64,000 nucleotides of DNA. Origin: a virus. The DNA is taken from positions 7,703 through 71,702 of IMG/VR virus record IMGVR_UViG_3300020118_000165. One strand, given 5' to 3'. The notes below the pieces were generated by a model, which was not told the DNA's origin, did no database searches, and saw only the letters and a program-made list of their open reading frames with translations. Position 1 is the first letter of the stretch. Each line of letters opens with the position of its first letter. Both the position numbers and the translations under genes were made by a program. This document shows, in pieces, positions 1-64,000 of the stretch.

Positions 1-331
1 TGATCACCGCGTCGAGGATCTTCATCCGGTAGGCAGACAGCTCCGGCCCTATGGGCGCTGGCACGCCGTCGAGCGTCGCGTTGGTAATATCGTCGCGCGG
101 GACTAAAGCCAGCCATATCTGCGTCTCTATCTTGAACAGCGCGGGGGGCATCTTCACCCGCTTGAGATAGGGTATCTGGCTCATCGGCAGCTCGCGCCCG
201 TCCAGGAGGACCAGCGCGGGGAGCTCCTCCCTCTGCAGCTCTATGCGGTCGCGGAACACGTTCTTGATGCCGCTCACGTCGCCGAGCAGGATCTCCAGCT
301 GCGTCAGGATCGCCTCGCGCGTGTCGGTCAC
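1..331 (-). CDS. Probable tail terminator/completion protein (partial, runs off left edge)
   Basis: Hand-translated from GTG 331, overlapping the upstream stop (GTGA): MTDTREAILTQLEILLGDVSGIKNVFRDR...; position after head-tail genes. Confidence 0.5.
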   Translation of the reverse strand, partial: MTDTREAILTQLEILLGDVSGIKNVFRDRIELQREELPALVLLDGRELPMSQIPYLKRVKMPPALFKIETQIWLALVPRDDITNATLDGVPAPIGPELSAYRMKILDAVI

Positions 332-699
332 GCACGCACCACCAGACGCCAGAACACCACGGTATCGCCCGGCGCCACGCGGCCAGGAGGAGCCACGATG
401 CGGAGGTTCTCGGCCTCGACGGGAGGGTCGCCCGGCGGCTGGGCGAACGTGACGAGTCGGTCCTTCACGAAGTCAGGCGGATCAATAACCGCCGTGTCGT
501 CATTCGGGTCGAGCGCCGAGACCAGCACTTTGCGGTCGGTCGGATCAGTAATCTTCAAATTCTCCATCGGCGAGAACGCGATGAAGCACGCGCTCACCTG
601 CCGGTCAGGCGCTCCATTGCGCCGCAGTACGGCGGTCATGCCGTGGTCCCGGATCATGCGGTCCGCCTTGCGGCGCGAGATAGTGTAGTCGACCTGCAT
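328..699 (-). CDS. Head-tail joining/closure protein
   Basis: 123 aa, synteny downstream of the DUF4054-like adaptor. Confidence 0.55.
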   Translation of the reverse strand: MQVDYTISRRKADRMIRDHGMTAVLRRNGAPDRQVSACFIAFSPMENLKITDPTDRKVLVSALDPNDDTAVIDPPDFVKDRLVTFAQPPGDPPVEAENLRIVAPPGRVAPGDTVVFWRLVVRA

Positions 700-700
700 T

Positions 701-916
701 TCAGGCGTTGCCCACCACTTTAGGGCCGATCGACAGGGGCCGCCCCTCTAGCCACTCCAGGCATTCGACCGCGCGGATAAATTGCCGCGCGAGAACGCAG
801 GCGTCGCAGTCTGGATCGCCCGGGACCATTTGCGTCAGGCTGTTCATGTCGAACTCCAGCCATTTATTGGCGATGAGGACGGCCTGCTCTCTCTCGGTCA
901 TTGTTATGGTCCTCAT
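701..916 (-). CDS. Hypothetical protein (DPDCDAC motif)
   Basis: ATGA-coupled small ORF in the operon. Confidence 0.45.
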   Translation of the reverse strand: MRTITMTEREQAVLIANKWLEFDMNSLTQMVPGDPDCDACVLARQFIRAVECLEWLEGRPLSIGPKVVGNA

Positions 917-1269
917 ATCACCGCGACAGGGAAAAAGTTCAGCCTAGCCAACTCAAGGTATCTTCTCCCGTAGGACGTGCTCGATATGTCTAGGTCCTCC
1001 GGGTTCGGCTTGTCGGGGGACACGTAGGTCCACGACATTTCCCCGATCCGCTCGGCCGACACCTGCTGCCCCGTTCCGGATTCGCGGCGCTGCATGGAAA
1101 TCATGAGGTAGTGCGCCGCCAGGTACAGAAGCGCCAAGTCCTGGTCCCCGGGAAACCACGTATCGTCCACGTTGCGCGAAGCCTCGTCGATGGAGTTCTG
1201 CACGGCCGCATCCGTCTCGCCAGAGAGCTCCGGGAACTTCAGCCGCATGGACACGGTGGTCACGGTCAT
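913..1269 (-). CDS. Head-tail adaptor, DUF4054-like
   Basis: FPEL...LYLAAHYL...STSYGRRYLEL motifs. Confidence 0.75.
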   Translation of the reverse strand: MTVTTVSMRLKFPELSGETDAAVQNSIDEASRNVDDTWFPGDQDLALLYLAAHYLMISMQRRESGTGQQVSAERIGEMSWTYVSPDKPNPEDLDISSTSYGRRYLELARLNFFPVAVI

Positions 1270-1640
1270 TGCGACAACTCCGCCTCGGTCACCGTGAGGA
1301 GACCCTGCATGACGGTGACGTGGTTCCCGTCACCGTCAATAACTTCCGCCTCGTGGTAGAAGTTGCCGAGCAAGCCAACGGTGTCGGGCTGCTCCATTGA
1401 GATGACGAACTCCATGGGCGGCGAGGCGAGGACAGTGATGCCGTGCCCGACCGTCTTCTGGATCAACGGCGGAAGCCGAGCGCCGGTCGCGTCAGTCGTG
1501 ACGACGCCGTGCTTCTGCTCCCACACGCTCCAGAACACTTCGGCTCCCTCAAGCGTCTCGCCGACCACGTCCGTCTCGACGTTAACCGTCACGTCCAAGC
1601 TGTTGCCGCGCGGGACGGAGAAGTTCTGGATCGTTGGCAT
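1266..1640 (-). CDS. Virion structural protein, BppU-like beta-sandwich
   Basis: RGNSLDVTV...FYHEAEVID...TVMQGLLTV pattern; coupled ORFs. Confidence 0.45.
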   Translation of the reverse strand: MPTIQNFSVPRGNSLDVTVNVETDVVGETLEGAEVFWSVWEQKHGVVTTDATGARLPPLIQKTVGHGITVLASPPMEFVISMEQPDTVGLLGNFYHEAEVIDGDGNHVTVMQGLLTVTEAELSQ

Positions 1641-4600
1641 CAGGCGGCGACCTTGTAGTTAGCCTGTCTGCCGACGAGGTGGATGGCGCTGGTCTTGCGT
1701 CCCGTCAGGGTGCCGCGCCGTCGCGATCCAATCAGCACTAGGTGCTTGCGCAGCGGCCGGCCGCTGAGGCGCGGCGCGTCTGCCGCCGCGACGATGGCGG
1801 CGGCAGGGACAATGACGGACACGCCAGCCTCGACCGAGACTTGTGGCGCGTCTTCGGCAATGGCTAGGGCGGACGAAGGCACCTCGATGAGGTTCGCCTT
1901 GGTCGAGACTTGCGGCGCGTCCTCCGCCAGGACCAGATTTGCCGCGGGGACGTCGAGGACGCTGATTCCCGTGACTTCTGGCGCGACCGCCTGGAGCACC
2001 GGCTGGGCGGCCGGGACCGGCAGCAGCAGATCCAGGGCCGGGGCCGCTGACTGAGCGGAGAGCGCGCCCGCCGCCGGGGCAAACTGGTCCCCGACTTCCG
2101 GCGCGATACTCGCGAGCACCGCGTCGGCCTGCGGGACCTGGACGGACAGGCCGAGGGACGGTGCCTGCGCGTCGATGACGGCGCCTGCCGCGTCCGGGGC
2201 AATCGTCGCGTTCTCGGTCAGGGCGACGACCGGGACCGCAGCGGCCACCACGACGGCCGCGGCAGGCGGGACAAGCCCGACCGACCCGCCGGCCTGTACC
2301 TGAGGCGAGTCGTTCGTGAGGGCCAGGGCGGCGCTGTCTGGGACCTCGCCGACGTTGGCGGTCAGCGCGACCTGCGGAACTGCGCTCGTCAGGGCGAGGT
2401 TGGCAGTATCTGTCGTCAGGACAAGCCCAAGGGCCGGGGCGGCCTCAGACGCGGACAGAGCACCGGACGGAATGGTGGCCGTCAGGCCAAGTGCTGGGGC
2501 ATCCCCGGCGGCGACCAGCGCCGCAGATGCGACAGAGACGGATTGGTCTAGCGCGGGGGCATCCTCGGCTAGCGCCAGGGCCGCCGCGCTGGGAACCTCG
2601 AACACGCTCGCCGTGGCCACGACAACGGGCGGGTCTTGAGCGAGCGAAAGCGCCTCGGATGGGGCGGCCACCTGCAGGCCAAGTGACGGCGGGTCTTCTG
2701 CCGCCGCAAGGTCGGCCTCGGCCGGCGCCAGGACTGTCCTGGTTGCCAAAGCCGGGGCGTCCGCGGACAGCCCGAGCGCGGCCTCTGGGACCGCCTCCTG
2801 TAGCGTTAGCGCTGGGGCGTCTGCCGACAGCGCGAGGGCATCGGCGGGAGGCTCCACGACCGCTCTCAGGGCCAATGCGGGGGCATCCTCGGCTAAGGCG
2901 AGGCCGGAGGATGCCGCAGTCACCAAGAGGTCCAGCCGAGGCGCGACGGTATCTAGGGCTAGGTCGCCCTCGGAGGGGACGATAGAGGCCCTAGCCGTTA
3001 GGACCGGGGCGTCCTCCGCCAGCGCCAGGGCCGCGGCGGGTATCCCCGCCTCCTGTGCCAATTCGGGGGCCGTAGCAGCCAGCAGGAGGGCGTCCGCAGG
3101 CGGCGAGATGACCGTGATGAAGGTGAGCGCCGGCGCAGCCTCGTCCAGCACGATGGCTGCGTCAGGTATCGCCTCCTGAAACGCGAGCTCCGGTGCTGCC
3201 GCAGCCAAGGCGACGGCCGACGACGGAACGACAAGGCTGAGGCCGGTGGCCGGGGCGTCCTCCGCGAGCACCATCGCGTCTGCGGGAACCGCGACCTGGA
3301 GGGACAGGGCCGGCGCGGCCTCCGCGAGCGCAAGAGCTTCGGCTGGCGCAACGACTTGCAGGGACAGCGACGGCGCGGCCTCGGCTAGCGCGAGGCTCGC
3401 AACGGACGGCCCCGAGAAGACGCTGTTGGTGACGACTGGCGCCGATTCCGCGAGCACCAGCGCCCCTGATGCGATCGGCGTATTGAGATTGAGCGCCGGG
3501 GCATCTTCCGCGAGCGCGAGGCTTTCGACAGGCGGCGATACCTGCAACTGCAAGCTCGGGGCCGCCTCCGCAACCACGAGACTCTGGACCGGCGTGGCTA
3601 CTTGGAGCGCTAGGCTGGGGGCACTTTCCGCGACTACGAGCGCTGCCGCCGCCGGGACGGCGAACACGCTGTTGGTCCAGGACGGCGCATCCTCCGAGAG
3701 GGCCAGAGCGGAAGACGAGATGTTGACCGTTGCGGCTAGGGTCGGTGCGGCCTCAACGAGCGCCAGAGCGCCTGCGCCGACCGGCACGTTGATGCTGAGC
3801 GCGGGGACCGCCCCGCTCAACGCAAGCGTAGACGCCGTTACTGGATTATTGAACCCGAGCGCCGGGGACGCTTCCGCCAATACCAGCGAGGCAACGCCCG
3901 GCTGCTGCGTCAGATTAAGATTCGGCGCGGCTTCAGCGAGCGCGAGCGCGGAAACCGGCGCGGTAACTTGCAACGCTAGAGCTGGCGCTGCCTCGCTCAG
4001 CGCAAGCGCGGTTACCCCGGGGACGGAAAATACGCTGTTCGTCCAGCTAGGCGCTGCCTCCGAAAGCGCGAGGGCTCCCACCGGGGCCGTAATCAGCAAC
4101 GCCAAGGACGGCGCCGCCTCGGCCAGCGTAGGCGCTGCCGCAGATGGGGAGGCAAATACGCTGTTCGTCCAGGTCGGGGCACTCTCGGTCAATGCGAGAG
4201 CCGCAACTGGAGGAACGATATTAAAGTTGAGTGTCGGCGCGGCCTCCGCCAGCGACAGCGCGCCGACCGGCGGAGGTACTTGGAAACCCAGTGTGCCTGC
4301 GGCTTCAGCGCTCGAAAGGCTCGCGACCGGAGGCGTGATCGTGGTGCCGGTCGCCGGCGTGTAGGTGACGATGATCAGGCCGTCGGCGCCGGCTCCCGCA
4401 TTCTGCGTGGCTGAACCCCGAAGTCCACCGGCGCCGCCGCCGCCGCCGCCATAGTTAGCGCCCTTACCGCCGGTGCTGGTCTCCCCGGTGTTGTTGCCCG
4501 TAATTTGACCACCGCCGCCACCTCCCGCACCTGGGCCGTGGGTGGAATCCCAAACCACGGTCGTCGTTTGCGCCGAGCCGTCACCAGCAGTTGACGTTCC

Positions 4601-5305
4601 AGAAGCCGCTGAGGTCCCGCCACCCCCACCGCCGCCGCTGCCCGCCGTTCCCGCGGTGTTGGCTGGGCCCCCGCCCGAGCCCCCGATGCCGTTCCCGCCC
4701 GCGCCCCCCGTAGCGGTCGTCGCTTTCGTCCCGGCATTGGCTATGTTCGCTGCACCACCGCCAGAACCGCCAGTTCCAGTCGGCTGAGTTCCACCGTTGC
4801 CGCCCCCAGCGTTAGGCCCGGCAGCTCCGCCTCCTCCACCGCTTCCCGTATTCGTTGCGTTGTTGCTTCCACCAGTTCCACCCGGGTTGAAACCCACCCC
4901 AGGAGCAACAGTATAGGTAACTGGCGGCGTTCCTTGGGTAGCTGTTTGGCCTGATATCCCTCCGTTGCCTCCTGTTTGAGTTAACGCATTCAGTCCATTT
5001 TGCGCTTCGTAACAATTCGTTGCTACCGTATTTAGCCAAAAGGTCCCCGAGGTATTCTGCGTGGTACCGCCGTCACCACCGGCACTAACACGGAAAACAA
5101 AATTTGAAAGGTTGGAAGTCGCGTTCGTGAGCTTGGTATACCCGGCACCGCCTCCTCCTCCACCCCCCTTCGGGTTAGCACCAGTCGTGCCGATAGCGCC
5201 GTTGCCGCCTGCACCGACAAGCTCAACCGTATGGCCAGCATCTTGCCAGTCACCCGGCAAGCTCTGCGGCGAGGTCGTCGTCTTGAGCAGAAAGACTTGG
5301 GTCAT
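1640..5305 (-). CDS. Large virion fibre/decoration protein: Gly-rich N-domain plus ~40 copies of a 20-22 aa A/L/P/S/T repeat (xLALAEAAPxL)
   Basis: 1221 aa; GAGG/GGGGG region to ~aa 315, then tandem repeats such as PPVGALSLAEAAPTLNFNIV. Confidence 0.7.
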   Translation of the reverse strand: MTQVFLLKTTTSPQSLPGDWQDAGHTVELVGAGGNGAIGTTGANPKGGGGGGGAGYTKLTNATSNLSNFVFRVSAGGDGGTTQNTSGTFWLNTVATNCYEAQNGLNALTQTGGNGGISGQTATQGTPPVTYTVAPGVGFNPGGTGGSNNATNTGSGGGGGAAGPNAGGGNGGTQPTGTGGSGGGAANIANAGTKATTATGGAGGNGIGGSGGGPANTAGTAGSGGGGGGGTSAASGTSTAGDGSAQTTTVVWDSTHGPGAGGGGGGQITGNNTGETSTGGKGANYGGGGGGAGGLRGSATQNAGAGADGLIIVTYTPATGTTITPPVASLSSAEAAGTLGFQVPPPVGALSLAEAAPTLNFNIVPPVAALALTESAPTWTNSVFASPSAAAPTLAEAAPSLALLITAPVGALALSEAAPSWTNSVFSVPGVTALALSEAAPALALQVTAPVSALALAEAAPNLNLTQQPGVASLVLAEASPALGFNNPVTASTLALSGAVPALSINVPVGAGALALVEAAPTLAATVNISSSALALSEDAPSWTNSVFAVPAAAALVVAESAPSLALQVATPVQSLVVAEAAPSLQLQVSPPVESLALAEDAPALNLNTPIASGALVLAESAPVVTNSVFSGPSVASLALAEAAPSLSLQVVAPAEALALAEAAPALSLQVAVPADAMVLAEDAPATGLSLVVPSSAVALAAAAPELAFQEAIPDAAIVLDEAAPALTFITVISPPADALLLAATAPELAQEAGIPAAALALAEDAPVLTARASIVPSEGDLALDTVAPRLDLLVTAASSGLALAEDAPALALRAVVEPPADALALSADAPALTLQEAVPEAALGLSADAPALATRTVLAPAEADLAAAEDPPSLGLQVAAPSEALSLAQDPPVVVATASVFEVPSAAALALAEDAPALDQSVSVASAALVAAGDAPALGLTATIPSGALSASEAAPALGLVLTTDTANLALTSAVPQVALTANVGEVPDSAALALTNDSPQVQAGGSVGLVPPAAAVVVAAAVPVVALTENATIAPDAAGAVIDAQAPSLGLSVQVPQADAVLASIAPEVGDQFAPAAGALSAQSAAPALDLLLPVPAAQPVLQAVAPEVTGISVLDVPAANLVLAEDAPQVSTKANLIEVPSSALAIAEDAPQVSVEAGVSVIVPAAAIVAAADAPRLSGRPLRKHLVLIGSRRRGTLTGRKTSAIHLVGRQANYKVAA

Positions 5306-5324
5306 CCTGCCCGCTCATCTCTGC

Positions 5325-5948
5325 TTAGTTGAAGGCAACCAACAGCCCGACGGACCGCCGCGCGGTCCCCAACGTCGGGTTCCAGGTATAGGCCCCGTCC
5401 GTCGGCGCCAGCCGCCCACTCGCGTGCACCGTGAAGGTCGTGGTGGCGATCCCGGACAGAACGTCCGGTCCCCACGCCGCGTCCTGCGTGAACGTGTCGG
5501 TGGACGGCCCCGCCACCCCGAGCGTTGCGAACAATTGCATCCCGGCTTGCGCGTTGACGCTGTAGGACAAGTTGGTTGCGTTGAACCACTCCACGTCCGA
5601 CGAGAACAGACCGCCTTGCACGCCGGTGAAGAAGTAACCCGACATGGCAAAGTCGGCGCGGGCCGATGAAGTCAACGTGATGGTGTCGGCTGTCGTCAAC
5701 GCCTTCGCACCTTGCGGCACCACCAAGTTCACCAAGAATTGCGCGCTCGTCCCCGGCTGCTGCGAGGCTACCTGCGTTTGGTAGTTATTACCTTGCGTGT
5801 CCTGGATCGTAATAGTTGCAGTATCCGGCGCGTTTGTCCCGACGCTCAGGAACAGAAGCGCCCCGGCCGGGAGCGCCGCAGACGGGTGGAACGTCAATGA
5901 GGTGACGTTGCGCTGGAACGCACCGCCGATCGAGGTGGGGTTGGCCAT
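5325..5948 (-). CDS. Virion structural protein (beta-rich)
   Basis: 207 aa, T/S/A-rich, GGAG SD, within the head module. Confidence 0.55.
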   Translation of the reverse strand: MANPTSIGGAFQRNVTSLTFHPSAALPAGALLFLSVGTNAPDTATITIQDTQGNNYQTQVASQQPGTSAQFLVNLVVPQGAKALTTADTITLTSSARADFAMSGYFFTGVQGGLFSSDVEWFNATNLSYSVNAQAGMQLFATLGVAGPSTDTFTQDAAWGPDVLSGIATTTFTVHASGRLAPTDGAYTWNPTLGTARRSVGLLVAFN

Positions 5949-6152
5949 TTATCTCTCCCGTTGCGATCTGACGTAGGCTTCCACGATTGGGATCACCTCT
6001 CGCGGGTTCGCCGGCTCGCGCCGCCACAGGTTCGGCACGACGTAGAGCATCTCGCCCGGCCCGACGTGGTTTTTCATCCGCTCTGGCTCCGTCACGATCA
6101 CGCGCAAACCGCCACCAACATCTACGATGCCGGCGACGGCGCTCCGCTTCAC
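5949..6152 (-). CDS. Hypothetical protein
   Basis: Fills the gap between two structural genes. Confidence 0.4.
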   Translation of the reverse strand: MKRSAVAGIVDVGGGLRVIVTEPERMKNHVGPGEMLYVVPNLWRREPANPREVIPIVEAYVRSQRER

Positions 6153-6156
6153 GGCG

Positions 6157-6612
6157 TCACCCGGTGAGGTTGAAGATGCCCGTGGCGGCAGGCGTAATAG
6201 TCAACCTGTTGCCCGCCGTAATCGTGAACTGCGACGTGGACAGCTGCGAGGCGCAGAGGAGCTTCCTCGCCCCGGCCGACGCGCCGGTGACCCACAGCAC
6301 CGCGAACTTGATGTTCGCGATCGAGCCGCCGTTGGCCGACCAGAACTTGGCCGACGAATTGAACCGCATCTGCTTGGCGGAGGCCCCGGCCGTCCAAGTC
6401 ACGCCCGTGAGCGTCTTGCCCGAGGACGAGTAGCCGTTCGCCTCCGTCACCTCGCCCGTCACCGAGCCGTAGGTCGAGAGCGTAACCGTCCCGGCATTCG
6501 ACGCCGACGTGTGGAGCGTCATCTGGAACGTGCTGGCATCCAGACGGATGCCGACGTTCGCCGAGATGTTCTTGCGGGCCTTGTTGTAGAAAACCCAGGC
6601 TGCTGCTGACAT
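6157..6612 (-). CDS. Virion structural protein (fibre/vertex-associated type)
   Basis: MSAAAWVFYNKA...GYSSSGKTL...GIFNLT; AAGGAG SD. Confidence 0.6.
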   Translation of the reverse strand: MSAAAWVFYNKARKNISANVGIRLDASTFQMTLHTSASNAGTVTLSTYGSVTGEVTEANGYSSSGKTLTGVTWTAGASAKQMRFNSSAKFWSANGGSIANIKFAVLWVTGASAGARKLLCASQLSTSQFTITAGNRLTITPAATGIFNLTG

Positions 6613-6613
6613 T

Positions 6614-7495
6614 TCACTTCTCCTTTTGCTCTGTCTCTGTCTCTGTCTCCAAGGCGGCCCCGGTGCGGATCATCGTCGCGATGAGTCCGGGGCCGTGGAC
6701 GCTGAGTTGGAACGAATCCCCGCGGTCCTTCACGAGGTCGAGGAAGTCCTGCGCCTGTTTCACGTGCCAGGGTGAACAGGTGAAGCGTTGCGCGTAGTCG
6801 TCGCGGTAGCTTCCGTCCTTCGCCTTCGGCCGCAGCCACACGCCGAGGCGCTGGTCCGCGTCGTTCTCGGCCTGCGCATAGGCGTGGTGGTCCTCGCCCA
6901 GCCAGCACGAGTCGAGGCCGAACACCTCGATCCTTTCGAATCCGAGCATACGCAGCAGGGTGATGGCGCGCACCGCCACCGTCGTGCCTATCGTGACCGG
7001 GAACACCCGGTCGAAATAGTACGCGCGCAGACTAGCCAGCTCCTCGTCCCCGCCCGAGCAGGCGTGCCAGATGAACGTTGTGCGGCCCCGGCACATGTCG
7101 AACGTCGCTGGATGGCACTGTGACGCGAGCAGGTAGCGGCAGCCAGGTACCTCGCGCTCGATGAACCGCTTGTTGTGCTCGCGGGCATCCAGCATCACGG
7201 TCGCCAACGGGCGGATGTTGCGGTCGAGGCACCAACCATAGGCGCCGTTGACGGTCACGACCTGCGCCCCCGCCCACACGGTCTGCACGAGGTCATGCTC
7301 CGCGTCCTTCAGGGACGGCCCGCCGCAGACAAGGACCGCCGACGACGGATTGGGCTCATGCGGGTGGACTTGCGGCAGCCCGCGCCTGATGTTGGCGAGC
7401 ACCTGCTCGCGCATGATCGCGTCGGGCACGTTGCAGCATGCGTTCGGGTCGAACTCGACGGCATGGACCTTGTTTGGGTCGAGAGCGAGGTTCAT
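6614..7495 (-). CDS. Maf/DUF115 (MptE-like) glycosyltransferase-type protein
   Basis: VLVCGGPSL, VVTVNGA, LGFERIEVFGLDS motifs; ATGA overlap with the upstream MTase. Confidence 0.65.
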   Translation of the reverse strand: MNLALDPNKVHAVEFDPNACCNVPDAIMREQVLANIRRGLPQVHPHEPNPSSAVLVCGGPSLKDAEHDLVQTVWAGAQVVTVNGAYGWCLDRNIRPLATVMLDAREHNKRFIEREVPGCRYLLASQCHPATFDMCRGRTTFIWHACSGGDEELASLRAYYFDRVFPVTIGTTVAVRAITLLRMLGFERIEVFGLDSCWLGEDHHAYAQAENDADQRLGVWLRPKAKDGSYRDDYAQRFTCSPWHVKQAQDFLDLVKDRGDSFQLSVHGPGLIATMIRTGAALETETETEQKEK

Positions 7496-8076
7496 CTTTT
7501 CACCACGAACAATCCCATGCCGCACAAATCGCGGGCGTCAACCAGCGTCCCCAACCCGCCGATCCTGTCGCGCCACCACGAGAACGGCTGCACCGTCAGA
7601 TGCAGCTTGTCGCCGATCAGGTGGCCGAAAGTCTCCGGCAAGAACGCTACCTGGAACCAGACCGTCCGGCACTTGCTGAGGATGCGGTCAATGCACAGCA
7701 TCGTGTACTCGGGCGGTATATGCTCCATCACGTCGCAGCAGAAACCGTAGTCCCACCCGAGCGGCCTGTACCATCCCCAGTTCGACCACAGCGGCGCCTC
7801 GATGAAGCGGCGGCGGTCCACCTCTTCAGGCACCGCGGCGTCGGTCAAATCGAGCCACCACACGTCGAGGCCTCGACGCTTGAGCTCTAACCCCGCCACG
7901 CATGCCCCAGCGCCGATGTCGATCAGCGTGGAGCCCGGGGGAGGCTTGATGACCGATATAAACCGATCGACGTTCTCCAGCCCCGGCGAGTACACGTGGT
8001 ACTCGGGGAACTGCCAAACTGCACGATACTTCTCGCGCTCGTTCGCGGCCGTATCGCCGACGTAGATTGCCGTCAT
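7492..8076 (-). CDS. Class I SAM-dependent methyltransferase
   Basis: LIDIGAG motif I, FCCDVMEHIP. Confidence 0.8.
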   Translation of the reverse strand: MTAIYVGDTAANEREKYRAVWQFPEYHVYSPGLENVDRFISVIKPPPGSTLIDIGAGACVAGLELKRRGLDVWWLDLTDAAVPEEVDRRRFIEAPLWSNWGWYRPLGWDYGFCCDVMEHIPPEYTMLCIDRILSKCRTVWFQVAFLPETFGHLIGDKLHLTVQPFSWWRDRIGGLGTLVDARDLCGMGLFVVKR

Positions 8077-8114
8077 CCCTTACATCCTCCCCCTTAGCCT
8101 CACCGGCGCGGCCC

Positions 8115-8501
8115 TCAGGACCGGCCGCCGTTGACCAAAGGGCGCGGCCCGTCCTCCGACCCAGGCCGCGAGCCTACCAAAGGGTCGTTGCTCAGCAAAC
8201 GCAGCGCCGCCTCCGCGTCGTCCAGACCCTTCTCCGCGGTCGCAAGGACATGCTCGTGCGGGGCGAACACCTCCTCGGTCCGCTTGCTGATCGCCGCCTC
8301 GCGCGCGATGAGCGCGTCCGCCCGCGCCTCGATGCTCGCCGTCGCCCGCGCCGCCACGCCAGACGCCGTCTTGAGCTTCTCCGTCAGCCTGTCCAGCGCC
8401 ATGTGCTCACGTAGCCTCCTGTTGGCCTGCTCGACCTCGAACGCCGCGACGATGGCGCGCAGCCGGTTGTCCAGCGCGCGCCACTCTCGATACGTGAGCA
8501 A
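8115..8501 (-). CDS. Hypothetical coiled-coil protein (start uncertain)
   Basis: Ala-rich helical ORF in the operon. Confidence 0.4.
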   Translation of the reverse strand: MLTYREWRALDNRLRAIVAAFEVEQANRRLREHMALDRLTEKLKTASGVAARATASIEARADALIAREAAISKRTEEVFAPHEHVLATAEKGLDDAEAALRLLSNDPLVGSRPGSEDGPRPLVNGGRS

Positions 8502-8502
8502 A

Positions 8503-8889
8503 TCACCGGCGACCAGGGTTCGTCGGGCGGCGGCCCTGCTGCGGCCTCGGCGGCGTCTGCGCGGTAGGCGCAGGTTGTGGCTGCTGTGGCGGCGGCGGCG
8601 GCGGTTGCAAGGGCGACTGCGCTTTCGGGGCGGTCTGCGCCGCCATGTCCGCGGTCGGGGGCTGGACGGTCACGCTGCCCCCGCCAACCGGTTTGAGCTG
8701 CAAATCGTCCTTCTGCGCCAGAAGCTTCTCCGCTACGTGGTCGGCGAGCTCGACGTTCTGTTTCGTCTCGCCGGGGTCGATTCCGATCGGCCCGGCGTTG
8801 GCGATGCCGTCGAAGATAACGCGGCGGTGGGCCAGCGGGTTGGTGATATCGTAGCGCTTGCTCGGGGGCTTGCTCGGAGTGTCAGGCAT
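8503..8889 (-). CDS. Capsid-adjacent small protein with Pro/Gln-rich tail; N-domain paralogous to the N-terminus of the 53414-55768 glycosyltransferase
   Basis: GGAG SD; first gene after the MCP; manual alignment ~21/55 identities. Confidence 0.7.
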   Translation of the reverse strand: MPDTPSKPPSKRYDITNPLAHRRVIFDGIANAGPIGIDPGETKQNVELADHVAEKLLAQKDDLQLKPVGGGSVTVQPPTADMAAQTAPKAQSPLQPPPPPPQQPQPAPTAQTPPRPQQGRRPTNPGRR

Positions 8890-8926
8890 GTCAGTTCTCC
8901 CTGGTTTTCAAAAGAGGTTTACGCAG

Positions 8927-8999
8927 GGCCGCGCGGAGATGGAGATATCCGGCGGCCCCGCGCCTAGCCGCGCGTTGGGGGGCGCGAGAACGCGCGGCT
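8927..8999 (-). terminator. Stem-loops downstream of the major capsid gene (terminator or mRNA-stabilising hairpins)
   Basis: agccgcgcgtt/aacgcgcggct 11-bp inverted repeat at 8967-8999, plus gggccgc/gcggccc. Confidence 0.4.
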
Positions 9000-9988
9000 T
9001 AGTCGGTGCCGGTCAGGCCGGAACCGTCGGGCGCGGTCCCTGCGGTGATGCCGTCCACGTAGGCGAACGCCCCGGGCCGCCTGATCTCGACGCTGCCGAC
9101 GCGGAAGATGCCGGGTATATCGAAAGTTATAGGCCCGGTCTGCCACACCGGCAGGAACCTATGCACCATCGGCACGTGCAGCTTCACCACGCGCGGGTCC
9201 TTGCGGTACGCGACCAGGCGCCCAACGCCGTTCTTGCCCGCCGTCTCGAGGTTCAGGATGCCGCGGATCGTGAGCGGTGCGCCCGTCGTATGGGTGTAGA
9301 GATTGTACTTCGCCAAGTAGTCCAGCGCGTTGCCGAACGTGTTTGGCACGCGGGTATTGGCCAGCAGCTCCATGGCCGTGATCGGCAGCAGGACCGTGTC
9401 CGCCATCTCGACGGTCAATGACCCGCTGTAGACGTTGGTCAAAGCGCCCTGCACGTCGCGGATCATCTGGTCCGCCGTCTTCGCCGACCACAGCGCCGAA
9501 GTGCCAGTGCCGTCCGCGATCGCGTCCGTGCGCGTCACGTTCGCGTTGTTGAGCAGGCCGGTCGTGCCCTTGGTGTGCGACCCAAGACGCGCGAGCCGGT
9601 CCATGAACTCCTCGTAGGCCCGGCGCGCCGCCTCGGCCCGCTCGCTGGTGAGGTTGAGGCTGGGGACCATCATCGCCTGGCCAATCTCCTCCAGGGTATA
9701 GCGGTAGCCGATGCCGGCCATCTCAATGCCCTGCTCGAATTTGTTGCGGTTGATGTCGGCGAACCGCATGTCGGTCGCCGCCCCGTCAAGCCAGTCGGCT
9801 TGGCCAACCTTATCGAGGCTGAAGTAGGTGACGGACTTCGCCCACGCGCTGGCGCTCGTGTCCACGGGGACGAGCTGCGGGTAGAGGATGTCCGGGTACT
9901 GGATGCGGTAGACCTCCGCCTCGATGAACGTGGTCTGTTGCAAGAGGAAACCCAGCGCCTGCTGGGAGTCCGCGAGATTCATTCTCAT
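8999..9988 (-). CDS. Major capsid protein, DUF2184 (HK97-fold) family
   Basis: Start reassigned to ATG 9988 (AAGGAG SD); GLLNN, GRLVAYRKDP, GSVEIRRP motifs; follows protease and decoration genes. Confidence 0.9.
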   Translation of the reverse strand: MRMNLADSQQALGFLLQQTTFIEAEVYRIQYPDILYPQLVPVDTSASAWAKSVTYFSLDKVGQADWLDGAATDMRFADINRNKFEQGIEMAGIGYRYTLEEIGQAMMVPSLNLTSERAEAARRAYEEFMDRLARLGSHTKGTTGLLNNANVTRTDAIADGTGTSALWSAKTADQMIRDVQGALTNVYSGSLTVEMADTVLLPITAMELLANTRVPNTFGNALDYLAKYNLYTHTTGAPLTIRGILNLETAGKNGVGRLVAYRKDPRVVKLHVPMVHRFLPVWQTGPITFDIPGIFRVGSVEIRRPGAFAYVDGITAGTAPDGSGLTGTD

Positions 9989-10114
9989 GTTGTGGGCTCC
10001 TTCAAGAGGGAATGCCGGCGCTGTCACAGCGTTGGCGAGTGCGCTTGCCCAAGGCGCGTTTTGGGGGGGCAAAGATGTGGCCGTGACGAGTATTTTCCCC
10101 GTCACGGGTGAGGA

Positions 10115-10615
10115 TTACCGATTGCCGGCAGAATTGCCGAGGCGGACGACGGCGAGGGACCCAGCGGCGGCGGAAGTCATCCACCGCGCGTCCTCGACGA
10201 TCGTCCCCGTCGTCAGGTTGGCGTTGCCGAGAAGACCGGTCGTCGCGTTGAAGTAGACCGCGTCGCCGGCCGCCACCGCCTCGTGGGCAACGACCCAGAT
10301 ATCGCCGCGCACGTGGACGGCCATGTTGTCGCCGTCCTGGTACTTGTCGGTGAACCCGGAAGTGATGTTCGGCAGCGTCGGGTCGGCGCGCGTGATGCCG
10401 ATGAAGTTGCCGCCCGAGAACGTGCCGAGGCAGGCGGAGCGGTCGCCGTGCAGCGTGCCCTGGCTCACCGCGAGGCCGAACCCGATGCCGAGCCCGGAGG
10501 TGTCCTCGCATATCTTCGTGTCAACGTCCCACCCGGAGGTGGTTGCCGGCATGCCGTTCTGGGCCGCCGTGAGATATTGGGTGTAGGTCGTCTGGACGGG
10601 TGCGGGTTGCAGCAT
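10115..10615 (-). CDS. Head decoration/cement protein
   Basis: GIGFGLAV, VRGDIWV, AAGDAVY motifs; between protease and MCP. Confidence 0.75.
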   Translation of the reverse strand: MLQPAPVQTTYTQYLTAAQNGMPATTSGWDVDTKICEDTSGLGIGFGLAVSQGTLHGDRSACLGTFSGGNFIGITRADPTLPNITSGFTDKYQDGDNMAVHVRGDIWVVAHEAVAAGDAVYFNATTGLLGNANLTTGTIVEDARWMTSAAAGSLAVVRLGNSAGNR

Positions 10616-10664
10616 CGTCCTCTCCTTTCGTTACAATGGGGTTGTCCGGCGCGCGGGCCGGGGC

Positions 10665-12263
10665 TTAGGCGCTCTTCTGGCCGCCGCGCCAGGCGTTGTT
10701 GAGGTTCTTTTCCATCTCGGCGTGCGCCGCGTCGCGGATATCCACGTCGCCGCGTTGGCCGTTCGAGCGCTGGTGCGACAGGGCGATGGCGTCGCGCAGC
10801 TGGCTGGGCCCGGAACGCGCGGCGTCGGCCGTTAGGGCTTTGAACGCGCCTTCGATCGCCGCGTCGCTCATGTCCTTGACCGTCGAGTCGCCGAGCTTGG
10901 CGCTGACGGCGGCCTTGCGGATATCAAGCACCGACTTGCCGTCGAACACGAAGTTCGACGGGAGAATCTTCGACGCCATATCGGTGACCGCGAGGCGGTC
11001 CTTGACCAAAGCGTCGAGCTTCTCGGGCGAATTGAGCGCCTGCGCGTCGGCCAACTGCTTCTTGAGAACCGCAATTTCGCCGTCCTTGGCGTCGATCGCC
11101 GTCTTGTGGTCCTTCTGCTGGCGCTCCGCCTCCTCCTCCGCCTCTTCCTTGTCCGCCTCGCTCTTGTCGAGCTTGCTCTTCAGGTCGGCTGCGGTCGAGT
11201 GCAGCGAACTGACGTGCTTGTTGATGACGTTCGCGCTCAGCTCGTCGGCGACCTCGATGCGGGCGCCGTCGATAACTACGGTTGCGGTCATTTGACCATC
11301 TCCTCTTGTTGAACCGCTCCAGGCGGCGTCCTTCGTTTTCGACTTGACCCAGTCGTCGGGTATCTGGCGCAGCGCCTCAGGGTCGTTCTCGTAGTCGTCC
11401 GGCGCGGACGATGAGATTGAGTCCTGCGTCAAATCCTCCTTGCAATAGGGGCACTCGGTGGCGTCAGCGTCCACGTCCATGCCGCACTTGGGGCAAGTAT
11501 CCTGCTCTTCGTCCTGGTCGCCCAGCTTCAGCGTCGAGCCTCCGCGCGCCAGGGGCACGATCGCTAGGTGGTTGGCCCGGATCGCGGTCTGCACCGCGTC
11601 GTAGGTTTGCCCGTCCCGCGTCTTGCCCTTCCCCCACTTCAGGTCCGTCGAGTAACCCATAGACAACTCGCGCGCGTCGTTGCTTTCGATCGCGGATATA
11701 GCTGCGGCATCCATCACCACCATCGGCACCCGCACGTGGTCTCCGTCCCGGATCACTTCGTCCCCGGTGTGGCCCATGGCATACTTCTTCCAGTTCCGCG
11801 CGTTGACGGACTCGCTGGGGTGCATGAGCGTCACCGGCCGGTGCGCCATCGAGTGCATGGCGTCCTTGTGGAAAACCTCAGCGGGAGGCCGGTACACCTT
11901 CACGTCGCCGAGGTCGGGGCGGCCCAGCTCCTTGCCCTTGTACATCTGCACGCCCGTGCGTGCCACGTTCGCGTAGGCAGCAAGGTATCCGTCCGCAGTG
12001 CGGCGTACGCCGTCGAGCATGAAAGTGTCGAACAGGTTGACCCGCTGTTTCTGCATCGCGTCCTCCATTCGGACCCACGTGTTCCGCACTTTGCGGTATT
12101 TCTCCTTCACCGCAGCCCAAGCAACCTTGAACGCCGCCTCTTCCTTGGCCTTTGGATTGGACTTCGAGAAGCCGTTGAAGGCCCCGCGCCAGATCGTCTG
12201 CGCCGACGCGGGAAGCGCCGAAGCTACCGAAGAGGGGATATCGGCGTTCGTCTTGTACGGCAT
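10665..12263 (-). CDS. DUF2213 prohead protease/scaffold with N-terminal ChaB-like domain and internal Zn ribbon
   Basis: VARTGVQMY, RELSMGY, NHLAIVPLARGG; N-terminal MPY...LP...AQTIWRGAFN...AWAAVKEKY; CPKC...CPYC; C-terminal coiled coil. Confidence 0.85.
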   Translation of the reverse strand: MPYKTNADIPSSVASALPASAQTIWRGAFNGFSKSNPKAKEEAAFKVAWAAVKEKYRKVRNTWVRMEDAMQKQRVNLFDTFMLDGVRRTADGYLAAYANVARTGVQMYKGKELGRPDLGDVKVYRPPAEVFHKDAMHSMAHRPVTLMHPSESVNARNWKKYAMGHTGDEVIRDGDHVRVPMVVMDAAAISAIESNDARELSMGYSTDLKWGKGKTRDGQTYDAVQTAIRANHLAIVPLARGGSTLKLGDQDEEQDTCPKCGMDVDADATECPYCKEDLTQDSISSSAPDDYENDPEALRQIPDDWVKSKTKDAAWSGSTRGDGQMTATVVIDGARIEVADELSANVINKHVSSLHSTAADLKSKLDKSEADKEEAEEEAERQQKDHKTAIDAKDGEIAVLKKQLADAQALNSPEKLDALVKDRLAVTDMASKILPSNFVFDGKSVLDIRKAAVSAKLGDSTVKDMSDAAIEGAFKALTADAARSGPSQLRDAIALSHQRSNGQRGDVDIRDAAHAEMEKNLNNAWRGGQKSA

Positions 12264-12388
12264 CACTGCGTCTCCCCGAGCCAGGGATACAAACGCCCGA
12301 GAACGTGGAGCGTGAAAAACACCAAGATCATGATCAGCATGACGCCGATCACGTAGAAGGTGCCGTTTGGCCGACGTCTACTGCTCAT
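12263..12388 (-). CDS. Small membrane protein (41 aa)
   Basis: Hand-translated MSSRRRPNGTFYVIGVMLIMILVFFTLHVLG...; coupled to both neighbours. Confidence 0.45.
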   Translation of the reverse strand: MSSRRRPNGTFYVIGVMLIMILVFFTLHVLGRLYPWLGETQ

Positions 12389-12543
12389 AAATGTCCAAGC
12401 AGCACCAGGATCAAAACAACCACCAGCACAAGACCGAGAACGCCATTGACGCCGTGGCCATAGCCGAAACCTGGCCCGCCGCCGAGCCCGGAGAACCCGC
12501 CGAGCAAGAAGATGACAATGATGACGAGAAGGATAAGGCCCAT
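12385..12543 (-). CDS. DUF3309-like small membrane protein
   Basis: MGLILLVIIVIFLLGG...GYG...GLVLVVVLILVLLG. Confidence 0.6.
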   Translation of the reverse strand: MGLILLVIIVIFLLGGFSGLGGGPGFGYGHGVNGVLGLVLVVVLILVLLGHL

Positions 12544-12547
12544 GATC

Positions 12548-12727
12548 CTATCCGTGAACCACTGGACCAAACACCTGCCAGCCGAGCAGACCAAACAGGA
12601 TGAACTCGATGACGCCGCCGCCGGCTAGGCGCGGACCCATTGCGCCCCCGAAACCGCCGAAGTTGACGCCGGCCCAGATCAGAACGCAGATGACCCAGAT
12701 AACCCAGAACAGCAGACCTCGTGACAT
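12548..12727 (-). CDS. Small membrane protein (59 aa)
   Basis: Hand-translated MSRGLLFWVIWVICVLIW...LFGLLGWQVFG; GGAGG SD. Confidence 0.55.
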   Translation of the reverse strand: MSRGLLFWVIWVICVLIWAGVNFGGFGGAMGPRLAGGGVIEFILFGLLGWQVFGPVVHG

Positions 12728-12736
12728 GGTAGCCTC

Positions 12737-14380
12737 CTATTGTTCCAACCGCTCCGGCGGCGCGAACCGCGCGTCCCAAGCTGGCACGTAGACGCACCGG
12801 CAGTCCGGATGCGCGGGAATCAAATCTTCAATCTCGTCGATGGCGTACGGTCCTTCGTCCGAGATGTCTTGGCATTCTTGGCAGACCAGTTCATCTGCAG
12901 CCGTTATGACCTCGAATAGTCCTCGCGCCACGCGCCTGCGCCGCGCATCCCCCACCAGAACTTTCCCGTGCGCTCCCCGCCTGACCGCCGGCACCGCCTC
13001 CGGCGTCGTGCCGACGTGCGATACGCCGAGGCTGCGGAATGCGTCCAGCGTGGCCACCGAGAAAGCCTTGACGACCGTGTAGTTCGCGAACGTATGCCCG
13101 CGCCAGCGGCCGACTGTGTCTATCCTGCTGTTCACGGCGCGCGCGATCGCCGCGGGGCGTTTCCTGCCCAGCAGGCCGCGCGCCAACTCCCGCACGCATT
13201 GCTGGGACACGGCCGAGACGATGCCCTGGAGCTCGACCTCGGCCCACGACCCGAGGTGCTGCAGCTTCGCCTCGTTCAGCGCGGACGCGCTGCCTACCAT
13301 GGTGGACGCCCGAGCGCGGGCCATCTCTGCAGTCTTGTCCACGTAGGCGCTGACCCACTCCCCGCGACCCGCGAGGACTATCTGGCGCAGGGCCTCGTCG
13401 AGCCAGCGCTGGAAGCCTTGGACCTTGTCCGACCCCGGCAGCGGCGCGTGGTGCGCCACTTGCCGCGAGGCATGCGCGATGCTGCCGACCGTCGGGCCAT
13501 TGCCGATTCCCAGGACGTCGCTCTTGCTCACGGCCTCGGTCACCAGGAGGCGCATCTTCTGCCAACGCCGGTCCAGGTCGATGCGGAAGCGCGCTCGCAC
13601 GCCGCTCGTTCCGGTCGGGTCGCGGCGGGCGGCAGCGTCATGGACGCAGAGGCCGGCAACGGCGTCCCGCTGCTCGCTCCCCTGCTTGGCGATAATCTTG
13701 CGCAATAGAGCCCTGTCGTCCTCCGCGAACTGCCGCAAGTCCTGGTCCGGCGCCACGTATGTGATCGCCTCGTCATCAACGGCCTTCGCGTACCCGTCCA
13801 TCTCGTCGGTGTACTTGCGCCAGATGTCGGGATCTTCGGGGAACTGCCTCTCGACCTCGCGCCGCTCCAGCGGAGTTGCCACGTCGTTGTGCGCCGTCGG
13901 CCCGCTGCCCGGGGAACTTTCGTCGTAGCGCAGGCCGTCGTTCATGGCTGCCCACTCAGCGAGTTCGTGGGTCGCCAGCGACCTATCTGTGTCCACCCCA
14001 CACTTAAGGATCCTCGGGATGTGCCTGTCGCGGTAGACCACCGATCCATCCATGGAGCGGTTCGCGATCCACGGCTGGTCGTACTGCGAATTGACGGTGC
14101 AAGCCTCCACCAGCCGCTTCGTGCGCGCGTAGTATTTGTCCGCCAGCACCGCCTGGTGCAGCATCTCCTCCAGCTCTCGGCCCTTTTGGGTTTTCTGCGT
14201 TCGTGGCCATGATGCGGGTTTCGGCCTGGGCCCCGCAGGATTGCGCGTAAGCCCGAGACGTCGGATTTGGCCGGCGATGGCGCTGCGGGACTTCCCCAAC
14301 TGAGCGCCAATCTCCGACATGTTTAGCCCATTGGCCCACAACTCGCGAAGACGGACCGCGTCCTTATTTGGCCAAAGCAT
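12737..14380 (-). CDS. Phage head morphogenesis (MuF-like) protein with N-terminal GcrA-like HTH
   Basis: C-terminal VCQEC...IPAHPDCRCVY; N-terminal W...LRELWANGLNMSEIGAQLGKSRSAIAGQIRRLGL. Confidence 0.75.
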   Translation of the reverse strand: MLWPNKDAVRLRELWANGLNMSEIGAQLGKSRSAIAGQIRRLGLTRNPAGPRPKPASWPRTQKTQKGRELEEMLHQAVLADKYYARTKRLVEACTVNSQYDQPWIANRSMDGSVVYRDRHIPRILKCGVDTDRSLATHELAEWAAMNDGLRYDESSPGSGPTAHNDVATPLERREVERQFPEDPDIWRKYTDEMDGYAKAVDDEAITYVAPDQDLRQFAEDDRALLRKIIAKQGSEQRDAVAGLCVHDAAARRDPTGTSGVRARFRIDLDRRWQKMRLLVTEAVSKSDVLGIGNGPTVGSIAHASRQVAHHAPLPGSDKVQGFQRWLDEALRQIVLAGRGEWVSAYVDKTAEMARARASTMVGSASALNEAKLQHLGSWAEVELQGIVSAVSQQCVRELARGLLGRKRPAAIARAVNSRIDTVGRWRGHTFANYTVVKAFSVATLDAFRSLGVSHVGTTPEAVPAVRRGAHGKVLVGDARRRRVARGLFEVITAADELVCQECQDISDEGPYAIDEIEDLIPAHPDCRCVYVPAWDARFAPPERLEQ

Positions 14381-14384
14381 TTGC

Positions 14385-14768
14385 CTAAGCCTCAAGCCCA
14401 GGCATAAAACACCTCACGGACCGCTTCCCGGCCTCGTCGAACTTCCACCAGACTTTCGACACCAACGCCTTGTTCGGCCCGGTCACCACGGCGTCGTCCG
14501 GCACCACGATCCACCCGTCCTTGCTGAATACGCGGTAATGGCCTTGCGCGGTGTCCCATTGCGCGTCGTAGCCGTCAGCGTCAGCGCAGCATAAAATATT
14601 ATTCTTGTTCTTCAGCGCGCCGAACCATTCGCGGAGATCCTGCGGCACTTGCGCGTATTGGCCAAAATCTCGCGCGTCAGCGAACCGGAACAAACCCGAC
14701 AGGACTGCGAGCGCCAAAGCGCACGTTGGCGCTCGCAGTACGACTATGCTCATAGTGAGCCGGGCCAT
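14385..14768 (-). CDS. Secreted Cys-containing hypothetical protein
   Basis: Signal-like N-terminus; CCADADG, VRCFMPG. Confidence 0.55.
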   Translation of the reverse strand: MARLTMSIVVLRAPTCALALAVLSGLFRFADARDFGQYAQVPQDLREWFGALKNKNNILCCADADGYDAQWDTAQGHYRVFSKDGWIVVPDDAVVTGPNKALVSKVWWKFDEAGKRSVRCFMPGLEA

Positions 14769-15256
14769 CAGGTGACCGGCGTCCCCTTCGCCACAGGCGT
14801 AGCGTCGGCGGCGTCAATGGCAAGACTCGTGGCGACCGGAGCCCCAACCGTGACCGCCAGCGTGTCAGACAGTGTTCCGTTCGCCACCGTCACGGTCGCC
14901 GTTCCGTCTCCCGCCGTGCGCAGGATCACGTAGCTCCCGTCCGAGGCCACGTCGCCGGACGAGATCACCGCCGTGTTGTCGGAGGTAACCGTCGTGCCGG
15001 TCGTGTCCGGGTGCACTGGCCCGACGTCATCCGACCACTGCAGCGGCACCTTCAGGTCGTGGTCGTCCGTAACCGTGATACTTCCGCTCATAGATGCTTC
15101 TCCTGTTGCCTTGTTGACGTATTGCGGGACTAGGAATTTGAGGTACTTGGCGCGCTGGCGCTTCAGCACGTCGAGGATATGCCCGAGGAAGTCGAGCCGG
15201 TGCGATAGCTCGCGGTATTCCTTCAGCACCGCCTCGAGGTATTTGCTGTCGCTCAT
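14768..15256 (-). CDS. Ig-like domain protein (possible second start at 15091)
   Basis: TVTSDNTAVI...GTATVTVA..GTLSDTLAVTV; internal AGGAG SD before MSGSITV. Confidence 0.55.
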   Translation of the reverse strand: MSDSKYLEAVLKEYRELSHRLDFLGHILDVLKRQRAKYLKFLVPQYVNKATGEASMSGSITVTDDHDLKVPLQWSDDVGPVHPDTTGTTVTSDNTAVISSGDVASDGSYVILRTAGDGTATVTVANGTLSDTLAVTVGAPVATSLAIDAADATPVAKGTPVT

Positions 15257-15458
15257 CTGATGGGGAATCCCTGAAATAACGGAGACGCGAGGAACGGCAG
15301 TGGCCCACCGGACGGCCATACGAGCCCCGAGCTTCGGTCCACGTATGGCACCGGGAACTTGTGCCTGCTCGTCGAGACTAGCGTCTGCGGATATACGGAT
15401 GGCCGCAGCGCCCGCTCCTCTAGCGCACGCAGCTGGCGGAATTGGTCTTCGCTCGTCG

Positions 15459-15674
15459 TCACGGGTACTTCGCCACACCATAGGGAATGCACGCCATCAG
15501 GTGCGGCGCCATGCGCACCGTGTTGTTCATATGCGCGTCGATACCTGCGGAGCAGTCCGTCAGAGTACTGTAAGTGACCGTCATCGGTGCGGGCGTGCAA
15601 CCGGGCGGGTCGTTACCCCCAACAAACGGTGCACGACCAATGAACATCCAGAGGATAAACGGCGTTCCTATCAT
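15459..15674 (-). CDS. Small secreted/membrane protein
   Basis: Hydrophobic N-terminus, two-Cys pattern. Confidence 0.45.
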   Translation of the reverse strand: MIGTPFILWMFIGRAPFVGGNDPPGCTPAPMTVTYSTLTDCSAGIDAHMNNTVRMAPHLMACIPYGVAKYP

Positions 15675-16333
15675 TTTGACCTCCCAATAAAGTATCTAGC
15701 TTCACCGGACCTTAGGCCTGTACCATCTAAATGACGGATGACATGCCCGACTAGAGATTGGCATTCCTTGAAGCCTTTAGCTCTTAACAACCTTGCAACA
15801 CTGACATAACCCATTTTCGGATTGTTCTGATGAGCCTGCTTGACGGCCGCAACAAAAACAGGATCCCAACTGCTGATAAGAGGATACTTATCTGCGGGAT
15901 TTCGTTCCCCCACATTGCATTTGATTTGAACTATGCCCTTCAATTTTCTTCGCATCTTGTGAATGCATTGCCAAATACTCTCGGACGCCCTCAGGGGGCC
16001 CCCATCAGGGTCGTCTTTGTAGACGATCGCAATAAGTTCGTTAATTGTAATTCCTTTAGCGCCTGCTGCTTTGATGGCTTCGTAAATGATGCGAGACGTG
16101 AAACCGACTCGAACCCCCTCAACAAACCAATCTGCACGATGCCTTTTCAAATAATAGTCTGGGTTCTTTTTCAACCACAGTTTTTTGTAAAGGCGAAAAT
16201 ACTCCTTCCGATTGGTTTTGCATAGCCCTTCTGGAAGGCCTGTGGGGGCATAGTTATTCGACCGCGCCCCGGCCCGCCAACGCCGCCTGTATTCGCCGAG
16301 ACTTGGTAAAGTCGAACCCATGTAAGACATCAC
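15671..16333 (-). CDS. AT-rich inserted gene, putative DNA-binding (winged-helix-like) protein
   Basis: Low GC relative to flanks; GITINELIAIVYKDDPDGGP...CIHKMRRKL. Confidence 0.5.
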   Translation of the reverse strand: MMSYMGSTLPSLGEYRRRWRAGARSNNYAPTGLPEGLCKTNRKEYFRLYKKLWLKKNPDYYLKRHRADWFVEGVRVGFTSRIIYEAIKAAGAKGITINELIAIVYKDDPDGGPLRASESIWQCIHKMRRKLKGIVQIKCNVGERNPADKYPLISSWDPVFVAAVKQAHQNNPKMGYVSVARLLRAKGFKECQSLVGHVIRHLDGTGLRSGEARYFIGRSK

Positions 16334-16542
16334 TGGCCGCTTTTCCCTTTGGGCTGCGGCCCAGGCCCCGATCTACCGGACTGCACGCACGCCGTTCTGT
16401 GGATAGTCCCTTGCGGATTCGCCGCCTTCGCTGTCCAGAGCGCAGCTGCAGCCAAACACTCTTGCCGCGAAGCGTACTGCGTCGGCAGAGTTACGGTAGG
16501 TGGGTTACTGCCGATCGCGAAGTAGAGGATAAGGGTCCACAT
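16330..16542 (-). CDS. Small secreted protein
   Basis: MWTLILYF..., YASRQEC...ACV. Confidence 0.5.
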   Translation of the reverse strand: MWTLILYFAIGSNPPTVTLPTQYASRQECLAAAALWTAKAANPQGTIHRTACVQSGRSGPGPQPKGKSGQ

Positions 16543-16546
16543 CTGC

Positions 16547-18613
16547 TCAATCCTCGTGCACGGTCGCGCGCCAGTCCGGGGCTATTTCTTCGAAGATTTC
16601 CGGTCCAAGCTCAATCGGCCCGCGATACGGCACGACCTTGCTCAGATCCATGCCAGCCGCGTTCCAGCTGATCGTGACGTGCGGGTTGTAGTCGGGATGG
16701 TCCCACGAAGCCCCGGCCAGCTTCGCCTGCTCGTGCCGCCACGCCAGCGCCGAGGACGCGAACACCAGCACCACCGCATCGCCGAACTTCTCCACGAGGC
16801 GCGGCCCCCCGTCCGGAACCGTCAGCCACGCCTGCTCCTCGCCAGCTTTGCCGGCCGGCTCGTAGCTCGGGGAGGCCTCGCCGACCTTGACCCAGTCCAC
16901 CGGGATCTTCGAGAACGCGATCGTGACGTGCATGGAGTCGTCGTCCACAACGGTCTTGAAGCCCTGCGCCTTCGCCCAGCGGCGAATCACGTCGCCGTTG
17001 AGGACTTGGCGGCGGATGTAGAGCGTGCGCGGCGTGGCGTCGCGCAATAGCCCGTCCAGCGGCTTGGCCGGTGGAGAAAGTCCAGGCTTCGGCGCTGCCG
17101 CGGCGAGAGGCTTTCCGGTCACCGGGTCGTATCCAGGCGACCACACCCGCGCCTCGACAACCTCCGGCTCCTCGCCGAACTCCTCGATCGCGTCCTCGAG
17201 GCCAGGATAAGCGCCGTCCTCGATCAGCTGGTTGATGCGCGCCGTGCGCAGCGCGTCCTCATTGATCATGCCGGTATTCACGTCGATCTGGTAGGCCTGC
17301 GCCTTCTTCAACTGCACGTCGGCCGCCTCCCCGGGCTCGGGCAGGTACAGCGGCGACCACGTGTAGTGGATATTGGGATCGTACTTGCCGAGCGCAGACC
17401 GCACGAGCACTTGGTCCAACGGCTCCAGCACCGGCGTGATCTCGTTCTTCTGCTCGCTGGCCACGCCGTCGTAGTAGTTGCGTAGTTCGTCCTGCCCGCT
17501 CGAGGATTTGCCGAGGCCCTTGGCGCCCGCCTTGCCGAACAGGCGGCTGACGGGGAGGTTGCCGGCGCCAGCCACGACCGTCATCAGCTCCGAGACCAAG
17601 TTCGGCAGCCCCCCGAAGTTCGTCTGCACCCTATCCCACTCCTCCTCCACGTCGAGGAGGATGGAGTTGATGGTGGACTTCGATTGGTTGGCCAAAGCGA
17701 AGCGCTGGAGCAGCCGCTGCGCATATTCCTTAGTGGCGATATTCTTGCTGAAGTCCTTGATCTTGATGACGTCCATCTTGGCGTCGTTGACCATGGCCGC
17801 CACGCCGCCGATCGTAAGGCCCCACTCGCGCAGCGTGTCGTCGGCAGTCTGCAGCACCGAGTCGCCCCATCCCCCGCCCATGGGAGCGAGCCTCCAATCC
17901 GGGAGCTCGTTGCCGGCGAACTCGATCACGCGCGACGGATGGATGCGGATCAGGCCGCCGAACGGGACTACCATCCTCTCCCGATCACCCTCGGCCTGCT
18001 GCGGCTTGTAGGCAGGCGCCGGAGCCTGCCCCTGCGCACGCTGCCCGATCGTCAGCACGTTCGTGCTGCTCTGCCCCGGATAGACCTCGCCCTGCTCGAA
18101 GCTAAAGCCGAACAGCGGAGTCTGCACGACATAGTATTCCGGCCGCGTGTACCACTCGCTGTCCACGTTGTAGATGCGGGGCCCGGCAGACAACTCGTAG
18201 CGGTTCATCACCACCACAAACTTGAGCGCACCTTCTTTGACCCCGTCCAAGTTCAGCGGCTCGTCGTTCTGGTTGCCGTCGTCCACGCCCATCACTAAGG
18301 CACCGCCGCCGTACAGCCGCGCCCGGATCAGCGCCATCTTCAGCTTGCGCTGCAGCTTTAGCTTCTTCTCGCATTCCTCGATGGCCTCGATCTGGTCGTT
18401 CGAAGCCTGCCAGGAGCGCCACTCTCTGGTCGCGTCCTCGGCTGGGGCATCCACGATCTTTCGCGCGATCCAGTCGCCACGGTAGGCGTTCTCAAGCTGG
18501 TTGCGGTCGAGAAGCGTAAGAGCATAGTTCGACGAGCGGGCAGGATCTTTAAACGTCCCGAGCGACGTTACAAAGTTGACCAACGTATCAGTTAGCCTAT
18601 GGAGCGTGCCCAT
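16547..18613 (-). CDS. Portal protein (DUF1073-like) fused to a C-terminal 2H phosphoesterase (Acb1/T4 gp57B-like)
   Basis: YRGDWIARKIVDAPAEDATREW, ARLYGG, IHPSRVI, LPVSRLFG, NYYD; C-terminal HVTIAFS and HVTISW motifs. Confidence 0.88.
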   Translation of the reverse strand: MGTLHRLTDTLVNFVTSLGTFKDPARSSNYALTLLDRNQLENAYRGDWIARKIVDAPAEDATREWRSWQASNDQIEAIEECEKKLKLQRKLKMALIRARLYGGGALVMGVDDGNQNDEPLNLDGVKEGALKFVVVMNRYELSAGPRIYNVDSEWYTRPEYYVVQTPLFGFSFEQGEVYPGQSSTNVLTIGQRAQGQAPAPAYKPQQAEGDRERMVVPFGGLIRIHPSRVIEFAGNELPDWRLAPMGGGWGDSVLQTADDTLREWGLTIGGVAAMVNDAKMDVIKIKDFSKNIATKEYAQRLLQRFALANQSKSTINSILLDVEEEWDRVQTNFGGLPNLVSELMTVVAGAGNLPVSRLFGKAGAKGLGKSSSGQDELRNYYDGVASEQKNEITPVLEPLDQVLVRSALGKYDPNIHYTWSPLYLPEPGEAADVQLKKAQAYQIDVNTGMINEDALRTARINQLIEDGAYPGLEDAIEEFGEEPEVVEARVWSPGYDPVTGKPLAAAAPKPGLSPPAKPLDGLLRDATPRTLYIRRQVLNGDVIRRWAKAQGFKTVVDDDSMHVTIAFSKIPVDWVKVGEASPSYEPAGKAGEEQAWLTVPDGGPRLVEKFGDAVVLVFASSALAWRHEQAKLAGASWDHPDYNPHVTISWNAAGMDLSKVVPYRGPIELGPEIFEEIAPDWRATVHED

Positions 18614-19605
18614 TAATCGCTCGGGCTCGTGGTGGCGTTGGTGAGGGTGCCGGTGAGGGTGAAGGCGCCGCCAGTGCCTTTGTTAAACTGGAAGCCAGTC
18701 GGAGAAGCGTCCCCGGAAAGGAAAATGGCCGGAGCGGTTCCCGTCGGGGTCGATCCGTCTGCTCCGAGATCAACCGGCTTGCCTGCCGCGCTGATGAACT
18801 TCCTTCGATTGGCTGTTTGCGTAAAGTCGATGTAGACGTTGGGAGCAAACCAATAATCTGCGCAATCGTAAGTATCCAAGGCTGAGCCAAGCGTGTTAGG
18901 AATATCGACGGTCACGCCGTTGAATGTCATGGTGAACGCGGTGCCGACATCTCCATCCCCGCCAAACGGGCTGGGGTTCGTCGTCACAACCTGCGCCACG
19001 TCATCCACGTACAATGGAAACAGCCGGCTCCCCGCATCGAAACCCATATTTGCCGCGCCGCAGATGTTATGCCAAATATCGTCTGACGGCATCGGGGCTA
19101 GACCATTGAGGAAATTATTGTAAGCCTGATCCCCCCATCCGATGAAAATACCACGATGTCCGGCTCCCGAACCTCCAAAGCTGTTCCCGAGCGCTGGGCC
19201 ATTTGAGGTATTTGCATCGTCATAATCTGGAAAGCACACCGGACGCGTAATCGTGGAGAGGGTTGCTTTGACCCAAATGCTGAAAGATACAACTGACGAA
19301 TCGGTCGCCGTCAGCAAATCAATATGCAACGCGGTGGGCGCTCCCGCAAAATGCACCGCCTTGGCGCCGTACCTGTGACTCTTGTGCTTTATCGCCTCGT
19401 TCATATCGCGCGCGCCCTGCACTTGGTCGAGGATGTCGAAGGGGCCGAGGGCAGCGGAGCCAACATTTGCATTGACGGCGGTCGCCGCCCTCTGCGGATC
19501 AAGCACCCCGTATTGGTCGATCACCGCCGCGCCTAATCCAGCGTTGACCTGCTCCCCAAGCCGCTGCGGATCTATCAGCCCGAACTGGTCAATCGGGTCG
19601 CTCAC
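18613..19605 (-). CDS. LamG/ConA-like beta-rich protein between terminase and portal
   Basis: GTGA-coupled start; SFSIWVK, WHNICG, LYVDD; three N-terminal DQ(F/Y)GxxDPQR-like repeats. Confidence 0.55.
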   Translation of the reverse strand: MSDPIDQFGLIDPQRLGEQVNAGLGAAVIDQYGVLDPQRAATAVNANVGSAALGPFDILDQVQGARDMNEAIKHKSHRYGAKAVHFAGAPTALHIDLLTATDSSVVSFSIWVKATLSTITRPVCFPDYDDANTSNGPALGNSFGGSGAGHRGIFIGWGDQAYNNFLNGLAPMPSDDIWHNICGAANMGFDAGSRLFPLYVDDVAQVVTTNPSPFGGDGDVGTAFTMTFNGVTVDIPNTLGSALDTYDCADYWFAPNVYIDFTQTANRRKFISAAGKPVDLGADGSTPTGTAPAIFLSGDASPTGFQFNKGTGGAFTLTGTLTNATTSPSD

Positions 19606-21197
19606 GGCACCATCCCGTTGGACCAAGCGTCCTGCGCGTATCGCCCGCGCTCGTCCACGTAGTGCTTCGGCTTCTCGAGCTCGCCGACCCACGAGAGAGT
19701 GCTGTCATAGGTTGACAGATTCTCCTCCAGCGCAAACACAGAGAACGCGCCGGACGACGCGTCAACTTGGTCCTTGAACTGGCCGCCAGGAAATAGACAG
19801 AGCTCGTCGAGGTAGGCGTCGTTCCATTGCCCGCGAACAAGGTCAACATTCCCCGCCTCGCACTGCGCCGCGAACGGTTCGGCCCTCGTTTCCTTCGATC
19901 CGGTCTCGGGAGCGGCCTTCACCACATAGCCGGCCAGCATGGCGACGAAGTCGGCGGCCTGCGCCTTGCCCGCCTGGCCCGGGTCCTGCGGTAAGCTGAT
20001 CTGAACATCCTTCCCGTCCGTGGCCGCTACTGTGCTGATAAGCCTACGCACGGCTGCGCCTTCGATTTGCGCCCGAGCCACGTGTCCGACCACGTATCGG
20101 CCATCCGGGGTCTTGCCCAGTTTGACCCCGCATGTCGCCGCCGCAGAGCGCCGCGCCGTGGCCGCCAAGTCCCAATGCCGCACCCAACGCGTACCCTGCG
20201 GTGCCACCCCGATAAACCGCTCTGGTCCGAACCAGTACCGCTTGAACAAACCGCCCTCGCGGGGAACCGGGCGCTGCTGGAACTGCGAGGCCACCGCATA
20301 GCTGCCCATGATGACCTTATCGCGCTCGACGGATTCGCGGCTGAACCGCTCAGGAAATAGCAATTCCCCCTCGTAGGTGCGCCGGTCGGCGCGGCCTAGC
20401 TTAGTCATGCACCGACGATCAGCCTCGTATTCCATCGGCAGGACGAGGCATTCATATCCCAGCTCCTTGGCCACCCCCGCCACGTCACGCTCATGCAGAC
20501 GCTGCATGATGATAACTATGGCCGATGCCTGAGCGTCATTGACGCGAAGCGGGACGCTCTCCCGGAATATCCTAGTGGTGCGTGCGCGCTCATTCTCGCT
20601 TTCCGCCGTCTCCGTCGAGTGCGGGTCGTCGATCATCACGCGATCGCCGCGACCGGACGTCAAGGAAGCGAATGGGATTCCCTCGCGGGTGCCCTTGCTG
20701 CTGTTCTCGAAGGACGTTTCCCCCGTCCGCACGAGTTCGACCTGCGGCCACAGGCTTCGATACCAATCAGACGCTATGAGGTCCCGCGCCTTGCGGGTGT
20801 CGCGTTTCACGTATCGCTCGCTGTAGCTGGTTGACAAGTAGCGAAGCTCCGGGCGCCCGCCTGGGCCCCATTCCCAAGCATTGAACATCACCGAGGTCAG
20901 AAGCGACTTGGTGAACCCAGGCGGCACGTTCATGCAGAGGCGGATTATCTGTCCCTTGCTCACGGCCTCTAAGTGCTCGGCCATGACGTCTAGGTGCCAC
21001 CCGTGCACATAGGGGGACGCCGGCTCTAGTATCGGCCACGCCTCGCGCACGAACACAGATAGCCGACGGCAGCGGTCCCTGACGCTCTCCCGGTCCCGGG
21101 CCTCAACGCCGGAGGCGCGGCTACTGGAGCGTCTCGCCTTCTCGGCCCGGATCGCGTCCAGAGATGGAAGCTTTTGCTGCAATTCGCTCGAAAGCAT
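19602..21197 (-). CDS. terL: Terminase large subunit
   Basis: NVPPGFTKS Walker A, VMIDDPH Walker B, WDLAA and KDQVDA nuclease motifs. Confidence 0.95.
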   Translation of the reverse strand: MLSSELQQKLPSLDAIRAEKARRSSSRASGVEARDRESVRDRCRRLSVFVREAWPILEPASPYVHGWHLDVMAEHLEAVSKGQIIRLCMNVPPGFTKSLLTSVMFNAWEWGPGGRPELRYLSTSYSERYVKRDTRKARDLIASDWYRSLWPQVELVRTGETSFENSSKGTREGIPFASLTSGRGDRVMIDDPHSTETAESENERARTTRIFRESVPLRVNDAQASAIVIIMQRLHERDVAGVAKELGYECLVLPMEYEADRRCMTKLGRADRRTYEGELLFPERFSRESVERDKVIMGSYAVASQFQQRPVPREGGLFKRYWFGPERFIGVAPQGTRWVRHWDLAATARRSAAATCGVKLGKTPDGRYVVGHVARAQIEGAAVRRLISTVAATDGKDVQISLPQDPGQAGKAQAADFVAMLAGYVVKAAPETGSKETRAEPFAAQCEAGNVDLVRGQWNDAYLDELCLFPGGQFKDQVDASSGAFSVFALEENLSTYDSTLSWVGELEKPKHYVDERGRYAQDAWSNGMVP

Positions 21198-21579
21198 CGA
21201 GCTCCTCGTCGCTCAGGCGGGAAAGGTCGAACTGGTGCTGATGCCTGATAGTCTCTTTCCAGCCCATCCGGCACTTCGACCACCAGATCGCGGCGGTCGG
21301 GATAGCTTTGGTCCAGTCACCGCCCCCAGTCGCCTGCATAAATAAGGATTGCCCTACCAGGGAATTGGCCTTGGCCACGCCGCGCCGCAGTTCGTCGCCG
21401 AAATGCTTGCGGAGGGTGTCGGCCTCGATCGGCTTTCCCGTTGATGGGTTGGTGATGAGCGTGGCGATTGCCTCCTGAGGCATACCAAAGCCGGTCATCA
21501 TCTCGACCTGCTTGCGCTGCTCGGAAGTGGGCACGAAGGTCGGTCTGCCCGGCGGGTTTTTATTATGCCGATTAATCAT
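21121..21579 (-). CDS. terS: Terminase small subunit
   Basis: GRP...TLRKHF..EL..G...AAIWWSKCRMGWKE; directly upstream of terL. Confidence 0.8.
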   Translation of the reverse strand: MINRHNKNPPGRPTFVPTSEQRKQVEMMTGFGMPQEAIATLITNPSTGKPIEADTLRKHFGDELRRGVAKANSLVGQSLFMQATGGGDWTKAIPTAAIWWSKCRMGWKETIRHQHQFDLSRLSDEELDAFERIAAKASISGRDPGREGETLQ

Positions 21580-21871
21580 TGCCGACTAAGTCGAGCGCCG
21601 CAGCCAACGGCCCGCTCGCCTTCCCGTTGATATCGCGCGCCAATGCAGTGCGGATCACTTCGAGCGGGACGCCATACTGCAGCGCAATGCTGGTCACGAC
21701 AGCGGCATCCGAAGCGTTGATCCCCGCCATGCTGCCAGCCTTGTTGCTTTGCAGAAATATCTCGCCCAGGCGGCCGTCATCCAGACGACTGACGGTGGCG
21801 GTGAAACGCAAGCCCTGCGACTCGACCTCGAACGTCGTCGATGCGCGCCGATTGGCGAACCGCTGGCGCAC
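21572..21871 (-). CDS. Stand-alone TSCPD-like (class II RNR C-terminal) domain protein
   Basis: DGRLGEIFL...SIALQYGVPLE. Confidence 0.65.
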   Translation of the reverse strand: MRQRFANRRASTTFEVESQGLRFTATVSRLDDGRLGEIFLQSNKAGSMAGINASDAAVVTSIALQYGVPLEVIRTALARDINGKASGPLAAALDLVGND

Positions 21872-21975
21872 TTAGAAAGCACTTCCATATTTGTCTCGGA
21901 AGAGCCTCAAGGTATCGTAGGTAACCCAAAAGACGAAAATACCAACCACAATCGCTGCGAAATCGGCAAACGTCA

Positions 21976-22212
21976 TCACGCTTCTCCCGCACAAATATCC
22001 TGCTGGTTCAGCTCTGGGCGCACTACCGCGCGCAGCTCGAACAGCGCGCACTCCTCATCACCCGCACCGACGATCGGCCTCACGAACGTCGCACCTACCT
22101 TGCCCCCCGCAGCCGGGGCAATCACCACCTGCGGCGGCATACCCCAGCATTGGCGCTTGGTCACGTCCTGCGCCAGGAACTTGCCGAATTTGCACTGGCC
22201 GCAGGTGCTCAT
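21976..22212 (-). CDS. Small Cys-rich hypothetical protein
   Basis: CGQCKF...C..MPP...P.V...EC..F. Confidence 0.55.
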   Translation of the reverse strand: MSTCGQCKFGKFLAQDVTKRQCWGMPPQVVIAPAAGGKVGATFVRPIVGAGDEECALFELRAVVRPELNQQDICAGEA

Positions 22213-22471
22213 GCGCTTGCATTGCCAAGCTTCATTGCATTGCCAATCTGCCCAAACGGGTCGTCGCTGGTGACGCCGCTGCCCATACGCTCACGAGGCC
22301 AGATGTCCCGACATATTGCGACTTGCCCATAAAGCTCGGCCAGCGCGGCTCTAAAGGGCCTGACGGCCTGTGCTTAGGGTGAAGGAGGGGATGGCTCATA
22401 AAGGAATTTACCGCAACTGATACTAGCCCGATAGCTTCCGCGCGGCGCTTTCTCCGCGCGGGATCAAACCG

Positions 22472-22969
22472 TCAGTTTTCGACCACCGAAACATCGCTGA
22501 GACTCGCTTCTACACGTATGGTCTGCCCAAGTAAAGCGATCAACATCTTGATTCGCTCGCCCTTGCGCTCGAGGCAGCTCCCGAGATGTCCCCAAAAAGG
22601 TCCCGATTCCAGCCGCAGCCGCGCGCCGGCAGCTATCTTGACCATGCTGGGCCAGCGAAACTCGCCACCGTCCTCCCGCGCCATCAGCTCCTCGACGGCG
22701 CCGGCGGGGAGCGGCAATGGCGCAGCCTTCTCTGGCAGAAGCCCAATTACCCCCCGCGTGTAGTTGATAGCCTGCCAGCGCGCATCCAGATCAAAGGCCG
22801 CGAATAGGTATCCCGGGAACAGCGGCTCGAACCGCGTCAGTGTCCCGCCGTGCCGCAATCGCGACGACTTGGTCTTCTGGGGCAGATAGACCTTGAATCC
22901 CTGATTGTCGATGCGTGCCAACGCGGCGCGCTCGGCGTTCGGCTTAGTCTGTGCCACGTACCAGTGCAT
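22472..22969 (-). CDS. NusG/RfaH-family transcription antiterminator (likely late-gene activator)
   Basis: WYVAQTKPNAE, PLFPGYLF, INYTRGV, KOW-like GPFWG. Confidence 0.9.
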   Translation of the reverse strand: MHWYVAQTKPNAERAALARIDNQGFKVYLPQKTKSSRLRHGGTLTRFEPLFPGYLFAAFDLDARWQAINYTRGVIGLLPEKAAPLPLPAGAVEELMAREDGGEFRWPSMVKIAAGARLRLESGPFWGHLGSCLERKGERIKMLIALLGQTIRVEASLSDVSVVEN

Positions 22970-23303
22970 CTTGATGGGCCCGAAGCTGCTCTATCACAAA
23001 CACCAGCGCCGAGCATAGATGCGCCGACACAGGCGTCAACTCGCGCGGCCGTGATATATCCATCATCAGCTGGTAGGCGCTCCTGCGTTGCGCGATCCGA
23101 TCGCGCTGAGACGCAACGTAGTTCTTATGCCGCTCACGACGGCATGCCTTGCAAACGCCACTATGGCTGTCTGGCTTGCTGCGATCGTTGTCGAACTGCG
23201 CCAACGGCTTATCCATGAAGCAGCGGCGGCACATTTTCGAGTCGAAACTAAGCTGCTGCATTTTGGCTATCTCCCATTTTCTAGCCATGACGGAAAATTT
23301 CAA
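22944..23303 (-). CDS. Zn-finger protein (HNH/EndoVII N-terminal-like)
   Basis: CRRC...KP...F...CKAC. Confidence 0.45.
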   Translation of the reverse strand: MKFSVMARKWEIAKMQQLSFDSKMCRRCFMDKPLAQFDNDRSKPDSHSGVCKACRRERHKNYVASQRDRIAQRRSAYQLMMDISRPRELTPVSAHLCSALVFVIEQLRAHQDALVRGTD

Positions 23304-23384
23304 ACTGAGACACTAACCCCCTGGGGAAAGTGGCCGGCATGAACCCGGAGATTTTCGGAACGGCTATTGAGGGATGGCTGACGG

Positions 23385-24215
23385 GTGTCGAATCGCTGGG
23401 CATTGGCGTTGTCCGTCTTAGGCGCCATCGTTCTGTTTTTTATTGGGATGCTTGTACTTTTTCCCCTCTATGTGAACGTAGGTGACTGCGGCACCACAGG
23501 CGCACAACACAAATGCGAAGAACAAAATCTTCTCTACTATCTTTCCCTCAAGTTTTTCGAGGTCATCACTCACGCTGAATTGTGGACGGCTCTCGCCACC
23601 CTCGCCATCGCCGCCTACACTCGCACCCTCTACCTCGCCACTAAAGGAATGAAGGAAACTAACGACAAGCTGTGGGACGCTAGCGAGCGACAAATCGCCG
23701 TGGCGAAGGAATCTGCCGACGCTGCTAAACAAGCCGCCAATGGCCTCTTGGATGCCGAGCGACCGCACATGATTTTGTCCGAACTCAAAATTGCCGGGCT
23801 CAAGCGGCATCCGAATCGTGACGGGCAAGTGATGCTGCCCGAGTATGTGACGATAACCAACTCCGGTCGAAGTCCAGCTTTGCTCAAATCGTTCGCAAAT
23901 ATCGTCTGTATTGACAAGAAACTCCCGCCACTTCCGGACTACGGCCCTGCTCTTCCTCTTCGATGGGTCATCGCTCCCAATGGTTACTTTGGGACTAAGC
24001 AAGCGCCAGAAGAGATTCTCGTTCCATCTGCTACGGTGGCCGAAATCATTCGCGGCGAAACACATGTTTGGGGTTGCGTCATGGTGGAGTATGAAGATCC
24101 TTTCAAAAGGCCCCATCAAATGAAAGCTGCATACAGAGTGGTCTTTGGTCAAAACGATGACGCCAGCATACATTTCTATGCCGATGGCCCAGACTCGTAT
24201 TGGGAATACACCTAA
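23385..24215 (+). CDS. Moron-like membrane protein, opposite strand to neighbours
   Basis: Two hydrophobic segments, then ASERQIAVAKESADAA...ERP; lower GC. Confidence 0.65.
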   Translation: MSNRWALALSVLGAIVLFFIGMLVLFPLYVNVGDCGTTGAQHKCEEQNLLYYLSLKFFEVITHAELWTALATLAIAAYTRTLYLATKGMKETNDKLWDASERQIAVAKESADAAKQAANGLLDAERPHMILSELKIAGLKRHPNRDGQVMLPEYVTITNSGRSPALLKSFANIVCIDKKLPPLPDYGPALPLRWVIAPNGYFGTKQAPEEILVPSATVAEIIRGETHVWGCVMVEYEDPFKRPHQMKAAYRVVFGQNDDASIHFYADGPDSYWEYT

Positions 24216-24536
24216 AGCCAATGTCACCAGAAGCACTGCGCCAGCCTGTCGGAGCCAGCGCGTCACACTGGTGACCGGCGAGGCCAGGCGCTGGAACGAA
24301 TCCCCCCGCCGGGTCACTGAATGCCCGCCGCGCCGGCACAACAGAGGATTTCCGGAGCGAGATTCAGGCTCAGGAACTCTCTGAAAGGACCATCCACACT
24401 CCTGCATCCATGCGAGGAGCGCTGCTGCGTCCTCTGCCACAGTTTCTTCTGAAACTGTGCCGTAATAATAATCCTGTAGGAAATCTCGAAGGGCTCTATC
24501 TGGGCTATCCATGTTGCCCTCACTGATTAGGCACAA

Positions 24537-24672
24537 GCAAGCCAGAGGATATGCAGACAGAGGGGCTTCAGCAAACGGCCCTTCCAGGGGTCGGCACCGA
24601 GGTTTGCTCTCGCTCCGCGCTCGCCTACCAGCGACCTTCGGGCCGCTGACGCCTGCATATCCTCTCGCTCGC
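24537..24672. ncRNA. Candidate structured RNA element A
   Basis: 13-bp perfect IR 24544-24556/24653-24665 enclosing agcaaac/gtttgct and cagcg/cgctg stems. Confidence 0.45.
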
Positions 24673-24855
24673 TCATCTCTTAGGCAGAAGCTCGGCGGCG
24701 CGGACCGGTCCATGGCACCACGCTAAAACCGCCGTACCTCAGCGTTCTCTTGTTTGGGCCGTATTCCTTTCGGGTCATCCAACGGGCGACCACCCCGAAA
24801 ATTGCGTTGATGATTTTCCAGATCATGGCTTCCTCGCTCCTCATCTATCATCGCC

Positions 24856-25095
24856 TTAGAATGGATGCCGCGTGCCGTCTAAGCCGACGACGCCAGGCTC
24901 CTCTTCCTGCTCACGATCGAGCGCTTGGCGCGCAATCTCTACATTGCCTAGTAGGTTATCGAGGCATTGCCGCCGACCAGCGATCATCTCCAGCGCCGCC
25001 CGCAGCCGCTCGTTCTCGACCAACATGCGGTCAGCCGCCGCCATAGTTGTCTCGTATTGATCGGCCATTCGGCGAAGTTCGTGAGCAAGGCCCAT
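24856..25095 (-). CDS. Hypothetical protein
   Basis: ENERLRAALEMIA...IARQAL, typical phage early ORF. Confidence 0.5.
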   Translation of the reverse strand: MGLAHELRRMADQYETTMAAADRMLVENERLRAALEMIAGRRQCLDNLLGNVEIARQALDREQEEEPGVVGLDGTRHPF

Positions 25096-25526
25096 TGCGT
25101 TTCCTCATCAGATATCAGTGCGACGTTTCTTCGGATCGTGAACGATTGCCAGAGTGAGAACGCCTCGGCGCAATCTCTTGATTTCCTCAATCGCCCGCTG
25201 GCAACAAGAGGCCACGTAGTAGTGACTTCTCTCAGTGGTTGCCTGCTTGTGCAAATCTCCGTTGCTTGGGCGGCAGCGCTATCGTAATGGTCGCCATTGG
25301 CGTTATGCCTTTGCCGTCGCAATGCGGACATTTTTCACCGCGCTCAGTCATCGTGAACGCGCCGGGGGGTTAAGCCTGCCGATCAGCAGATCGAGCGCCT
25401 TGGCAGCATCAGTGGCATCGATCGTGGTATCATCGGCCAATTCGGCACTGCCCATGTCGCCAATGAAACTCTCTAGCTCCTTAACGGCGCTTGCCACCTC
25501 GCGGTCGCTTCCCGAGTAATTGCGGA

Positions 25527-25811
25527 TCATGTCTCCCCTCCTGTTTTGATAAATGCGCGTGGCTTGCGCCACGCCCCATCGTTGGCCTTGCGCCACTCGA
25601 CCATCTTGGCGGCGCATTCAAGAGCTTCGCGCACCATCGCCTGATCGCTCATTGGGCGCCGTCCTTCGTGGCATTCCTTGTTTCGGATCGATGCCCAATC
25701 CTCAACCAGCCCAGGGGCAGACGGATCGCGCGCCAGAAGGATGAACATAGGCTCATCCGGCAGCGCGTTGGCGTAGCAATCAAACTCGGCCGGATTGTTC
25801 TTGGTGCCCAT
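25527..25811 (-). CDS. Conserved phage hypothetical protein
   Basis: CYANALPDEPMFILLARDPSAP motif; AAGGA SD. Confidence 0.65.
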   Translation of the reverse strand: MGTKNNPAEFDCYANALPDEPMFILLARDPSAPGLVEDWASIRNKECHEGRRPMSDQAMVREALECAAKMVEWRKANDGAWRKPRAFIKTGGET

Positions 25812-25836
25812 TCTGGTTTCCTTGTGTGATGGATGT

Positions 25837-26038
25837 GAGACTCATTGCGAAGTCTTGCTGTTCCAGGTCGGCTTCCTGCCCCGGTTGCTCGATCGTGTTT
25901 CGCTATGGCCTCCGGACGGCCAGTCTGACAGCACGCGGGCAGTCGTCAGTGAACTTCCCCGTCTATCCGTGAGTGTTCGCATCGGGAGTGGATACCCTAG
26001 CGGCCGAGTCGTTCCAGCAACACTTCGCAATAAGTCTC
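25837..26038 (-). ncRNA. Candidate structured RNA element B
   Basis: 24-bp terminal IR (22/24) plus nested stems; intergenic. Confidence 0.55.
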
Positions 26039-26054
26039 CTTTGCTTCCTACTGA

Positions 26055-26201
26055 TCAGCGCGGCGTTGGTTCAAACTGCCAGCCGCGTTCCTGCATGAAC
26101 TTGATCAGCGCTTCGGCGTCGGCGTCCACGGTCTCGTCTGAGACTTCGCCGTAGTAATACTGCCGGATGAACTCTTTCAGGTGGCGCTCTGGATTATCCA
26201 T
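26055..26201 (-). CDS. 48-aa protein, paralog of the ORF starting at 24512
   Basis: Hand-translated MDNPERHLKEFIRQYYYGEVSDETVDADAEALIKFMQERGWQFEPTPR; GAGG SD. Confidence 0.6.
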   Translation of the reverse strand: MDNPERHLKEFIRQYYYGEVSDETVDADAEALIKFMQERGWQFEPTPR

Positions 26202-26432
26202 GTTTCCTCTCGCTTTCGACCGAAATGCGGGTCAGTTGTCCGCGATAAATGTCTTGGTTCCGATGGTCCACCCCGGCGATACGCCGGGCCACGCGACCGG
26301 CTGACCGATGCGGCGCGCGATCCATTTTCGGATGCCGTGCCAAGGTATCATGAACACGATCAGTTCCAGCCTATCCATCTTCATCCTTCCTCGCCCGTCC
26401 TCTCGCCCGATGGGGCACGCGATCCAATCAAA

Positions 26433-26687
26433 TCAGCCACATACTGCATTCCGGTGATGAGCGAGCGCGCGTTCTAGTTCGGCCACGTCGGCGGCCAACA
26501 TTTCGATGACCTTCGGGTTGGGCGTGGCGCCAATCAACGCCGAGTCGAGCCCGCGGAGCACGCGGCTGCCAGCCATGTAAACCGGCTGGCACTGCTCTTC
26601 GAGCCAATCAAGCAGCTTACCTCTTACCTTCATAATCTCAGCCCGCGTAGCCTTCGGGCGAAACGTCTCTGGGCGAGGGGCGGTCAT
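26433..26687 (-). CDS. Hypothetical protein
   Basis: ATGA-coupled early ORF. Confidence 0.45.
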   Translation of the reverse strand: MTAPRPETFRPKATRAEIMKVRGKLLDWLEEQCQPVYMAGSRVLRGLDSALIGATPNPKVIEMLAADVAELERALAHHRNAVCG

Positions 26688-26869
26688 TTGCCGGCCTCGT
26701 CGTATTCCTCAAGGTCGCAATCATCATCACAGGCGGCACCGCCGTCACAATATGGGCAGGGATATTCCCCGTTGTTCTCGCACACGCACAGGTCGCCACC
26801 GCAATAGCAGTCAAGCCATCCTGTGTTGTTGCATTCGCTGCAATATCCTTGTGTGGGACGTAGGGTCAT
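26684..26869 (-). CDS. Cys-rich Zn-finger protein
   Basis: CSEC...CYCGGDLCVC...CPYCDG. Confidence 0.55.
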   Translation of the reverse strand: MTLRPTQGYCSECNNTGWLDCYCGGDLCVCENNGEYPCPYCDGGAACDDDCDLEEYDEAGK

Positions 26870-27195
26870 TTGCCTTCGGCCTTCGCAATGGCTTCCTCTG
26901 CCGCGATTTTTGCCTTCACACGGAAATCGACGTGGTTGAGGTCCTGGTTGTCGTAATTTCTCGCGATGGCCTTTAGGGTTTCTAGCAGATCAGGGGCGGC
27001 GGCGAGCGTTGGCTTCGACCTCTTCGTCATTCCTTCGGCCGCCCAATCCGTAACGGCCCTTGAGGTACTTGAGTTGGCAGATTGCACTACCGTCCGCTTC
27101 GCGGATTATTGTCCCCTCCGCCTCTTTCCAATTCCCAAGGCCCCGGCGCGTGCATTGTCATCGTTCCTCTAGCTTTGCAGAAGTGAGCGCGGGAC

Positions 27196-27789
27196 TCACA
27201 GAGCCTCGCCCAAGATTTCCCGGCTCAAGGCACCATACTTTTCTTCGTCACCGATGACCTCTCCAGTGAGAGCAACGATCCACCAGCGCTCGCCCTTCCA
27301 TTTCGGCGGCAGTAGCGTGGCGTGAAGCGTGCCTGCGTTGCAGAGATTGAGAGGACCGGCCGCGGTATGCACGACACCTGGCGCAGCGGCTTCGATTTTT
27401 CCGCCGCCGTTTGCGGCATGGCCGGTGGCGCTTGATCGCCAAAAGGCGATCGTTGCTCCTGCGGCTCGGAGAGCAACTAATCGCTTACGAAAAAAGTCTG
27501 GCCAGCGAGACGCGAAAGCGTCAATGGTGGCCAGCCAATATTCTTTACTCCCGTCCCCGGACCCGTACCCGTACCCGGACCCGGACCCGGACCCGGACCC
27601 GTCCCCGTACCCGTCCCCGTACCCGGACCCGTCCCCGTACCCGTCCCCGTACCCGTCCCCGGACCCGTCCCCGTACCCGTCCCCGTACCCGTCCCCGGAC
27701 CCGTCCCCGTCCCCGTACCCGGACCCGGACCCGGACCCGAGAAGGCTCGCCGCCTTCGCCGGCTCGCCTCTAAGGATCAGCGGCTCCAT
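27196..27789 (-). CDS. Gly-X (GYGDGSG) repeat protein
   Basis: ~32 Gly-(S/Y/D) units; start at ATG 27789 with GGAG SD. Confidence 0.7.
   Translation of the reverse strand: MEPLILRGEPAKAASLLGSGSGSGYGDGDGSGDGYGDGYGDGSGDGYGDGYGDGSGYGDGYGDGSGSGSGSGYGYGSGDGSKEYWLATIDAFASRWPDFFRKRLVALRAAGATIAFWRSSATGHAANGGGKIEAAAPGVVHTAAGPLNLCNAGTLHATLLPPKWKGERWWIVALTGEVIGDEEKYGALSREILGEAL
27549..27740. repeat. Hexamer tandem array GGG(TCC/TAC/GAC) on the minus strand
   Basis: ccgtcc/ccgtac/ccggac tandem units on the plus strand. Confidence 0.95.
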
Positions 27790-28076
27790 GGCGCGCTCTC
27801 CCATGCCTGGGCGGCATCAGACGAGCACTCCGCAACGCAAGTGATATCGCGCAGCTCGATATCGGCCTGCGGCCCGATCTTGCAGGACTTACTCGGGCCG
27901 GTCGAAGCGAGGCCAAGGAATCCCTTCACATCGCTTGACCAGTAGATGCAATTGCGCGCGGCCCGCAGCGCGATAGTGGCGCCGTCCGTCTTGGTGGCGT
28001 AGCCGAAGAACACGCCGCGATGTGCGGTAGTGACGAGCACCGCGCGTTCCTTCTTCCGGTTCGGGTGATTTACCAT
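27777..28076 (-). CDS. DUF6948-like conserved phage protein
   Basis: VLVTTAHRGVFFG...ARNCIYW...LASTGP; precedes the Gly-X repeat gene. Confidence 0.65.
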   Translation of the reverse strand: MVNHPNRKKERAVLVTTAHRGVFFGYATKTDGATIALRAARNCIYWSSDVKGFLGLASTGPSKSCKIGPQADIELRDITCVAECSSDAAQAWESAPWSR

Positions 28077-28380
28077 CTTGCAGCCCTCTGCCCCTGAAAT
28101 CCCCGAGGCGCGGGAACTCGTTTTCACTTGCTCATCAATCATCATTGAGCCGGAACGGCCCATGATCCTCGCAGGTAAGCTGGCACAACTTCTCGCCGTC
28201 GGCTTCCAGGGCGTCTTGCATGTCGAGATCGTCCAAGGTTACCGGCTCCGTTTCGCAACACTCTGGGCAACCCGCATCATCGCACTTGCAGCATTCCGGC
28301 TCCCACTCATCATCTGGCGAGGCGAGTTTCCACGAATCGTAGGTCGTGTAGATCACTCGGCGGTATGGCATTGCGTCCTC

Positions 28381-28635
28381 TCAAGTTTGCGGCGCTTTGC
28401 AGGTCCGGCGTTCCCACCAAGTATCGCCATAGTCGAAGTCCCATTCTTGGATCAGAAAGTTGACGCAATCCCATTCCTTGCGGCTGATCTCTTGCGGCGG
28501 CTTCATTGTCAGAAGGAAGCCTTTTTCCTCTCTCCAATCGCTATTTTTTAGGAACTGCAACGGGCCATGGAGATCGATGGAACCGAAATATCGCTCCATG
28601 TCGGCGCGAAGTTCATTGTTTGCGGTTGGCATCAA
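28381..28635 (-). CDS. Hypothetical protein
   Basis: Small early ORF with GGAGG SD. Confidence 0.5.
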   Translation of the reverse strand: MMPTANNELRADMERYFGSIDLHGPLQFLKNSDWREEKGFLLTMKPPQEISRKEWDCVNFLIQEWDFDYGDTWWERRTCKAPQT

Positions 28636-29035
28636 AGTCCCTCCCTGATTTACAATCAGCGCGTCAGTTGTTCATTTCTGCCAGAGAGACCAAGCCCGCC
28701 TCGCCCAGCCTCCTGAAATAATCGTCACGCTGCTTGCGTAGTTGTTCGATTTCGGCCTTTGCGGCCTTATGAAGCCGCAGCATGGCGTACACGCCCTCGC
28801 CGGGTGGATAGGCGTAGAGGGAAAAGTTTTCCAACCGATCGAGGATCGTGTCAGCCATTTTAGCCGCCCTCGACCATTTCGGCGTACATTTTCCACTGAC
28901 GCAAAGCTTGCTTGAGAGCGCTACGCAAGCTATCGATCTCGGCCGCAGCCCATCGGAGAGCCGTTGCTGTATCTGGATCGTCCGACCTGCCGATCAGGTC
29001 AGCATGGCGGCGGAGAGCGTCTGACATATGCGGGA

Positions 29036-29355
29036 TCATGGCTTCCACGTGCAAGTGATGGCGTGGGCATCTGAATTGCTGCCGCATGATGGACACTCTT
29101 TTTCGTCTGCTGGCTCGAAACGTCCGTCCATAAACTCAGCGGTCGGCCTGACCCACACAGAGAGGGGTTTAACGCTGCGGTAAACGGTCCAACCGTATTC
29201 TCATCGAACATGCGCTCAAACTCGGGCGCCGCAGAGCATTGGAGCGCGGCACAGCCCGTTATTACCTCGTAGACGTGGCCACGCTGTTTGTGTCGCCAGC
29301 GCGATCCGGGCGCCGGGTCTATCAGGTCTGGGCGGTCATCAATCAGCGATGGCAT
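29036..29355 (-). pseudogene. DUF1653-like protein, frameshifted near 29195
   Basis: RWRHKQRGHVYEV in one frame; WTVYRS...WVRPTAEFMDGRFE in another. Confidence 0.6.
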
Positions 29356-29724
29356 TCACGACTCCCTCAGTGTTTCCGTATGAGCGCGGCGCTCGTAGAT
29401 AAGCGCCGCAGCTACGTCCCTGATCATGCTCGGATCGTGGCGCATGATCGTCTCAAGTTCTGCATCGTCGGCTCGCATCAGCCGGTCGGCGGCGGCCGTA
29501 GTGTTGCGAGTAGCCACCGTCACCATACGGTTCGGCACATAGGCTTTGCTCTTGGTGTCGTATTTCATTGCCCCAGGGTGAGATTTTAAGAAGCTCCTGA
29601 AATCGCGGGCGGCTTGCGCCGCGCTGATCCCAAACGTCCGGATTAGATCGCTGCGGTTCACGACGGCACCCGAACGCAAGCGGTCTCCGATAAAAGCCAG
29701 CCGCTGACGTTGTGCCCACCGCAT
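29356..29724 (-). CDS. Stand-alone winged HTH resembling the N-terminus of CapW/WYL repressors
   Basis: MRWAQRQRLAFI...VNRSDLIRTFGISAAQAARDF...PGAMKYDTKSKAY. Confidence 0.7.
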   Translation of the reverse strand: MRWAQRQRLAFIGDRLRSGAVVNRSDLIRTFGISAAQAARDFRSFLKSHPGAMKYDTKSKAYVPNRMVTVATRNTTAAADRLMRADDAELETIMRHDPSMIRDVAAALIYERRAHTETLRES

Positions 29725-29760
29725 TTTTCCCTCGCTCAAGGCCCGTGTTGCGTTTCCGTA

Positions 29761-29856
29761 TCAGTGCGGCGAATAGCGAACTGCTAGAAACAAGCACACA
29801 CCCCAAACCGTAAGGACGAAAATGATTGAACCAAAATCCCATGGTTCCCATCTCAT
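29761..29856 (-). CDS. 31-aa membrane peptide between 19-bp direct repeats
   Basis: MRWEPWDFGSIIFVLTVWGVCLFLAVRYSPH; GAGGGA SD in the repeat. Confidence 0.45.
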   Translation of the reverse strand: MRWEPWDFGSIIFVLTVWGVCLFLAVRYSPH

Positions 29857-29879
29857 AAAAGTCCCTCGCTCAAGGCCCG

Positions 29880-30394
29880 TCAGCGCGCGATTATGTTTTG
29901 CGCGTTGGGCGATTTCAGCGGCATCAGCGCGCCCTCGCCGCCGTCAAACCGGAACAGCAAGGGTTTCTCAGGAATAGCTTTGGCAATCTCGACCTTCGGC
30001 AGAGATTGAACCATCACCATGTACTTCCCAGAAAAAGCCACGCCATCAATCTGGATCGATTTGCCGTACCACGGGGGCTCCTCTCCGCTCCCGCCGCAGG
30101 CCGGGCAGACGCAGGAGCATCCAGGGCATTCGTATTCAACTCCGCGCCCCTCGCACTCCTCACAATCCCGTCCGGCGACAACTCAAATGCGGGAAGCGGC
30201 TCGAACGTGGCCACCTCCATGCCCTCAAAGGGCTTTTCCACGTTGAATTGCTGGTCCACGTCGCCTATCCCATCCTGTGGCGGAATGCGCACGACGATTC
30301 GTCCATCGGTGGCGTAGGTCTTGCCGCAGCGCGTGAACGGCTTTAACAGATAGGGCCGCGTTTCGTCGGTGCCGCAGAAGCGTTGAAGGTCCAT
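29880..30394 (-). pseudogene. Beta-clamp-like (YATDG) protein with DnaJ-type Zn finger, frameshifted near 30175
   Basis: RPYL...YATDGRIVVR in frame 1; CEECEGRG...CPACGGSG...PLLFRFDGGEGALMP in frame 2. Confidence 0.6.
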
Positions 30395-30431
30395 TGTGAA
30401 TCTCTCACTTACTTGTTGTCTATGAATTATA

Positions 30432-30704
30432 TCACACTTCCCTAATACGGCGAAGCTTCTCCAGCTTGCGCTCCATGTAGCCGTCACGGATGTAGGCGAG
30501 GATCGTCGTACGGTGGCGGCCGCCCAGCAGGTTGCCGACCTGCCGCCTGGATAGCTTCCGCTCGTGCGTCAGGCGCTGCGCCGCTTCTCTCCTCGCTTGG
30601 AGCATGCTGCCACCATTGCCGCGCGGCTTGGAGCGACCGCGTATCGCCGAGACCGTAGTTTCGTGCTTGGCGGCGACCTCAGCCAAGATAGCTATGGCGT
30701 CCAT
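30432..30704 (-). CDS. DnaA C-terminal HTH-like protein
   Basis: IRGRS...QARREA...LS..QVG..LGGRHRTTIL. Confidence 0.7.
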   Translation of the reverse strand: MDAIAILAEVAAKHETTVSAIRGRSKPRGNGGSMLQARREAAQRLTHERKLSRRQVGNLLGGRHRTTILAYIRDGYMERKLEKLRRIREV

Positions 30705-31048
30705 GACATTCCTCCGTCGTCTTCTGGATAGATATCCTGCAAATCGACGCGCGCACGTAACTCGGCCAAGTGCCTCACGACGGCAACGTGAACCCGCATC
30801 ACGCAACGCCAACAGACGCACTCGTTCTCGTGCTTCTCGAGCAGTATATCTTCGACCTCATGCCGCTCCATCCCGGTCTCGCGCAACTTGGCCTTGACCT
30901 GGTGGAACCCGTACCGATAGTTGTCGCGCAGCCATTTGTAGTCGGACACGTGATCAAACACCGCGCTCGGCCCGTGCACTCCGATTGCCAGCAACACCCC
31001 CTCCAGCTTTAGGTCATGCTCGTCTGGGCCGCGGCGGCGCCTGCTCAT
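30692..31048 (-). CDS. Hypothetical protein
   Basis: ATGA-coupled; CVCWRC. Confidence 0.45.
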   Translation of the reverse strand: MSRRRRGPDEHDLKLEGVLLAIGVHGPSAVFDHVSDYKWLRDNYRYGFHQVKAKLRETGMERHEVEDILLEKHENECVCWRCVMRVHVAVVRHLAELRARVDLQDIYPEDDGGMSWTP

Positions 31049-31224
31049 ATCAGCCTCTCGCCCTCGCAAATCTTGCGATAGTCCTGCACGATCGCCGCCA
31101 TGCACTCGATCTGATAGTCGGCGTCTTCCTGTTTCATCCGCCCCTCTTTCACCCAGCGTGGATATGCAGCCTTGCGCATGGCTAGTTCCCGCTTCGCACA
31201 CGCGAACTTTTCGGCCTCGGTCAT
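31045..31224 (-). CDS. Conserved phage hypothetical protein
   Basis: CAKRELAMRKAAYPRWV..GRM. Confidence 0.6.
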   Translation of the reverse strand: MTEAEKFACAKRELAMRKAAYPRWVKEGRMKQEDADYQIECMAAIVQDYRKICEGERLI

Positions 31225-32723
31225 GCGTTGCCCTCTTGTTGCGACTGTTCTTCCCTCCGCTTGCTCTTCGCCCATGCTATCTGCTGGCTACGTATCCACG
31301 AGCGGACTTCAAGGGACGGAGTTATAGCGCCGACGCCATCCATGCCGCGCGGCCAGCAATCGAACTTGATCTTGTACTTGTGAGATGCCCAGCCACGAGC
31401 GTATCCCTTCTCGCCGCTGTACCCGAGTAGCATAGCATAAAATACTCGCTTCTCCAACTCGGACCATTGGCGCTTCCCCGCCCGCTTGCGCGCGCCGTTC
31501 GTGACCTCGACGAGCTCAGCCGCGTCGTCCTCGTAGATGCCGTTTACCGCCTGCGTCTCGAACCCGCAGTTCGGACATTTGCGCGTCCGCGCCGGCTTCA
31601 GCACGTGGCACCGCGGACACTCCTTCGGCAGCGAAACCCTGCGCTCCGCCTTCGCCGCCTCCTTCCCGCCGTTCAATTGCTCGTGGTGGATGTCGGTCAC
31701 GAAACCCAGCCGCATCGTACTGTCGCTGTGGTCGAGCACGAGCGCGCGCTCTTTGCCAGGCGCGGTGCGCAGCGCGCGGCCGATGATCTGCGTGTAGAGG
31801 ATCTCCGACCGCGTCGGCCTCGCGAGCACAAGGCAACGCACATCCCAATCAACCCCGGTCGTGAGCGTGCCAACATTCGCGACAATTCGTACTTGGCCAT
31901 TATGAAAATCCCGCTTGATCTGCGTCCGCTCCGCCGTCGGCGTCTTCGCGTCCTGGTAGGCGCAAGCCACGCCAGCAGCAGTGAACCTCTCCTGCAGCGC
32001 CTTCGCGTGCGCGCAGTCGACCCCGAAGCAGAACGTCTTGTCCTTGTTCCAGCGATTGAGCCATGTTTGCACGATATCGGCGGACAGACCGCCTTGCTGC
32101 ATGGCCTGCGACAGTTGCCCCTCGTGGTAGTCCCCCGCAACCACCTTCACGTTCCGCAGGTCCGGGTGCCCCGTGGCGAAGATCTGGAACGGCGAGAGGA
32201 ACCCCTTCTCAATCAATTCCCCCGTCGTCGCAGCCACCAGCAGCGTCTCGAAATGCCTCCCCAATCCCTTCGTCCACGGCGTGGCGCTCAAGCCGATGAA
32301 CGGCACGCCCCTCCAGTTCTCGTCGGCCAGCCAGCGCTTGTGCGTCTCGTGCAGCTGGTGACACTCGTCGAACACCACCACCTGCGCCTCTGGCCACGCG
32401 CCCCTCCGCGTCAATGTCTGCACGGAACATATTTGGACCTTGCGACCCCAGTCCGTCAGCTGGTGGTTCGCCTGGATGACCCCGATATCCTTGATGCCTT
32501 CCTCGTGGAACGCCTGCACCGTCTGGTCCACCAGCGATATCGCCGGCACCACGAACGCCATCCGGTTGCCCTTGCGCAGTGCCCCCTCGCAAACAGCCGC
32601 AGCCAAAGCCGTCTTGCCAGACCCTGTCGGGCTTTGGAGCGCCACGCGCCGCACCCCCTGCCGCACCGATTGCCGCAGATTCTCGAGCGCCTGCGCCTGA
32701 TGCGCCCACAGCTCCCGGTTCAT
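31221..32723 (-). CDS. SF2 DEAD/DEAH-box helicase with C-terminal Zn ribbon
   Basis: PTGSGKT, DECH, LSATP, LTTGVD, QIIGRALR, CPRC...CPNC. Confidence 0.93.
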   Translation of the reverse strand: MNRELWAHQAQALENLRQSVRQGVRRVALQSPTGSGKTALAAAVCEGALRKGNRMAFVVPAISLVDQTVQAFHEEGIKDIGVIQANHQLTDWGRKVQICSVQTLTRRGAWPEAQVVVFDECHQLHETHKRWLADENWRGVPFIGLSATPWTKGLGRHFETLLVAATTGELIEKGFLSPFQIFATGHPDLRNVKVVAGDYHEGQLSQAMQQGGLSADIVQTWLNRWNKDKTFCFGVDCAHAKALQERFTAAGVACAYQDAKTPTAERTQIKRDFHNGQVRIVANVGTLTTGVDWDVRCLVLARPTRSEILYTQIIGRALRTAPGKERALVLDHSDSTMRLGFVTDIHHEQLNGGKEAAKAERRVSLPKECPRCHVLKPARTRKCPNCGFETQAVNGIYEDDAAELVEVTNGARKRAGKRQWSELEKRVFYAMLLGYSGEKGYARGWASHKYKIKFDCWPRGMDGVGAITPSLEVRSWIRSQQIAWAKSKRREEQSQQEGNA

Positions 32724-33264
32724 GCGCTTTGCTCCATCAGGTCGCCCCTCCATCCTCTAGAGAGAGTCTATTCTTTCTTAACTTTCTTCTTTGGTAGCTT
32801 TCTTTCTTTCTTCTCTCTCTTCTCAGCACCCCCCTACCCCCCATTCGGCCCAGAAAGCCGAATTGGGAAGGCAGGGGAGTGGGCCGCCCCGTTACGAGCG
32901 ACCTGTGCCCGGCATTTCACGCAGTTTCGGCATCCGGGCTGACGACTTGTACGTCCGCCTACACCCTGCCTCATCCGCCCCCACTGCGCGGGAGCCGCGG
33001 CCAACCGGGGCCGCAGCTTACTGGCGGCCTAGAACCCCCAAGCGCGCCCAGGCAACTCGCGCTCTCCTGGCGGAGACGCACGTTGCGGCAGTTGGCGGAG
33101 CGCCGTGATGTGGAGGCATGCGGAACCAATCCCCAAGAAACGGGCGGTCCAATCATGTCTTTGGGCAGGAGATGGACTTGCTGGAGGCTTGACCGGCGCT
33201 ATATATGCCGTTAAACCATCCGTCAGGTCCGAAATACCCGCTCAAAGGCAGTTTCGGATCGTTC

Positions 33265-33304
33265 ACCCGCCGAGTTCTCCATCGGGCTCGGCGGGTTTCT
33301 TTTT
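33265..33304 (+). terminator. Rho-independent terminator-like hairpin
   Basis: acccgccgag/ctcggcgggt 10-bp stem followed by ttctttttg. Confidence 0.55.
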
Positions 33305-33411
33305 GTCGCGCATATGACGGAGAAATGCAAGCGCTATCCGTAGCGGTCTTGAGAGATGGAAGCGCTATATGTTGATTGGTTGCCCCGAGCGGAGCGGCAT
33401 CCAGCCGCGAA

Positions 33412-33606
33412 TCAGTGGCTGGCGCGAGGCGTTTCATGCGCGGCCACATCCTCCTCCGCGATCTGGCGCAGCAGGGAGGAAGCCAATTCGCCCGGAGTCC
33501 AGCAAGGCTCGCCCTTGGCGCTGGCGACCGCGTTCAGGTCGAACAACAGACCGCTGAACCAGCCAGCCGTCTCGTCGGTCAGGTCTATCTCTATGCGGAT
33601 CGACAT
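33412..33606 (-). CDS. Hypothetical protein
   Basis: Small ORF in operon orientation. Confidence 0.45.
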   Translation of the reverse strand: MSIRIEIDLTDETAGWFSGLLFDLNAVASAKGEPCWTPGELASSLLRQIAEEDVAAHETPRASH

Positions 33607-33685
33607 GGGCGCCGCGTATAAATGATTCGGCGGACGGAAGAAAGTTCGGTTCCCTACCTTTTCTACAAATGATATATGGAACGCG

Positions 33686-33877
33686 CTGAGCGGGAGACGG
33701 CCGGTAAACAGGTGACAGTAAACTTACGCTTCCCCAGATGGACCGCGGACCAGGTTAGCCAAAGCGCTTGGCGGCCTGGGAGGTTCGGGGACGGGAAGAG
33801 GGACGCCTCGCTGTCAGACCCGGGCGCACCGTCGCGTGAGGTGCCTGCTGTAATCGCGGTCGCCGTCTCCCGCTCAG
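33686..33877. ncRNA. Candidate structured RNA element C
   Basis: 16-bp perfect terminal IR plus nested stems; intergenic. Confidence 0.55.
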
Positions 33878-34539
33878 GCCGTTGCCTTGGGGCGGTGTTC
33901 CCGGCAGTACCACGCCCCGAGCTTGCCAGAACGCAGGTGAACGCCGTAGCCGAAGGCGCCCCATGCTCCGCAACGACAATAGTGTTCGAATGGTCCATCT
34001 GGGTAACGGTCAATTGCCTCGACGGCAGACGGCGTGACGATCCGTACGCCCCCAATTTCTTTGCGGACAACAGAGGTTGGGACGGGACAGCTCACGCTCC
34101 AATAATCCGGATTCCTGGAACGCGCCTCACCGTATGACCTTAACCACTCATCTTTGTTGAGGTCCCAGGCCTTTTGCGTTGCCTCGCGCGGAAGAAACCA
34201 GCATGTCCACGTCGGCATGAATACATAGCCGAACAAATTGCAAAGCTTTCCGGTGTCAGCGACCCACCCCAGAGTGATCCTGCCGTCATCGTGCTCATGC
34301 TTAAACTCCAGAGCGATATCACCCCATTGTCGCTTTCTCAGCTTCCAGTCAATCATGACTGCTGGCCCGTGCGGAACGGCAACAGAACAATCTATGCCAG
34401 AGCGATTTTCTATTGAGCCTGCCGGAAAATATTTTCCGCTGGTCGCGTCTGGGAACGCCATTTTTAGAATAGCAACCAACTCGGGAGCGCGGCCTTGTAT
34501 TTGCTCGGCGGCGTGATCAATGTGGAAGTCGCGGATCAC
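33874..34539 (-). CDS. Putative PD-(D/E)XK nuclease-like protein
   Basis: GIDC...IDWK.R...DIALE; GTGA-coupled. Confidence 0.55.
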   Translation of the reverse strand: MIRDFHIDHAAEQIQGRAPELVAILKMAFPDATSGKYFPAGSIENRSGIDCSVAVPHGPAVMIDWKLRKRQWGDIALEFKHEHDDGRITLGWVADTGKLCNLFGYVFMPTWTCWFLPREATQKAWDLNKDEWLRSYGEARSRNPDYWSVSCPVPTSVVRKEIGGVRIVTPSAVEAIDRYPDGPFEHYCRCGAWGAFGYGVHLRSGKLGAWYCREHRPKATA

Positions 34540-35516
34540 TCGGCTGCCTGCGCTCTTGCTGCTTGGTTTCCCCAATAGTCCCACATCTTGCGCTCTCCAC
34601 AGTTGCGCCCGAACAACTCAATCTTGCGCACGTTCGGGTACATCCTATCAATAATATCATAAAACACGGGGGGCTTTGCGCTGTGCTCAAGACGCGGTGC
34701 CTCGACCACCGAATCCGGGCGCGCGTCCGTGGCTGGCGGCGGAAGCTCGCCGCGTTTGGCAATCAGCAGCGACTCGTGCTTCTCGCGGACGTGATAGCCC
34801 ATGCCAATCTTGTCTTTGACCCACACCATGTCGGTGCGATAATTGAACCCCCAAGCAGCGAGTACCGTCATGCACTCCGCGAGCTTGGGCGACGTCGCCC
34901 ACATGAACAGAACCGAGTTCTCGTGAGCAATCTCGGCGATGGGCAGCGCGCAAATTTCCTCAAGGTCCATTGTCGGATAATGGTTTTCGATAGAGCGGTT
35001 CGATCCCCCCATCGGCGGATTCTCGTAGCGCCATGGTGGGTCCGCGTATAGCACGATGAATTTGCCGAGAGCATTGGCATTGAACTCGACCTGCTCGGTG
35101 CGAGCAAGGGCGGCCTCTCTGGCAATCGCGGACTTCAGTTCATTGGACGACCAAGCCTTGCCGTGCTCACCCTTGACCGCGCGCGCAAGCCATTTGCACT
35201 GCTCGGCTGGAGATAAGTCGGCTACGTGCCGATGATGGGTCCAACTCAGATTTGCACAACGTTGATCCAGATCAACGTTGTGCGCTACATAGCCGTACAC
35301 TCTCACTGTCTGAAATTCCATGTCCTCCAGCGGCTCACCTTCCTCGAACAGCGCCTTGCGCGCGCCGTAGGCGTGCTCGCCATACGTCCACCAATCGCCG
35401 AGCCACCATTGCACCGCGCCTTCAATGCGCTGAAGACATAGGCCAGCATCAACCCACTGCCGCTCGGTCATTTTCTTCGGCAATACCCACCCAGTGGACG
35501 TAATCTTCCCTGGCAT
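34536..35516 (-). CDS. MT-A70 family adenine methyltransferase with LmbU-like N-terminus
   Basis: YADPPW, LFMWAT, VWVK, HSAKP, IELF; N-terminal WWLGDW and LSWTHH. Confidence 0.88.
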   Translation of the reverse strand: MPGKITSTGWVLPKKMTERQWVDAGLCLQRIEGAVQWWLGDWWTYGEHAYGARKALFEEGEPLEDMEFQTVRVYGYVAHNVDLDQRCANLSWTHHRHVADLSPAEQCKWLARAVKGEHGKAWSSNELKSAIAREAALARTEQVEFNANALGKFIVLYADPPWRYENPPMGGSNRSIENHYPTMDLEEICALPIAEIAHENSVLFMWATSPKLAECMTVLAAWGFNYRTDMVWVKDKIGMGYHVREKHESLLIAKRGELPPPATDARPDSVVEAPRLEHSAKPPVFYDIIDRMYPNVRKIELFGRNCGERKMWDYWGNQAARAQAAE

Positions 35517-35536
35517 GTTTAAGCCGCCATAAATAC

Positions 35537-36085
35537 TTATCGGAACAGCGCTACGCTTCGGCATTGTTCAGCTTCCTCTGTTGGTCGATCATAGCTCTCC
35601 GCCCCGTACAATGCCATCAGGCAGGCCTCCGCGCGCCCGTGGTGCGCCTTCGACGCCAGCAGCGCCGTCGCCCCGAAGACCTGCAAAGCCTTCTGTCTGG
35701 CCACCTCCTTGGCAGCCCCGACCGAGCCGGCCGCTTTCGCGCCAGGAAGGTCAAGGGCGCGTTTCCAGACGGCGGGCTCTATAACGACCAGCGGGATGCC
35801 AGAGAGCACCACGACGGCTTCTAGCGCCCCGGTGACCCGGCCGTAGAGGAAGCCGGAGGAAGCGCCCTGGTCCGGCATGGCCTGCGCGCGCTCGATGAAG
35901 GCTCGCTCCGGCTTCCACCGGCGTATCCAATTCAAAAGCCAGACGGCATTTAAACGCCGCTTTGGTCCGGTCCCGGCAATAGGAATGTCAGCAGCGGCGA
36001 TGAGCGCAGGGCAGTCGAATGGAGTGCACGTCTCGATGACGGCAATGCCGCCTACAATGCCCGGATCAATGCCTAAAATTCGCAT
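35537..36085 (-). CDS. RuvC-like Holliday junction resolvase
   Basis: ILGIDPG, AFIE, P..WK, GRAEA. Confidence 0.85.
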   Translation of the reverse strand: MRILGIDPGIVGGIAVIETCTPFDCPALIAAADIPIAGTGPKRRLNAVWLLNWIRRWKPERAFIERAQAMPDQGASSGFLYGRVTGALEAVVVLSGIPLVVIEPAVWKRALDLPGAKAAGSVGAAKEVARQKALQVFGATALLASKAHHGRAEACLMALYGAESYDRPTEEAEQCRSVALFR

Positions 36086-36272
36086 CGCGGTTTAGTCTTT
36101 TGTGTTAGAATATCGATACCCGGCGCGGTATGGGCGGGGCATGCCTCGGTATGCTGCGGCTCGGCACGCTAGGCCATGGCGAGGAAAACGGCCGGCCTGG
36201 GTACGTTCGGGCCGGCCGCCTTGCCAGGGCGCGCTGGGCTGGGTGTTGGGAGTGCGCGCCCCGTGCCTGGAT

Positions 36273-36728
36273 TTACGCGACGGCCTCGGCCTCTTCCTCG
36301 TTCTCGACGGCCCGCAGCGGCGGGCGGCCGCGCCGCGGCGTCTGTTCCGGCTCCTCACCGCGCTCGGGCTCTTCAGCCTGCGCCTCCTGGAACAACTCCG
36401 CTTGTCGGCTCGCGCGCTCGTCGAGCAGGCCGATTCGTCGATAATGGTCCAAATGCGCCAAGCAAATCGCGAGCTTGTCATCGTCGAGTCGGTCTAGCCT
36501 GCGGAAGATGCTGAACGCCCGCTTGTCGAGGTGCTTCTTCTCCACCGCGTCCGAGATGATGCCGCCCATCTCGCTCACGCCCTCGTTCTTGGTGCCCTCA
36601 GCGACTTTGACCTTGCGCACCAAGTTCTTGAAGTCCTTCTCGGTGGGGAACTCGAGCTGCATGGTCCTCTGCAGCGTGTCGTCGGTCGGTGTCTTCGGCT
36701 TGTTCTTGCTGCCCTTCGGCCTCGGCAT
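36273..36728 (-). CDS. GapR-like (DUF2312-like) DNA-binding protein with N-terminal AT-hook-like motif
   Basis: PRPKGSKNK; helical pattern ...DKRAF..FRRL..LD...LDHY. Confidence 0.5.
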   Translation of the reverse strand: MPRPKGSKNKPKTPTDDTLQRTMQLEFPTEKDFKNLVRKVKVAEGTKNEGVSEMGGIISDAVEKKHLDKRAFSIFRRLDRLDDDKLAICLAHLDHYRRIGLLDERASRQAELFQEAQAEEPERGEEPEQTPRRGRPPLRAVENEEEAEAVA

Positions 36729-36841
36729 TTTGGATTCTCCTGCGGTGTGTGATTGTGTGAACGGGGAGCGGCTGTCGGCACCAGAACTAGAATCCTCCCG
36801 CCGAGTATTGTCAATACGCGCCAGAAGATTTATCACCAAGC

Positions 36842-38233
36842 ATGGCAAAGAAATCAAACGAGCTGCGGCCCTGGCCCGCCGACTCGGTCACCCGCTGGCC
36901 CATCGAGAAAATCCGCGAGTACCCCAACAACCCGGTCATCCATAGCGATGAGCAGATCGCGCTCATCGCCCGCTCGATGGAGCGATTCGGCGTCACCAAC
37001 CCACTGCTCGTGGACGAGGGCGGGGAGATCATCTACGGGCACGGACGCAAGCTCGCGGCGGTCAAAGCCGGCATCAAGGAGTTGCCGGTCTGCGTCGCTC
37101 GCGGGTGGACGAAGGAGGAGCGTACTGCTTACAGAATTTTAGACAACGAATCGGCCCACAAGTCTGCATTTGATATCCCGCTCCTGCGAGGCGAACTCGC
37201 TCTGCTCAGCACCGCTGGCTTCGACCTGTCGCTCACCGGATTTACCGGCGAGCAACTACTCGAATTTGAGGACCGAGAACACGGGTCTGACCCAGAGGCG
37301 ACGCCTGAGCCGCCAGTCACCCCAATCGTCCGCAAAGGTGACCTCTGGATACTCGGGAAGCATCGCTTGTTATGCGGGGATGCTACGTCAAAATCGGACG
37401 TAGCCCGGTTGATGGCCGGAGAGAAAGCCGCGCTCATGAACACCGATCCGCCCTACGGCGTGGACTACGGTGATATCGCCAACTCACGCTCGCGGCCCGC
37501 GAGCGTGAGGAAAGGCGGAAATGGAAAAAACTACGCGACGCACGTCAACAAGACCATTGAAAATGATGACCTGGACGGAGTCGCATTGCAGGCTTTCCTT
37601 GAGTCGACTATTCGCACAGCGCTGCCACATCTAATCGCTAATCCAGCATTTTATTTATGGCATCCGATGCTCACTCAGGGCACGTTTTTTGCAGCAGCAG
37701 CAGCAGCAGCAGCAGCAGACATCCTTATCCATAGGCAGATTATTTGGGTCAAGCCATCTCTGATCATGGGGCGAGGTGATTATCACTGGCGGCATGAGCT
37801 GTGCTTCTATGGCTGGATACGAGGCAAACGGTGCGCTTGGCTGCGAGGAAGGGATCAGGACACGGTCTGGGAGATTGGGCGCGAAAATGATAATATCCAC
37901 CCAACCCAAAAGCCGACCGCGCTGTTCACGCGACCAATCGAAAATCACACAAAGAGCGGCGACTTGGTCTATGAGCCGTTTAGTGGTTCCGGGACTCAGA
38001 TTATCGCCGCCGAAATGACGGCGCGTCGGTGCAATGCGATTGAGATTGCTCAAGCTTATGTTGAGGTCGCCGTTGAGCGCTGGCAAACGTTCGCAGAAGG
38101 GGACGCGATTCTCGAAGGAGACGGCCGTGACTTCGACACCATCAAGCGAGAGCGACTACGATCCGCAAAAGGATCTGGCCGAAGCCGCCGCCAAAGGCTG
38201 GAAGCACGAATCACTTCGCGCGATAGCGGGTAA
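36842..38233 (+). CDS. ParB-like N-domain fused to N6/N4 DNA methyltransferase
   Basis: YPNNP..H, FG.TNPLLVD, GHGR; HRLLCGD, TDPPY, HPTQKP, EPFSGSGT. Confidence 0.92.
   Translation: MAKKSNELRPWPADSVTRWPIEKIREYPNNPVIHSDEQIALIARSMERFGVTNPLLVDEGGEIIYGHGRKLAAVKAGIKELPVCVARGWTKEERTAYRILDNESAHKSAFDIPLLRGELALLSTAGFDLSLTGFTGEQLLEFEDREHGSDPEATPEPPVTPIVRKGDLWILGKHRLLCGDATSKSDVARLMAGEKAALMNTDPPYGVDYGDIANSRSRPASVRKGGNGKNYATHVNKTIENDDLDGVALQAFLESTIRTALPHLIANPAFYLWHPMLTQGTFFAAAAAAAAADILIHRQIIWVKPSLIMGRGDYHWRHELCFYGWIRGKRCAWLRGRDQDTVWEIGRENDNIHPTQKPTALFTRPIENHTKSGDLVYEPFSGSGTQIIAAEMTARRCNAIEIAQAYVEVAVERWQTFAEGDAILEGDGRDFDTIKRERLRSAKGSGRSRRQRLEARITSRDSG
37691..37717 (+). repeat. (GCA)9 trinucleotide repeat encoding poly-Ala in the DNA MTase
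   Basis: Direct reading. Confidence 0.95.
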
Positions 38234-38738
38234 CCTGTCCCGGCTTTTTGTCCTTGATGAGGACGAGGCCAGCCGCCCTGGCCATTTGCGGCATTGAAAC
38301 GGCTGTCCATTTACAAGCTTTGAGCACTTCCGCAGCGGTACATCCCTCCCGGCGCTGCAACAGGTCGGCAATCATATCCAGCTTGGAGCCCTTGCGCGCG
38401 GCGCTGGTGGGCTTCTTCGCGGGCGCTGCCTTGCCCGCCTTCGGCTTAGCTGGCGCACCGGCGGCCTTCCCTGCCTTGCTGGTGGCCTTCTTGGCGGGAG
38501 GCTTCGCTGCGGCTGTCTCCCGCAGGGCCCTCAGCTTGGCCTCCTTCGACTGGGCGGACGGGGGCTTGGCTGGCTTCTTGTCCTGCCCAGCCGCCCGCCG
38601 GAGCGCCGCGGGGATGTCCGGCAGCGCCGCGTTCGCGGCGTCTACCTTCGCGTTCCCGGTTGGCACGGCTGGCTTCGGCTCGGGCTTCCCCGCAGGCGGG
38701 GGCGTGTCGGCGGTCGCGCACTGGATCGTGGTCATCAT
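38211..38738 (-). CDS. DUF3489-like protein with A/K/P-rich linker
   Basis: RKGSKLDMIADLLQRREGCTAAEV..ACKW. Confidence 0.7.
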   Translation of the reverse strand: MMTTIQCATADTPPPAGKPEPKPAVPTGNAKVDAANAALPDIPAALRRAAGQDKKPAKPPSAQSKEAKLRALRETAAAKPPAKKATSKAGKAAGAPAKPKAGKAAPAKKPTSAARKGSKLDMIADLLQRREGCTAAEVLKACKWTAVSMPQMARAAGLVLIKDKKPGQVTRYRAK

Positions 38739-39079
38739 AGCTGTTTCTCCATCGGTTTTAGGTTCCGCTCGCAAACTCCGCACGTCTCGCTTGCCCTGAC
38801 CGCCATCCCGCAGATGGCGCAGGTAACGCGCCGCTCGCCGACCCCGCGGTTGTCGTAGAGCAGAGGGGTCTTGCTGGTCCACTCAGCCGCGCTACCAGCC
38901 CAGATGCGGCCGTTGTAGCTGATGTGGCCCACCTGCTTGCCGTCCCGGTACAGCGCGGTGGGCGGCAGGCCGGAAGCGCCGAGGCCCAGCCCGTCGCGCA
39001 CGTTGGTGTAGGTGTCCGAGCACTCGACAAGGGTCGGGATCTCAAAGGTCATGCGCCTGATTGAGAATGTGTAGGCCAT
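38735..39079 (-). CDS. Hypothetical protein
   Basis: GLGAS...GHISYNGRIW; GGAGGG SD. Confidence 0.55.
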   Translation of the reverse strand: MAYTFSIRRMTFEIPTLVECSDTYTNVRDGLGLGASGLPPTALYRDGKQVGHISYNGRIWAGSAAEWTSKTPLLYDNRGVGERRVTCAICGMAVRASETCGVCERNLKPMEKQL

Positions 39080-39163
39080 GTCAGTTCCCTCCGAAAATAA
39101 CGACGCCGAGCACGTAGCCGAAGGCCAGGGCCGCCGCGGCGTTCCACACGAGCCAGGGCGCCC

Positions 39164-39358
39164 TCATGACACCCTCACGTTCAGGCGCGTGCCGTAGGTA
39201 GCCACCAGCCGCCCCGTCACGTCGAGCATCTCAATGAGCTTGCCGGTGCGCGAGGCCGCCCGCCGCGCCGCGTCGAGCGCCTCGTATTGCACGTAAGTCC
39301 CGAGGTCGCGGTATTGCCCGGCGACTCGGATAGTCAGGAATAGGGGAAGGTTTGCCAT
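39164..39358 (-). CDS. Hypothetical protein
   Basis: First gene of the leftward divergent unit. Confidence 0.45.
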   Translation of the reverse strand: MANLPLFLTIRVAGQYRDLGTYVQYEALDAARRAASRTGKLIEMLDVTGRLVATYGTRLNVRVS

Positions 39359-39379
39359 TGCGTTCTCCATCGGTTTGCC

Positions 39380-39452
39380 ATCGCGGCAATATTTGTATAT
39401 AATCCGAAATATGCGGCGCTGTAAATACTAAAAATGGCTGGAAACGAAAAAA
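39380..39452. promoter_or_regulatory. AT-rich divergent promoter region
   Basis: Strand switch; TATAAT at 39398-39403. Confidence 0.5.
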
Positions 39453-39647
39453 ATGACGGGAAATATGAGGCCAGGTCCGGGCCGCCCGAAGGGCAAAACC
39501 ATGGATAAACCCATGTGTTTGCGCATGAACGACGCAGTTTTGCGCATTTTGGACCGTTGGCGGGCAGGCCAGAAGCCGCCCTTGGGGCGCTCGGCGGCCA
39601 TCCGGCGGCTTATAGAGATGGCGGGGGGCCGAAATGCGCGATCCTAG
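39453..39647 (+). CDS. Ribbon-helix-helix (CopG/Arc-like) regulator
   Basis: GRPK...LRM...LDRWR...RSAAIRRLIE. Confidence 0.75.
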   Translation: MTGNMRPGPGRPKGKTMDKPMCLRMNDAVLRILDRWRAGQKPPLGRSAAIRRLIEMAGGRNARS

Positions 39648-39968
39648 CCTACAGATTGTTATAGCCGCCGCGGACTGCCCTTGGTCCATCTGGTACGCCA
39701 AGGCGCTCGCCGCCCACGCCGAGTTCCGGGACGGCAACATCGGCGAATCGGAGTATCGGGCCGCGTTGGCGCGGCTGGGCTTCCTGCGGCGCGAGATCGA
39801 CGCCGAGGTCGAGATGCACAAACCGGCGGGGCGGGGACGATGGGCCTAAAGGACGACATCAAGGACGACCCTTTCGGCTTCGCCGCCATGGTTGTCGTAT
39901 GTTCCGTCCTGGCGCTCGTAGGACTCTACGCTTTCATCTTTTTAATCAGCTGATGGAGAACAAACCGG

Positions 39969-40167
39969 ATGGCCTACGACCAGCGCTGCTACGACCTCGC
40001 CGAGGTGTTCCTCGATGATAGCCCGCACCTGAACACCGAGCGGCGGCGCGACGAGCTCGCGCAGCTTATCCAATCCACTATCGAGAGCTTCATCAGCTAC
40101 GAGGAATCGAACTACGAGCCGCCCCGACCCGCCCGGGTTCGAGGGCGGGTTCGCGGCAAACCACTGA
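39969..40167 (+). pseudogene. Small acidic protein, +1 frameshift in the C-run near 40122-40125
   Basis: Removing one C gives ...YEPPDPPGFEGGFAANH* ending just before the next SD. Confidence 0.55.
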
Positions 40168-40185
40168 CTGAGGGGGAGAAAACCA

Positions 40186-40505
40186 ATGTTCCTAGAGACG
40201 AAGCGGGGAGGCGAGGCGAAGGATGGTCCTTTTACCCTTTTGGCGCTGATCGCATGGCTGGAACGGCAGCCAGCTGACAAACCGTATAATTACATCTGCA
40301 TGGATGGGCTGTGTTTGTTGGGGCAGTACTTTTCAGCGGTTTGCGAACCAATAACTGGAGTCTCGGCGTATTATGTAGATTCAAATCTAATCCCCTCGCT
40401 CGGATTCCGTTCCCGCCAGCCCTCAATGAGGTAGCTGTTTGGCGTCCGTATACCTTCGGCGCCGCACTTCAGCGGGCCCGCGCGATGCTCGCAAATGCGG
40501 ACTAG
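40186..40505 (+). pseudogene. Conserved phage hypothetical protein, frameshifted near 40395
   Basis: LIAWLERQP...CLLGQYF in one frame; PYTFGAALQRAR in another. Confidence 0.5.
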
Positions 40506-41157
40506 GCGTCCCCGCTCCTACATCCCACTGCCCGAGCGGCTCGCCGCGGCGCTGGCCTGCCTGCTTCCCCCAGAGCAGAGCGAAGAACTCCGTCGGCGTA
40601 AGGCACCCGCGCAAGAGGTTCTGGCTCTATTTGAGTTCGAGCAGGGCAATGGCTGGTGGGATACTATTTTGAAAAGAGCCCCTAATCAGCCCCTCGACTT
40701 CGGCGAGGTCTGGCTGCCGATCCGCGGCTATGAGGGGATTTATGAGGTCTCTAACTATGGCCGCGTTCGGTCTCTGCCACGGACTTATATCCGGATATGT
40801 CATGTAAAGAAACGGATACTGAGCACCAAAAGTGGTCCCGATGGCTATCCGCGAGCGAACCTATGCGTAGATGGAAAACCAGCGACTCGGCTCGTCCATC
40901 AATTGGTAGCAGAGGCATTCATCGGGCCGTGCCCTCCCGGAAAGCTTGTTTGCCACAATGATGGAACACGGAAGAACTCGAAACTGTCAAATCTTCGCTA
41001 TGACACTAATTCTGGCAATATGGCCGACAGGTTGATCCATGAAACGTCCAACCGATTCCGAACGCCGAAAAAATATCCCAATCAAGATAAAATTAGCGTC
41101 CGCGCTGCTCGCGCTGTGCGATATCCCTTACGAGGACGCAAAACAAATGACCGCTGA
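40495..41157 (+). CDS. NUMOD4-HNH homing endonuclease
   Basis: W.PIRGYEGIYEVSNYGRVRS; VHQLVAEAF, VCHNDG...N...NL. Confidence 0.9.
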   Translation: MRTRRPRSYIPLPERLAAALACLLPPEQSEELRRRKAPAQEVLALFEFEQGNGWWDTILKRAPNQPLDFGEVWLPIRGYEGIYEVSNYGRVRSLPRTYIRICHVKKRILSTKSGPDGYPRANLCVDGKPATRLVHQLVAEAFIGPCPPGKLVCHNDGTRKNSKLSNLRYDTNSGNMADRLIHETSNRFRTPKKYPNQDKISVRAARAVRYPLRGRKTNDR

Positions 41158-41428
41158 TCAAATCATCTCTCTCTATCATTTTGATCATGGAATTTTGCAT
41201 GCGATCGAGCCGATCAATGAGCCATGGAATCTAACCCCAAGGCTCATTGCCGCCCACCGCGAGAAGTCCCGCCGCGACACCTCGATCGTCGCCAAGTCTC
41301 GGCGCATAGACAAGAAGTGGAGCGAGGTCACCGCGGCGATGGCGCGGGGGCGAAAGCCGCCGAGGCGCGCGAGCAAGTGGCCGCGCCGGAAGATGATGTC
41401 GGGCAACCGATGGAGAAGCGGAAAATGA
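41039..41428 (+). CDS. HNH-like small protein
   Basis: HFDH...NEPWNL.P.....HREK; basic tail. Confidence 0.6.
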   Translation: MKRPTDSERRKNIPIKIKLASALLALCDIPYEDAKQMTADQIISLYHFDHGILHAIEPINEPWNLTPRLIAAHREKSRRDTSIVAKSRRIDKKWSEVTAAMARGRKPPRRASKWPRRKMMSGNRWRSGK

Positions 41429-41610
41429 CCATCGACAGACAGCACGGGAAGCAGAGCGTCACCTGCGACGCTTGCGGCGAGCAGATAGAGCGCGGTTCGG
41501 ACTGCATGCACTTCGACGAGTGGGTCGACGCGCTGAAAGACGAGGGTTGGCGTTTCTACAAGCGCCGCGGCGATTGGCAGCACGAGTGCCCGCAATGCAA
41601 CGGAAAATGA
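41425..41610 (+). CDS. Small Zn-binding protein
   Basis: CDAC...GW...H.CPQC. Confidence 0.6.
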   Translation: MTIDRQHGKQSVTCDACGEQIERGSDCMHFDEWVDALKDEGWRFYKRRGDWQHECPQCNGK

Positions 41611-41699
41611 GGCTCGCGAAGGCCAGCCGGGGAGTGGTCGAGGACCCGGCCTTCATCAGCGAAGACCACTCCCGCCCTAAGCAAACGATGGAGAGCGAA

Positions 41700-42038
41700 A
41701 TGATAGTTAAGGTCCTGGAACTCCGCGACGCCGGCACATTTATCCCGGTCATTTGCATCAAGCCGGTGCCCGAGAACGAGGGGCAGCGCTACCTCCTGCG
41801 CCGCGACGGCTACTCGTGCAACCCGATGGATCGGCTTGTCATTATGATCAACGCGCAGTGCCGTGGCGCGGCTTACGACCCCTACGACTGGCGCGACGCC
41901 CGCACCAAGCGGACGGCGCACATCTACATCCAGGAGAAGTGGGAAGACCTCCGGGACGGCGACGTGATCGACGTTCAATTCCTGCTAGGCGAGACCGACA
42001 AGCCGAAGGTCAGCGAGCGGGAGACCGCGCCATGCTGA
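41700..42038 (+). CDS. Conserved phage hypothetical protein
   Basis: ELRDAGTFIP...YDPYDW...GDVIDVQFLLGET. Confidence 0.65.
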   Translation: MIVKVLELRDAGTFIPVICIKPVPENEGQRYLLRRDGYSCNPMDRLVIMINAQCRGAAYDPYDWRDARTKRTAHIYIQEKWEDLRDGDVIDVQFLLGETDKPKVSERETAPC

Positions 42039-42209
42039 CCACCCCGCAGTTCGTCGCCACCGTCCTCCTCGCGGCGGTCTTCGTCGCCGGCAGCACGGCG
42101 ATGATGGTCGCCTTCGGCGTCCGCTGGATTCACCCGCCGCCGAGCCACCAATGCGTCCATCCCACGGCGATGCCGGCGACGTGGTTCGGCGACTGTCGCC
42201 CATAAATAT

Positions 42210-42238
42210 TTGCAGCGGGCGGCAGGATTTGCTAGAAT
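42210..42238 (+). promoter_or_regulatory. sigma70-like promoter
   Basis: TTGCAG-N17-TAGAAT. Confidence 0.65.
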
Positions 42239-42247
42239 ACGAATCTT

Positions 42248-42357
42248 GGCGTGGCTCGATAGGGCAACGTTAGGTAAGGTCAGGTTGAGTTGGGCGTGGC
42301 TTGGCGGGGTCTGGCATGGTCAGGCAAGGTCCGGCACGATCTGGTGAGGCAAGGTTT
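42248..42357 (+). repeat. Pentamer-periodic tract, 22 units of mostly GGYNN
   Basis: ggcgt ggctc gatag ggcaa ... ggcaa ggttt in strict 5-nt register. Confidence 0.9.
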
Positions 42358-42365
42358 TTCTTCCG

Positions 42366-42477
42366 CGGCGATCAACGCGGTTAGAAGCGGCATCAAACAC
42401 GAATCTCCTTCGCGTTCGGTGTCGCAGATGCGACCCCTGAAACCGCTTCCGGGCTTGATCGGCCGGCGCGAAGGAGA
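42366..42477 (+). ncRNA. Candidate pseudoknotted leader RNA (element D)
   Basis: Two 7-bp stems, one 5-6-bp hairpin and an 11-bp loop pairing in pseudoknot order. Confidence 0.55.
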
Positions 42478-42517
42478 CCTACATTGGCAAGCGCAAAAGT
42501 CATCGCGATTAGTGAGC

Positions 42518-42592
42518 GGCGCGGCCAGGTTTGGTTAGGCGCGCTGAGGTTGGGCCCGGCGGGGCAAGGTCCGGCAAGGTATGGCAAGGTTT
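42518..42592 (+). repeat. Pentamer-periodic tract, 15 units of mostly GGYNN
   Basis: Ends ggcaa ggttt like the first tract. Confidence 0.9.
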
Positions 42593-42615
42593 TTAATTCC
42601 CGATGGAGAAAAAAT

Positions 42616-43563
42616 ATGGAAGCTAAACTATGGGATGGAGCACCGATCAACGTGCCTGGGCTTTATCGCGGTATTCCGCTTGAATCCTATCATTCTAGCG
42701 TCATCTGTATCGGGCCATCTATCAGCTCATCTGGCCTGCGCTGCATCGACCCAGATAATGGCGGGAGTCCTGCGCATTTTTATTCGCGGTGGAGCGGCAA
42801 CCCGCGCCGCGTCGAGCAGAAGGACCCGAAGCACTTCATCATCGGCCGCGCGGTTCATCATCTGATGTTGGGCGAAAAATGGTTCAGTAGATTGTTCAGC
42901 ATCAGGCCAGAATCATATCCTGATAGGAGGGTTTCGAACGTCATGAAGCCGTGGCACTCGAATCGATTGGAGTGCCGCGCGTGGCTCGACAACCAGGAGC
43001 GGCTCGGCAAGTCGGTGCTGACGGCGGCCGACGTGGAGAACATCAAGGGGATGGCCGAGTCGCTCGCGCGCCTTCCGCTGGTGCGCGCCGGCATCCTCAA
43101 CGGCCAGATCGAGCGCAGCATCTTCTGGAAGGACGAGGAGACCGGCGTGTGGCTCAAGGCGCGGCCTGACGCGATACCGACGGGGTCGGGTGATTTTTGC
43201 GATTTGAAAAGTTGCCAGTCGGTCGCTTGGCCGGACCTCATGCGCCAAATTACTGAGCACCGCTATCACCAACAGGCCGCTTGCGTCCGCACCGCCGCCG
43301 TCGAAGTCCTCGGCATCCCGAAGGAGCGGTTCACCTTCACGCTCGTGTTCGTCGAGAAGGAGAATCCCTGGTGCGGCCGCACCGTTCAACTCAAGCCCGA
43401 CGACCTCGACATGGGCGAGAAGCAGAACCGCAAAGCCATCAACATCTTCGCCTCGTGCCTCAAAACCGGCGATTGGCCGGGGCCAGGAGAGAACGACGAC
43501 GCGCCGTTCATTGATTTGCAGGACCACTATCGCAATAGGATCGCGCAGAGGCTGGCGTCATGA
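42616..43563 (+). CDS. RecE-like (DUF3799, PD-(D/E)XK) exonuclease
   Basis: YH...ISSSGL, G.AVH, E.SIFW.DEETGVWLKARPD, DLKS, Y..QAA. Confidence 0.88.
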   Translation: MEAKLWDGAPINVPGLYRGIPLESYHSSVICIGPSISSSGLRCIDPDNGGSPAHFYSRWSGNPRRVEQKDPKHFIIGRAVHHLMLGEKWFSRLFSIRPESYPDRRVSNVMKPWHSNRLECRAWLDNQERLGKSVLTAADVENIKGMAESLARLPLVRAGILNGQIERSIFWKDEETGVWLKARPDAIPTGSGDFCDLKSCQSVAWPDLMRQITEHRYHQQAACVRTAAVEVLGIPKERFTFTLVFVEKENPWCGRTVQLKPDDLDMGEKQNRKAINIFASCLKTGDWPGPGENDDAPFIDLQDHYRNRIAQRLAS

Positions 43564-43823
43564 GCAAACAGTTAACGGATCACGAAAGAAATACATGGTG
43601 TACTTCTGCAGAACTCCGGTCTCGTTTCGTACCTCCGTTCCCAGAGAAAACGGCTTATCACTGGATACGACGATACCGAAGTACTGGCGCCATTCCGCTT
43701 TGGTGGAACGCGACATGGCACAGGAACGGCAATGAAGGCTGGGGAAGCTATGCGCAACCGGATCGCGAAGATCGGTGGGAATATCTTGGGCCGTGTCCGT
43801 CGCCAGATGAGGCAGAGTCATGA
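43560..43823 (+). CDS. Hypothetical protein
   Basis: ATGA-coupled; ends WEYLGPCPSP. Confidence 0.5.
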   Translation: MSKQLTDHERNTWCTSAELRSRFVPPFPEKTAYHWIRRYRSTGAIPLWWNATWHRNGNEGWGSYAQPDREDRWEYLGPCPSPDEAES

Positions 43824-44504
43824 GCGTTCCGACCGAAATTACCGCCGCAATCAGCTTAGCGTGGATAGGCGGCTACATGTTCGCGCGAATTACCAGAATT
43901 TGGCAGGGCATTGCTATCCTAATGGGGACGGCGCTCATTTGCGCCTTTCTAGTGGTCCAAGCATCATGACGCAAATGTGGGGCGGAGCACAGTGGGTCCT
44001 GGCAACGATGTTTGTTGTAACCACCGTCGTGCCAATCTTGGCTAAGGCGTCTGGCATAACTGAGGCCATTGAGAGGTTGCCTTCCTCATGGGGCGGCAGG
44101 TTCTCGGCCACTCTCCTGGTGCGGATCGGCCTGATCCTCATCCTCTGGTGGGGAGGGTTCTGGTCGTGAACGTCTCCGCGATCGGCAGGCAGATTAAGCG
44201 CAATGCAGGGAACATCACCAAGGTGGTCTTCTTCTGCGCTTCGCTCGGGTACTTGGTGAAGTTCTGCGGATACGATGCCAATGAAATCGCGATTGGGTCT
44301 CTAGTTGGCATGGGCGCCTTCTTCATTGGTGACCTTGCTGATAGTTTGTTCAGAGAGGCCAATAATTGAGGTCGGCGGAGGACTTGGTCGTGATTGAGCG
44401 AGATCCGGATAACGTCCGCGCCCCTCTTGCAAATGCAAAGACGTGGCATCACGGGGAAGTATGTGAGTGGAGCGATTTGCACCGCAAGCCTGATGGAGAC
44501 GACG

Positions 44505-45035
44505 ATGTTCAAATCAAGGAGGAACCGGATGAGCACCGAGCGGAAGCTGCTGCGCGAGGTCATGGCTGAGGAGATGGAGAAAAAACTACTGCCGCGCGAG
44601 CTGCTGCCCCGCGACCTGGATGGCGCTTCGCTGCGGCGCCCACATACAGAGGAGAAGCAGATGTCGCAATATGTTCCGCCGCCACCCAACCCCGACCCGA
44701 TAAAGATGGCGGGGTTGATCCTCAAGTCCGTGCACAAAGTCGGCGTCGAGGCCGGCCGGGAAGTGGACGAGGTGGCGGAGATGCTCCTGCAGGGAGCGCA
44801 GGAAGTGGCCGACAACTTGCGCAGGCTGGCCGACGCTATCCGCGGGCATAGCGACGAGGCCTCGCGGCACGTCGAGGTGTTCGCCGCCAAGGCCACGGCC
44901 GCGCTCGAGGGCGTGCGCGGGCTGGCGGAAGAGTTCAGCAGGCCCCCGCAGCCGGAGCCAGTCGCCGTCGACCTAGATGCGGCGGGCGCGGTGACGGAAG
45001 CGGCGGAGAGACTGAAAAACGGGGCGAGCGCATAG
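44505..45035 (+). CDS. Hypothetical coiled-coil protein (start uncertain)
   Basis: Preceded by the TGATGGAG motif. Confidence 0.5.
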   Translation: MFKSRRNRMSTERKLLREVMAEEMEKKLLPRELLPRDLDGASLRRPHTEEKQMSQYVPPPPNPDPIKMAGLILKSVHKVGVEAGREVDEVAEMLLQGAQEVADNLRRLADAIRGHSDEASRHVEVFAAKATAALEGVRGLAEEFSRPPQPEPVAVDLDAAGAVTEAAERLKNGASA

Positions 45036-45060
45036 TCGGCGGCGTGAAGGAGAGACGACA

Positions 45061-45255
45061 ATGACAAAGCGAGAGACCTACGCCGAGGAAGTGGCGCGGC
45101 TACAGCGCGAGATCGCGGAACGGCAGTCACGGCTCTTTCATTTAGTGCTCGGTGATCAGAGCAAAGGCGTTTCTGGGGGCCCGACTATCCAGGAGCCAGG
45201 TCGCCCCTACTGCGAGCCCGATCAATCGTGCTGCGATTTCTGCTGCGGAAACTAA
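45061..45255 (+). CDS. Small protein between 14-bp direct repeats
   Basis: AAGGAG SD; ends CCDFCCGN. Confidence 0.5.
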   Translation: MTKRETYAEEVARLQREIAERQSRLFHLVLGDQSKGVSGGPTIQEPGRPYCEPDQSCCDFCCGN

Positions 45256-45310
45256 GTGCCGCTGTCGGCGGCGTGAAATGTTATAATAAACAGTAGAGAG
45301 GAAAATACAA

Positions 45311-45610
45311 ATGCCAAAGGAAGTAGAGATTACCTGTGATAGCTGCGGCAACCAGTTAACGCGCTCCAGCAATTGCGAGGATTATCGGCTTGCGCTCTTG
45401 AACGAGCGAGTGCCGTCGGGCGGCGGGGCTGTCACCGCCATGGCGGTCTATCCAGCCATCAAACGCGATGCCTACTTTTGCGGGGTTGAGTGCTTGCGCG
45501 CTTGGCTCGACAAGGAATATCCAGCCGGACAGCAGTATCATGGCGGGAAGGCTTGGGCGGGATACTCCCGCAAGCAGCGCGCCGCAGGCGAGGAACCAAC
45601 CTATAAATAA
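45311..45610 (+). CDS. Zn-binding hypothetical protein
   Basis: CDSC...FCGVEC; upstream TGTTATAAT extended -10. Confidence 0.55.
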   Translation: MPKEVEITCDSCGNQLTRSSNCEDYRLALLNERVPSGGGAVTAMAVYPAIKRDAYFCGVECLRAWLDKEYPAGQQYHGGKAWAGYSRKQRAAGEEPTYK

Positions 45611-45643
45611 AATGCAAGCTGCAAAACCCGATGGAGAAGAACG

Positions 45644-46738
45644 ATGAACGACGCAACAGAAGTGAGAACAGAAGTGAGAGAACCGGAGATCACGGTCGTC
45701 AAGAACGAGGCCCGCGAGGCTGCGATGATGATCCCGGTGGAATCGGCAGGCGTGACCCTGCAGAACTTTGCCCAGCAGGTGGACTACGCGAAATGGATGG
45801 CGCAGGCCGGGTTCGCGATCAACAAGGATCTGCGCGAGAACGTCGGCGCTTGCCTCGCCGTCCTCGATATGTCGCAGCGGTGGGGGTTCGCGCCCTACCA
45901 GGTCGCGCGGCTCTGCTACCAGGTAAACGGGACGATGGCGCTGGAGAGTCAGTTGATCCACGCGGTTATCGAGAAGTTCGCCCCGCTCGCGCAGCGCCTG
46001 CGGTGCTCGTACGAGGGCGAGGGCGCGGACCGAAGGTGCATCGTCACCGGGCACATCAGGGGGGAGGTCGATCCGCTGATCTACACTTCGCCGAAAGTCG
46101 GGAACATCAAGCCCAAAAATTCACCGCTTTGGTCGACCGACGTTGACCAACAATTATGGTATTTCTCGAGCCGCTCCTGGTGCCGCAAATACTGCCCCGA
46201 CATCCTGATGGGCATCTATGGCCGGGACGAGGTCATGGATTCCAACATCGGCGCGGCGAACGCCATCGACGTGTCCCCCGGCGTCGCAGCCGGCCTGCAC
46301 GAGCGCCTCAAGGAGGCCAAGGCCAACGGCGCGGCCGAGGAGGGCTTCCAGGACGGGGCCGTCCATGCCGAGCTGGAGGCCGGCCAGGACGAGCAGGCGA
46401 AGCCGCCCAGGGGCCGGGGCAAGAAGGCGGCTACCGAGCCAGCCCCGGCGCAGACCACCATCAGCGGCCACGCCAAGCCCGCTGAGGGCCATTCCGAGAA
46501 GAAGGCAGAGGAGGCCAAGCCGGAGCCGAAGGCCGAGCCCAAGCTGCCCAAGACCGTGAAGCAGTACCGGCAGTGGGTCGTCGGCTGGCTACCGACGCTC
46601 GATTCGGCCGACGCCATCGACGACCGCTGGCGGGAGGAGAGAAAGTTGCGCAACGCCTGTGGCCTCGTCGAGGACGAGAGAAAAGAGGTCAAGCTCTTGG
46701 TCGACGGGCGGGTGGCCGCGTTGAGGGGAGGTGCATGA
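45644..46738 (+). CDS. RecT-family single-strand annealing protein
   Basis: ESQL..AV, NSPLW..D..QQL.Y...R.WCR.YCPD.LMG.Y..DE; same operon as the RecE-like gene. Confidence 0.85.
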   Translation: MNDATEVRTEVREPEITVVKNEAREAAMMIPVESAGVTLQNFAQQVDYAKWMAQAGFAINKDLRENVGACLAVLDMSQRWGFAPYQVARLCYQVNGTMALESQLIHAVIEKFAPLAQRLRCSYEGEGADRRCIVTGHIRGEVDPLIYTSPKVGNIKPKNSPLWSTDVDQQLWYFSSRSWCRKYCPDILMGIYGRDEVMDSNIGAANAIDVSPGVAAGLHERLKEAKANGAAEEGFQDGAVHAELEAGQDEQAKPPRGRGKKAATEPAPAQTTISGHAKPAEGHSEKKAEEAKPEPKAEPKLPKTVKQYRQWVVGWLPTLDSADAIDDRWREERKLRNACGLVEDERKEVKLLVDGRVAALRGGA

Positions 46739-47046
46739 TGTTTGATCCCCAAAAAACGCTTAAAGAACTGTACGACGAAAAGATCATCAGCGGCATGATA
46801 TATAATAGTTTGTCGTTTGCCGACATTAATACAGTAGGAGATATTATCGCTCGTTCAGACAAAGACCTTCTGAAAAACTATGGGTTCGGTCGAACGGGTC
46901 TTAGGGAGGTGCGGCGCTTATTTGGAGCGTCAACTCACAAGGTCGACCACATTCAAAAGTGGCGGAGCGCCGTCATTGCCGGACACACTCTTTTAGGCTT
47001 TGACGAGTGGTGGGCAGAAAATGGAGCCGCCGTTATGAAAAAATAG
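46735..47046 (+). CDS. RNA polymerase alpha C-terminal-domain-like protein
   Basis: YNSLSFADINTVGDIIARSDKDLLKNYGFGRTGLREV resembles the alpha-CTD HhH signature; ATGA-coupled. Confidence 0.7.
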   Translation: MMFDPQKTLKELYDEKIISGMIYNSLSFADINTVGDIIARSDKDLLKNYGFGRTGLREVRRLFGASTHKVDHIQKWRSAVIAGHTLLGFDEWWAENGAAVMKK

Positions 47047-47255
47047 CGCGCCGCGCTGACGATCCCACCTATCCCCAGGGAGGAACCGGGAAGGTGGGTT
47101 GCGTTGCGCAGCGCGCCCGGAACGAGGTTGCTTAGGCCTCGCGCCGTTTCGGTATAAACAGAGCGGAGGACAATATGGAAAATATGAATATGAAACCAGA
47201 CGTAGGGTCACGCTGGCAAAGCGACGAAATTCGTACGGTTGTACAAAACAATCCC

Positions 47256-47816
47256 TTACTTTTCCTCGCCCTTCGAGGGGACGACGGCGAACTTGAGGGG
47301 CGGGAGTTCCACCGTGATCGGCCACGCCCCGTAGAACGGGAAGCACTCGAACACCAGCGTCGATTTGTACGTCGCCTCGCCCCACGGCATGTTGAGCGGC
47401 ACCTGCCAGTCCCGGCTCGTGTTGAGCTCATACCTGGGGAACCCGAGGTCAATCGTCGGCATATTGTGCGAGAAGCCGACCGGGGCCAGGGAATCAATGA
47501 ATTCGGCGGTGATGCGCACGTTCACGCAGTCCGGCCGCAGCCATTTAACCTGGCGCTCGACCGTGAATACGCCGCCGCGCGTAACCTGCGGGGTCGTGGT
47601 CTCGCTCTGCAAGACCTTGATCGGCGTCATGCGGCCCAGGAAAGCGAGCGCGACGCAGATCCCCACCGACAAAGACGTTACGAGCGGACCGTAGCGGCGG
47701 CTAGCTGTGCCACCAGGCTTTGACGATGGAGGAGATGGCCGCCGCGATCGGGACTGCTGCGCCGATGTAGCGGACGTATTTGCGGACGCTTTCCCAGAAA
47801 GCGTGCCTTTTCTCAT
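47256..47816 (-). CDS. Membrane-anchored hypothetical protein at the end of the lysis cassette (start uncertain)
   Basis: TM segment then beta-rich domain with two Cys. Confidence 0.45.
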   Translation of the reverse strand: MRKGTLSGKASANTSATSAQQSRSRRPSPPSSKPGGTASRRYGPLVTSLSVGICVALAFLGRMTPIKVLQSETTTPQVTRGGVFTVERQVKWLRPDCVNVRITAEFIDSLAPVGFSHNMPTIDLGFPRYELNTSRDWQVPLNMPWGEATYKSTLVFECFPFYGAWPITVELPPLKFAVVPSKGEEK

Positions 47817-47907
47817 CTAATGCACTCCCGTAGCGCCATTGCTGCGCCTCTTTCGAGGTCGCGCGCCGACGCGGCATCTTCGCGACTTCGTCATCGTATT
47901 TGCTCAT
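47701..47907 (-). CDS. Small membrane protein
   Basis: C-terminal TM. Confidence 0.45.
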   Translation of the reverse strand: MSKYDDEVAKMPRRRATSKEAQQWRYGSALDEKRHAFWESVRKYVRYIGAAVPIAAAISSIVKAWWHS

Positions 47908-47933
47908 CTAAGTGCGTTCCCAACACCTTAAAT

Positions 47934-48404
47934 CTAGTGTTTTAGGATGCTTATTATCAAAGCGCCGATCGACCCGACCGCCGATAACCCCACGAACGCG
48001 CCAGCCACCACGGCGCCGACTCCGCTGATCCCCTGTGATTTCCCAGCGATCGCCGATTCAAGTTTGGTCAGGCGCGTCTCTAGTGAGGATAGCTTTTCGC
48101 TGAGAGCGATATGCTGGGCGCCATACTCCGCGCGCGGCAGCAGAGTCGCCGTCTGGTCCTGCATTGCGCCGCGAAGCTCGTTCAGCCCGTCGAAGCGCTT
48201 GTCGGCGGCGATCTCGGCCTTGGATATGGCCTTCTCGGCCGAGATCATTGCTGTCGACACGCTCTTCTCGGCCGACAGGAACCGCTCTTTATTGCGGTCC
48301 TCTCGCTCTGCGGCTTCTTTCTTCACCGCATCGATTGCGCTGGTCAGATACCTTTCTAGAGTATCCAGCGTCCACCCATGCGGGCTGCACTTGGTGGCGG
48401 TCAC
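47934..48404 (-). CDS. Coiled-coil protein with C-terminal TM (lysis accessory)
   Basis: KAE.A.DKRFDGLNELRG...LPRAEY; C-terminal TM. Confidence 0.6.
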   Translation of the reverse strand: MTATKCSPHGWTLDTLERYLTSAIDAVKKEAAEREDRNKERFLSAEKSVSTAMISAEKAISKAEIAADKRFDGLNELRGAMQDQTATLLPRAEYGAQHIALSEKLSSLETRLTKLESAIAGKSQGISGVGAVVAGAFVGLSAVGSIGALIISILKH

Positions 48405-48428
48405 AGCTTCGCCCCCGGGCGCGCATCA

Positions 48429-48776
48429 TCATGTCGGCTGGGGAGCTGCGGCCGGCTCTGCCGCCCCGCCCGGCGCGGCGGCCTGCGCGTGGCTCGATAT
48501 CTGCTGCAGGTGGGTGGAGAGCACCGTCGCGATCGCCTGCGGGTCGTGCCCCGCGCTCTGCAGCGCCTGCCCCATCTTCAAGAGCCCCTGGATGATGGGG
48601 ATGAAGGGGACGATCACCGCCAGCGGCGGGAACACCGTCGCCAGGATCGGAAGGAGGCTGACGAAGGCCGAGATGCCGCCCTCCGCCTCCGCCAGGTTGA
48701 TCTGCGGCAGCTGGAACGGCTGGCCGGGAACGAAGGTCGGCGGATGAGCGGGCTGCTCGGTCATGTTCGCGGGCAT
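48429..48776 (-). CDS. Membrane protein in the lysis cassette
   Basis: Central hydrophobic segment; AGGAGG SD. Confidence 0.6.
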   Translation of the reverse strand: MPANMTEQPAHPPTFVPGQPFQLPQINLAEAEGGISAFVSLLPILATVFPPLAVIVPFIPIIQGLLKMGQALQSAGHDPQAIATVLSTHLQQISSHAQAAAPGGAAEPAAAPQPT

Positions 48777-48790
48777 AAAAGCCTCCTGTT

Positions 48791-50296
48791 CTACTTCGGC
48801 GGGAGCGACTGCGGCGTCACGGAGCTCGTGCCGAAAGTCCGGAACAAGATCGTCGCGACCTGGGTAACTGCCTGGATGACAAACACAATCGTCGTCTGAG
48901 TACTTGCATCCAAATTCATCTTGCCTCCTGAGAACAACGCTAGTGCTGAGGCCGCTATGCCAACGACCTGGGTCCAGTTGATTTTGGATTGGAAAGGGCT
49001 GATGACTGGAACATTAGCTGTTGTTGGCGTCGGCATGGTTTCCTCCGTTGGTTTCTGGCTAGACGAGACGATTGCCACGTCCACTCTTCCCTTGCCATCA
49101 ATGCCGATGACCCGGGCCGCAGCTGGCGTCAAGTCGATGCCAGCCCCATTCGTTCGTGGATCAGACTCCGCGCGCGGGCGAGTCTTGGTTTCCCACCAGG
49201 GATCGGCCGGCCACCCGGGGCGACCGTCGTACCAAGGGCCAACGTCCACGGGCGGGACCGCGATAATCCCCTTTGGCCCCCGGACGTAGACGTGCGGCCT
49301 GTCCCCCTTGAAGTGGAATGGCAGGGCGCAACCCATCTCGGCGTCGGTGATCTCGTGCTCGTCGTAGGCCGATTTATTTGGGTCTGCGGCGCCGCCGAAC
49401 ACCGTGGCGGTGATCCCGGTAATCCATTGCAGCGCCGGTTCCGCTGGCCTGGGGAGCTGAAGTGTGGGCTGTGACGTGGGGAGCGTCTGGGTCTCTGTCC
49501 CCGAGCGCACGACCGGCGGAGCAGGGAGCATCCGCTCAAAGTCAGCTATCCGCTTCTGCACGTCCTGGACAATTCCCTGCTTCAGCGTCTCGATGTCCTG
49601 AAGGATGCCGGTCTCTTTCAACAGGAACTGTCTGATCCGGTCCAGGACGTCGCCGTCGGCGGCCGTCGGGGGAATCACGGTGACTTGTGTCGGGGGCTGG
49701 ACGGTCACTTCCGGCAAGGAGATCGGCTGCTGCTGCGGCACTGGCGCGTCCGCGTGCGCGTTGTAGGTCGCCTGGAAGTGCATGGCGTCCTTGGTGCCGT
49801 TGAAATCCCCGCCCCAGCACCAGCCCTCCGCCAGACACGCGTCGATGAACCAGCGCGGCAGCATCTCGCCATTGTCGGCCCACGCCCGCCCGTTGGGGTT
49901 CTCGTCCGGCGCTATGTCGAAGGCGGCGCCGTAGGCGTGCAGCGACAACGAGGAGGGCGAGTTGACGTTGGCGCGGTAGTTGTAGGACCCCCCCCACTCC
50001 GAGAGGTGGGCCTTGTCGATCGCGGCTTGGTCGTGCCCCACATAGTCCCACACCGCCTGCAGGATGCGCTCGAGCGATTCGGCGCACTTCTTGTTGATAC
50101 GGATCTTGGTGACTTGCTGGCCCCCGTCCCGCATTACCCACGGCGGCGTCACGTAGACGAGGTTCTCGTTCTCCCAGGCTGGGCTGGCACCGCCGTTACC
50201 ACGCGGGTTGCCGTAGAACGCGTCGAGGTCGCCGGCCTTGCCCTCGTGCGGCCAGTCGCGCAGAGCGAGCGTGGGGAACGGATACTTAGCGGACAT
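48791..50296 (-). CDS. Endolysin: M15 peptidase, DPBB/RlpA-like domain and C-terminal holin-like two-TM segment
   Basis: YNYR...SLHAYGAAFDI...WGGDF...DAMHFQ; DVGPW...IDLTPAAA; FQSKINW plus 2 TMs. Confidence 0.8.
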   Translation of the reverse strand: MSAKYPFPTLALRDWPHEGKAGDLDAFYGNPRGNGGASPAWENENLVYVTPPWVMRDGGQQVTKIRINKKCAESLERILQAVWDYVGHDQAAIDKAHLSEWGGSYNYRANVNSPSSLSLHAYGAAFDIAPDENPNGRAWADNGEMLPRWFIDACLAEGWCWGGDFNGTKDAMHFQATYNAHADAPVPQQQPISLPEVTVQPPTQVTVIPPTAADGDVLDRIRQFLLKETGILQDIETLKQGIVQDVQKRIADFERMLPAPPVVRSGTETQTLPTSQPTLQLPRPAEPALQWITGITATVFGGAADPNKSAYDEHEITDAEMGCALPFHFKGDRPHVYVRGPKGIIAVPPVDVGPWYDGRPGWPADPWWETKTRPRAESDPRTNGAGIDLTPAAARVIGIDGKGRVDVAIVSSSQKPTEETMPTPTTANVPVISPFQSKINWTQVVGIAASALALFSGGKMNLDASTQTTIVFVIQAVTQVATILFRTFGTSSVTPQSLPPK

Positions 50297-50944
50297 CTAC
50301 GTCACCGCCTTCTGCAACGCTGCCTTGTAGTACGCCATCCGGTGAAATGCAAAAATTCCGAGAGGGTCGCCAGGCAGCGGCGCCCCGGCCACGAAGGTCA
50401 GCTGCTCCGGGTGCACGTACTCCTCGGGCGGGAAGCTGAACGGCAACCCGGTGACGATGTCGTGGTGCGCCGTGTCCCCATTTCGGTAGCTCGCCGCCGG
50501 CACGCTGGCGATGATCCTCGCGAGCGGCGAGAACCCCGGCTTCGGCGATCCGAAGCACACCCGCCGCGCCGGCTTGATCCCGTCGAGCAGCATCAGCCCA
50601 CACAAGATCGACGCCCGCGCCGCGCCTAGCGAGTGGCCGGTGACGACCGGAGGAAAATCCATCAGCTGCGGCTTTATCTCGCTCCAGGCGTGCTCCATGC
50701 CCAACAGGAAACCCGGGTGCACGGGCCCGAGCGCGTGGTGCGTGAACGGCGACGCGAGCGCGATGAGGTCGCGTATCCAGTCCGCGACCGTGTGCGACCC
50801 GCGCAGGACGATGACGTCGCCGTCGCTGCTGCGCTCGATGGCCCAGCAGATGCCGTCGTCCTCGCCGGCGTCGAACACGGCGAAGTCGCGGTTGTCTTCA
50901 TAGATAGCCTCGCACAGAATGGCGCACTGCGTGTCGGAGATCAT
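50297..50944 (-). CDS. Class 3 lipase (alpha/beta hydrolase)
   Basis: LRGS, VHPGF, TGHSLGAA, FGSP, DIV..LP. Confidence 0.88.
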   Translation of the reverse strand: MISDTQCAILCEAIYEDNRDFAVFDAGEDDGICWAIERSSDGDVIVLRGSHTVADWIRDLIALASPFTHHALGPVHPGFLLGMEHAWSEIKPQLMDFPPVVTGHSLGAARASILCGLMLLDGIKPARRVCFGSPKPGFSPLARIIASVPAASYRNGDTAHHDIVTGLPFSFPPEEYVHPEQLTFVAGAPLPGDPLGIFAFHRMAYYKAALQKAVT

Positions 50945-50956
50945 GGCACCCCTACT

Positions 50957-52078
50957 TTAAGCGGCGTCCTGCCGCCTCCTCTTTGGCAATAGGAACTCCA
51001 CGTCTGGCCGGCCGAGCAGGTCGGCCGTGTTACCCGAGAAGCTGCGGACGTACTTGATCAGCTGCTCCCGGTGCCTCAGCCACGCGCGCCAGAACGCGGC
51101 GCAGGCGTTCCACCGCTGGTGGCGGATGAAGTGCTGGGCTTCGACCTTCATGGGCACCCCGCACAGCAATACCCGGCCGTGGTGCAGTTCCTGGAACGCG
51201 ATCTTCGCCGCGAACAGCCCGGATGAGCCGCCCCAATGGTCGGTCAAGAAATTGGTCACCACCCCGCGCTGCGTCCGGTGTGACCATACTTGGTCAGGCT
51301 CTGGGTACCCCGCGCTTCGTCGCTTGCTGAGCCAGCCCGGTATCTTGTCAGGGTGCAGCGACACTGCGACGCATTTCTCCGCGAACTGGGCGATCATGTC
51401 GTTGACGACGAAGAACTCCGGCGCGACGCCGGCGATTCGGCAAAGCTCCCGCGCTTGCTCGACCTCCTGCCAGACGCTCTCTGACCCGCCGACGACGACG
51501 GCGACTCGCTCTCCCGCAGGCACCGGAGCAGGCGCAGCAGCCCCTCGTTCAGCGGCGTCCGCCGTGGCCTCAAAGACGATCGACTCGATCTCATTATATT
51601 TTTCCCCGATGACCCGGTGGTGACCCTCCACGTTCTGTAGTTCAGGTCGCTCCGACTGGTGGACGCGGCATTCCCGTACTTCGCCGAAGCCGCAGAACGG
51701 CAGGGTGGCCGCCATGAGCGACGCGGTCCACGCCGTCTTGTGGCCATGGCGGTTGAGTATCGCGTCCACCGCGCCGCGCCTGTCAGGCGAGCATCCCCAC
51801 TTGGCGGCGAGCTTGTGGTAGTCCGCATCCTCGCACTTCGCCACCTTCTCGACCGAAGGCACCACGACGCGGAGCACTCCGCCAGGCGTGAGGACGCGCG
51901 AGCACTCCCGGAAGAACTCGATCGCCGCGTAGTAGTCCACGTGCTCGACGCAGTGCTCTATGAAGATGAAGTCGGCGCTGCCGCCTGGCCACGGCAGGCG
52001 CTTGGAGATGTCCACGTCGGCGTCGTGGTTCTCCCATCCCGGGAGCTTGTTCGTGCCGCATCCGAGATTTAGCCGCAT
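50957..52078 (-). CDS. SAM methyltransferase fused to a Maf/DUF115-like domain
   Basis: LNLGCG, EHCVEH, RVLTPGG; then VVVGG, VVND, GGSSGLFA, LLCGVPM. Confidence 0.75.
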   Translation of the reverse strand: MRLNLGCGTNKLPGWENHDADVDISKRLPWPGGSADFIFIEHCVEHVDYYAAIEFFRECSRVLTPGGVLRVVVPSVEKVAKCEDADYHKLAAKWGCSPDRRGAVDAILNRHGHKTAWTASLMAATLPFCGFGEVRECRVHQSERPELQNVEGHHRVIGEKYNEIESIVFEATADAAERGAAAPAPVPAGERVAVVVGGSESVWQEVEQARELCRIAGVAPEFFVVNDMIAQFAEKCVAVSLHPDKIPGWLSKRRSAGYPEPDQVWSHRTQRGVVTNFLTDHWGGSSGLFAAKIAFQELHHGRVLLCGVPMKVEAQHFIRHQRWNACAAFWRAWLRHREQLIKYVRSFSGNTADLLGRPDVEFLLPKRRRQDAA

Positions 52079-52737
52079 CCGACGAGTCTCTCGCGCAGAT
52101 CGTTGCGGGCGAAGATCATGTTGTTGACGGCCCAGGAATGGAGGAAATAGCCACTGGCCGTGAGCAGTCCCCGCAGGTCTCCGCTCGCGTCCCGGTCAGC
52201 AGTGAACGCCTCGGCGCACACGATCTTCGGAGTCGAGTCCGCTGCCCAATCGACGCTCGCCAGTATCTCCATGTCCAAGCCCTCAGCATCAACCGTCAGC
52301 AGGTCGGGAAACTTGCCGTTCACGATCTCACGGACAGTCAGGATCGGCACCTCGATCTCCGAGGTAACGCAGTGCTTGGCGGCGAGGGAATGGTCGAACG
52401 AGCTAAGCCCAGGTGCCAGCGTGCGGTATAGGCGCATCATCCCAGGCTTCGCACCGACGCCCGCGCATATATTATCGTCCTCCGGCCGATGCCGGCGGAA
52501 CTCCTCCATCAAGTCCGGGTTCGGCTCCACGTTGATTCCCCTACCTCCGCGCTCGTACATCAGCGCCGTGTTGCTCAGGTGGTAGGGATGATGCGCGCCG
52601 ATATCCAGCCACGACGGCTTGTAGATTTTAAGCTGGTGGAACATGGCGAGCATGATGAGGTCGTCGCCGTGCTGCGCGTAGGTCTTTCCGCCGAAAACTT
52701 GGTCGGCGTGGTCAGACCATGGCAGGTCGTAGTTCAA
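52069..52737 (-). CDS. FkbM-family methyltransferase
   Basis: YAQHGDD, LDIGAHHP..LSNT, GINVEPNP, DLLTVDAEGLD. Confidence 0.88.
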   Translation of the reverse strand: MNYDLPWSDHADQVFGGKTYAQHGDDLIMLAMFHQLKIYKPSWLDIGAHHPYHLSNTALMYERGGRGINVEPNPDLMEEFRRHRPEDDNICAGVGAKPGMMRLYRTLAPGLSSFDHSLAAKHCVTSEIEVPILTVREIVNGKFPDLLTVDAEGLDMEILASVDWAADSTPKIVCAEAFTADRDASGDLRGLLTASGYFLHSWAVNNMIFARNDLRERLVGCG

Positions 52738-53426
52738 GCGATAGTCCCCATCCAGGCGTCATAGATTGACATATCTGACCAGCAATGCGTTATCCAGTCG
52801 AGGTTGCGACCGGCGACGTTCTCCGACGTAAGCTCGCGGCGGTCGTTGCGGAACGCCTTCCAGGGCATCATGCGCAGGTGGCCCTGAAGTAGATTGAACA
52901 GGACGCTCTCGCTCGTGACCGGATACTTCTTCAGCGTCGGCCAGTCATACCGGCCTATCAGGTCGCTGTCTCGCACGTACCCGACGCGGAGGAACATCAA
53001 CCCAGTCTCGATCCAGCGCGGCTCGCGGCCGTTCTTCATCCCGTCGATGTAAGCAGACTGCGCGTCTATGCCGTCGCGCGCCATCTGCTCGCAAATCTCC
53101 ATGACCGGGAGGCGACATAGGCTGTCCGATTCTATGTGGACCACGTAGTCGTATCCCTCGTTGATCGCGTATTGCAGGCCAGTCGTGAACGCTCTGCCCC
53201 ATCCGTCGCGGCCGCCCTTGACCGCGCTGCCGATGTCGTCGGGGAAGGTCAAATAGCCAACTTCCGCAGGGATCACGCGCCCTACCGGCCACTTCGACCC
53301 GCCGCCGTCCACCAGCAGGAAGTCGCAGTCCGGATTGAGCCTGCGGTGCAGCGCGATCCACCGCTTGAGCAGGTCCTCGCGGTGCTGGTCGGAAATCCAT
53401 AGAGTACCAAATATCAGGACGCGCAC
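52734..53426 (-). CDS. GT-A-like glycosyltransferase (start reassigned to GTG 53426)
   Basis: GGAGG SD; FLLVD, GWGRAF, YDYVVHIESD; paralog of the middle domain of the upstream gene. Confidence 0.7.
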   Translation of the reverse strand: MRVLIFGTLWISDQHREDLLKRWIALHRRLNPDCDFLLVDGGGSKWPVGRVIPAEVGYLTFPDDIGSAVKGGRDGWGRAFTTGLQYAINEGYDYVVHIESDSLCRLPVMEICEQMARDGIDAQSAYIDGMKNGREPRWIETGLMFLRVGYVRDSDLIGRYDWPTLKKYPVTSESVLFNLLQGHLRMMPWKAFRNDRRELTSENVAGRNLDWITHCWSDMSIYDAWMGTIA

Positions 53427-55768
53427 GATGCCTCCGCGATCAGCGTCTCGATCAGGAAGAATTTGTCGCCGATGACCCTGTGGTGGGTCTCGACGCCAAC
53501 GAGCGCTTGGTGCCGCGACTTGTGCGGCTCGCACCGATCGACCTTGTCGAACCCGGCATAGAACAGCAGCGCCTCGAGCAGCGACCACGTCCACGGCGAG
53601 CGACTGCCCCAAGCGTAGAGGATCGACCGCACCGGTCCGCCGTTCTTCGCGGCGTTGGCGACATACTCCGGATCCGTGCACCCAGCGATCTGCTCCAGAG
53701 ACGGGACCGCTATCCGCAGGACGCCCCCGAGCTTTAGCACCCGCCGGCACTCCTTGAGCATTGCAATAGCTTCATACTGTCCCATCTTCTGCGCGCGGTG
53801 CTCGCAGACCAGGAAATCGACTGACACGTCAAAGAACGGTAGCGGCTTGGAGGCGTCCACGTCGAAGTCGTCCGGCCCGTAGCCGAGCTTCACGACCTTC
53901 GGCGCCACACTGGCACCTCCGCCCACAAACCTGTCGTACACCTCATCCCGGTCCCAGCAGTGCGTCACCCAGTCTAGCTCGCCCACGTTATCCGGCGTTA
54001 TCGGCTTCTTGTTGCCGCGCCAGCTCTTCCACGGCATCATCTTGAGGTCGTTTCCAAGCAGACCGCGCACCACCTTCTCCGGCGTCGGCGTCACCTTCCT
54101 GCGCTCCCAGGCATAACGCTCCGTGAGCTTGCTCTCTGCGAGATACTTCGTCGAGAAGAACATGAGGCCGGTCTCGACCCACCCCGTCTCGAACTCCGAG
54201 ATATTCAGCCCCATCCGCGCGACCGGAGTGGAGGCGACCTTGGTGCCGTCCCTCGCCATCTCGCTGACGATAGGCGCAACCGGAAGGCGAAACAGGCTAT
54301 CGCCCTCGATATGGACCGCGTGCGAGTATCCCCCAGCCACGGCCGCATCCAGCCCGAAGCAGAGCGCGCGGCCCCATCCGTCCCGGCCACCGCGCGAGAG
54401 GTGCCCTACGTTGTCCGAGAACGAGTGCCATGCCCTGCGCTGGCGTGTCCCGGGCTCATGCTTGGCCCAGCCCGCCAAGTCCGTCTCCAGCAGGTCGATC
54501 CATTTCGGGGATGCGGAATCGACGAGCAGGAAGTCGCACTGCGGGTTCACTTTCTGGTGCCACGCTATCCAGTGGCGCAGGAGCCTCAGCCGGTGCGGCG
54601 AGTCCACGTAGCACGTGCCGACGATGAGCGTCCTGTGCCTCTGGCCATGCTCGGCGACGAAGGCCCGCACCCTCTCGATTGCCGGGGGGAGCGTGATGCG
54701 CTTGTCGCAGTTGTGCGAGTGGCTGTGGCAGTCGCAGGGCCGGTCGGGGTCTATGCCGAGCGTCGGCGCGAGGTGCGCGCCTGCGGCCTGCGTCGTGCGG
54801 AAGCTTTCACGCCCCCCGTAGACCACGATCGACGGGGTGCCGACCGCCTGCGCCAGTACAGGAGCAAAGCCCGCGTTGCAGAACACCAAGTCGGCCTCGG
54901 CCCACAGCGCGGCCATGGTCGGGAAGTCGAGCTCCCCCTTGTGAAGCTTCACGTCGACGTCCGCCTCCGGGCCAACCGTCCATTCCAGCCCCGGCACCAA
55001 GTCGGCTACGCTGACCACGAAGTATTGGTCGCGGACGGTCCTGTAGATCGCGTCGTAGGCCGCCGGATCGGGGTTCCTGGTCGCGCCGCTCCACTCCTTG
55101 CGCAGCACGATCGGCCGGTGGACCATCAGCCTCCTGCCGCCCAAATCCCACCCGGCGACGAGCGCTCGAGCGGCGACGACCCATTCCGGCCTGAGTGGGA
55201 GCGAGAAGTCGGGCCGGTCGGTCTTGACCCCGAACCGCGCCATGACCGTCGCCAGGATGGACCCGTGCAGGTCGATCTCAGGTTTGCCGTATCCGAGCTT
55301 CTTGGACTGGGCCCCAGGAGGAATGGTAGTCGGGCCGAACAGGTGCCGCTCCCGCTGCATGGTACGCGCCTGCGCCCGCAGGCTGGTCGGCTGGGCGACC
55401 ATGTGCAGGCCCTGCTCGATCAGGTCGTGGTACATCAGGTAATGGCAGGACTTGAGCCACACCTCGTGCGTTTTCATCATCTCGCGCAAGGCGGCACGCT
55501 GGTGCAGGCAGTCGCCTATGCCGACCATGCCGTTGATGACGACGGGAGGCTTGCGCCCCATAACCTCGCCGTTCACCTCCACCACGAGGTCGTCCTTGAG
55601 CGACCGCAGGTGGTCCACGATGTGGCGCGCGAGCCGGACGTTCGCTACCGCCTGTCCGGGGGAAACCCTGATCGCCTTCTGCGATCCCTCGATGCCGTCG
55701 TGGATGATGCGCGGCGTCCTGGTCGGGTTGCGCAGGTTGACGCGATCGATGATGATGGCCGGGATCAT
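53414..55768 (-). CDS. Four-domain enzyme: capsid-adjacent-protein-like N-domain, GT9 (GT-B), GT-A-like, methyltransferase-like
   Basis: GIGD, ADLVFCNAGF..LAQAVGTPSIVVYG; FLLVD...VHIEGD; RVLKLGGVLRIAVP. Confidence 0.8.
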   Translation of the reverse strand: MIPAIIIDRVNLRNPTRTPRIIHDGIEGSQKAIRVSPGQAVANVRLARHIVDHLRSLKDDLVVEVNGEVMGRKPPVVINGMVGIGDCLHQRAALREMMKTHEVWLKSCHYLMYHDLIEQGLHMVAQPTSLRAQARTMQRERHLFGPTTIPPGAQSKKLGYGKPEIDLHGSILATVMARFGVKTDRPDFSLPLRPEWVVAARALVAGWDLGGRRLMVHRPIVLRKEWSGATRNPDPAAYDAIYRTVRDQYFVVSVADLVPGLEWTVGPEADVDVKLHKGELDFPTMAALWAEADLVFCNAGFAPVLAQAVGTPSIVVYGGRESFRTTQAAGAHLAPTLGIDPDRPCDCHSHSHNCDKRITLPPAIERVRAFVAEHGQRHRTLIVGTCYVDSPHRLRLLRHWIAWHQKVNPQCDFLLVDSASPKWIDLLETDLAGWAKHEPGTRQRRAWHSFSDNVGHLSRGGRDGWGRALCFGLDAAVAGGYSHAVHIEGDSLFRLPVAPIVSEMARDGTKVASTPVARMGLNISEFETGWVETGLMFFSTKYLAESKLTERYAWERRKVTPTPEKVVRGLLGNDLKMMPWKSWRGNKKPITPDNVGELDWVTHCWDRDEVYDRFVGGGASVAPKVVKLGYGPDDFDVDASKPLPFFDVSVDFLVCEHRAQKMGQYEAIAMLKECRRVLKLGGVLRIAVPSLEQIAGCTDPEYVANAAKNGGPVRSILYAWGSRSPWTWSLLEALLFYAGFDKVDRCEPHKSRHQALVGVETHHRVIGDKFFLIETLIAEASCAS

Positions 55769-56307
55769 GGCACGAAATACGTAACCTGGGTTAGCACAGT
55801 TTGTTTCACGCTAAGTCCAGCCTCATTGATCGCGCGTTTCACTCCTGGACAGTAATCACATCCATAATCGTCGAATACGATGACGCCGCCAGAGGCCATG
55901 CGCGGCAGGAACCAGGTAATGGCGTCTCGGGTCGAGAGATAAAAGTCAAAATCCAAATACACGAAGGCGAAGGCAATCTCGCCAAGCATAGCACACGACC
56001 GCGGGAAAACTCCCGGCACAAGAACGATATTCTTAAATGCAGCCGTGTTCGTCCTCACGATCTCTAGCGTAGTCTGGCCGAACTCACCGATTGGGTGACG
56101 ATCGCCGTCGCTCCGCGCTTCTTCTGGTAGGCCAGTAAATGTATCGAAGCCATAGACGGTCTTGGCTGGAAGAGCCTCGGCGATAGCACAGAGGCAGCCA
56201 CCCAGGAATACGCCGCACTCCGCGGCGTCACCGGGTACTTGTTCTGCGTCGCGAGCAAGCGCAATGAGCGACGCACGCTTCTCATCAATAGTGGTTGAAA
56301 AGATCAC
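55765..56307 (-). CDS. TylF/MycF-family O-methyltransferase
   Basis: GDAAECGVFLG, FDTFTGLP, VYLDFDFY.S, GGVIVFDDY. Confidence 0.88.
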   Translation of the reverse strand: MIFSTTIDEKRASLIALARDAEQVPGDAAECGVFLGGCLCAIAEALPAKTVYGFDTFTGLPEEARSDGDRHPIGEFGQTTLEIVRTNTAAFKNIVLVPGVFPRSCAMLGEIAFAFVYLDFDFYLSTRDAITWFLPRMASGGVIVFDDYGCDYCPGVKRAINEAGLSVKQTVLTQVTYFVP

Positions 56308-56313
56308 TTGCCT

Positions 56314-57228
56314 TCACGCCACCTTCCAGAACTGTTTGTTATTTTCCGGGAGCTTGTAGGTCGTCGCTCTGTTGCACTTCTTGCAGATGGTGTTGGCCGG
56401 CCCGAGTTTCGTGTTCTCCGCCCGCAGCCGCCCCATCCCCGGCGACTCGAACAGCGAGTAGTAGTCCCCCGTCAGCAGGTTGCCGACTTTGTGCTTCAGC
56501 GAGTAGTCCATGCAGCACAGCACCACGTCACCGTTCGGCAGGACGACGTTGTGGTCGTAAAACTGGGTAAAGCTGCAGCTCACGGGTCCAGAGTGGTTCA
56601 CCGCCCTGTCGAGCGGCTGGTTGGCCACCGCCTCGGTATCCAGGCTCCCGGCCCGGTCCAGCCCCGACCAGGACGACGAGGTCGCTGGTAGCTTGACGGA
56701 CGGGTGCACGCGCGACCGCCCGTCCATCGTCATGGCGCGGAACGAGCGCAGGCCCTTCCCCGCCGCCGCGAAGATGCCGAGCACCTCGTCGTACTCCGCG
56801 GACGGCTTGTACCCGCGCATGTTGCCATTCGCGTCCGGCAGGTGGAGCACCACCTCCTTGACCTGCTCGCGGTGCTCCAGCAGCAGGGCCACGACCCGGC
56901 GCGCTTCCTGTGCACTCAGGCCGTACAACGTGGTGTAGACCACCGCGTGGTATCCGCGCTTGAGCGTCAACTCCAGCATCTCCGTCGCGTTCGGGTTCGC
57001 CCACGGCTCCGACATGCCCGAGAAGTCGATCTGCACATGGTTAGGCACTTTGGATAGGATCGTGGTGAAGTTAGCGACCGTCATGTACTTCTCGGCGTCG
57101 CCGTAGCTCGCCTTCAGCTTATTTTGCGGACAGTATGAACACATCAACGGGCATCCGACAACGGTCGTCAGCTCAAGGGCAGGCATAGCTGGACTCCCCC
57201 TATCTTTGACGGACAATGCTTGTGCCAT
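56314..57228 (-). CDS. Radical SAM protein with SPASM/Twitch domain
   Basis: CPLMCSYC, FSGMSEP, C...VLPNGDVVLCCMD...CKKC. Confidence 0.9.
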   Translation of the reverse strand: MAQALSVKDRGSPAMPALELTTVVGCPLMCSYCPQNKLKASYGDAEKYMTVANFTTILSKVPNHVQIDFSGMSEPWANPNATEMLELTLKRGYHAVVYTTLYGLSAQEARRVVALLLEHREQVKEVVLHLPDANGNMRGYKPSAEYDEVLGIFAAAGKGLRSFRAMTMDGRSRVHPSVKLPATSSSWSGLDRAGSLDTEAVANQPLDRAVNHSGPVSCSFTQFYDHNVVLPNGDVVLCCMDYSLKHKVGNLLTGDYYSLFESPGMGRLRAENTKLGPANTICKKCNRATTYKLPENNKQFWKVA

Positions 57229-57794
57229 TCCGCAAGATCGAGGATTCTTTTTGCGCTATTGCACGAAAAACAAATTATCCTCGTATTGCTGGGCACGTGG
57301 TGGCCACCTCGGTAGAGTGAAACGATATGATCAATCGACGGCGCGTTCGACATATGACCGCGTCCAACCATCTTGACTCCGCAGTCGGGGCAACATCTGT
57401 CGCGCGGCATGACAGGAACGTGATCAATAAATGGCATAGCCAATTTTCTCGCTCGCCACTTGTGCCATTTTTCCCTGGACTTTTCCGGATTGCGTTCGCG
57501 CCACCGACGATTCCGCTCGCGAGCCATCTCTCTAATTCGTTCTGCATGCGCCTTTCGGTTTCTCCTATCCATCGCTGCTTGTTTTTCTGGATTTGCTTTT
57601 CTCCACCGTCGATTATATTCAAGTGCCTTCTTAACATTCGCTTTGTAGTAGCGCCGCTGTGATGCCCTTTGTTGCGCGGCGACCTTCTCTGGATTTAATG
57701 CTTTGTAGCGCGCCTGTCTGGCTAGGACTTTCTCACGATTGGCTTTATAATACTGCCGTTGATATTCACGCTTTTCCTCGCGACTTGCTGGCAT
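57168..57794 (-). CDS. HNH endonuclease with basic repetitive N-terminus
   Basis: CPDC...IDHIVSL..GG.H..SN...CFSCNSAK; AT-richer DNA. Confidence 0.88.
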   Translation of the reverse strand: MPASREEKREYQRQYYKANREKVLARQARYKALNPEKVAAQQRASQRRYYKANVKKALEYNRRWRKANPEKQAAMDRRNRKAHAERIREMARERNRRWRERNPEKSREKWHKWRARKLAMPFIDHVPVMPRDRCCPDCGVKMVGRGHMSNAPSIDHIVSLYRGGHHVPSNTRIICFSCNSAKRILDLAEWHKHCPSKIGGVQLCLPLS

Positions 57795-57795
57795 A

Positions 57796-58848
57796 TCACA
57801 TAGCCACCGTTCTGCTGATCTCGTTCAGGTTAGTTCCGTCGCCCACGAACGATATCGTGAACACCTTGCCGGACGCGGTCCCGGTCGCCAGCACACCGGT
57901 GGACTTGAAGCTCGTCGTCGGCGTGATGTTGTAGCTGGTCGCCCCGGAGGTCGTCACCACCAGCGTGATATGGGCACCGACTGGCGCCGAAGCCGCGTTG
58001 AGGGTGATGTCCCCGGTAGGCGTGACCTTGAAAACGTCGCCGAGCGCGGGATTGAGAGATACGGTCCCGGTTGTTCCTAGCACAGTAGCCGTAGGCTGCC
58101 GGTTCTGCGCCGCCGTCGCGTGGTCGTTGAGCTGCGTGTAGGAGATGGAGAGCAGAGACTGGTTGAGGTTGTGCCAGTTCGATCCGTTCCACGACAGCAG
58201 GTCCCCGGGGTCGAACGGGCTGATCTTGATGATGGCGCCGAGACCCGCCTCGTTCTGCCAGTGCGTTCCGTTCCACACCAGGGAATCGTTCGCGTCGAGC
58301 GGGCTGACGAGGGCCACGTCCTCCAGGTCCGCGAGGACGTTGTCCTTCCAATACACGTCGAAGTCGGCGCCGGTTCGCTTGGCCAAGACCTCGTTCGCGT
58401 CCCCGTGCGGCGGCAGCACGTCGCTCGGGGCCGTGAGGAGGAGGCCATATAGCCTGTGGCCCATGCCGTCCGTCGCGTTCGGGTCGAACGTCGCCGCCGA
58501 CGTGTGCCCTACCAGGACTATGTAGAGCGAGCCGTCCTCGTCGAAAACGTCGTATATCGCGTAGACGGTAAGCGGCGCCCACATGCCGTGGTTGTCGGTG
58601 CGCCGGTTCCAGATCGCCACGGGGAGCGTGAACGGCCCCTGCAGCGTGTGGTCCGTCATGTGGAACGTCAGCTGGTTCCCGACCTGCGTGATGTAGTCGA
58701 TGCTGACGAGGAGCTCCTGGTGGTCCTCCAGCGCGTCGAGCCGCGTCTCGGAGTCCCAGAAATTCAGATCGACCTCGACACTCGTGAGGTTCCGGTTGAG
58801 GCCGAAGCCCCAGCGCGTGAGGTCGTCGGTGCGATATACCTTGGCCAT
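57796..58848 (-). CDS. Tail fibre/receptor-binding-like protein
   Basis: EVDLNF, carbohydrate-binding-like W....Y...D......Y....HTS, repeated L.WNG..W.N. Confidence 0.65.
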   Translation of the reverse strand: MAKVYRTDDLTRWGFGLNRNLTSVEVDLNFWDSETRLDALEDHQELLVSIDYITQVGNQLTFHMTDHTLQGPFTLPVAIWNRRTDNHGMWAPLTVYAIYDVFDEDGSLYIVLVGHTSAATFDPNATDGMGHRLYGLLLTAPSDVLPPHGDANEVLAKRTGADFDVYWKDNVLADLEDVALVSPLDANDSLVWNGTHWQNEAGLGAIIKISPFDPGDLLSWNGSNWHNLNQSLLSISYTQLNDHATAAQNRQPTATVLGTTGTVSLNPALGDVFKVTPTGDITLNAASAPVGAHITLVVTTSGATSYNITPTTSFKSTGVLATGTASGKVFTISFVGDGTNLNEISRTVAM

Positions 58849-58872
58849 TTGTATCCGCCGCCTTTGGCCTCT

Positions 58873-60306
58873 CTACGGGAACACGTTCGCCGGGATCGGC
58901 GGGCCGCCGAATTTGTAATTGGTCGAATGCCCGGTCTCGACGTAGACTCCGACGTCATGGACCGTGGTCCCAAAGGGCCACGCATCAGTTATTCGTCGAT
59001 AGGTCGGAGCAGATGGCCACACTGCTGGCCCAGGGGCGCCAGACCCGTTGACGTTTTCCACGGTCCCGATGCTAAGAGTAAACTGTCCCCCGACGTACAG
59101 ACTAGTTATACGGTCTGGGCCACTATTAGGCCCGCTGGTATTCCCGATCGGGATCACCTGCCCGCCGATGCTGCAGCCAGCGAGACCTGCGATCCCAACC
59201 GCATTAACAAAAACATAGGGGCCCTGTTGACCGAATGGAAGCGGACCGTCGTCGTACAGTCCGTTTACGAACACGATGTCCGTGTAATCTTCCTGCCCGC
59301 TTATCGCGAACTGGATATCCAACTGGTGGCCAATCGGCGGGACCGAACTCAGCTTGAAGGTGAACGACTGCGAGTACCCGAAAACGGCCGGTCCCGGCCC
59401 GGGGGCGGGGCTGAGCCCACCTCCATCTGGTGCATTCCCCTCGAAGAACGACGACTGGGATTGGCTGACCAGCGTCAGCCCTAGCGGCAATGTCCCAATA
59501 AGCCCGACCTGCGTAGACGGCGCAGTAATGACAGTGAAATAACCGACGTCGAATAGCGATGGAATGTTGTGCCCGATGACGTAGTCTGACCAGGTGAAGG
59601 TTACGGTGAACTCATACGTCTTCCAGCTCACGTTGACGGGGTTCTGAAAAATGTCGAACCGCCACGGCGGGTTGATCGTGGTCGAGTCGCTGACGACGAG
59701 CGGCAGCGACGTGTCCACCTTGGCGAAGGTCGGCTTGTATGGGTCTGAGCCGTCGTTGACCGGATCGCCCGGGTCGGGGTTGCGCAGCGTGTAGATGTAT
59801 CCCTGGCCATACTCCTTCGCGTCCACGAACTCCACTTCGTCCATAATCTCGAAGTCGATCCACGGCACGCCGTCGATGGTGTTGTCGGATGTGTAGCGGA
59901 CGAAATGGCTCAGGCGATGCGCCTTGTCCGTGTTGTTGTCCCCGCCCGGCGTCTGCGGCGGTGGGTCGTTGTTGAACAGTGCATATTTTCGCTCCTGCGC
60001 GTAATCCTTCGGATCGATGAAACTGGTGAAGTCCGTCCGCTCAACCTCCAAGGAGCTGCTGCCATCCAGCGTCACGTTTCCGTCCGGCCCTACCGACGCG
60101 TGCTTGACGGTGTGCGTGTGCCCTATCCGGCTGGACTGGTCCGTGTTGTTGATCCTGTGGACGAACTCCTGCCCGTATGCTTTCGCGTCCCGGAACGTAA
60201 TCTCAGAGATGATCGGGACGTCCACGCAGTCTCCGGGCGTTGTCGGGTCGCCTCCGGGCTTGACGACCCGCAGCCTGACCGACTTGCGCGAGGTCTCGCT
60301 AGGCAT
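58873..60306 (-). CDS. Tail-associated protein with three F.D.K.Y.Q repeats
   Basis: FRDAKAYGQ, FIDPKDYAQ, FVDAKEYGQ; tail synteny. Confidence 0.55.
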   Translation of the reverse strand: MPSETSRKSVRLRVVKPGGDPTTPGDCVDVPIISEITFRDAKAYGQEFVHRINNTDQSSRIGHTHTVKHASVGPDGNVTLDGSSSLEVERTDFTSFIDPKDYAQERKYALFNNDPPPQTPGGDNNTDKAHRLSHFVRYTSDNTIDGVPWIDFEIMDEVEFVDAKEYGQGYIYTLRNPDPGDPVNDGSDPYKPTFAKVDTSLPLVVSDSTTINPPWRFDIFQNPVNVSWKTYEFTVTFTWSDYVIGHNIPSLFDVGYFTVITAPSTQVGLIGTLPLGLTLVSQSQSSFFEGNAPDGGGLSPAPGPGPAVFGYSQSFTFKLSSVPPIGHQLDIQFAISGQEDYTDIVFVNGLYDDGPLPFGQQGPYVFVNAVGIAGLAGCSIGGQVIPIGNTSGPNSGPDRITSLYVGGQFTLSIGTVENVNGSGAPGPAVWPSAPTYRRITDAWPFGTTVHDVGVYVETGHSTNYKFGGPPIPANVFP

Positions 60307-60502
60307 TCTTCAGCGTCTCCTTCGGCCGCTTCTTCACGTACACGGTCGTCGTCAGCGAGGCGATCCCGGTGAAGGACTTCACGCCCTGGCCGACGATGGC
60401 CACGAACAGCACCGGAGGGGCGACCTTGCGCGTGATCTGCAGCGCCTGCCCGCGCGCGTCGGTCTGGAACGGCCGGACGACTTGCTCCAGCGGGTTGCTC
60501 AT
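60299..60502 (-). CDS. Small tail-associated protein
   Basis: MSNPLEQVVRPFQT...; ATGA-coupled. Confidence 0.55.
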   Translation of the reverse strand: MSNPLEQVVRPFQTDARGQALQITRKVAPPVLFVAIVGQGVKSFTGIASLTTTVYVKKRPKETLKNA

Positions 60503-63500
60503 GGCGAGGACGGGGCCTGCAGGTCGATGGTCATCGGAATGGACAGGTTGCTGGTCGCGATCTCGAACACCTGGCCGAACGGACCGCCGTTGATCCCAGG
60601 AAGAGATAGCACGTACTGCGCTGCGCGCTCGGCATCCTGCTGGAAGCCCAGCTGCTGGATCTGCTTGTTCAGCCATATCTGCCGCGCCAGCAGGGTCTGC
60701 GGGTTGAGAGCGCCGAAGGGCGTGAGGAATCCAGGCTCCCCGGAGATGTTCACCCCGAATATGCCGATGTTGGCCTGCATGAACGCCACCTTCTCGGCGA
60801 TCGCCACGACCTGCGCGTCGGCGTTGCCGATCACGTTGTTCGCGATCACGTCGGCTTTCGTGAGCGGGAAGCGCAGGCCGTCGTCCACCCCCTGCCCACC
60901 CCGCGGCGGCGTGTAAGCCACGTCGCCGGTGTCGAGAAGGTTCTCCGCCCCGTCGTACATCTGGTAGCCGATATCGACGTAATCTGTGTCGCAGTACTCC
61001 GGGGTGCCCTCGATCGCCCCTATCGAGTTTCCCAAGCCAACCGAGCAGCCGATCTTCACGTGACCGATCAGAAGCTGCGTGTCGCCGCTGGCGCTGAAGC
61101 TGTAGCTGATGATCTTTCCCGCCGCCACGCCGCCGGGAAGGCGCGGGTCGTAGAGCACCGCATTCTTGCGGCACGACAGCTGGATGGCCCGCTCGAAGGG
61201 GCAGTCGAACTCTATCTCGACGACCCGCGCCCTTATCCGCAGGCGAGCCGCCGCTCGCGCTATCAGGTGCTCTACGCTGCGCAGGCCCCGGTCCGTCGGG
61301 AAATACTCGCCAGACGCGACGTTCCCGATCGGGATGTAGACCGTGCTGGCGAACGGGCCCGTCGTGCTCGTCCCGCCCGACCCGTCCCCGAGGTTGAGGA
61401 AGTCCCCGGTCAGCGTCGCCAGCGCCGGCACCACGGGCCCCGGCACGGGCTGTCCGTTCGGCAGGAGGATGATGGGGCCGCGGCCGAGCGAGTCCAGGCC
61501 CGTCCCGGTGCTCGCCCCACCGGCGAGGACCAGGAGGAACGACGCGTCACTCTGGTACGGCCCGTCGATGATGGGCGGGGAGTAGATCAGCGACCCCGCG
61601 GGATAAAACGTCGAGTAGCCGATCGTCGGCACCGGGAGCGGCAGCGTCGGCCCCATGCTGGCCCAGGTGGCGAGGTTGTCGGACACCACGACCCCGGCCA
61701 CGTCGCTGAACGCCGGCTCGACCTCCCCCGTCAATCCCTCCGCGATGCAGACCTGGTAGCTGTTCTCGTTCTCGCGCAGGACGATGATCCCGACGGTCAC
61801 GACGGTATTGGCGATAGTCTGCCAATGCACCACGGTCGGCAGCAGCTCGCCCACGTCCGCGCCCTGCAGGCTAATGGTCTCGAAATCTGGCGTTTCACCC
61901 GGGGGCCCGAGCGGCGATTGCTCCTGCGTGAGCACCGGCTGGATATCCGACTGCAGCGTGAACCGTATGCGCTCGGTCCTCGGGCGCGACGCCTCGTACT
62001 CGACCGACATGTACGTCTCGACCAGCCACGGAAGCACGTAGAACGTCGTGATCTTGTCCGTGGCTGTGGGGATATCGACGAAGTCCGGGTCGCTTCCGTC
62101 GATGACCGCCGCGGTCCGCTCCTCCAGGAGCTTGTACGATAGAAAATCCTTGGATATCGACCCGTCGAACGACGGCACGGTCCATGATGACTGCGACGAC
62201 ATGATGTCGCCCTCCTGGTGCGTCGCCTCCGTGTTCTGGAACGCCGTGTTGATGGTCAGGAGCTCGGCAAACGCGGTGCCGAGCTTGTCGAGCGCGTAGC
62301 AGTAGCGCGTGCTCCAGCCGTCGCCGAGCGAGGTGTATGGTTTCGGCCACGCCGATATCAGCTGCTCGCCGATGTAGGTGCGCACGGTCTGCTGGCCCAG
62401 GTCGATCCCGCCCTTCGAGTACTGCGTCCAGTTGACCGTCGCGTCCATCTTGACGATCGACAGCGGCGACTGCTGCTTGCGTTGCTTGACGCTGTCGTAG
62501 GGGACCTCCTCCTGCTGGAAGACCTCCGTGCCGTCCTCCCCGACCAGCACGTCCGACGACGTCACTGCGTGCGTCACCCGGTCCACGTGCCACAGCCTGG
62601 AGTAGCCCTCGAGGATCGTGTTCGGGTCGTCCTGCTTGCTGATGTCGGCGAACACCGGGTCGTAGCCGGGCCGAGCGCGCAGTGCCTCGGCCGCCGCCTG
62701 CAGGCGGAAGGCGTAGTCGATCGGCTTGGCCACGTACTGCAGCGTAATGACCTCGTTCTCCATGTCGTCCGGTATCCCGACCAACCGCCCGAAGAACAGG
62801 GGCGTGACGAGGTCGGTCCTCCAGTCGCGGTAGGACAGCCACGCCCAGAGTTTCGCTCCCGGCTGCAGCAACCCATGGCGCGGGTTTTTGATGTCCACCG
62901 ACGCTTTGGCCACGTCGCTCTCGTCGTGCTCGACACTGAACGCAAGAACATCAAGGTCGTTGCGGACGAAGTTAGGGACGAAAAAGTTGTCCTCCGCGTC
63001 CACCAGCGCGAAGTAGAACGGCCCGGCCGTCTGTGTATGTACGTCAACGAAGGGAATTTCTGGCGTCAGGACGAGCGAGGCGCTGCCCGGGACGGCGTCG
63101 AACCTCAGCAATATCGCGGGGGCGTTGCCCGACAATACGAGATGGGCGGCGGGAGCAGCGATGCTGAGGATGACTTCCGGAGATTGGGCGGACAGCGAAG
63201 CCGATGCCGGACCGACGGTGACTTGGAGGCCAAGCCCGGGGGCGTTTTCCGCCAAGGAGATGCCGGCCGAGGGGACGGTGAGCGTGGAGGAGGAGACGAC
63301 CGGCGTCGAGGCGGAGAGCGCCAGCGCTTGGGCCCCGACGGACACCTGGAGATTGAGGCCCGGCGCGATCGCCGCCAACGCTAGGTCGGCCTCCGGGGCG
63401 ACGATTGAGATATATGCCGTCGGCGCGGCTTCTGACAGCGCGAGCGCGGCGGACGCGACCACCGGCACCATGCTGAAGGCGTCCGCGACGACCATCCAGT

Positions 63501-64000
63501 CCCCGACGCCCGCAGTCCACGTCCAGCTGGCGCCACTCTGGGCCGACGAGAATGCCTGGTAGACGTCCCTGATTTCGCTGAGGGTCGCGCCGCCGTTGGA
63601 TGGGCTGGCCCCCATCGAGGTCCAGCCTGTGTCAGGTCCGCCCGCGGGCTCCGTGGTGCCCTCGAACATGAAGCCGACTGGCTTCGACGCGTCCGTCGTG
63701 ATTCCAGTGACGGTCGGCACCGTCGCGCCGCCGTCCGCGGACGCCGGCAACGACGCGTTCGTGTCCCACGGCGACGACGGGTCCTCTACCCCCTGGCACT
63801 CGACAGCGGCGATAGTCGCGTTCGTAGGCGTGCCGGACGAGGTGACCGTGATAACCTCGTTGGTGAGCGCGCTCGGGACGTAGGCCCACCAGACCTCCAT
63901 CTCCTGGTGCCAGGTATCGTTGCCGGCGGAGTTGATCCTGGAGTGCGAAGCGCCGGTGCGCTTCGCGAACGTCAGGTTCGCGCTGGTGACCGAAGCGACG
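60499..64000 (-). CDS. Large tail tip/baseplate protein (partial, start beyond right edge) with LALSEAAP-type repeats
   Basis: Frame stays open past 63900 to the edge; PLFFGRLVGIP, VHKI-like C-terminal region; repeats shared with 1640-5305. Confidence 0.7.
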   Translation of the reverse strand, partial: VASVTSANLTFAKRTGASHSRINSAGNDTWHQEMEVWWAYVPSALTNEVITVTSSGTPTNATIAAVECQGVEDPSSPWDTNASLPASADGGATVPTVTGITTDASKPVGFMFEGTTEPAGGPDTGWTSMGASPSNGGATLSEIRDVYQAFSSAQSGASWTWTAGVGDWMVVADAFSMVPVVASAALALSEAAPTAYISIVAPEADLALAAIAPGLNLQVSVGAQALALSASTPVVSSSTLTVPSAGISLAENAPGLGLQVTVGPASASLSAQSPEVILSIAAPAAHLVLSGNAPAILLRFDAVPGSASLVLTPEIPFVDVHTQTAGPFYFALVDAEDNFFVPNFVRNDLDVLAFSVEHDESDVAKASVDIKNPRHGLLQPGAKLWAWLSYRDWRTDLVTPLFFGRLVGIPDDMENEVITLQYVAKPIDYAFRLQAAAEALRARPGYDPVFADISKQDDPNTILEGYSRLWHVDRVTHAVTSSDVLVGEDGTEVFQQEEVPYDSVKQRKQQSPLSIVKMDATVNWTQYSKGGIDLGQQTVRTYIGEQLISAWPKPYTSLGDGWSTRYCYALDKLGTAFAELLTINTAFQNTEATHQEGDIMSSQSSWTVPSFDGSISKDFLSYKLLEERTAAVIDGSDPDFVDIPTATDKITTFYVLPWLVETYMSVEYEASRPRTERIRFTLQSDIQPVLTQEQSPLGPPGETPDFETISLQGADVGELLPTVVHWQTIANTVVTVGIIVLRENENSYQVCIAEGLTGEVEPAFSDVAGVVVSDNLATWASMGPTLPLPVPTIGYSTFYPAGSLIYSPPIIDGPYQSDASFLLVLAGGASTGTGLDSLGRGPIILLPNGQPVPGPVVPALATLTGDFLNLGDGSGGTSTTGPFASTVYIPIGNVASGEYFPTDRGLRSVEHLIARAAARLRIRARVVEIEFDCPFERAIQLSCRKNAVLYDPRLPGGVAAGKIISYSFSASGDTQLLIGHVKIGCSVGLGNSIGAIEGTPEYCDTDYVDIGYQMYDGAENLLDTGDVAYTPPRGGQGVDDGLRFPLTKADVIANNVIGNADAQVVAIAEKVAFMQANIGIFGVNISGEPGFLTPFGALNPQTLLARQIWLNKQIQQLGFQQDAERAAQYVLSLPGINGGPFGQVFEIATSNLSIPMTIDLQAPSSP

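Follow-up and report, generated by a model that had tools for sequence, protein, structure and literature searches.

What kind of RNA is specified by the non-coding stretch at 42206–42615, which is bordered by a small hydrophobic ORF on one side and by a RecE-family exonuclease gene on the other, in a complete viral genome of 71.7 kb with direct terminal repeats (IMG/VR record IMGVR_UViG_3300020118_000165)? Coordinates refer to the window, the whole 64,000-nt stretch of DNA that was analysed (positions 7,703 to 71,702 of the record). An initial annotation, made from the letters alone, took this leader for an unrecognised riboswitch-like or protein-binding RNA that controls recombination genes. 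The analysis described here points elsewhere: the leader probably carries two solo vrRNAs, i.e., guide RNAs of the VIPR system carried by a phage that has no vipr gene, and the tracts most likely borrow the Vipr protein of a rival element rather than regulate recE.

Organization of the leader

The leader and its borders comprise the following features.

42033..42205, plus strand: small upstream ORF of 57 amino acids, hydrophobic, as read from the sequence; it forms the left border of the leader
42210..42238, plus strand: sigma-70-like promoter candidate with an extended -10 element (TTGCAG-17-TGcTAGAAT), a consensus match only
42248..42357, with a T-run to 42359, plus strand: tract 1, putative vrRNA 1, 22 in-phase GG[C/T]NN units followed by T5
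42360..42517, plus strand: non-coding core, or spacer, of 158 nt with nested stems and an 11-bp pairing
42518..42592, with a T-run to 42594, plus strand: tract 2, putative vrRNA 2, 15 GG[C/T]NN units (one degenerate) followed by T5
42605..42609, plus strand: Shine-Dalgarno sequence of recE (GGAGA), 10 nt past the T-run and 6 nt ahead of the ATG
42616..43563, plus strand: RecE-family PD-(D/E)XK exonuclease gene, 315 amino acids (PF12684, E 7.3e-17)

The ATG of the small upstream ORF overlaps the stop of the preceding ORF, and a family search with the longer frames that overlap it gives no match. Downstream of this ORF, the letters of the promoter named in the initial annotation are all in place, with TTGCAG at 42210–42215, a 17-nt spacer, TAGAAT at 42233–42238, and the TG of the extended element at 42230–42231. 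The scan tool registers the site in a slightly different version, TTTGCA-18-TAGAAT, with nine of 12 matches, and finds it as the sole such site in 2 kb. Because shuffled sequences yield 0.7 ± 0.9 sites, the promoter-like site is not significant by itself. The consensus would place the start of transcription at ~42245, 3 nt 5' of the first GGYNN unit.

The two pentamer tracts, described initially as 22 GGNNN units and then 15 more, are both in phase and required small corrections of their coordinates. GG is present in 18 of the 22 units of tract 1, where units 3, 5, 9, and 19 are degenerate, and in 14 of the 15 units of tract 2. The third position is stricter still, being C or T in every unit of tract 1 (22/22) and tract 2 (15/15), and thus A in none of the 37. 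By comparison, the last two positions vary, with 14 different NN dinucleotides in tract 1 and 10 in tract 2. Units 10–22 of tract 1 (13 units, one degenerate) look intact, whereas units 1–9 hold the three other degenerate units. Each tract runs into a run of five T (42355–42359 and 42590–42594), and the common end that had been recorded as ggcaaggtttt is indeed shared by both, as GGCAAGGTTTTT (GGCAAGG plus T5). In a period-5 GG scan over both strands of the whole 71.7-kb genome, these two tracts are the only ones to give windows with at least eight GG in 10; the highest count elsewhere is seven on the plus strand and six on the minus strand.

This periodicity had been likened to the binding sites of repeat-wrapping proteins such as TRAP. 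In the unstructured trp leader of Bacillus, (G/U)AG triplets lie ~5 nt apart and are wrapped by this multi-subunit protein. Short triplets ~5 nt apart, suited to being wrapped by a multi-subunit protein, are likewise found here. The triplet is GGY, however, and A is never at position 3 (0/37 units); no terminator/antiterminator pair accompanies the tracts, which are associated with a RAMP family instead, and no TRAP gene (PF02081) is detected in the phage at E ≤ 10. The comparison with TRAP itself therefore fails. The broader notion, that of a multi-subunit protein gripping the RNA unit by unit, agrees well with Vipr, a Cas7-like RAMP, as portrayed in the preprints introduced below.

Pentamer tracts and the Vipr protein across viruses

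Nine consecutive GGYNN units are found in at least 120 viral contigs in a scan of IMG/VR, where ~0.003 would be expected by chance (our own estimate). Most of the matched contigs carry several tracts of 45–115 nt, often as arrays with conserved spacers, and a few carry uninterrupted arrays of 700–900 nt. The tracts tend to be co-oriented with flanking genes: their strand is shared by the upstream gene at 84 of 109 loci and by the downstream gene at 70 of 104, counts that are blurred by spurious ORFs. All-against-all clustering of 1496 neighbouring ORFs gives one dominant family of ~200 amino acids (56 loci), which an HMM places beside the tracts in 89 of the 120 loci listed, and whose gene often terminates 0–20 nt ahead of the first tract. 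The family has no Pfam model and corresponds to phrog_4652, labelled 'unknown function' in PHROGs. A profile built from 28 of its sequences matches PDB entry 36pp_D, 'SUSP1 Vipr protein' (E 1.9e-31), a single solved structure. In addition, an AlphaFold model of the family (pLDDT 91.1) matches Csm3/Cas7 subunits of type III CRISPR complexes, the best match being 6xn3_F (E 7.8e-07, TM 0.61). Judged by this profile match and the predicted fold, phrog_4652 is the Vipr RAMP. A second family, phrog_15946, adjoins tracts at 25 loci and probably represents an accessory protein of the system.

VIPR (Viral Interference Programmable Repeat) is described in a preprint as a Vipr RAMP of ~200 amino acids that acts with vrRNAs, each made of 9–16 YNNGG repeats and a conserved 3' tail, which in the SUSP1 clade is a pseudoknot (bioRxiv 10.64898/2026.04.26.720920). 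According to the same account, the NN bases pair with dsDNA while one base is skipped per unit, on either strand and without a PAM; the Vipr–vrRNA complex represses transcription; internal degeneracy of the repeats is frequent; the system has seven types; and RAMPs show little similarity in sequence. The published vrRNA caller asks for at least four tandem units, 9–16 being typical. A further preprint reports that satellites, as well as 346 enterobacterial phages that are vipr-null, have 'solo' vrRNAs, which borrow Vipr in trans and lead it to decoys, to rivals' vipr genes, or to rivals' vrRNAs (Lopez et al., bioRxiv 10.64898/2026.10.15.759431). The class of RNA called unrecognised in the initial annotation had thus been described in these 2026 preprints, both as vrRNAs and as solo vrRNAs, and the two tracts are a further case of a known RNA type.

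Several other readings of the tracts were rejected. A coding repeat is incompatible with a period of five, and the ORFs over the arrays lie on mixed strands. GGA is avoided in the tracts, which speaks against a CsrA sponge, and the third base is mostly C, which speaks against an array of Shine-Dalgarno sequences. An iteron or centromere acting as DNA is at odds with tracts that are strand-specific, co-oriented with genes, and tied to an RNA-binding RAMP.

The 3' end of the two tracts defines a class of its own. Four GGYNN units followed by GGCAAGGTTTTT are found at 38 viral loci of IMG/VR, with 44 tract ends (~0.007 expected by chance), and 27 of the 38 have Vipr, by HMM, within the fetched flank. 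At these loci a ribosome site and a start codon come next, within ~10–25 nt of the T-run. The start is very often that of vipr (as at L221, L227, L242, L243, L235, and L236) and sometimes that of another gene; the spacing between T-run and ribosome site that is seen at recE also precedes vipr and other genes. No consistent -10 element lies directly 5' of the tracts at the other same-handle loci. At locus L089 the order is vrRNA, vipr, vrRNA, and a YqaJ exonuclease gene (PF09588, E 2.7e-29); in the window it is vrRNA, core, vrRNA, and the RecE exonuclease gene, which is the L089 layout with the core replacing vipr.

Like the vrRNAs of complete VIPR systems, the two tracts are phage-borne, alternate a fixed GGY with a variable NN, show internal degeneracy, and carry a handle found mostly beside Vipr. 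They differ in that neither a vipr nor an accessory gene is present, and in that tract 1 has 22 units against the typical 9–16. The arrangement also resembles a CRISPR crRNA on its Cas7 backbone, where RAMP subunits form a filament that holds the guide at regular intervals and breaks up its pairing, and the predicted structure of Vipr folds like Csm3 of CRISPR complexes. However, the period is 5 with two pairing bases per unit in VIPR, whereas it is 6 with five in a CRISPR crRNA, and the locus is devoid of CRISPR repeats, cas genes, and an adaptation module.

With the solo vrRNAs of VIPR-null phages, as published, the locus shares GG[C/T]NN arrays that have a clade-typical 3' end, a contig without vipr, one or two guides per locus, and a position at which relatives in the class have a vipr locus. 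Differences stand beside these likenesses. The carrier is a soil/rhizosphere phage, whose closest RecE among named phages is that of Brucella phage BiPBO1 (37%), whereas the published carriers are enterobacterial. At the 3' end, GGCAAGG-U5 adjoins a ribosome site, whereas SUSP1 has a pseudoknot tail of ~40 nt. A structured spacer of 158 nt separates the two guides. The locus is therefore a vipr-less vrRNA carrier in a complete soil-phage genome, with a different 3' end and an unusual structured spacer. VIPR was described only in 2026, in the two preprints, and the surveys of solo guides to date cover enterobacterial phages and their satellites; with the present locus, guide-only parasitism of an RNA-guided system would extend over a wider range than was known.

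If the tracts do act as guides, an RNA beginning at ~42245 would carry both of them, each ending in the class handle GGCAAGG-U5. Vipr subunits supplied by a co-infecting phage, a resident prophage, or a satellite would assemble along each tract, one subunit per GGY, and would leave the two variable bases exposed, following the mechanism given in the preprints. The complex would then bind dsDNA in which the bases matching successive NN pairs are separated by one that is skipped (xNNxNN...), and would block transcription there. Such a solo guide could turn the machinery of a rival on a target chosen by its carrier, or could divert that machinery to a decoy. The place before recE would reflect where VIPR loci sit in phages, in the early recombination module, rather than control of recE: among the VIPR loci sampled, six adjoin RecT-like genes and four, by clustering, RecE-like genes, which makes a position in the recombination module typical of the system. 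For annotation, we suggest that GGY tracts with a period of five, when met in the leader of a phage gene, be taken for vrRNAs instead of candidate riboswitches.

Some further observations concern the distribution of the system. At L110 (2228–3667) vrRNA tracts lie directly 5' of a portal gene (PF05133), and at L104 (10879–11847) directly 5' of a baseplate-hub gene (PF09931/PF09356), so VIPR tracts are not limited to early or recombination modules. The arrays of L065 (minus strand, ~4713–5589, ~175 units) and L021 (6301–7025, ~145 units) are uninterrupted, with neither spacers nor tails that could be recognised, and greatly exceed the 9–16 units of single vrRNAs; they may correspond to the 'staggered arrays' of which a bioRxiv preprint speaks. 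GenBank has 130 phage records with Vipr homologues, among them those of Felixounavirus-like coliphages and of Gordonia, Mycobacterium, and Pseudomonas phages; the homologue is called 'hypothetical protein' in every listed row that has an annotation. In Pseudomonas phage Medea1 (MW862109.1; L255, 2560–2700) a GGYNN tract lies downstream of the gene pair. A control search found matches to phrog_4652 in Caulobacter vibrioides and Thermotoga maritima.

Searches for a vipr gene and for targets

The reading of the tracts as solo guides depends on the phage having no Vipr of its own. Neither phrog_4652 nor phrog_15946 matches the complete genome at E ≤ 10. The Vipr HMM, run with filters off over 1019 six-frame ORFs, gives a best E of 0.7, and the Vipr profile A1 has no match in the genome; as a positive control, the A1 search detected Vipr in two of 10 other records. 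With 113 Vipr ORFs as queries, tblastn against the complete genome reaches E 0.008 at best. A weak Vipr signal at 16526–17431 of the window was rejected, as a 688-aa gene on the other strand spans it and the hhalign probability is 1.5%. The published cut-off for a solo vrRNA is the lack of a Vipr tblastn match at 1e-10 on the contig, or within 20 kb; with no vipr found and no match of that strength in the genome, the tracts are classed as solo vrRNAs.

Vipr is a very diverse protein, with seven types in the first preprint, and a divergent one could escape the profiles; the phage might then encode a complete system with the tracts as its own guides. The little sequence similarity among the RAMPs (bioRxiv 10.64898/2026.04.26.720920) and the many ORFs of this phage that have no family assignment are compatible with such a system. 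However, the Viprs that lie beside same-handle vrRNAs are detected by HMM at E 1e-19 to 1e-67, which puts the cognate class within reach of the profile. The filters-off HMM, profile, and tblastn searches returned noise, and neither tract is abutted by an ORF of ~200 amino acids. We regard a complete but divergent system as highly improbable.

A vipr-less genome also appears to be uncommon in the class. Eleven same-handle loci lack Vipr in the flank, and for 10 of them (all but L253) the search was extended to the whole record. Both of the records that are at least 90% complete (2/2) carry Vipr elsewhere, and the other eight are fragments, 9–45% complete; a complete vipr-less carrier is thus uncommon in the class, as far as so small a sample indicates.

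The two guides are concrete ones, and their targets could reveal whom the phage fights. Targets were scored as published, with the NN dinucleotides joined by one wildcard, on both strands, and with shuffled guides as the null. In the phage's own genome, the best matches with 1-nt skips (23/42 and 18/30) are the same as those of shuffled guides. The 254 fetched loci contain no target at identity 0.8 beyond shuffles, and four exact 10-unit windows, two per tract, have no match in viral_contigs; no match points to one of the published target classes (vipr, vrRNA, satellite, repeat decoy). The full 21-unit guide of tract 1 finds its best match in L125 (28/42, identity 0.67), where 40 shuffled guides reach a maximum of 27; L125 had been fetched through a chance pattern match, and its match is treated as noise.

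These results bear on another explanation, in which the tracts are the leftover of a VIPR locus whose vipr gene, together with the accessory gene, was deleted, and which is still transcribed in the recE leader with no role as a guide. The complete genome without vipr, the searches that found no target, and a layout equal to that of L089 minus vipr are what such a deletion would leave, and a similar vipr-vap1 deletion is reported in SUSP1-like phages (bioRxiv 10.64898/2026.10.15.759431). Tract 1 is moreover longer and more degenerate (4/22 units) than same-handle vrRNAs, among which one of 44 reaches 18% degenerate units; its length and degeneracy fit partial decay, in which the first nine units may be decaying while the last 13 look like a normal guide. 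Against a mere leftover, the exact 12-nt handle is kept in both tracts, as is the C or T at position 3 throughout, and tract 2 and units 10–22 of tract 1 are as clean as the vrRNAs that adjoin vipr genes. The promoter-like site lies just ahead of unit 1, the three frames of the core hold no Vipr remnant or other trace of vipr coding sequence, and the second preprint describes solo guides in use in vipr-null phages (bioRxiv 10.64898/2026.10.15.759431). We consider a functionless leftover unlikely, and two working solo guides remain the preferred reading.

The structured core and the recE gene

The stems that the initial annotation saw in the core are present at 42369–42461. CGATCAA (42369–42375) pairs with TTGATCG (42455–42461); the arms with GAAGCGG and CCGCTTC (42384–42395 and 42438–42449) are 83% complementary; and the innermost arms, with GTCGC and GCGAC, lie at 42418–42426 and 42429–42437. 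The loop pairing is perfect, with TCTCCTTCGCG at 42404–42414 and CGCGAAGGAGA at 42467–42477 forming 11 bp. Its 5' arm lies within the nested stems and its 3' arm outside them, so the topology is that of a pseudoknot or of an alternative fold. The minimum-energy fold places the CGCGAAGGAG segment opposite CUUCCGCG (42360–42367), directly after the T-run of tract 1, which gives the segment 42467–42477 two alternative partners. When the core was simulated 500 times with a first-order Markov model, a perfect inverted repeat of 11 bp was reached three times. The folding energies, obtained by single-sequence folding, are ordinary, the z-score being -1.05 for the complete leader and -1.6 for its core.

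The core has no similar sequence among 217 loci or in the rest of the genome (blastn and nhmmer), and none of the known vrRNA tails examined resembles it. The tail-junction pattern GGCAAGGTTTTT-N1-2-TTCC has 89 matches, about the chance number, none with an upstream tract. A blastn search against phages for close relatives from which covariation could be read gave none. A hammerhead or other ribozyme was rejected, as no Rfam family matches and the stems are nested rather than arranged in a three-way junction. We propose that the core is a lineage-specific spacer.

The gene that follows is a neighbour of the tract element and not a component of it. Its product matches phrog_412, 'exonuclease VIII' (E 2.3e-63), and a RecT-like gene is located at 45644–46738. 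Alignments with RecE homologues of named phages begin at residue 6 of the version that starts at ATG 42616, which points to this ATG as the likely start. Tract 2 lies in the 5' untranslated region of recE, its T-run ending 21 nt before the ATG. The AAGGAG that precedes TTG 42484 in the recE frame, recorded initially, is present in the sequence (42471–42476, 7 nt 5' of the TTG) and is spanned by the 11-bp pairing. The frame from this TTG is in phase with recE and open across tract 2 into the gene (44 codons, 42484–42615); rather than an extension of the N-terminus, it is probably a by-product of the scarcity of stops in the G-rich tract.

The initial annotation inferred from these elements that the leader acts in cis, as a riboswitch-like or protein-titrated RNA, TRAP-like or built of two-tier G-quadruplexes, that sets the expression of recE and recT, with the 11-bp pairing hiding or exposing the AAGGAG ribosome site. 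The proximity of tract 2, which stops 10 nt short of the recE Shine-Dalgarno sequence, lends itself to this idea, as does a pairing over an SD-like sequence that is rare by chance. A (GGNNN)n sequence can in principle form two-tier quadruplexes, and the pattern of the tracts permits them. A quadruplex, however, requires neither a strict C or T at position 3 nor a variable NN, and does not account for the link to Vipr. No Rfam family matches 42206–42615 at E ≤ 10, matches outside the leader being chance ones, and the window as a whole contains no known cis-regulatory RNA at the Rfam gathering score; a riboswitch would fit poorly with this and with the ordinary fold z-scores. The AAGGAG and TTG precede no plausible gene, the frame having to cross tract 2 while RecE homologues start near ATG 42616. 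Comparison between loci gives no support to control of the recombination genes either. RecE-based searches of genome, viral, and metagenome contigs yielded eight recE-homologue loci (27–45% identity), none of which has GG tracts (0/8); the tract family is tied to the RAMP protein and not to recE, and elsewhere the same arrangement precedes vipr and various other genes. A cis-acting recE leader is, on these grounds, very unlikely.

The core may nevertheless take part in what happens on the tracts. One scheme has the Vipr of a rival assembling on both tracts, stripping the flanks of the core and remodelling it, so that CGCGAAGGAGA would switch partner between TCTCCTTCGCG and CUUCCGCG and the output of recE and recT would change. 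Only in the presence of a competitor armed with VIPR would the recombination genes then be switched on or shut off. We give this scheme very little credence. In a milder version, the core would be a new kind of element that serves to process or load the vrRNAs of the GGCAAGG-U5 class.

The surroundings of the leader include two further genes. About 1 kb 5' of it, an HNH homing-type endonuclease (NUMOD4 plus HNH_3) is encoded at 40495–41157 of the window, and the small protein encoded at 41224–41610, with a CxxC...CxxC near its C-terminus, matches phrog_17873, of unknown function. A search for sequencing runs that contain this stretch listed no RNA run. The segment 41950–42950 of the window, which contains the leader, is covered by contigs of four soil metagenome runs, each from a different study, with no differing letter, so the same phage sequence recurs unchanged across samples.
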